A program made the translations under genes and the position numbers. The notes under the pieces were generated by a model. The model was given only the letters and a program-made list of their open reading frames with translations. It was not told where the DNA came from and made no database searches. From IMG/VR virus record IMGVR_UViG_2565956720_000008: a stretch of DNA of 4,690 nucleotides. One strand, given 5' to 3'. Source of the DNA: a virus (Duplodnaviria > Heunggongvirae > Uroviricota > Caudoviricetes). Below are positions 1 through 4,690 of this stretch, one piece after another (within the stretch, counting starts at the first letter, position 1; each line of letters begins with the position of its first letter).

Positions 1-28
1 TCTGGATATCTTAAGAAACTGACAGGCC

Positions 29-307
29 TCATCGAGTGTGAGGCTGTATGATTCCATGGTTACCTCTGCTTTTTGAACGCATGTCACGTAACTTCTTAAT
101 GTGTTCTGCCGTTTCGATCTCTTCTGCTATCCGATCTGCATCAGCTTTATTCACAGGTTCAAAGTCATGATTAAAGCGGAACATGCTGGCGATACATGTT
201 CTGCCTTTTCGGATGTAGTGAACTTTGTTGTGGGTAGAACGCAGGATTTTGCAGGGAGTGCCGTGGTGGTCGACGTACCAGGTGTTAGGCAAAATGATTC
301 TGAACAT
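29..307 (-). CDS. hypothetical small phage protein (92 aa) with a His/Cys-containing N-terminal half
   Basis: Minus-strand ORF with ATG at 307 preceded by a GAGGTG Shine-Dalgarno 5 nt upstream (minus strand reads GAGGTGTAAAAATG). Protein-like composition; the overlapping plus-strand ORF 101..334 looks like a shadow frame. No family recognised by eye. Confidence 0.55.
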   Translation of the reverse strand: MFRIILPNTWYVDHHGTPCKILRSTHNKVHYIRKGRTCIASMFRFNHDFEPVNKADADRIAEEIETAEHIKKLRDMRSKSRGNHGIIQPHTR

Positions 308-354
308 TTTTACACCTCAGTTGGACGATGTTGAAATTTGCTCCTTTGAGGTCA

Positions 355-573
355 TCACAATCCCCATTGTTTGTTCTTAAGTTCGATCTCCTCCTGGCAA
401 CTTGCACAAGTCCGACAACCCTGAACAGCCAGGCGTCTTCGCTCATCTATCGGATCGCCACATTCACAACAATGAGTTGCGGATACAGTCTGGTAGTTCA
501 GACGACGCATTTTTATTGCTGTATTGCGCTGTAATTCTTCGATTTCTGATGCTGAATCAATGATGTCTGCCAT
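355..573 (-). CDS. TraR/DksA-family C4-type zinc-finger protein (72 aa), phage-encoded
   Basis: Translation contains C-x2-C-x17-C-x2-C-Q (CCECGDPIDERRRLAVQGCRTCASCQ), matching the TraR/DksA/YbiI zinc-finger signature (compare the YbiI-type motif CEECG.PIP.ARR...C..CQ as I recall it). Size is typical of phage TraR homologues. Start-site RBS is weak (GGGA about 10 nt upstream). Confidence 0.8.
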   Translation of the reverse strand: MADIIDSASEIEELQRNTAIKMRRLNYQTVSATHCCECGDPIDERRRLAVQGCRTCASCQEEIELKNKQWGL

Positions 574-620
574 CTTTCATTAATCCCTGAATTGTTGGTT
601 AATACGCTTGAGGGTAAATG

Positions 621-649
621 CGAATAATAAAAAAGGAGCCTGTAGCTCC
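621..649 (-). terminator. candidate rho-independent terminator for the upstream minus-strand gene pair
   Basis: Inverted repeat GGAGC (635-639) / GCTCC (645-649) with a 5-nt loop. On the minus-strand transcript the hairpin is immediately followed by UUUUUUAUUAUU (plus-strand A-run 621-634). It lies just after the stop of the 672..953 ORF. Stem is short (5 bp), so moderate confidence only. Confidence 0.4.
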
Positions 650-671
650 CTGATGATTTTGCTTTTCATGT

Positions 672-953
672 TCACCGTTCCTTAAAGACGCCGTTCAACA
701 TGCCGATCGCCAGGCTTAAATGAGTCGGTGTGAATCCCATCAGCGTTACCGTTTCTCGGTGCTTCTTTAGTACGCTACGGCAAATGTCATCGACGTTTTT
801 ATCCGGAAACTGCTGTCTAGCTTTTTTGATTTCAGAATTAGCCTGACGGGCAATGCTGCGAAGGGCGTTTTCTTGCTGAGGTGTCACTGAACAAGCCCCA
901 TGTCGGCAAGCATAAGCACACATAATATGAAGCCCGCTGCCAGAAATATGCAT
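672..953 (-). CDS. hypothetical basic small protein (93 aa, or 83 aa from the alternative ATG at 923) with an N-terminal Cys cluster
   Basis: Minus-strand ORF whose start lies 10 nt after the stop of the 964..1155 ORF, suggesting an operon. C-terminal two-thirds looks protein-like (K/R-rich). No clear Shine-Dalgarno before either candidate ATG, so the start is uncertain. Family not recognised. Confidence 0.5.
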   Translation of the reverse strand: MHISGSGLHIMCAYACRHGACSVTPQQENALRSIARQANSEIKKARQQFPDKNVDDICRSVLKKHRETVTLMGFTPTHLSLAIGMLNGVFKER

Positions 954-963
954 TCAGTGGTTG

Positions 964-1155
964 TCATACCTGGTCTCTCTCATCTGCTTCTGCTTTCGCC
1001 ACCATCATTTCCAGCTTTTGTGAAAGGGATGCGGCTAACGTATGAAATTCTTCGTCTGTTTCTACTGGTATTGGCACAAACCTGACTCCAATTTGAGCGA
1101 GGCTATGTGCCATCTCGATACACGTTCTTAACTCAACAGGAGATGCTTTGTGCAT
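964..1155 (-). CDS. hypothetical acidic small protein (63 aa)
   Basis: Minus-strand ORF with ATG at 1155 and a G-rich stretch (ACGGGGGG) 5-9 nt upstream. Acidic, amphipathic-looking sequence. First gene of a leftward two-gene unit that ends at the hairpin near 621-649. Family not recognised by eye. Confidence 0.5.
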   Translation of the reverse strand: MHKASPVELRTCIEMAHSLAQIGVRFVPIPVETDEEFHTLAASLSQKLEMMVAKAEADERDQV

Positions 1156-1348
1156 ACAGCCCCCCGTTTATTATTTATCTCCTCAGCCAGTCGCTGTGCT
1201 TTCAGGGGATTTCGGATAACAGGAAGGCCGGGAAATACCCAGCCTCGCTTTGTAACGGAGTAGACGAAAGTGATCGCGCCTACTCGGGGAAAACATCCTT
1301 TCCTGCGATACGGAGAAGAGTATCCGGGAGCGGTTTTCTGTTTACCAG

Positions 1349-1798
1349 GTGGCGGGGCAGCGTGCCGGAAACGACGATGATTTCGGTGAGGCCACCACCA
1401 CCGCGCTGCGGGCCCGCACAGAGGACGCATTTATTGCCCGTTACCGTCCGATGTATATCAGGCAGACAGGGCAGGCTACGGGGGCTGGCTGTATTGCCCG
1501 TGCTGACTTTGAAGCCCGGCAACGGGCGGCGCGGACGGATGAAACCACCTATGTGGTGCAGGGCTGGCGACAGGGTAACGGTACGCTGTGGCAGCCCAAC
1601 CAGCGGGTGATTGTCTTTGATCCGGTCTGTGGTTTCGACAATACCGAACTGCTTGTTTCGGAAGTCACGTTTACTCAGGACCAGAACGGCACCCTGACGG
1701 AAATCCGTGTCGGCCCGCCTGATGCTTATCTGCCTGAACCCGAAGCCCCCGGCGCGCGGAAAAAGAAAAAAGCCAGAGTACAGGAGGACCCGTTCTGA
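1349..1798 (+). CDS. 5'-truncated remnant of a Mu gp44 / P2 gpD-like tail (baseplate hub) protein; about 150 C-terminal residues, likely pseudogene
   Basis: Sits immediately upstream of the gp45-like gene, with its stop TGA (1796-1798) overlapping that gene's ATG, the position gp44/P holds in the Mu order. The frame is open only back to an in-frame TGA at 1271-1273, with no ATG and only a GTG at 1349. Full-length gpD/gp44 proteins are roughly 380 aa, so the N-terminal part is missing. Family assignment is by position and general C-terminal character, not by alignment. Confidence 0.55.
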   Translation: MAGQRAGNDDDFGEATTTALRARTEDAFIARYRPMYIRQTGQATGAGCIARADFEARQRAARTDETTYVVQGWRQGNGTLWQPNQRVIVFDPVCGFDNTELLVSEVTFTQDQNGTLTEIRVGPPDAYLPEPEAPGARKKKKARVQEDPF

Positions 1799-2346
1799 TG
1801 AGGACGATTGAAGCCATGCAGCGACAACTCCTCGGCCTGATTGGGCGGGCCGTGGTGAAAAGCATCAGTGCCGCCACGAAATGTCAGACCGTGGATGTGT
1901 CCCTGATTGCCGGTGAACCCAAAGCCGGGGTTGAACATCTTGAACCCTACGGTTTTACCGCAAGGGCAAACAGCGGTGCGGAAGCGGTGGTGTTGTTTCC
2001 GGATGGCGACCGTTCTCATGCGGTGGTTGTTACGGTGTCGGACCGTCGCTACCGCCTGAAAGGGCTGCAAACGGGGGAGGTGGCTGTCTATGACGATCAG
2101 GGGCAGTCCGTGACGCTGACCCGGGAGGGGATCGTGGTGGACGGTGCAGGTAAAACGATCACGTTTCGCAATGCGCCCAGAGCACGTTTTGAAATGGACC
2201 TGGAAGTGACCGGACAGGTGAAAGACCTGTGCGACTCCGGCGGCACCACCATGTCAGCGATGCGGCTTGCCTATAACGGGCATCGTCACAGAGAGAACGG
2301 TCAGGGCAGTAACACCGACAAACCTGATAAAGCGATGGAGGCATGA
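1798..2346 (+). CDS. baseplate assembly protein V-like / Mu gp45-like spike protein (182 aa)
   Basis: ATG at 1798 with GGAGG 10 nt upstream. Size and sequence character are typical of gpV/gp45 baseplate spike proteins. Position in the conserved order gp44-gp45-gp46-gp47-gp48-fibre. Confidence 0.8.
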   Translation: MRTIEAMQRQLLGLIGRAVVKSISAATKCQTVDVSLIAGEPKAGVEHLEPYGFTARANSGAEAVVLFPDGDRSHAVVVTVSDRRYRLKGLQTGEVAVYDDQGQSVTLTREGIVVDGAGKTITFRNAPRARFEMDLEVTGQVKDLCDSGGTTMSAMRLAYNGHRHRENGQGSNTDKPDKAMEA

Positions 2347-2771
2347 TGGAACTGTGGCTGACGGTGAACGGTAAACGCACCTGCGCCAGCGCACCGCTGG
2401 ATCCGCTGACCCGCGCCGTGGTGATTTCCCTGTTCACCTGGCGGCGGGCGGAGCCTGATGACAATGCCGACGTCCCGATGGGATGGTGGGGGGATACCTG
2501 GCCTGCGGTACAGAATGACCGTTACGGCTCCCGGCTGTGGCTGCTTCAGCGCAGCAAACTGACCAATCAGCTGGTGCTGACGGTAAGGGGGTATATCCGC
2601 GAATGCCTGCAATGGATGATTGATGACGGCGTGGTGTCCCGTATTGATCTGGATATCCGCCGCACCGGGATTAATGAACTGGGTAACAGTATCACTCTCT
2701 GGCGTCGTGACGGACCGGTAATGATTTCTTTTGATGATCTGTGGAGTGCGATAACGCATGGCGGACAGTGA
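2343..2771 (+). CDS. phage GP46-family baseplate protein (Mu gp46-like), about 141 aa
   Basis: Two tandem ATGs at 2343 and 2346. GGAGG at 2337-2341 favours the ATG at 2346, which overlaps the upstream stop as TGATG. Size and position match Mu gp46. Ends 14 nt inside the next gene. Confidence 0.75.
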   Translation: MMELWLTVNGKRTCASAPLDPLTRAVVISLFTWRRAEPDDNADVPMGWWGDTWPAVQNDRYGSRLWLLQRSKLTNQLVLTVRGYIRECLQWMIDDGVVSRIDLDIRRTGINELGNSITLWRRDGPVMISFDDLWSAITHGGQ

Positions 2772-3816
2772 ATTTCAGCGCCCGACGCTGGCAGAAAATA
2801 TCAGTATGCTCCGTAACGATTTATTCGCCAGGCTGGACGTCAGCGACACGCTCCGGCGCATGGATGAAGACGTGCGGGCAAAGGTGTATGCGGCGGCGCT
2901 GCATACGGTTTACGGGTACATCGATTATCTGGCAATGAACATGCTGCCTGACCTGTGCGATGAGTCCTGGCTGGCGCGACATGCTGCGATGAAACGGTGT
3001 CCGCGCAAGGGGGCCACGGCTGCCAGCGGGTATATGCGCTGGGAAGGTGTCAGCGATGGCCTGAAGGTGACCGCCGGGAGTGTTATTCAGCGCGATGACC
3101 TGGTTCAGTATACTGCAACTGCCGATGCAACCAGCTCCGGTGGTGTCCTGCGCGTGCCGATCGCCTGCTCAAATGCAGGCGCGGTCGGTAACGCTGACGA
3201 CGGTACGGCATTAATCCTGGTCACGCCGGTGAATGGTCTGCCGTCTTCCGGTGTGGCTGACACCCTGACAGGCGGATTTGATACTGAAGAGCTGGAAACG
3301 TGGCGCGCCCGCGTCATTGAGCGGTATTACTGGACGCCGCAGGGCGGGGCTGACGGGGACTATGTCGTCTGGGCTAAAGAAGTGCCCGGCATTACCCGCG
3401 CATGGACATACCGTCACTGGATGGGAACGGGAACTGTCGGTGTGATGATTGCCAGCAGTGACCTGATTAATCCCATTCCGGAAGAATCAACGGAAACGGC
3501 GGCAAGACAACATATCGAGCCACTGGCCCCGGTGGCAGGCTCTGATTTGTATGTGTTCAGGCCGGTGGCACATACGGTGGATTTTCATATCCGCGTGACG
3601 CCGGATACACCAGAAATACGGGCTGCCATCACCGCGGAGTTGCGTTCGTTCCTGCTGCGTGATGGTTATCCGCAGGGAGAACTGAAGGTATCGCGTATCA
3701 GTGAGGCGATTTCCGGTGCGAACGGGGAATACAGCCATCAGTTGCTTGCACCGGCAGACAATATCTCCATTGCAAAAAATGAACTGGCGGTTCTGGGGAC
3801 GATTTCATGGACGTGA
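2758..3816 (+). CDS. baseplate J-like protein (Mu gp47 / P2 gpJ family), 352 aa
   Basis: Long ORF with uniform coding character and high GC. Length and position between the gp46-like and gp48-like genes match the baseplate J wedge protein. Start overlaps the upstream gene and stop overlaps the downstream gene (translational coupling). Confidence 0.85.
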
Positions 3817-4391
3817 CAAACGATGATTACATCCGTCTGTTGTCGGCACTGTTGCCCCCCGGTCCGGCGTGGTCAGCCAGCGATCCGGCGATTGCCGGTG
3901 CGGCACCGTCATTAACCCGCGTTCATCAGCGTGCGGATGCCCTGATGCGGGAGCTGGATCCGCGCACCACCACTGAACTGATAAACCGCTGGGAGCGTCT
4001 GTGCGGTCTGCCGGATGAATGTATTCCGGCAGGGACGCAGACCCTTCGCCAGCGTCAGCAACGGCTGGATGCGAAGGTTAACCTGGCGGGCGGCATCAAC
4101 GAGAATTTTTATCTTGCACAGCTTGCTGCCCTGGGCAGACCAGACGCTACCATCACGCGATACGACAAAAGCACGTTCACCTGCTCATCGGCCTGTACTG
4201 ACGCGGTGAATGCGCCGGAATGGCGGTATTACTGGCAGGTCAACATGCCAGCCGCCACAAACACCACCTGGATGACATGTGGCGATCCCTGTGATTCCGC
4301 GCTGCGTATCTGGGGCGACACCGTTGTCGAGTGTGTGCTTAACAAACTCTGCCCGTCGCATACCTACGTAATTTTTAAATATCCGGAGTAA
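3807..4391 (+). CDS. ymfQ: phage tail protein, Mu gp48 / P2 gpI-like, DUF2313 (YmfQ-like), 194 aa
   Basis: 194-aa ORF directly between the J-like gene and the tail-fibre gene. Length and context match e14 YmfQ-type proteins. The symbol is assigned by homology and context from memory and is not verified by alignment. Confidence 0.8.
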
Positions 4392-4395
4392 TCCA

Positions 4396-4690
4396 TGCAT
4401 CGTATAGACACGAAAACCGCGCAGAAGGATAAGTTCGGCGCGGGTAAGAACGGTTTTACCCGTGGTAACCCCCAGACCGGCACACCTGCCACCGATCTGG
4501 ATGATGACTACTTTGATATGTTGCAGGAAGAACTCTGCAGCGTGGTGGAGGCATCCGGTGCCAGCCTGGAGAAGGAGAGGCACGACCAGCTGCTTACTGC
4601 GCTTCGTGCGCTGCTGTTAAGCCGCAAGAATCCGTTTGGTGATATCAAATCGGATGGCACGGTGAAAACGGCTCTCGAAAACCTTGGTTT
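4396..4690 (+). CDS. side tail fibre protein, N-terminal constant (baseplate-attachment) region; partial, continues past the window end
   Basis: ATG at 4396 with GGAG 6 nt upstream. Translation begins [47 protein letters not shown]..., the conserved N-terminus of Mu S / P2 H / e14 Stf-type fibres. Not in the supplied ORF track because it has no stop inside the window. Confidence 0.85.
4672..4690 (+). other. putative DNA-invertase (Hin/Gin/Cin/Pin family) crossover site, left half plus core and start of right half; truncated by the window end
   Basis: Sequence CTCTCGAAAACC-TT-GGTTT matches the left 12-bp half-site of hixL-type sites (TTCTTGAAAACC, 10 of 12 identical) followed by a 2-bp core and the GGTTT start of the inverted right half-site; the reference site is quoted from memory. 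It lies about 92 codons into the tail-fibre gene, where the constant/variable junction of invertible fibre segments is expected. Confidence 0.45.

Follow-up and report, generated by a model that had tools for sequence, protein, structure and literature searches.

An intact TraR-family ortholog of lambda Orf73 in a defective chimeric prophage remnant of Escherichia coli

The gene at positions 355..573 on the minus strand of the window, by which we mean the whole stretch of 4,690 nucleotides that was analyzed, encodes a member of the DksA/TraR superfamily and belongs to the lambda Orf73 orthologous group within the TraR family. With high confidence, we label its product [quoted passage not shown]. 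We consider it very probable that this short DksA-like protein of the TraR family is the ortholog of lambda Orf73 and that its mechanism follows from that orthology. A preliminary description of this DNA had proposed a candidate secondary-channel regulator of RNA polymerase; the function is supported by way of lambda Orf73, while the word "candidate" gives way, since the protein is the ortholog of one that has been characterized. Nothing in 355..573 departs from published knowledge, and the identification, though correct, is ordinary and already known.

The coding sequence and its ribosome-binding region are placed as follows.

355..573, minus strand: coding sequence of the TraR family (lambda Orf73 ortholog), from the open reading frame list, Pfam, PHROG, RefSeq and dN/dS
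584..588, minus strand: weak Shine-Dalgarno-like AGGGA, 10 nt 5' of the ATG and identical in lambda

The frame runs from an ATG at 573..571 to a TGA at 357..355 on the minus strand and specifies 72 amino acids (MADIIDSASEIEELQRNTAIKMRRLNYQTVSATHCCECGDPIDERRRLAVQGCRTCASCQEEIELKNKQWGL). This product is identical to RefSeq WP_000763385.1, "TraR/DksA family transcriptional regulator", whose CDS has the same coordinates. The window and lambda copies of orf73 differ at 24 nucleotides, 16 of them at third codon positions, with a dN/dS of 0.19; this third-position bias, together with the low ratio, indicates purifying selection on the frame. Three overlapping open reading frames (328..534 and 402..563 on the plus strand, 285..446 on the minus strand) were rejected as the real gene, given that none has a PHROG match and that the substitution pattern fits the minus-strand frame at 355..573. 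An Rfam search of the whole window returned no match at the gathering score. For lambda Orf73 itself, translation has ribosome profiling evidence, as cited in PMC9239242.

Profile searches place the protein in the family. The preliminary description had looked to a significant profile match to TraR/DksA, and such matches were found: Pfam PF01258 (zf-dskA_traR), with a score of 37.3 bits, exceeds its gathering threshold of 24.9 (E = 2.8e-09), residues 33-64 covering profile positions 4-35 of 36, and PHROG 54, annotated as "DksA-like zinc-finger protein", aligns with residues 1-70 (E = 3.6e-26). The NCBIfam profile TIGR02419 (phage/conjugal plasmid C4 zinc finger, TraR family) aligns along its full length, with residues 3-64 on positions 1-64 of 64 (E = 2e-14), and scores 53.9 bits, under its cut-off of 59.7; the score narrowly misses a curated threshold, and the similarity is still present. 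As a label, the F TraR equivalog NF010268 was rejected at 25.8 bits against a 108-bit cut-off, which marks the protein as a homolog of TraR and not TraR itself. Homologs of orf73 in lambdoid phages carry annotations such as "DksA-like zinc-finger protein", "TraR/YbiI family protein" and "dksA/traR C4-type zinc finger".

The functional hallmarks of the family can be located residue by residue in the window protein.

550..567, minus strand: codons 3-8, D3-I-I-D6-S-A8 (DxxDxA), read from the sequence and aligning with D3/D6/A8 of TraR
394..471, minus strand: codons 35-60, C4 zinc finger, C35-x2-C38-x17-C56-x2-C59-Q60
433..438, minus strand: codons 46-47, Arg-Arg pair aligning with TraR R48 (beta' rim helices) and R49 (beta'Si3)
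367..405, minus strand: codons 57-69, predicted C-terminal helix from the AlphaFold2 model

Conservation was read from an alignment of 96 sequences, in which 93 full-length homologs were joined by F TraR, lambda Orf73 and the window protein. Within the N-terminal motif, D3 is kept in 94%, D6 in 98% and A8 in 98% of the sequences, the TraR equivalents being D3, D6 and A8. The zinc ligands C35 (100%), C38 (98%), C56 (96%) and C59 (93%) correspond to C37/C40/C58/C61 of TraR, and the glutamine that follows the last cysteine, Q60, is conserved at 95% (TraR Q62). The finger thus has the C-x2-C-x17-C-x2-C-Q spacing that had been read earlier in a 72-aa protein, and its cysteines, whose conservation in homologs the preliminary description had made a point of checking, are conserved. 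The arginine pair is similarly well kept, with R46 at 96% (TraR R48) and R47 at 98% (TraR R49); R47 belongs to an "ExxRL" motif, E44-x-x-R47-L48, that is the same as in lambda Orf73. Two extra cysteines in the finger, C36 and C53, correspond to TraR positions 38 and 55, and their conservation differs: C53, a position at which TraR has Val, is kept in 92% of the clade against only 34% for C36 in the same alignment. A second, curated alignment of 58 sequences gives the same conservation picture, each of the four ligand cysteines being either invariant or kept in at least 90% of the sequences.

AlphaFold2, run on the curated 58-sequence alignment, predicts an N-terminal helix (residues 5-23) and a C-terminal one (residues 57-69) with a zinc knuckle between them. 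In agreement with the earlier statement that the long coiled coil of DksA is absent, a single predicted N-terminal helix takes its place. Confidence in the model is moderate (mean pLDDT 69, pTM 0.36), and the C-terminal helix falls in its two best-scoring 10-residue blocks; the mean pLDDT is 84 over residues 61-70 and 74 over residues 71-72. The top Foldseek neighbor in the PDB is 6n57_M, TraR on RNA polymerase, at a probability of 0.99 and E = 5.3e-03 for this pLDDT-69 model; no match to the PDB was found at E <= 1e-03. Superposed on 6n57_M, the model has a TM-score of 0.45 and an rmsd of 7.4 A, so that the topology agrees while the helix orientations differ, and published models of free and bound lambda Orf73 likewise differ in helix orientation (PMC8614690). 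The later neighbors are, in order, YbiI (2kgo), TraR (5w1s_M), and then DksA2 and DksA, the DksA match being marginal (7khi_M, E = 0.5). Because the model is of moderate confidence and the Foldseek scores are weak, we treat the fold search as supporting and not decisive.

The comparison with two relatives clarifies where the protein sits. F TraR, lambda Orf73 and P2 Orf82 are among the members of the TraR family, short secondary-channel factors of about 70-75 aa that do not depend on ppGpp. F-plasmid TraR, whose structures include 5W1S and complexes with E. coli RNA polymerase (6N57/6N58, 6PSQ-6PSV), has the architecture of helix, zinc knuckle and helix that the model predicts for the window protein, almost the same size (73 aa against 72 aa), and the same aligned D3/D6/A8, four cysteines, arginine pair and glutamine after the last cysteine. 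The identity between the two proteins is only about 30%, however, and they differ in that TraR has four cysteines where the window protein has six, and ExxRK where the window protein has ExxRL. TraR is an activator of amino-acid and tra promoters, whereas with lambda Orf73 any activation at the promoters tested was weak, and the TraR gene lies in a conjugative transfer operon instead of a phage early operon. E. coli DksA has the same Pfam zinc-finger domain and an acidic tip that also carries two aspartates; DksA and lambda Orf73 bind RNA polymerase at one and the same site, and each of them inhibits rrnB P1. DksA differs in being about twice as long, in carrying its aspartates on a coiled-coil tip and in needing ppGpp for full activity, while TraR and Orf73 have a single N-terminal helix and are independent of ppGpp.

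The closest system is lambda Orf73. The two proteins are identical at 62 of 71 aligned positions (87%) and positive at 67 of 71, without gaps (E = 3e-47). In lambda the gene is a 73-codon open reading frame (complement 30392..30613) in the unannotated gap between ea22 and orf61 of NC_001416. Both proteins have the DxxDxA motif, the C4 finger, C36 and C53, the arginine pair and ExxRL. Both genes occupy the same position on the leftward strand, downstream of orf60a-orf63-orf61, and are preceded by an identical intergenic element (the terminator with the predicted promoter "p1") and an identical ribosome-binding region. The window protein is one residue shorter (72 aa against 73 aa) and differs from lambda Orf73 by the substitutions H27Y, A29T, I30V, V49A, D62E, L63I, I66K, S67N and R70W, and it ends in L where lambda Orf73 has SK; four of these changes (I66K, S67N, R70W and SK>L) fall in or just after the C-terminal helix. 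The neighborhoods also differ: the gene downstream is a DUF4222 gene in the window and ea22 in lambda, and the window operon is truncated upstream and lacks the pL and N control that lambda has.

The activities of lambda Orf73 have been described by Gopalkrishnan et al. (mBio 2022, PMC9239242). The purified protein occupies the DksA/TraR site of RNA polymerase, in competition with DksA. It inhibits rRNA and ribosomal-protein promoters; for instance, the IC50 on rrnB P1 is about 50 nM without ppGpp, the same as for TraR, and rpsT P2 is also inhibited without ppGpp. Variants D3N and D6N are much poorer inhibitors of rrnB P1. When lambda Orf73 is driven from pL, pre-rRNA synthesis falls to 29% and growth is slower, and phage yield is 3-4 fold higher with wild-type orf73 than with a deletion or the D3A/D6A mutant. 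Activation was weak, if any, at the three host promoters tested, and the two extra cysteines are offered as a possible explanation (all PMC9239242). Donaldson (PMC8614690) modeled Orf73 on TraR in RNA polymerase, listed the same hallmarks and observed that ExxRL in lambda Orf73 replaces the ExxRK of TraR. The phenotype of the phage is disputed: Zdrojewska 2019 reportedly describes orf73 as pro-lysogenic with a lower yield, against the higher yield of the mBio 2022 study.

Secondary-channel binding and inhibition of rrnB P1 without ppGpp have also been demonstrated for other homologs, and the need for DxxDxA for TraR as well. From lambda Orf73, 87% identical, we infer RNA polymerase binding and promoter effects for the window protein. 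By orthology, it would not bind DNA and would instead dock in the secondary channel of RNA polymerase. The N-terminal helix would carry D3-x-x-D6-x-A8 towards the active-site region of the polymerase, where the motif would act as the acidic tip that reaches this region in TraR and Orf73. The zinc-knuckle domain is expected to dock on the beta' rim helices and beta'Si3 through R46 and R47, and the C-terminal helix, judged from its TraR counterpart, would contact betaSi1. The altered conformation of the polymerase would then inhibit kinetically unstable rRNA and ribosomal-protein promoters independently of ppGpp. In a functional lambdoid phage, orf73 would be transcribed early from pL, host growth would slow and phage yield would rise. 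The preliminary description had noted that TraR homologs bind RNA polymerase and reprogram host transcription; binding and inhibition agree with what is reported for lambda Orf73, whereas activation is weak and the effect is mainly a shutdown of ribosome synthesis.

Two other readings concern what the protein is and what it is mainly for. The zinc ribbon might be all that it has in common with TraR, in which case it would be a paralog resembling YbiI or another member of the DksA family, or else a zinc-finger protein that binds specific DNA sequences. E. coli YbiI (2KGO) carries the same C4 zinc finger and gives the strongest sequence match among solved structures (2kgo, 1.2e-05), slightly ahead of TraR (7.7e-05), and the YbiI profile NF008243 scores 42.8 bits. 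That score is far under the 96-bit cut-off, however, and the YbiI match is confined to the finger (residues 31-67), so membership in the YbiI type was rejected, whereas the alignment with TraR extends from one end to the other (residues 1-69 against 1-71) and includes DxxDxA. YbiI is also longer and chromosomal, with a 2kgo chain of 108 aa and 88 positions in NF008243; the length of the window protein, its N-terminal motif, its arginine pair and its synteny with lambda orf73 favor the TraR/Orf73 group. As for binding to DNA, proteins of the TraR family act without it (PMC9239242), and we regard this whole reading as extremely improbable. A role mainly in the lysis-lysogeny decision or in blocking the initiation of host replication ("bin"), instead of ribosome shutdown, is unlikely, although less so. 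Earlier work is reported to have tied orf73, together with ea22, ea8.5 and orf55, to inhibition of replication initiation, deletion studies are reported to have called the gene pro-lysogenic, and at high concentration lambda Orf73 inhibits dnaA P2 and P1 in vitro (IC50 about 0.42 and 1.7 uM; PMC9239242). With Orf73 expressed from a single-copy prophage, however, dnaA mRNA fell weakly if at all, compared with a more than 3-fold fall in pre-rRNA (PMC9239242), and an effect on replication can be an indirect result of the same RNA polymerase-binding mechanism. The complete set of four "bin" genes is moreover not found in the window, because ea22 is replaced by the DUF4222 gene and lambda ea8.5 and orf55 have no counterpart. 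Ribosome shutdown through the secondary channel remains our preferred account of what the protein would do.

The genomic setting shows that the window is a defective chimeric prophage remnant at a tRNA-Thr gene and not a working phage. It is 99.9% identical to positions 1209755..1214444 of the E. coli B-JRPT-4119 chromosome, and the locus starts beside the tRNA-Thr downstream of proA. The gene order begins with an integrase, an xis-like HTH gene, the DUF4222 gene, the TraR-like gene, orf61, orf63 and a remnant of orf60a. It continues with a 5'-truncated Mu-type baseplate gene (gpP family), gp45-, gp46-, gp47(J)- and gp48(YmfQ)-like genes, tail-fibre genes and pinE. The elements upstream of orf73 are listed below.

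672..953, minus strand: Orf61 in its long form (93 aa), upstream neighbor, PHROG 303, E = 4.2e-42 over residues 1-93
964..1155, minus strand: Orf63 (DUF1382), upstream neighbor, PF07131 at E = 7.9e-32, with lambda orf63 nearly identical
1128..1281, minus strand: remnant of orf60a (DUF1317), C-terminal ~50 codons only, marking the point at which the lambdoid leftward operon breaks off
1279..1287: recombination joint at which the lambdoid exo-xis block meets the Mu-like baseplate gene, with microhomology CTAC.CGG, from a three-way alignment

The block at 1..1287 is 96-98% identical to many lambdoid phages, and the order orf60a-orf63-orf61-orf73 is the same in the window, lambda and phage 2G7b. 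Relative to the long Orf61 of the window, lambda orf61 carries a frameshift. At the joint, phage matches stop at 1287 and e14-like baseplate matches begin at 1281; PHROG 1998 matches the orf60a remnant only at residues 49-94 of a mechanical 100-aa open reading frame, and RefSeq flags the baseplate CDS as "missing N-terminus". The whole arrangement occurs in only 2 of 5426 complete E. coli genomes, while DNA similar to 340..600 is found in 3312 of the 5426 (about 61%). The remnant lacks exo, bet, gam, kil, cIII, N, nutL and pL, and the repressor as well. Because the operon is cut inside orf60a and its upstream part is lost, everything that drives orf73 in lambda is gone. The gene order is that of the lambda leftward operon, but the leftward block in which the preliminary description suggested a host-modulating accessory function is here the decapitated end of an operon, left in a defective chimeric prophage that has no pL, N or nutL, so that neither "phage-encoded" nor "expressed" can be taken for granted for this copy.

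Expression of the window copy of orf73 is accordingly uncertain. The signals that bear on it lie in the gap between orf61 and orf73.

623..660, minus strand: conserved intergenic element, hairpin at 651..633 followed by TTTTTTATTATT, the "t2" of Bloch et al. 2014

A terminator scan finds a terminator-like hairpin with a T-run at 50-88 nt upstream of the ATG; the element folds as RNA at -14.7 kcal/mol (z = -3.05) and is identical base for base in the window, lambda and phage 2G7b. In this gap, Bloch et al. 2014 (PMC4195576) predicted the terminator "t2" and, with BPROM, an overlapping promoter, "p1". In the window, the p1 hexamers are a -35 of TCATCA at 656..651, which matches the consensus at 3 of 6 positions, and a poor -10, TTTTATTAT, at 632..624. 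A scan for sigma-70 consensus promoters on the minus strand of the whole 4.7-kb window, which is crude and covers one promoter type, found none. With pL, N and nutL lost, any transcription of the gene would have to come from the weak predicted p1.

Two accounts of the gene in its present host follow from these signals. It may be an intact but silent relic, carried along by an illegitimate recombination that removed pL, N and nutL together with all else that lay upstream of orf60a; it would then have no function in this host and merely not yet have decayed. We give this somewhat less than an even chance. A locus without repressor, pL or N speaks for it, as do the joint at 1279-1287, the rarity of the whole arrangement, the absence of a sigma-70-like promoter from the minus strand of the 4.7 kb and the terminator directly upstream. 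On the other side, the open reading frame is intact, and so are all three upstream open reading frames that lie wholly inside the exo-xis block; the p1 element of Bloch et al. is unchanged, and in phage 24B expression of orf73 exceeds that of the genes upstream of it, a pattern that Bloch et al. read as hinting at a local promoter (PMC4195576). The limits of the promoter scan weigh against silence as well, and silence would bear on expression alone, leaving the identity of the protein uncontradicted. The opposite outcome, in which orf73 has been freed from pL and N, is expressed from p1 and is retained by the host as a ppGpp-independent brake on rRNA synthesis, appears to us highly unlikely. 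Under either account, the product of 355..573 is the lambda Orf73 ortholog described above.

The discovery value of the gene is small, since publications already cover the family, its structure on RNA polymerase, its mechanism and the lambda ortholog's phenotype, and annotation of the gene is routine. If the host had indeed retained orf73 under p1, strains that carry it would gain a stringent-like control of growth that lambda normally deploys only in lytic growth. What the remnant does illustrate is that genes of the TraR family survive intact in decapitated prophage fragments.

The window joins a lambdoid block to Mu-type morphogenesis genes within a single defective prophage. The C-terminal part of a lambdoid orf60a gene and a baseplate gene lacking its 5' end meet at the following positions:

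1128-1281, minus strand: lambdoid orf60a (DUF1317) remnant, C-terminal ~50 codons
1279-1287: joint between the lambdoid block and the baseplate gene, lying at a short microhomology
1280-1798, plus strand: Mu-type baseplate gene, 5'-truncated (GpP fourth domain)

This fusion is an illegitimate-recombination joint at the microhomology, which makes the element a chimeric prophage remnant. The remnant covers about 9 kb, from the integrase to a GIY-YIG gene, and occupies a tRNA-Thr site adjoining proA. Its whole arrangement was found in only two of 5426 complete E. coli genomes.

IS1 sequences occur both near and within this arrangement. On L001, the E. coli B-JRPT-4119 chromosome stretch around the window, the element lies ~0.9 kb past the last gene of the remnant, and in the second genome, FORC_082 (NZ_CP026641.1), the match to the window is in two pieces with an IS1 family transposase between them.

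L001 19113-19886: GIY-YIG gene, last of the remnant
L001 20785-21482: IS1 element

Beyond the joint, the plus strand continues with a baseplate and tail-fibre module:

1798-4391, plus strand: Mu-like baseplate genes, in order Gp45 N-terminal domain, GP46, Baseplate_J/gp47 and Gp48/YmfQ
4395-4690, plus strand: tail-fibre gene, start only (first 10 protein letters not shown)

Downstream of the window, the genome carries pinE and tail-fibre assembly genes in both orientations, which identifies the tail-fibre region as an e14-type invertible tail-fibre module.

On the lambdoid side, the genes flanking orf73 differ from those of lambda in both length and content:

29-307, minus strand: DUF4222 protein, 92 aa, function unknown (PHROG 285)
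672-953, minus strand: Orf61, 93 aa, full length (PHROG 303)

In lambda, the annotated 61-aa orf61 and the next 60-aa ORF represent one gene (3213-3525 of L002, the lambda comparison stretch), divided in two by a single added A: the A-run is eight bases long in lambda and seven in the window. An apparent truncation of lambda Orf61 relative to Stx phages had already been noted (PMC8614690). For the window, RefSeq lists only a 71-aa version of Orf61 (672-887). Downstream of orf73, the slot filled by ea22 in lambda is instead taken by the DUF4222 gene, a mosaic replacement in the exo-xis region.

The spacer between orf61 and orf73 is more conserved than the coding sequence beside it:

574-671, minus strand: orf61-orf73 spacer, with an element at 623-660, inside the aligned stretch 560-700

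When the window is aligned with lambda and phage 2G7b, the 141-base stretch that includes the spacer is 98% identical in all three, compared with about 89% identity to lambda for the adjacent orf73 coding sequence. Within the spacer lies a strong terminator-like hairpin with a T-run, corresponding to the predicted terminator t2 and overlapping the predicted promoter p1 (Bloch et al. 2014, PMC4195576). This high conservation suggests that the spacer is a putative functional regulatory element, acting as a terminator, a promoter or both.

Within Orf73 itself, two "extra" cysteines distinguish the lambda protein from TraR:

412-417: codon 53, extra cysteine C53
463-468: codon 36, extra cysteine C36

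Among the 96 aligned sequences, C53 is conserved in 92%, whereas C36 is conserved in only 34%. Given this difference, C53 may matter for function in the Orf73 clade, where it could, for instance, serve as an alternative zinc ligand or respond to redox state.

Follow-up and report, generated by a model that had tools for sequence, protein, structure and literature searches.

The abrupt rise in GC content that divides the DNA analyzed here, a 4,690-nt stretch from a tailed-phage record (hereafter, the window), is very probably the scar of one large internal deletion in a prophage of the SfI/SfV/e14 type at E. coli tRNA-thrW. Prophages of this type combine lambda-like early genes, an HK97-like head, and a Mu-like contractile tail. 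At the step, lambda-like exo-xis genes on the minus strand abut Mu-like baseplate genes on the plus strand, and intact genomes carry the same two blocks about 29 kb apart. The element to which the window belongs is a defective remnant of this family, not a phage.

Position and Size of the Compositional Step

GC content is 0.459 in positions 1-1280 of the window and 0.579 in positions 1281-4690. Calculated over 200-nt intervals, it stays at 0.40-0.49 up to about position 1200, passes through 0.50-0.56 over 1101-1400, and ranges from 0.51 to 0.64 beyond. A likelihood scan for one change point puts the boundary after position 1180 (2-lnL support interval, 1136-1352; LLR, 29.1), whereas across 1000 permutations the LLR averaged 2.6 and never exceeded 10.8; the same scan detected no second significant step in either the left or the right segment. 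The sharp shift that a first-pass annotation had read by eye, and had expected a computed profile to place near 1150-1350, is therefore real. In 60-nt intervals, the left side has a mean GC of 0.457 (range 0.35-0.58), in agreement with the value of about 45% proposed by that annotation, and the right side a mean of 0.580 (range 0.40-0.70; left vs. right, Mann-Whitney p = 2e-8). The baseplate genes are indeed richer, but the 60-70% initially attributed to them is slightly high, because only about half of the right-hand intervals (48%) have a GC of at least 0.60.

The two sides differ at each of the three codon positions, most of all at the third, with a GC3 of 0.454 on the left and 0.635 on the right, compared with 0.596 in the flanking host genes. 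Tetranucleotide usage also distinguishes the two sides. The correlation with the host is 0.54 for the left block vs. 0.73 ± 0.07 for host chunks of equal length, and 0.76 for the right block vs. 0.86 ± 0.04 for host chunks; both blocks are thus atypical of the host, a qualitative statement only for segments as short as these. Measured against real genomic heterogeneity instead of shuffles, the step is big yet not extraordinary: adjacent segments of 1280 and 3410 nt differ in GC by at least 0.12 at 7 of the 681 positions in the host flanks and, within an intact relative prophage, at 16 of 720.

Gene Content of the Two Blocks

All open reading frames to the left of about position 1280 lie on the minus strand and correspond to the early-left (exo-xis) region of lambdoid phages. 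They include a DUF4222 gene at 29-307 (Pfam PF13973, E = 1.7e-19; WP_000488420.1 in E. coli B-JRPT-4119; GC 0.452) and a TraR/DksA-type C4 zinc-finger gene at 355-573 (PF01258, E = 2.8e-9; GC 0.457), whose product, WP_000763385.1, is also encoded by the intact prophage of E. coli MB15. A small hypothetical gene follows at 672-887, annotated as WP_000188870.1, with no Pfam match and with its reading frame open to 953. Annotation of its start varies, the gene being 216 nt long in B-JRPT-4119 and STEC346 and 252 nt in MB15 and FORC_082. Since lambda orf61 would map by alignment offset to about 798-983, the reading frame or the stop appears to differ from the lambda annotation. Downstream of this gene and before the TraR/DksA gene, a terminator-like hairpin with a T-run is found on the minus strand (651-633), which may be a pL-operon terminator of the exo-xis region. 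The block ends with a DUF1382 gene at 964-1155, which is a homologue of lambda orf63 by alignment (PF07131, E = 7.9e-32), and with a 5'-truncated DUF1317 gene at 1128-1287, homologous to lambda orf60a. At the nucleotide level, positions 378-1287 are 95.4% identical to lambda 30418-31328 (orf61-orf63-orf60a), and the left block is 98.2% identical to SfI 22625-23493.

The right block, on the plus strand, displays the baseplate gene order gpP(44)-45-46-47-48, recognized as the Pfam families PF21929, PF06890, PF07409, PF04865, and PF10076 in sequence, and is 97.9% identical in nucleotides to SfV orf16-21. It opens at 1280-1798 with the 3' half of a baseplate hub gene (Mu gpP/gp44-like, SfV orf16; GC 0.592), now a pseudogene. 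This is followed by the genes for baseplate assembly protein V/Mu gp45 (1798-2346; PF06890, E = 1.5e-24; WP_001259084.1), a Mu gp46-family baseplate protein (2346-2771; PF07409, E = 2.2e-32; WP_000424728.1), baseplate J/Mu gp47 (2758-3816; PF04865, E = 3.1e-53; WP_000785299.1), and the YmfQ/Mu gp48 baseplate wedge protein (3807-4391; PF10076, E = 1e-26; WP_000383556.1). The accessions of V, gp46, J, and YmfQ are the same as in intact prophages. The start of a tail-fibre gene at 4395-4690 is cut by the end of the window; the corresponding coding sequence is annotated at B-JRPT-4119 locus 24395-25141.

The first-pass annotation had noted that the shift coincides with a strand switch and a truncated gene. 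This holds, and in fact both genes flanking the junction are 5'-truncated and face each other, with Pfam matching their C-terminal parts only. The DUF1317 gene has lost its native start and its first 8-9 codons or so: the 48 amino acids remaining (1128-1274) correspond to positions 13-60 of the 60 in PF07026, and the intact gene measures 183 nt in MB15, STEC346, and lambda. The hub gene, 1080 nt at full length in TUM1226, MB15, SfV, and SfI, lacks its first 562 nt (about 187 of 359 codons). The 172 C-terminal codons that remain match the third and fourth domains only, PF22630 and PF21929 (E = 4.3e-19), and the gene is annotated in B-JRPT-4119 as 'incomplete, missing N-terminus'. A 100-aa minus-strand reading frame (1128-1430) spans the junction and fuses the C-terminal 48 aa of DUF1317 in frame to translated antisense hub DNA; annotators call just the 48-aa version, the longer one being a putative gene. 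A promoter consensus scan returned two promoter-like sites in the window vs. 2.7 expected, none of them near 1000-1500; the scar shows no sign of having gained a promoter. Searched against Rfam, the window has no match at or above the gathering score of any family.

The Junction

A three-way alignment of the window with its left and right parents locates the deletion junction at a 3-bp microhomology, TAC, at 1281-1283. Around this point the left parents read GCGCC TAC(C/G)CGG ATATT, the right parents GCTGG TACTCGG GGAAAAC, and the window GCGCC TACTCGG GGAAAAC. At 1281-1287, the left parents carry TACCCGG (MB15) or TACGCGG (STEC346), each identical to the window at 6 of 7 bases, and the right parents TUM1226, MB15, and SfV all carry TACTCGG. 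The parents share exactly just the three bases TAC, which places the crossover at 1281-1283. Accordingly, among 5426 complete E. coli genomes, left-only matches stop at 1287 (1283 if exact) and right-only matches begin at 1281, as do those to phages of the SfV type. Left-side matches are common, with about 1,500 genomes covering at least 80% of a query consisting of positions 1-1400. The junction itself is spanned in only 2 of the 5426 genomes, B-JRPT-4119 and FORC_082, and is 100% identical in these two independent complete genomes, one from a human source in Sweden and the other from chicken meat in Korea.

No repeats beyond chance two-copy matches flank the junction, no IS end lies at it, and the window contains no IS. 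The att core is matched there at 11-12 of 25 bases, the background level for the window, and the best fit to a Din-family (Pin/Gin/Hin) crossover site, scored with an approximate consensus, reaches 10 of 20 specified positions, again at background. A join at TAC with neither an IS end, an att core, a Din-family site, nor a flanking repeat points to recombination at the level of microhomology, and from the scar we infer illegitimate recombination of this type as the probable mechanism.

FORC_082 carries, besides the same junction, an IS1 (FORC_082 locus 2553-3320) in the DUF1382 gene, about 230 bp to the left. It is inserted at window positions 1045-1052, where the two pieces of the alignment have 8 bp in common, as expected of a target-site duplication. 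As this IS1 is missing from the window and from B-JRPT-4119, its insertion in FORC_082 is a later event. The window differs from B-JRPT-4119 at three bases (123, 756, and 2070) and lacks the FORC_082 IS1, so that its source represents a third carrier of the junction, outside the complete genomes searched.

The Host Element and Its Intact Relatives

The window matches E. coli B-JRPT-4119 from end to end with 3 mismatches. In this genome the element is inserted at tRNA-thrW after proA, with tRNA-Thr directly before int. Its left part consists of int, an HTH/xis-like gene, and the small genes, and its right part of the hub pseudogene, the baseplate genes, fibre and fibre-assembly genes, pinE, and a GIY-YIG gene. 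Direct att repeats of 56 bp (B-JRPT-4119 locus 18607-18662 and 30721-30776) enclose 12.1 kb. Between DUF1317 and the hub gene, no immunity, replication, lysis, head, sheath, or tube genes are found.

Those genes are present in E. coli MB15 (NZ_CP073984.1), whose intact prophage, also at thrW, carries both blocks between att repeats enclosing 40.7 kb, vs. 12.1 kb in B-JRPT-4119. The two elements encode an identical integrase (WP_224628705.1), HTH/xis protein (WP_000446903.1), and TraR protein. In MB15, the DUF1317 gene is followed by exo, bet, gam, and kil; the repressor and cro; O, P, and ren; the nin region and Q; and the lysis genes. An HNH gene and the terminase come next, then portal, protease, and capsid, head-tail joining, and the sheath, tube, and tape-measure genes. 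Beyond the tape measure lie a DNA-circularization protein gene, a full 1080-nt hub gene, and V, gp46, J, and YmfQ. The window aligns to this prophage as two collinear pieces, 1-1287 at 99.0% and 1281-4690 at 97.7% identity, and 28,918 bp are missing between them; given these unequal identities, and given that the best right-side matches (99.2%, TUM1226 and MS 69-1) have a different early-left region, this length and the gene content it comprises are a proxy for what was deleted. No demonstrable direct ancestor occurs among the genomes of the collection, and the ancestor probably resembled MB15/SfI. E. coli AL.H8, with 99.0% right-side identity and a similar chromosome size and coordinate, was considered as the intact ancestor and rejected, as its prophage occupies another site and has a yfdS/yfdR-type early region.

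The segmental distribution of GC in lambda DNA is classical knowledge, and the same asymmetry recurs throughout the relatives of the element. In the MB15 prophage, GC is 0.471 in the early half (0.462 in the exo-xis genes) and 0.549 in the late half (0.574 in the baseplate genes). SfI has 0.464 in exo-xis and 0.578 from the hub gene to gp48, the TUM1226 prophage 0.493 in its early and 0.548 in its late region, the e14 element of K-12 0.453 from int to ymfJ and 0.575 from jayE to ymfQ, and lambda 0.452 in exo-xis and 0.572 in its late genes. The contrast between early and late genes is thus intrinsic to lambdoid phages of this kind and older than the deletion.

Two further features of these prophages were observed. 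At 19439-19885 of the MB15 locus, between the tape-measure and circularization genes of the prophage, an OB-fold gene of very low GC (0.371) lies on the opposite strand; it looks like a moron insertion and is near the largest natural GC step of that prophage. In the intact SfV-type thrW prophage of TUM1226, Q is separated from the lysis genes by two genes (TUM1226 locus 524-2916) whose annotations are 'anti-phage protein' and 'nucleoid-associated anti-phage protein', which makes this interval a defence-gene cargo position.

Proposed Origin of the Step and Alternative Explanations

The following sequence of events would account for these observations. The ancestral prophage would have carried, in order, attL, int, xis, the AT-rich exo-xis small genes on one strand, exo-bet-gam, immunity, and replication, and then nin/Q, lysis, head, sheath/tube/tape measure, and the GC-rich baseplate and fibre genes on the other strand. 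Illegitimate recombination at the 3-bp TAC (1281-1283) would have removed about 29 kb, with one breakpoint at the start of the DUF1317 gene (orf60a-like) and the other midway through the gpP-like hub gene, leaving two 5'-truncated genes head to head. A compositional contrast that had been gradual and distant would in this way have become an abrupt step, through loss of the roughly 29 kb separating the two compositions.

The element displays the features of the SfI/SfV/e14 type, with a thrW site and att repeats, a Mu-like baseplate order, and lambda-like exo-xis genes next to int-xis, but it does not possess the complete gene set of a functional phage. The remnant, about 12 kb between its att repeats, is without pL/pR and the late promoter, the repressor and Q, and the replication, lysis, head, sheath, and tube genes; neither gene block keeps its native promoter. 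Having lost its repressor, replication, lysis, head, and sheath/tube genes, it cannot form phage particles. The accessions shared with intact prophages, together with a junction confined to two complete genomes and the source of the window, suggest that the deletion was a recent and lineage-restricted event.

The first-pass annotation had found the step consistent with modules of different origin joined at this point. The corresponding alternative is a modular (mosaic) joint, in which horizontal exchange newly unites two phage modules into a functional hybrid. The closest relatives do differ by side, lambda-like on the left and Mu/SfV-like on the right; GC, GC3, and tetranucleotide usage are unlike between the sides; and phages of this group are known mosaics (PMC3636060). 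A joint of this type is nevertheless very improbable here, given that the two genes meeting head to head at the join have each lost their 5' end, that no gene for replication, lysis, head, or sheath is present in the element, that both modules coexist 29 kb apart in intact genomes, and that the junction is so rare in E. coli. Among the 198 matching phage records, none covers the junction and none extends over at least 80% of the window. The same junction would be expected from a deletion across two tandem thrW prophages, a lambdoid one followed by an SfV-type one, an arrangement to which the location of the best left and best right matches in different genomes and the use of thrW by several related phages lend some credit. 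It is quite improbable, however: single genomes containing both blocks exist (MB15 and SfI), the integrase and xis of MB15 are identical to those of the element, no tandem arrangement appears among the loci examined, and a larger deletion and an extra element would be needed.

It is exceedingly unlikely that a mobile element or a site-specific recombinase generated the deletion, whether by IS1 adjacent deletion, by Int at a secondary att, or by Pin at a pseudo-gix, even though the element encodes Int and PinE and FORC_082 has an IS1 near the junction. Mediation by IS1 was rejected, since that copy lies off the junction (at 1045-1052, about 230 bp away) and is absent from the window and B-JRPT-4119; mediation by Int or Pin was rejected as well, since no att-core or gix-like site occurs at the junction, where the match to the approximate Din consensus and to the att core remains at background and the join has no flanking repeats. 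As for an assembly artefact in the form of a chimeric contig, repeated prophage DNA is a common source of misassembly and nothing specific points to one here; with an identical junction in an identical chromosomal context shared by two complete genomes that are independent and differ in country and source, its probability is negligible. A single deletion within one prophage at thrW thus stands as the very probable origin of the step.

Comparison with Known Prophages and Phages

The closest analogue of the element is e14, the cryptic prophage of K-12, which likewise has SfV-type morphogenesis genes; window positions 3029-4690 are 97.2% identical to jayE-ymfQ-stfP (e14 locus 11136-12797). It too is a deletion remnant that keeps the int end and the distal baseplate/fibre/pinE end, and it carries a 5'-truncated baseplate gene (the jayE pseudogene) at its scar, as the hub gene is here. 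In contrast, e14 is integrated in icd and not in thrW, its deletion is independent, with a breakpoint within J/gp47 (window position 3029) fused to a portal fragment, and its early region comprises ymfH-ymfM, with the repressor ymfK kept.

The Shigella flexneri phages SfI and SfV, as well as SfII and SfIV, integrate at thrW beside proA, as the element does, and the baseplate genes of SfI and SfV are 97.6-97.9% identical to window 1281-4690. SfI also has the early-left layout xis-DUF4222-DksA...DUF1317-exo of the element, with its two blocks about 29 kb apart. In the literature, SfI is a thrW-integrating mosaic in which morphogenesis genes like those of SfV/e14 are combined with lambda-like early genes (PMC3636060). 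Unlike the element, SfI and SfV are complete, inducible, and equipped with gtr O-antigen modification genes; no gtr genes (gtrA-gtrB-gtr(type) cassette) are annotated in the B-JRPT-4119 element, which is not serotype-converting by this measure, and about 29 kb of essential genes are gone from it. Lambda has in common with the element the exo-xis region and the contrast between early and late GC, but it has a siphovirus tail and its GC compartments are not adjacent, whereas the late module of the window is Mu-like and adjoins early genes because of the deletion. The MB15 prophage differs from the element in being intact and in having a DUF262 gene and a recombinase fragment at its right end.

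The comparison with e14 bears on whether the remnant has been kept for a function, as a domesticated module under selection instead of the product of a recent accident. Through independent deletions, both elements have kept the distal baseplate/tail-fibre/Pin-invertase end along with the small genes near int, the V, gp46, J, and YmfQ retained here do not differ from their counterparts in intact prophages, and the junction-crossing reading frame (1128-1430) would give the DUF1317 fragment a new N-terminus. Although these features are consistent with domestication, we assign this reading little probability.

Conclusions

The interpretation offered by the first-pass annotation is partly supported. 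The two sides are compositionally distinct phage modules, of lambda-type exo-xis and Mu-like baseplate genes, and the phrase 'modules of different origin' is a fair one for phage mosaicism. They are not newly joined, since the MB15 prophage and SfI hold both about 29 kb apart, and the join itself is a decay scar, not a recombination joint by which a phage was built. The phage family, the integration site, and the compositional asymmetry are all known, and the event amounts to ordinary deletional decay; a literature search on prophage decay returned nothing specific. The appropriate annotation for the element is that of a defective SfI/SfV/e14-family prophage at thrW whose scar carries two pseudogenes, and the finding matters little beyond annotation. 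As a rare marker, present in 2 of 5426 complete genomes, the junction could serve in strain typing. More generally, where GC changes abruptly beside a strand switch and a truncated gene, the step can be the scar of a deletion within one mobile element and need not mark a boundary between DNAs of different origin.

Follow-up and report, generated by a model that had tools for sequence, protein, structure and literature searches.

The 4,690-nt stretch of DNA analyzed here (the window) is the core of a ~10-kb defective prophage that lies in E. coli at a tRNA-Thr gene (thrW, beside proA), and it is very probably the remnant of one internal deletion of ~29 kb in an SfI-like prophage, in which the baseplate hub gene was truncated. 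Direct observations are the two homology blocks and the junction between them, the absence of the intervening genes, and intact relatives that occupy the same chromosomal site. The two halves of the window are unrelated to each other: bases 1 to 1287 hold lambda-type early-left genes on the minus strand (DUF4222, TraR/DksA, DUF1382, and DUF1317), while bases 1281 to 4690 hold SfV/Mu-type baseplate genes on the plus strand (a remnant of gpP/gp44, followed by gp45, gp46, gp47, gp48, and the start of a fiber gene). The coordinates of all features are collected in Table 1.

TABLE 1 Features of the 4,690-nt window
Feature	Position	Strand	Basis or remark
DUF4222 gene, lambda-type early-left	29..307	-	Pfam PF13973, E=1.7e-19; annotated DUF4222 in NZ_CP106756
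TraR/DksA-type zinc-finger gene	355..573	-	Pfam PF01258, E=2.8e-9
Small hypothetical early-left gene	672..953 (PGAP: 672-887)	-	ORF list; annotated hypothetical
DUF1382 gene, lambda early-left	964..1155	-	Pfam PF07131, E=7.9e-32, full length 1-60/60
DUF1317 gene, 5'-truncated	1128..1287	-	Residues 9-60/60 kept
Deletion junction TACTCGG; crossover in TAC (1281-1283)	1281..1287	.	Left/right homology limits
Baseplate-hub gene, 5'-truncated, pseudogene (Mu gp44/gpP, SfV orf16 homologue)	1280..1798	+	Codons 188-359/359
gp45-like central spike/baseplate assembly protein V, intact	1798..2346	+	Pfam PF06890, E=1.5e-24
gp46-like baseplate wedge protein, intact	2346..2771	+	Pfam PF07409, E=2.2e-32
gp47/baseplate J-like wedge protein, intact	2758..3816	+	Pfam PF04865, E=3.1e-53
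gp48/YmfQ-like wedge protein, intact	3807..4391	+	Pfam PF10076, E=1e-26
Tail-fiber gene, 5' part; cut by window/contig end	4395..4690	+	747-nt gene in NZ_CP106756

The limits of homology place the junction precisely. Similarity to lambdoid phages (97-98% over window bases 1-1287) stops at base 1287, and similarity to SfV, SfI, SfII, SfIV, and many E. coli prophages (97-99% over bases 1281-4690, with 97.9% identity to SfV over 3410 nt) begins at base 1281. The deletion or rearrangement junction that the initial annotation had placed in this part of the window is thus real, but its breakpoint lies at 1281-1283 and not at 1156, 1271, or 1349, and DUF1317 is truncated as well as the hub gene. Bases 1156-1280 form the 3' three-quarters of the truncated DUF1317 gene on the minus strand and are no part of the hub gene. 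At the junction, the left parent reads ...GATCGCGCC TACcCGG atatt and the right parent reads ...GCGCTGG TACTCGG GGAAAAC, so the parental sites have only TAC in common, with 6 of 7 positions agreeing over TACYCGG. The length of the junction microhomology, 3 to 7 nt, is uncertain because the left parent site is TACCCGG, not TACTCGG, in all available relatives. The junction may have had a two-step history.

The left breakpoint lies 23 nt inside DUF1317, which immediately follows exo in the leftward early transcript, and the right one lies at nucleotide 563 of the hub gene (codon 188). The start codon and the first 7-8 codons of DUF1317 (about 8) were lost, as a comparison of the window (...PRVGAITFVYSV...) with the intact gene of strain MB15 (MKHPHDNIRVGAITFVYSV...) indicates; in phage 2G7b, the DUF1317 gene extends to position 6312, whereas homology to the window stops at 6289. 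The outcome is a pair of 5'-truncated genes standing head to head. A chimeric 100-aa minus-strand ORF across the junction (1128-1430) has no called-gene record and found no support, and a crude consensus search of bases 900-1900 gave no promoter- or terminator-like site, including none newly created at the junction.

In NZ_CP106756, the genes run in the order proA, tRNA-Thr, int, xis, DUF4222, TraR, hypothetical, DUF1382, truncated DUF1317, truncated gpP, gp45-48, fiber, tfa, inverted cassette, pinE, and a GIY-YIG gene. The DUF4222 gene therefore neighbors xis/int, both of which are left of the window, and the full fiber gene, tfa, the inverted tfa/fiber cassette, and pinE lie beyond its right end. 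The initial annotation had noted a block of small minus-strand genes upstream of the hub ORF; these proved to be DUF4222, TraR/DksA, a hypothetical ORF without a match in the Pfam search (672..953), and DUF1382. It had also described the distal genes as intact and translationally coupled, which holds for gp45-gp48, whose lengths exactly equal those of their SfV counterparts (gp47, at 1059 nt, has the length of SfV orf19) and whose starts and stops overlap (TGATG at 1796-1800 between hub and gp45, then 14 nt, then 10 nt), but not for the fiber gene, which is cut where contig KI538751.1, identical to the window, terminates at window base 4690. The sequence AGGAGG stands 12 nt 5' of the gp45 ATG.

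A search of the flanking genome, as the initial annotation had suggested, showed the element to be devoid of genes for the head, sheath, tube, tape measure, gpN, lysis, and immunity, and no sheath or tube genes were found in the operon. An R-type tailocin or other functional remnant was rejected on the grounds that sheath, tube, tape measure, intact hub, and lysis genes are absent, and a functional SfV/SfI-like temperate phage was rejected because the packaging-to-immunity gene set is not in the element.

The hub remnant is homologous to the gp44/GpP hub family, and it is the truncated gp44-like gene that the initial annotation had proposed. Its intact homologue aligns end to end with Mu gp44 (1WRU) and MuSo2 (3CDD) at E<=1e-50; in the comparison with Mu gp44 (gene P; PDB 1WRU/9KI1), residues 1-348 align at E=1.5e-50, and the gene stands directly 5' of gp45, as in Mu. 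The window holds only the C-terminal half relative to Mu gp44, corresponding approximately to residue 186 to the end, from the LVLGENLL motif. By BLASTP, 169 of its 172 residues (98%) are identical to residues 188-359 of the intact 359-aa hub of TUM1226. Both possible measures of its size fall below half of the expected length, in keeping with the initial estimate: the homologous remnant of 172 codons (1280-1795) makes up 48% of the full-length protein of SfV, SfI, and intact E. coli prophages, and the ORF that starts with GTG (1349..1798, plus strand, 149 aa) makes up 41%. A complete hub has four domains (GpP-like 1st, Gp44-like 2nd, 3rd, and 4th; about 360-380 aa), and this set is incomplete in the remnant, where Pfam detects the GpP_4th domain (PF21929, E=4.4e-19) and, weakly, the 3rd (E=8e-4). 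The 1st and 2nd N-terminal domains (PF21683 and PF22255) are absent from the remnant and were seen only in N-terminal halves elsewhere. On the gp45 side the gene is in its normal context (the TGATG overlap, then gp46-48), whereas upstream, minus-strand lambda-type genes occupy the place of those for gpN, tape measure, tube, and sheath.

The native ATG of the hub gene was deleted, leaving the remnant without a translation start of its own. Its frame is closed upstream by the TGA that the initial annotation had reported at 1271 (1271-1273), 3 codons before the remnant and 26 before the GTG at 1349, and no ATG, GTG, or TTG lies in frame between this stop and 1349. The earlier statement that the ORF has no ATG and only this GTG is accurate for the 5' end but not farther inside, where an in-frame ATG is present at 1451. 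No Shine-Dalgarno sequence was seen before either the GTG or this ATG, and PGAP labels the remnant "incomplete; missing N-terminus." Given the upstream stop, the lack of a promoter-like site nearby, and the lack of a visible Shine-Dalgarno sequence, the hub remnant is most likely a dead pseudogene, as judged from its sequence.

It would be highly improbable for the 149-aa product to be, instead, a genuine protein, naturally short or domesticated, whose C-terminal hub domain still functions alongside gp45-gp48 and the fiber. The ORF is open and retains the domain that contacts the spike gp45 in the Mu hub (PMC11915804), yet it lacks the 1st and 2nd domains, both required for the trimeric tube-like hub (PMC11915804), and no tail could be built without sheath, tube, tape measure, and gpN, even though the downstream genes are intact and do not differ from those of functional prophages. 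In 174 blocks of the collection, gene callers do report precisely this product of 149 aa, but PGAP calls the hub remnant a pseudogene, and the GTG start has the stop 26 codons upstream and no Shine-Dalgarno sequence in view. The short entries in the databases are contig-end partials, frameshift splits, a scaffold gap, and other deletion junctions, and no group of them forms a family with its own start. A naturally short hub-domain family was therefore rejected: P0007 consists of contig-end partials, P0009 is a frameshift-split gene in a complete tail cluster, and P0002, P0005, P0015, and P0023 are fusion ORFs across other deletions. Since the fragment search returned short entries only, without the common 359-aa proteins, length statistics were taken from 1097 E. 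coli records with this hub-gene segment, 1092 of which have it uninterrupted.

The deletion reading draws on intact prophages at the same site. In MB15 and UID2309220003, prophages at thrW encode Int, Xis, and TraR proteins identical to those of the remnant (for TraR/DksA, WP_000763385.1 shows no difference between the remnant and the intact MB15 prophage), and their two modules, oriented the same way, are separated by 28,918 and 29,651 bp, respectively. At this site, intact prophages have the head genes along with those for sheath, tube, and tape measure, all in order, and the full phage gene set found in MB15, UID2309220003, TUM1226, SfV, and SfI is absent from the element between DUF1317 and the half hub gene. 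The comparison with intact relatives thus gave the deletion endpoints that the initial annotation had sought, with 28.9, 29.7, and 27.8 kb missing relative to MB15, UID2309220003, and SfI. Because the intact thrW prophages and SfI hold both modules 27.8-29.7 kb apart, a single deletion of ~29 kb would suffice to fuse the DUF1317 site to the hub-gene site. The nearest left half is that of MB15 (99.0%) and the nearest right half that of TUM1226 (99.15%), which are different strains, and the exact parent was not found among sequenced genomes.

Recombination between two resident prophages, a lambdoid one of siphovirus type and an SfV-like myovirus, joined illegitimately or through short homology, would also produce such a junction. 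The best matches differ by half (lambdoid phages 2G7b and Turner on the left, SfV-like phages on the right), and E. coli genomes usually have several places that match parts of the window (median, 2). However, single intact thrW prophages already join both modules in the right order and orientation with identical Int, Xis, and TraR, the viable phage SfI has the same mosaic, and recombination between different loci would rearrange the chromosome, yet the element has the normal proA-thrW ... AraC-pao flanks that strains with an intact prophage also show. We therefore regard an origin from two prophages as improbable. The recombinational mosaic considered in the initial annotation does apply to the parent, which, like SfI, pairs tail genes of SfV with an early region of lambda type.

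According to the single-deletion reading, the parent would have been an SfI-like temperate myovirus whose head and contractile tail were encoded by SfV/Mu-type genes and whose early region was lambda-type. The deletion would have removed, from the early part, exo-bet-gam-kil, N, cI/cro, O/P, the nin region, Q, and lysis and, from the late part, terminase, portal, protease, capsid, connectors, sheath, tube, tail chaperone, tape measure, and gpN, together with codons 1-187 of the 359 hub codons and about 8 DUF1317 codons. The ends were probably joined by RecA-independent short-homology illegitimate recombination or by end joining. The loss of immunity, replication, and lysis genes and of most virion genes would have fixed the element at its site as a harmless remnant, and the removal of Q and the late promoter would leave the retained gp45-gp48 and fiber genes transcriptionally orphaned.

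A 200-nt query over the junction was fully covered in 2 of 5426 complete E. coli genomes. Four near-identical assemblies carry it, B-JRPT-4119, FORC_082, E. coli 101-1 (AAMK02000012), and KI538751.1 (the window), that is, two independent complete genomes (Sweden and Korea) and two drafts, which are 0-3 SNPs apart. The exact junction 29-mer had no match in GTDB species representatives and none in metagenome contigs. The junction is lineage-restricted. It is hardly conceivable that it is an assembly or scaffolding artifact, a suspicion that could be raised by the window stopping at a contig end and by drafts breaking in this repeat-rich region: the same junction occurs in the two complete genomes as well as the two drafts, with the same flanks for tens of kilobases, the 3-7-nt microhomology is far below assembler k-mers, and the extra IS1 of FORC_082, inserted in its DUF1382 gene, implies an independent history after the event. 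The proteins encoded by gp45, gp46, and gp48 still match those of intact prophages (WP_001259084.1, the same as in the intact TUM1226 prophage, and WP_000424728.1 and WP_000383556.1, identical between remnant and intact prophage), and because of this and the 0-3 SNPs among carriers, we infer from the sequences that the deletion event is recent.

The hub endpoint of the deletion recurs elsewhere. Five different left partners join the hub gene within nt 559-566: the DUF1317 gene in the window (A), yfdR (B), the spacer between the tail-chaperone and tape-measure genes (C), a DnaB-like helicase gene (D), and, as event E, an intragenic 66-nt deletion. The intact sequence at the endpoint is CATACTGCGCT GGTA CTCGGGG, and the recurrent site reads CTGGTACTCGG. 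The GGTA microhomology is used at several junctions, and a second site, in an oweE-like gene, is common to e14 junction 1 and an unrelated hub fusion.

Because the same position ends at least 4 other independent rearrangements, the choice of the hub site may go beyond random microhomology alone. We tentatively propose, giving the idea somewhat less than an even chance, that hub nt 559-566 are a sequence-directed breakage or deletion hot spot that channels prophage decay. If so, a site-preferring DNA-breaking activity or a fragile structure would be at work instead of random microhomology, prophage decay would be partly deterministic, and the site would be a tractable one for studying illegitimate recombination in E. 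coli.

Several candidate causes of the recurrent endpoint were considered, and none found support. The fold of the site (z = -0.73) and its lack of an inverted repeat do not point to a DNA hairpin, and the site bears no resemblance to the SfI cos end (...TGCCCGCCCC) that would indicate a pseudo-cos. For Chi, GCTGGTac matches at 6 of 8 positions, and the orientation was read as wrong for protecting the retained side. The cleavage determinants of type IIA topoisomerases (-4G/-2A/-1T and +5A/+6T/+8C [PMC10117906]) are matched at about 3 of 8 positions in the best register, by eye, and there was no match by eye to the gix/hix half-site of Pin/Gin. Regarding CRISPR self-targeting, the 1083 E. coli records matching an 81-nt probe that spans the site are all full-length prophage hits, with no spacer-sized match.

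This kind of remnant is already known; it is an ordinary e14-like prophage remnant, and the finding itself is routine. What it adds is a base-level record of an SfI-like thrW prophage reduced to an e14-like remnant and a clean pair of parent and product, with MB15 or SfI on one side and E. coli 101-1, B-JRPT-4119, and FORC_082 on the other. The 149-aa "phage tail protein" and "baseplate protein" entries in databases are fragments rather than a protein family, and the locus should be annotated as a pseudogene within a defective prophage.

Among known phages, SfI occupies the same thrW site next to proA and combines SfV-type morphogenesis genes with a lambda-type early region (PMC3636060). Window bases 1-869, 1153-1287, and 1281-4690 match SfI at 98%, 94%, and 97.7%, respectively, and SfI also has the DUF4222 gene (gp30). 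At 37-38 kb, SfI and SfV are complete and viable, and in each the full-length hub gene measures 1080 nt. The remnant lacks the equivalent of SfI positions 24404..38389 and 1..13816 (27.8 kb), and the gtr O-antigen genes of SfI/SfV give way to a Pin-invertible fiber cassette and a GIY-YIG gene. Other deletion derivatives of SfV-like prophages, at thrW and argW, all retain gp45-48 and fiber genes. They include strain 41, with a yfdR-to-gpP deletion at thrW; GCA_946409035, with a deletion from yfdR to gpP nt 561 at argW (the KpLE1/CPS-53 locus); and GIMC1405 and many Logan contigs, where the deletion runs from the spacer that follows the tail-chaperone gene as far as gpP nt 563. These differ from the element in left endpoint, locus, integrase, and extra deletions, each being an independent event.

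A close known parallel is e14, the cryptic prophage of K-12, with which the initial annotation had compared the locus and which descends from the same SfV-like phage type by different deletions. Window bases 3029-4690 (the 3' part of gp47, ymfQ, and the fiber start) are 97.2% identical to e14 jayE-ymfQ-stfP over 1662 nt, with 97% identity between the gp48 DNA and K-12 e14 ymfQ. Both elements are internal-deletion derivatives with fused or truncated genes at their junctions, and both have int/xis at one end and the baseplate-wedge genes, fiber, tfa, and Pin-invertible cassette at the other. They differ in location and integrase, since e14 lies at icd with another integrase (IntE) and the present element lies at thrW with one of the SfI/SfV type, and in the cargo beside pin (mcrA in e14 versus a LEM-3-like GIY-YIG gene here). 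e14 underwent two deletions, oweE|aaaE and beeE|jayE, of about 10.9 and 13.3 kb (TUM1226 coordinates), whose junctions use the microhomologies GGT and GGTA; it retains cI/cro but has lost gp44, gp45, gp46, and half of gp47. In contrast, the element described here reflects one 29-kb deletion, in which the immunity-to-gpN region is gone and half of gp44 and the intact gp45-48 are kept.

The window combines a cluster of small ORFs on the minus strand (29-1155) with a plus-strand operon whose starts and stops overlap from 1798 to the window end, as seen in the ORF list and the sequence. Comparison with phage genomes divided it into two blocks, of which 1-1287 matches lambdoid phages (2G7b, ev243, Turner, and others) and 1281-4690 matches SfV, SfI, SfII, SfIV, and related E. 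coli myoviruses, both at 97-98%, and no phage record in this comparison spanned the two. At the base level, the left parent reads ...GATCGCGCC TACcCGG atatt..., the right parent ...CATACTGCGCTGG TACTCGG GGAAAAC..., and the window ...GATCGCGCC TACTCGG GGAAAAC..., which places the crossover inside TAC (1281-1283), with a microhomology of 3 nt if exact or of 6/7. A scan around this junction detected neither promoter-like nor terminator-like sites.

Domains recognized in the window outside the truncated genes
Feature	Coordinates (nt)	Strand	Evidence
DUF4222	29-307	-	Pfam
TraR/DksA zinc finger	355-573	-	Pfam
DUF1382	964-1155	-	Pfam
Mu gp45 N-terminal domain	1798-2346	+	Pfam
GP46	2343/2346-2771	+	Pfam
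Baseplate_J	2758-3816	+	Pfam
Mu gp48	3807-4391	+	Pfam

The whole window is covered in 2 of 5,426 complete E. coli genomes, B-JRPT-4119 (99.9%) and FORC_082, which has the same arrangement plus an IS1 within DUF1382; a 200-nt probe spanning the junction retrieved the same two. In B-JRPT-4119 the element begins straight after proA and tRNA-Thr and runs through integrase, an excisionase-like HTH gene, DUF4222, TraR/DksA, a hypothetical gene, DUF1382, and DUF1317 to an N-terminally incomplete baseplate gene, gp45, gp46, gp47, and YmfQ, followed by fibre, tfa, an inverted tfa/fibre pair, pinE, a LEM-3-like GIY-YIG gene, and host genes. It carries no head, sheath, tube, tape-measure, lysis, replication, or repressor genes. 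The same site holds a complete 38-kb SfV-like prophage in TUM1226, with a hub gene of 1,080 nt and early-left genes of the yfdT-yfdP type. When the block from int to DUF1317 was used as a query, it was present in 174 genomes, two of which (MB15 and UID2309220003) contain complete thrW prophages with both window modules. From DUF1317, these continue with exo-bet-gam-kil, cI/cro, O/P, the nin region, Q, and lysis genes, and then with terminase, portal, capsid, sheath, tube, tape measure, gpN, gpP, gp45, and other baseplate genes. The Int, Xis, and TraR proteins of MB15 and the remnant are identical, and by BLAST the two window blocks lie 28,918 bp apart in MB15 and 29,651 bp apart in UID2309220003. 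This layout is that of SfI, a characterized viable phage that integrates at thrW; its authors describe a mosaic in which morphogenesis genes of the SfV/e14 type are combined with an early region of the lambda type (PMC3636060). Given that both modules are present but apart in the intact thrW prophages and in SfI, one internal deletion in an SfI-like prophage explains the window; in SfI coordinates, it removes 24404..38389 together with 1..13816, which amounts to 27.8 of the 38.4 kb. The finding is an ordinary scar left by a deletion in a defective prophage, as the initial annotation had correctly read it.

These prophages also differ in cargo: in MB15 and UID2309220003 the serum-survival gene iss separates the lysis genes from terminase, TUM1226 has two annotated anti-phage genes after Q, and Avs2 adjoins the UID2309220003 prophage.

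Translation of 1274-1798 gave a Pfam match to the fourth domain of GpP (Mu baseplate protein; E=4.4e-19) and a weak one to the third, and none to the first and second. The N-terminal domains PF21683 and PF22255, missing here, are found elsewhere only in N-terminal halves. The remnant aligns without gaps to residues 188-359 of the hub protein of TUM1226 (359 aa; 169/172 identical). End-to-end alignments of this full-length protein with Mu gp44 (1WRU/9KI1, residues 1-348) and with the 43-kDa tail protein of MuSo2 (3CDD) identify it as the baseplate hub. In Mu, three copies of gp44 form a pseudo-hexameric tube-like hub via tube-like domains, and the flexible C-terminal domain touches both the gp45 spike and the tape measure (PMC11915804). 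The frame is indeed closed by TGA (1271-1273), and GTG 1349 is the first start, giving an ORF of 149 aa; the statement that there is no ATG holds for the 5' end of this ORF but not overall, with one in frame at 1451. On inspection, no Shine-Dalgarno sequence was seen before GTG 1349 or ATG 1451; gp45 retains its own AGGAGG. With Q, the activator of the late genes, and the late promoter region both lost, gp45-gp48 are likely silent. RefSeq annotation already flags the remnant as a pseudogene, the PGAP label in B-JRPT-4119 (window 1280-1798) being "incomplete; missing N-terminus."

Used as a protein query, the fragment retrieved only short or odd entries, and none represents a naturally short family: they are partials, split genes, or fusions. 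The 149-aa cluster P0007 stems from contigs whose first bases already lie within a normal hub gene. In P0009 the gene is split and the entry is its downstream half, the surrounding tail cluster being otherwise complete, and P0002, P0005, P0015, and P0023 are ORFs fused over other deletion junctions. The hub-gene segment is uninterrupted in 1,092 of 1,097 records from complete genomes, and no sheath or tube genes were found in the same operon. The two tests fail to refute the reading given in the initial annotation. The Salmonella enterica protein P0001 (184 aa) shows a further kind of rearrangement within the hub gene: in this C-terminal fragment, ~70 internal residues are duplicated in tandem (AGCIARADF...TQDQNG twice).

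The deletion also removed the start codon and first 7-8 codons of DUF1317, whose intact protein in MB15 reads MKHPHDNIRVGAITF..., compared with ...PRVGAITF... in the window. Two divergent genes that abut head to head, both lacking their 5' ends, bear the signature of a deletion in which all the sequence separating two divergent transcription units was lost. In RefSeq (WP_071777090.1) and in the output of the collection's gene caller, DUF1317 appears as a 48-aa protein (1128-1274, minus strand) whose first codon (1274-1272) is ATC, a noncanonical start; the call was apparently driven by homology, the gene having lost its real start. Past the junction the same frame stays open in antisense to the hub gene as far as ATG 1430, forming a 100-aa chimeric ORF (1128-1430, minus strand), for which no gene record with this product was found.

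The exact 149-aa product occurs in several contexts, and alignment showed three left partners meeting the hub gene within 2 nt of one another (types A to C); type C is also present in the complete genome GIMC1405. As this set was chosen via one ORF product and is biased, we used a less biased sample of 120 metagenome loci with a conserved gp45 22-mer, unselected on the hub gene. Of these loci, 15 were uninformative; the gene was intact in 102 and broken within its 1,080 nt in 3, two of which (L134 and L142; types D and E) break at the same spot.

Rearrangements ending at the recurrent position in the hub gene
Type	Left partner	Left sequence	Hub sequence	Context	Remarks
A	DUF1317		TACTCGGGG	thrW	window
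B	yfdR	...CTGGGGGTA	CTCGGGG	argW/KpLE1 locus	GGTA microhomology; L016 ~9931
C	spacer after tail-chaperone gene (before tape-measure gene)	...GACTGCGCCAGT	TACTCGGGG	argW with csc genes	L017 ~9933
D	DnaB-like helicase fragment		TACTCGGGG	metagenome	single contig
E	in-frame 66-nt internal deletion	...CAGCAGC	TGGTACTCGGGG	metagenome	single contig

Five independent rearrangements with unrelated left partners end within 8 nt, at hub nt 559-566 (window 1281-1290; 41526-41533 in the TUM1226 locus L003). Other endpoints lie at nt ~217 (strain 41), ~537, ~595, and ~607 (fusion ORFs), and 754 (the third metagenome break, L105). Five of ~11 known endpoints fall inside the 8-nt interval, compared with ~0.1 expected under uniform placement, with types A to C picked via one ORF product. 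The recurrence is real in the data reached, and none of the tested causes accounts for it: a hairpin, a cos-like sequence, Chi and type IIA topoisomerase determinants (both judged by eye), and a CRISPR spacer (in E. coli genomes) were all unsupported. It modestly raises the otherwise low interest of the deletion scar.

The left end of L105 (its first 55 nt) lies at TUM1226 position 17355, within 1 nt of the left end of the e14 oweE-aaaE deletion (17354; e14 locus L008 10402). An oweE-like (GntR-like) gene is thus a second reused endpoint, in the first deletion of e14 and in an unrelated one fusing it to hub nt 754 (also in protein P0015). This site reads GCCAGG GTA ACC, similar to the yfdR partner CTGGGG GTA ACC and the terminase partner TCGGTAACCCC. 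GGTA microhomology is common to type B and e14 junction 2 and is imperfect in L105. Strain 41 has a further independent remnant at thrW, in which a 110-nt fragment links truncated yfdR to hub nt ~217 and a second deletion truncates ymfQ; early-left-to-baseplate deletions recur in this prophage family.

The window is identical to the last 4,690 nt of KI538751.1 (GCA_000495035.1), and 2-3 SNPs separate it from E. coli 101-1 (AAMK02000012) and from B-JRPT-4119. It shares identical gp45, gp46, and YmfQ proteins with the intact prophage of TUM1226, and the junction 29-mer was absent from GTDB species representatives and the metagenome contig collection. The deletion is recent and confined to one lineage, and nothing pointed to selection on the remnant. 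IS1 lies inside DUF1382 in FORC_082 (L005 9068-9765; window equivalent ~1050) and downstream of the GIY-YIG gene in B-JRPT-4119 (L001 28785-29482); these two distinct insertions show independent decay after the shared deletion. The window end, which cuts off a tail-fibre gene (4395-4690), is the exact contig end; in complete genomes a Pin-invertible fibre/tfa cassette follows, and, being repeated in the genome, it presumably breaks short-read assemblies.

K-12 e14 aligns with the TUM1226-type prophage as three collinear blocks separated by two deletions (oweE-aaaE, ~10.9 kb; beeE-jayE, ~13.3 kb), and its jayE-ymfQ-stfP segment is 97.2% identical to window 3029-4690. The description "e14-like" is therefore apt in kind, although the two elements differ in site (thrW versus icd), integrase, and deletion endpoints. 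Prophages and remnants of the thrW type have, beside pinE at their right end, a gene for a LEM-3-like GIY-YIG nuclease (L001 27113-27886; L003 47443-48216; L020 15663-16436), in the position that mcrA occupies in e14. The defective prophage joins the well-known e14-like remnants of SfV/SfI-type phages.

Follow-up and report, generated by a model that had tools for sequence, protein, structure and literature searches.

The P segment of the prophage e14 of Escherichia coli K-12 and its Pin inversion system were reportedly described by Plasterk and van de Putte in 1985, and the literature on this segment is said to include work by Mehta et al. from 2004. In K-12 the genes of this region follow the order ymfQ, stfP, tfaP, tfaE, stfE, pinE. 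The locus analysed here, which begins at the right end of a 4,690-nucleotide stretch of DNA (the window) and continues in near-identical genomes, has in common with e14 the succession of ymfQ, a fibre N-terminus, a crossover site, a fibre C-terminus with its tfa gene, an inverted tfa gene with a second C-terminus, another site, and pin. Its left site is identical to that of e14 over all 26 bp (positions 4779–4804 of the K-12 e14 locus, L004), with a single base difference in the right site, and the first 103 residues of K-12 StfP are 98% identical to the fibre encoded here. In both elements an stfE-like open reading frame with a short leader, located beside pin, reads into the silent cassette, and both prophages are defective. 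The system itself is therefore an already known one, a textbook serine-invertase host-range switch with a site identical to the K-12 one, and the earlier note on this DNA was right to assign it to a known class.

The resemblance to e14 nevertheless has clear limits. Whereas e14 is inserted at icd, this element is found at thrW beside proA, and the segment measures 1,772 bp from outer edge to outer edge as opposed to 1,853 bp in e14. The cassettes of the two segments are mostly different, sharing some 307 bp of tfa at 94% identity; cassette A shares 41% identity with the C-terminus of StfE, and cassette B is unrelated to that of StfP. A LEM-3-like GIY-YIG gene occupies the place at which e14 carries the restriction gene mcrA. 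Taken together, insertion at thrW rather than icd, largely unrelated cassettes and the GIY-YIG gene in lieu of mcrA identify a relative belonging to the e14 family and not e14 itself. Judged by its sequence, then, this element, though distinct from e14, would work just like the e14 P segment and is part of the same switch family.

More distant parallels are found in other invertible systems. The G segment of phage Mu, inverted by Gin, resembles this locus in the gp45–gp48 baseplate genes upstream, in a fibre gene whose constant part is joined to an invertible variable portion, the latter occurring with its assembly gene in two orientations, in an invertase gene just outside the right site, and in sites of a 12-2-12 layout sharing the AAACC/GGTTT core arms. 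The Mu segment differs in its size (~3 kb), in the length of its constant part (170 codons, compared with 97 here), in its half-site sequences and in its core (TC/GA, compared with TT/AA here), and Mu is a functional phage. The C segment of phage P1, with its invertase Cin, is a related system. The Hin/hix system of Salmonella likewise combines 26-bp sites with a serine invertase, but it flips a promoter rather than a coding segment and has no relation to tail fibres.

A further relative shares the site and lacks the switch. The tail module of phage SfV (as well as SfI, SfII and SfIV) shows 96–97% nucleotide identity to the window over positions 3800–4690, with SfV itself at 97%, and this similarity includes the complete left site, which in SfV (L007, NC_003444) is found in identical form at 5373–5398. 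There it precedes one set of fibre and tfa genes, followed by gtr genes and int, so that the fibre is fixed, and no partner site, second cassette or invertase was found at the SfV tail module. By all appearances the SfV site is a solitary fossil crossover site. Since the same site can thus occur with neither partner nor invertase, its presence alone would be no proof of a working switch.

Genes of the window and its terminal crossover site

The window very probably represents the left part of a defective prophage of the e14/SfV family (with a Mu-like tail), residing at thrW in E. coli and ending in a Pin-type site. Its features are as follows.

29–307, minus strand, DUF4222 gene of the early region
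355–573, minus strand, TraR/DksA gene of the early region
964–1155, minus strand, DUF1382 gene of the early region
also minus strand, DUF1317 gene of the early region
1281–1798, plus strand, 5′-truncated baseplate gene, Mu gp44/P-like, annotated as 'incomplete; missing N-terminus' in both near-identical genomes (L001 and L002, see below)
1798–2346, plus strand, Mu gp45/baseplate assembly protein V-like gene (Pfam Phage_Mu_Gp45, E = 1.5e-24)
2343–2771, plus strand, Mu gp46-like baseplate gene (Pfam GP46, E = 2e-32)
2758–3816, plus strand, baseplate J/Mu gp47-like gene (Pfam Baseplate_J, E = 3e-53)
3807–4391, plus strand, YmfQ/Mu gp48-like baseplate wedge gene (Pfam Phage_Mu_Gp48, E = 1e-26; synteny with K-12 e14)
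4395–4690, plus strand, 5′ constant part of the tail-fibre gene, 98 codons and 2 nt, ending in ...KTALENLG
4672–4683, plus strand, outer half-site CTCTCGAAAACC of the left crossover site (consensus scan)
4684–4685, plus strand, core dinucleotide TT (consensus scan)
the last 5 nt, up to 4690, plus strand, start of the inner half-site, GGTTT (consensus scan)

At approximately 1280/1281 the minus-strand genes of the early region directly abut the truncated gp44/P-like gene. This junction marks a deletion that removed the head, tail and lysis genes, and the prophage is gutted in that it is without head, sheath, tail-tube and lysis genes. Among 5,426 complete E. coli genomes the junction is present in only two, the complete chromosomes of strains FORC_082 (L001) and B-JRPT-4119 (L002), while the remaining matching genomes align from window position 1281 onward only; an exact 47-mer spanning the junction had no match in species-representative genomes. 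The whole window is 99.9% identical to both chromosomes, aligns without gaps and with three mismatches to L002 4202–8891, and over its final 891 bases is 100% identical to both. The prophage in these two strains is inserted at a tRNA-Thr gene (thrW), beside proA. In FORC_082 an IS1 element (L001 4493–5190) interrupts the DUF1382 gene at about window positions 1045–1052, and is absent from both the window and B-JRPT-4119.

On the other side of the junction, the gp48/YmfQ gene lies directly 5′ of the fibre gene, as ymfQ does with respect to stfP in e14. The 98 fibre residues encoded in the window match the PHROGs family phrog_1396, 'tail fiber protein' (E = 9e-52), and presumably constitute the N-terminal domain that joins the baseplate and stays fixed while the C-terminus is swapped.

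The last 19 nucleotides of the window (4672–4690, plus strand, CTCTCGAAAACCTTGGTTT) constitute the first 19 of the 26 bp of a left crossover site of the pix type, and match 14 of the 15 specified positions of the consensus for invertase sites. They were located by a scan with TTCTCNNAAACCNNGGTTT, the left part (19 positions) of what we take to be that consensus, which was checked against the phage Mu gix sites TTATCCAAAACCTCGGTTTACAGGAA and TTCCTGTAAACCGAGGTTTTGGATAA at the annotated boundaries of the G segment. With up to two mismatches allowed and both strands scanned, positions 4672–4690 were the sole match in the window (one mismatch), as against 0.01 matches expected by chance from 200 dinucleotide-preserving shuffles; in a separate count, none of 300 mononucleotide shuffles gave a match to TTCTCNNAAACCNNGGTTT. 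The earlier note had read these nucleotides as a left half-site, a core and the start of a right half-site located some 92 codons into the fibre gene. Both parts of this reading hold, as codon 93 contains the first base of the site, at its second position, and codon 97 contains the core TT, with the minor correction that the reading frame starts at ATG 4395 instead of 4396. The site overlaps a conserved peptide of the fibre, ALENLGLGE, so that protein coding could explain part of its conservation. The other 7 of the 26 bp lie beyond the window and were taken from the near-identical genomes.

Partner site, cassettes and invertase beyond the window

Because the window stops inside the left site, the partner site, the cassettes and pin were likewise read from FORC_082 and B-JRPT-4119, both of which carry the full switch. 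Its main features beyond the fibre constant part are given in the coordinates of B-JRPT-4119 (L002).

8873–8898, complete left site, CTCTCGAAAACC-TT-GGTTTGGGAGAA, in full CTCTCGAAAACCTTGGTTTGGGAGAA
10337–10672, minus strand, open reading frame with a short leader
10619–10644, inverted partner site, TTCTCCAAAACC-AA-CGTTTATGAAAA
10699–11253, serine invertase gene, annotated pinE, 184 aa, starting 55 bp beyond the partner site

In both genomes the seven nucleotides that follow the end of the window are GGGAGAA. They complete the inner half-site to GGTTTGGGAGAA, which fits the form GGTTTnnGAnAA anticipated by the earlier note, and the completed left site, the same in both strains, scores 19 of 22 against the consensus. 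The same note had proposed an inverted copy 1.5–3 kb away, two opposed pairs of fibre C-terminus and assembly genes between the copies, and an adjacent serine invertase gene, and each of these is present in the two genomes. The inverted partner closes a segment of 1,772 bp, measured between the outer edges in B-JRPT-4119. On the top strand the cores of the two sites are TT and AA and so agree once the inversion of one site relative to the other is taken into account, as is needed because a serine invertase must religate the ends after a 180-degree rotation. In each scanned locus exactly two 26-mers reach the score threshold, both at the boundaries of the segment, and no 26-mer scoring 18/22 or more occurred in 200 shuffles of L002.

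The two annotated pairs of genes between the sites face each other. In the left part of the segment the fibre continues to a total of 248 aa (cassette A) and is followed by a tail-fibre assembly gene (Caudo_TAP, E = 7.5e-28), and the opposite strand carries a second assembly gene (Caudo_TAP, E = 7e-34) together with a gp53-like fibre C-terminus (cassette B). A Pfam search detected no domain in fibre variant A, the C-terminus of which is grouped by PHROGs with tail-collar fibre proteins. The invertase of B-JRPT-4119 contains a resolvase domain (Resolvase, PF00239, E = 1.5e-51) and a helix-turn-helix domain (HTH_7, PF02796, E = 4e-13), is 96% identical to K-12 PinE, and retains an intact N-terminal GYVRVST motif with the catalytic serine. 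It matches phrog_125, 'DNA invertase' (E = 1.5e-97), and among solved structures it is closest to Mu Gin (3UJ3, E = 4e-95), with a far weaker match to gamma-delta resolvase (1.6e-31).

A Fis-dependent enhancer would be expected near such a gene. In the Hin enhancer the spacing between the Fis-type 15-mers is 48 bp. This enhancer is located ~100 bp from one of the sites, inside the invertase gene (PMC3798978). A Fis-like G-N13-C pair exactly 48 bp apart was not found in pin, but two G-N13-C 15-mers occur at pin nt 22–36 and 71–85, the first with its centre ~96 bp away from that of the right site and the pair 49 bp apart. Both are conserved, with the register kept, in pinE of K-12 and gin of Mu, and both lie within conserved coding sequence. 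A Fis enhancer in the 5′ part of pin is therefore at most a plausible candidate.

These elements suggest a mechanism of the following kind. Dimers of Pin would bind the left site, spanning codons 93–101 of the fibre gene, and the inverted partner 1.77 kb downstream, the sites and the gene being those of the relatives. By analogy with Hin and Gin, Fis bound to the enhancer at the 5′ end of pin would assist synapsis of the two sites, all four strands would be cleaved at the central TT/AA, leaving a 2-nt stagger, and half of the tetramer would rotate by 180 degrees before the ends are rejoined. A 1,748-bp segment would thereby flip, and, as judged from in silico inversion and natural examples, the 97-residue N-terminus would be fused in frame either to the collar-type C-terminus of cassette A, for a fibre of 248 aa, or to the gp53-like one of cassette B, for a fibre of 194 aa, each cassette being followed by its own assembly gene. 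Beyond base 4690 of the window the expected order is GGGAGAA, then an inverted TTCTCCAAAACCAACGTTTATGAAAA about 1.75 kb further on, and then pin. In an intact phage such a switch would alternate the host range. Since the head, sheath, tube and lysis genes are gone, the switch in this prophage would be a retained remnant, as is the one in K-12 e14.

Inversion of the segment and other readings of the site

Inversion was reproduced in silico by reverse-complementing L002 8885–10632, an operation that places cassette B in frame behind the constant N-terminus. The product is a 194-aa fibre with a Gp53-like_C domain (PF21882), followed by a 142-aa Tfa, compared with 248 aa for the native fibre, and the recombinant sites are predicted to be CTCTCGAAAACCTTGGTTTTGGAGAA and TTCTCCCAAACCAACGTTTATGAAAA. 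Precisely these sequences occur in strains 20KM0223N (L003), I4 (L005) and B1S11 (L008). A 600-bp flipped junction is at least 80% covered in 21 genomes and its native counterpart in 71, and for a longer 2,215-bp construct the corresponding numbers are 36 flipped and 47 native; among the matches listed, at least 7 flipped and at least 15 native ones run full-length in a single piece. A direct comparison of the same locus in strains B1S11 and MJ-T (L009) shows collinear flanks at 99.97% identity, enclosing 1,758 bp between the sites that are an exact reverse complement at 99.8% with the inner half-sites swapped. The earlier note had envisaged a constant N-terminal domain followed by an invertible C-terminus with assembly genes, to be seen in both orientations in a population. 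The in-frame 194- and 248-aa fibres bear out the former, both in silico and in natural genomes, and the two orientations are indeed encountered, between sequenced genomes.

Several of the genomes examined in this context have peculiarities of their own. Strain 20KM0223N was considered as a flipped copy of the segment and rejected as such, as it has cassette B in the expressed position but carries a different silent cassette; B1S11 and MJ-T took its place in the comparison. In B1S11 and MJ-T the adjacent recombinase gene is cut to 123 nt (5114–5236 in both L008 and L009), despite the opposite orientations of their segments; the flip separating them either preceded the truncation of the recombinase or was carried out in trans by another Pin paralogue. 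In strain I4 (L005 8114–9012) an IS26 element truncates pinE beside a resistance region with qnrB19/tet(A); the segment is locked in its flipped state, and the right site has one extra change (TTCTCCCAAACCAAGGTTTATGAAAA).

For the e14 segment, inversion has been followed in the laboratory. Sequencing and PCR revealed that both orientations coexist in clonal K-12 cultures (PMC4272514), and inversion has since been quantified by qPCR and assigned to the enzymes PinE and PinQ (Kirigo et al. 2025, PMC12529663). The same study gives the repeats flanking the e14 P segment as TTGGTTTGGGAGAAGG and its complement, which form the inner portion of the site described above.

Our reading of the sequence data, held with considerable confidence, is that the window ends at the left edge of an e14-type Pin switch. 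The strongest competing explanation retains the full architecture but supposes that inversion has ceased in this strain, for instance through lack of pin expression. Such a loss of function would not be out of place in a gutted prophage that cannot make virions; recombinase genes are truncated elsewhere in this family of loci, to 123 nt in B1S11 and MJ-T and by IS26 in I4, and the closest relatives FORC_082 and B-JRPT-4119 have the segment in the same orientation. It is, however, unlikely, given that pin of B-JRPT-4119 is full-length at 184 aa with its GYVRVST motif intact and 96% identity to PinE, that both sites in this strain are intact with matching cores, and that the homologous e14 segment inverts measurably in an equally defective K-12 prophage (PMC4272514, PMC12529663). 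Moreover, other Pin paralogues are reported to be capable of acting in trans (PMC12529663).

The example of SfV raises a different alternative, namely that the site is conserved as fibre coding sequence only, a solitary fossil with a fixed C-terminus and no invertase beside it. SfV does carry the complete left site with one fibre and tfa set and with no second site or recombinase, and in the sampled ~2,000 E. coli genomes that contain the constant region homology stops at the site, after which many different C-termini follow. Viewed by itself the 19-mer could therefore be such a fossil. It is the near-identical genomes that decide in favour of the switch, as both of the 99.9% identical genomes that share the deletion junction possess the partner site, both cassettes and an intact pinE, and a fossil site at the end of the window is accordingly very improbable. 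Chance resemblance of the 19-mer to an invertase site, conceivable in so far as the window shows no more than 19 of 26 bp and the consensus is degenerate, is rejected as exceedingly improbable in view of the 0.01 matches expected against the one observed, the identity of the completed site with the left site of e14, and the exact natural inversions that end at this very position.

Cassette exchange, the short-leader frame and neighbouring genes

Apart from its proposed role in inversion, the e14-type site also coincides with a boundary between exchanged sequences. A 600-bp query (L002 8586–9185, with the site at 288–313) was compared with an even sample drawn from ~2,000 matching genomes. Alignments of the constant part end at query positions 306–318, and alignments restricted to cassette A start at 236 or 295. 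This clustering of alignment ends at the site indicates that it serves as an exchange point of fibre tips among prophages. The part of the query from position 236 or 295 on, representing cassette A, recurs at 97–99% identity in O157:H7 and other strains, joined there to other fibre N-termini, a sign that unrelated prophages have exchanged cassettes at this site or close to it. The 26-bp site is thus also a point of tail-fibre cassette exchange across many E. coli prophages.

The open reading frame at L002 10337–10672 begins with a 14-residue leader (MMPFARYFCIFINVG) whose start lies outside the segment, 26 bp from the start codon of pin; the frame then crosses the right site and continues into the cassette that is silent at the time. 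As it reads the silent cassette, inversion would also toggle a free fibre-tip protein devoid of the baseplate domain. For K-12 e14 the inverted form of stfE, StfE2, has been reported to block adsorption of phage T2 (PMC12529663). By analogy, the switch might be kept because the host uses the short-leader fibre-tip protein to block phage receptors, and not as a relic, a proposal that we consider unlikely. Were it true, the host would gain an invertible receptor-blocking protein, as has been claimed for StfE2 of e14 against T2, and the different pair of cassettes in this prophage would presumably confer a differing phage specificity. A host role of this type, such as phage defence, may be envisaged for switches in dead prophages in general.

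The switch also has consequences for how these regions are assembled and annotated. Assemblies of the locus can legitimately differ in the orientation of the segment, and silent cassettes are labelled inconsistently by PGAP, as 'hypothetical protein', 'integrase' or 'gp53-like'. In several genomes, among them strain I4 (L005 7590–8051), RefSeq names the collar-type fibre cassette, whether silent or expressed, 'integrase', probably a propagated naming error.

Just beyond pin, at L002 11314–12087 on the minus strand, lies the gene containing the LEM-3-like GIY-YIG nuclease domain (PF22945, E = 2e-14). In strains 20KM0223N, B1S11 and MJ-T a DUF262 gene is found in the corresponding slot, which looks like a variable slot for cargo or defence genes.
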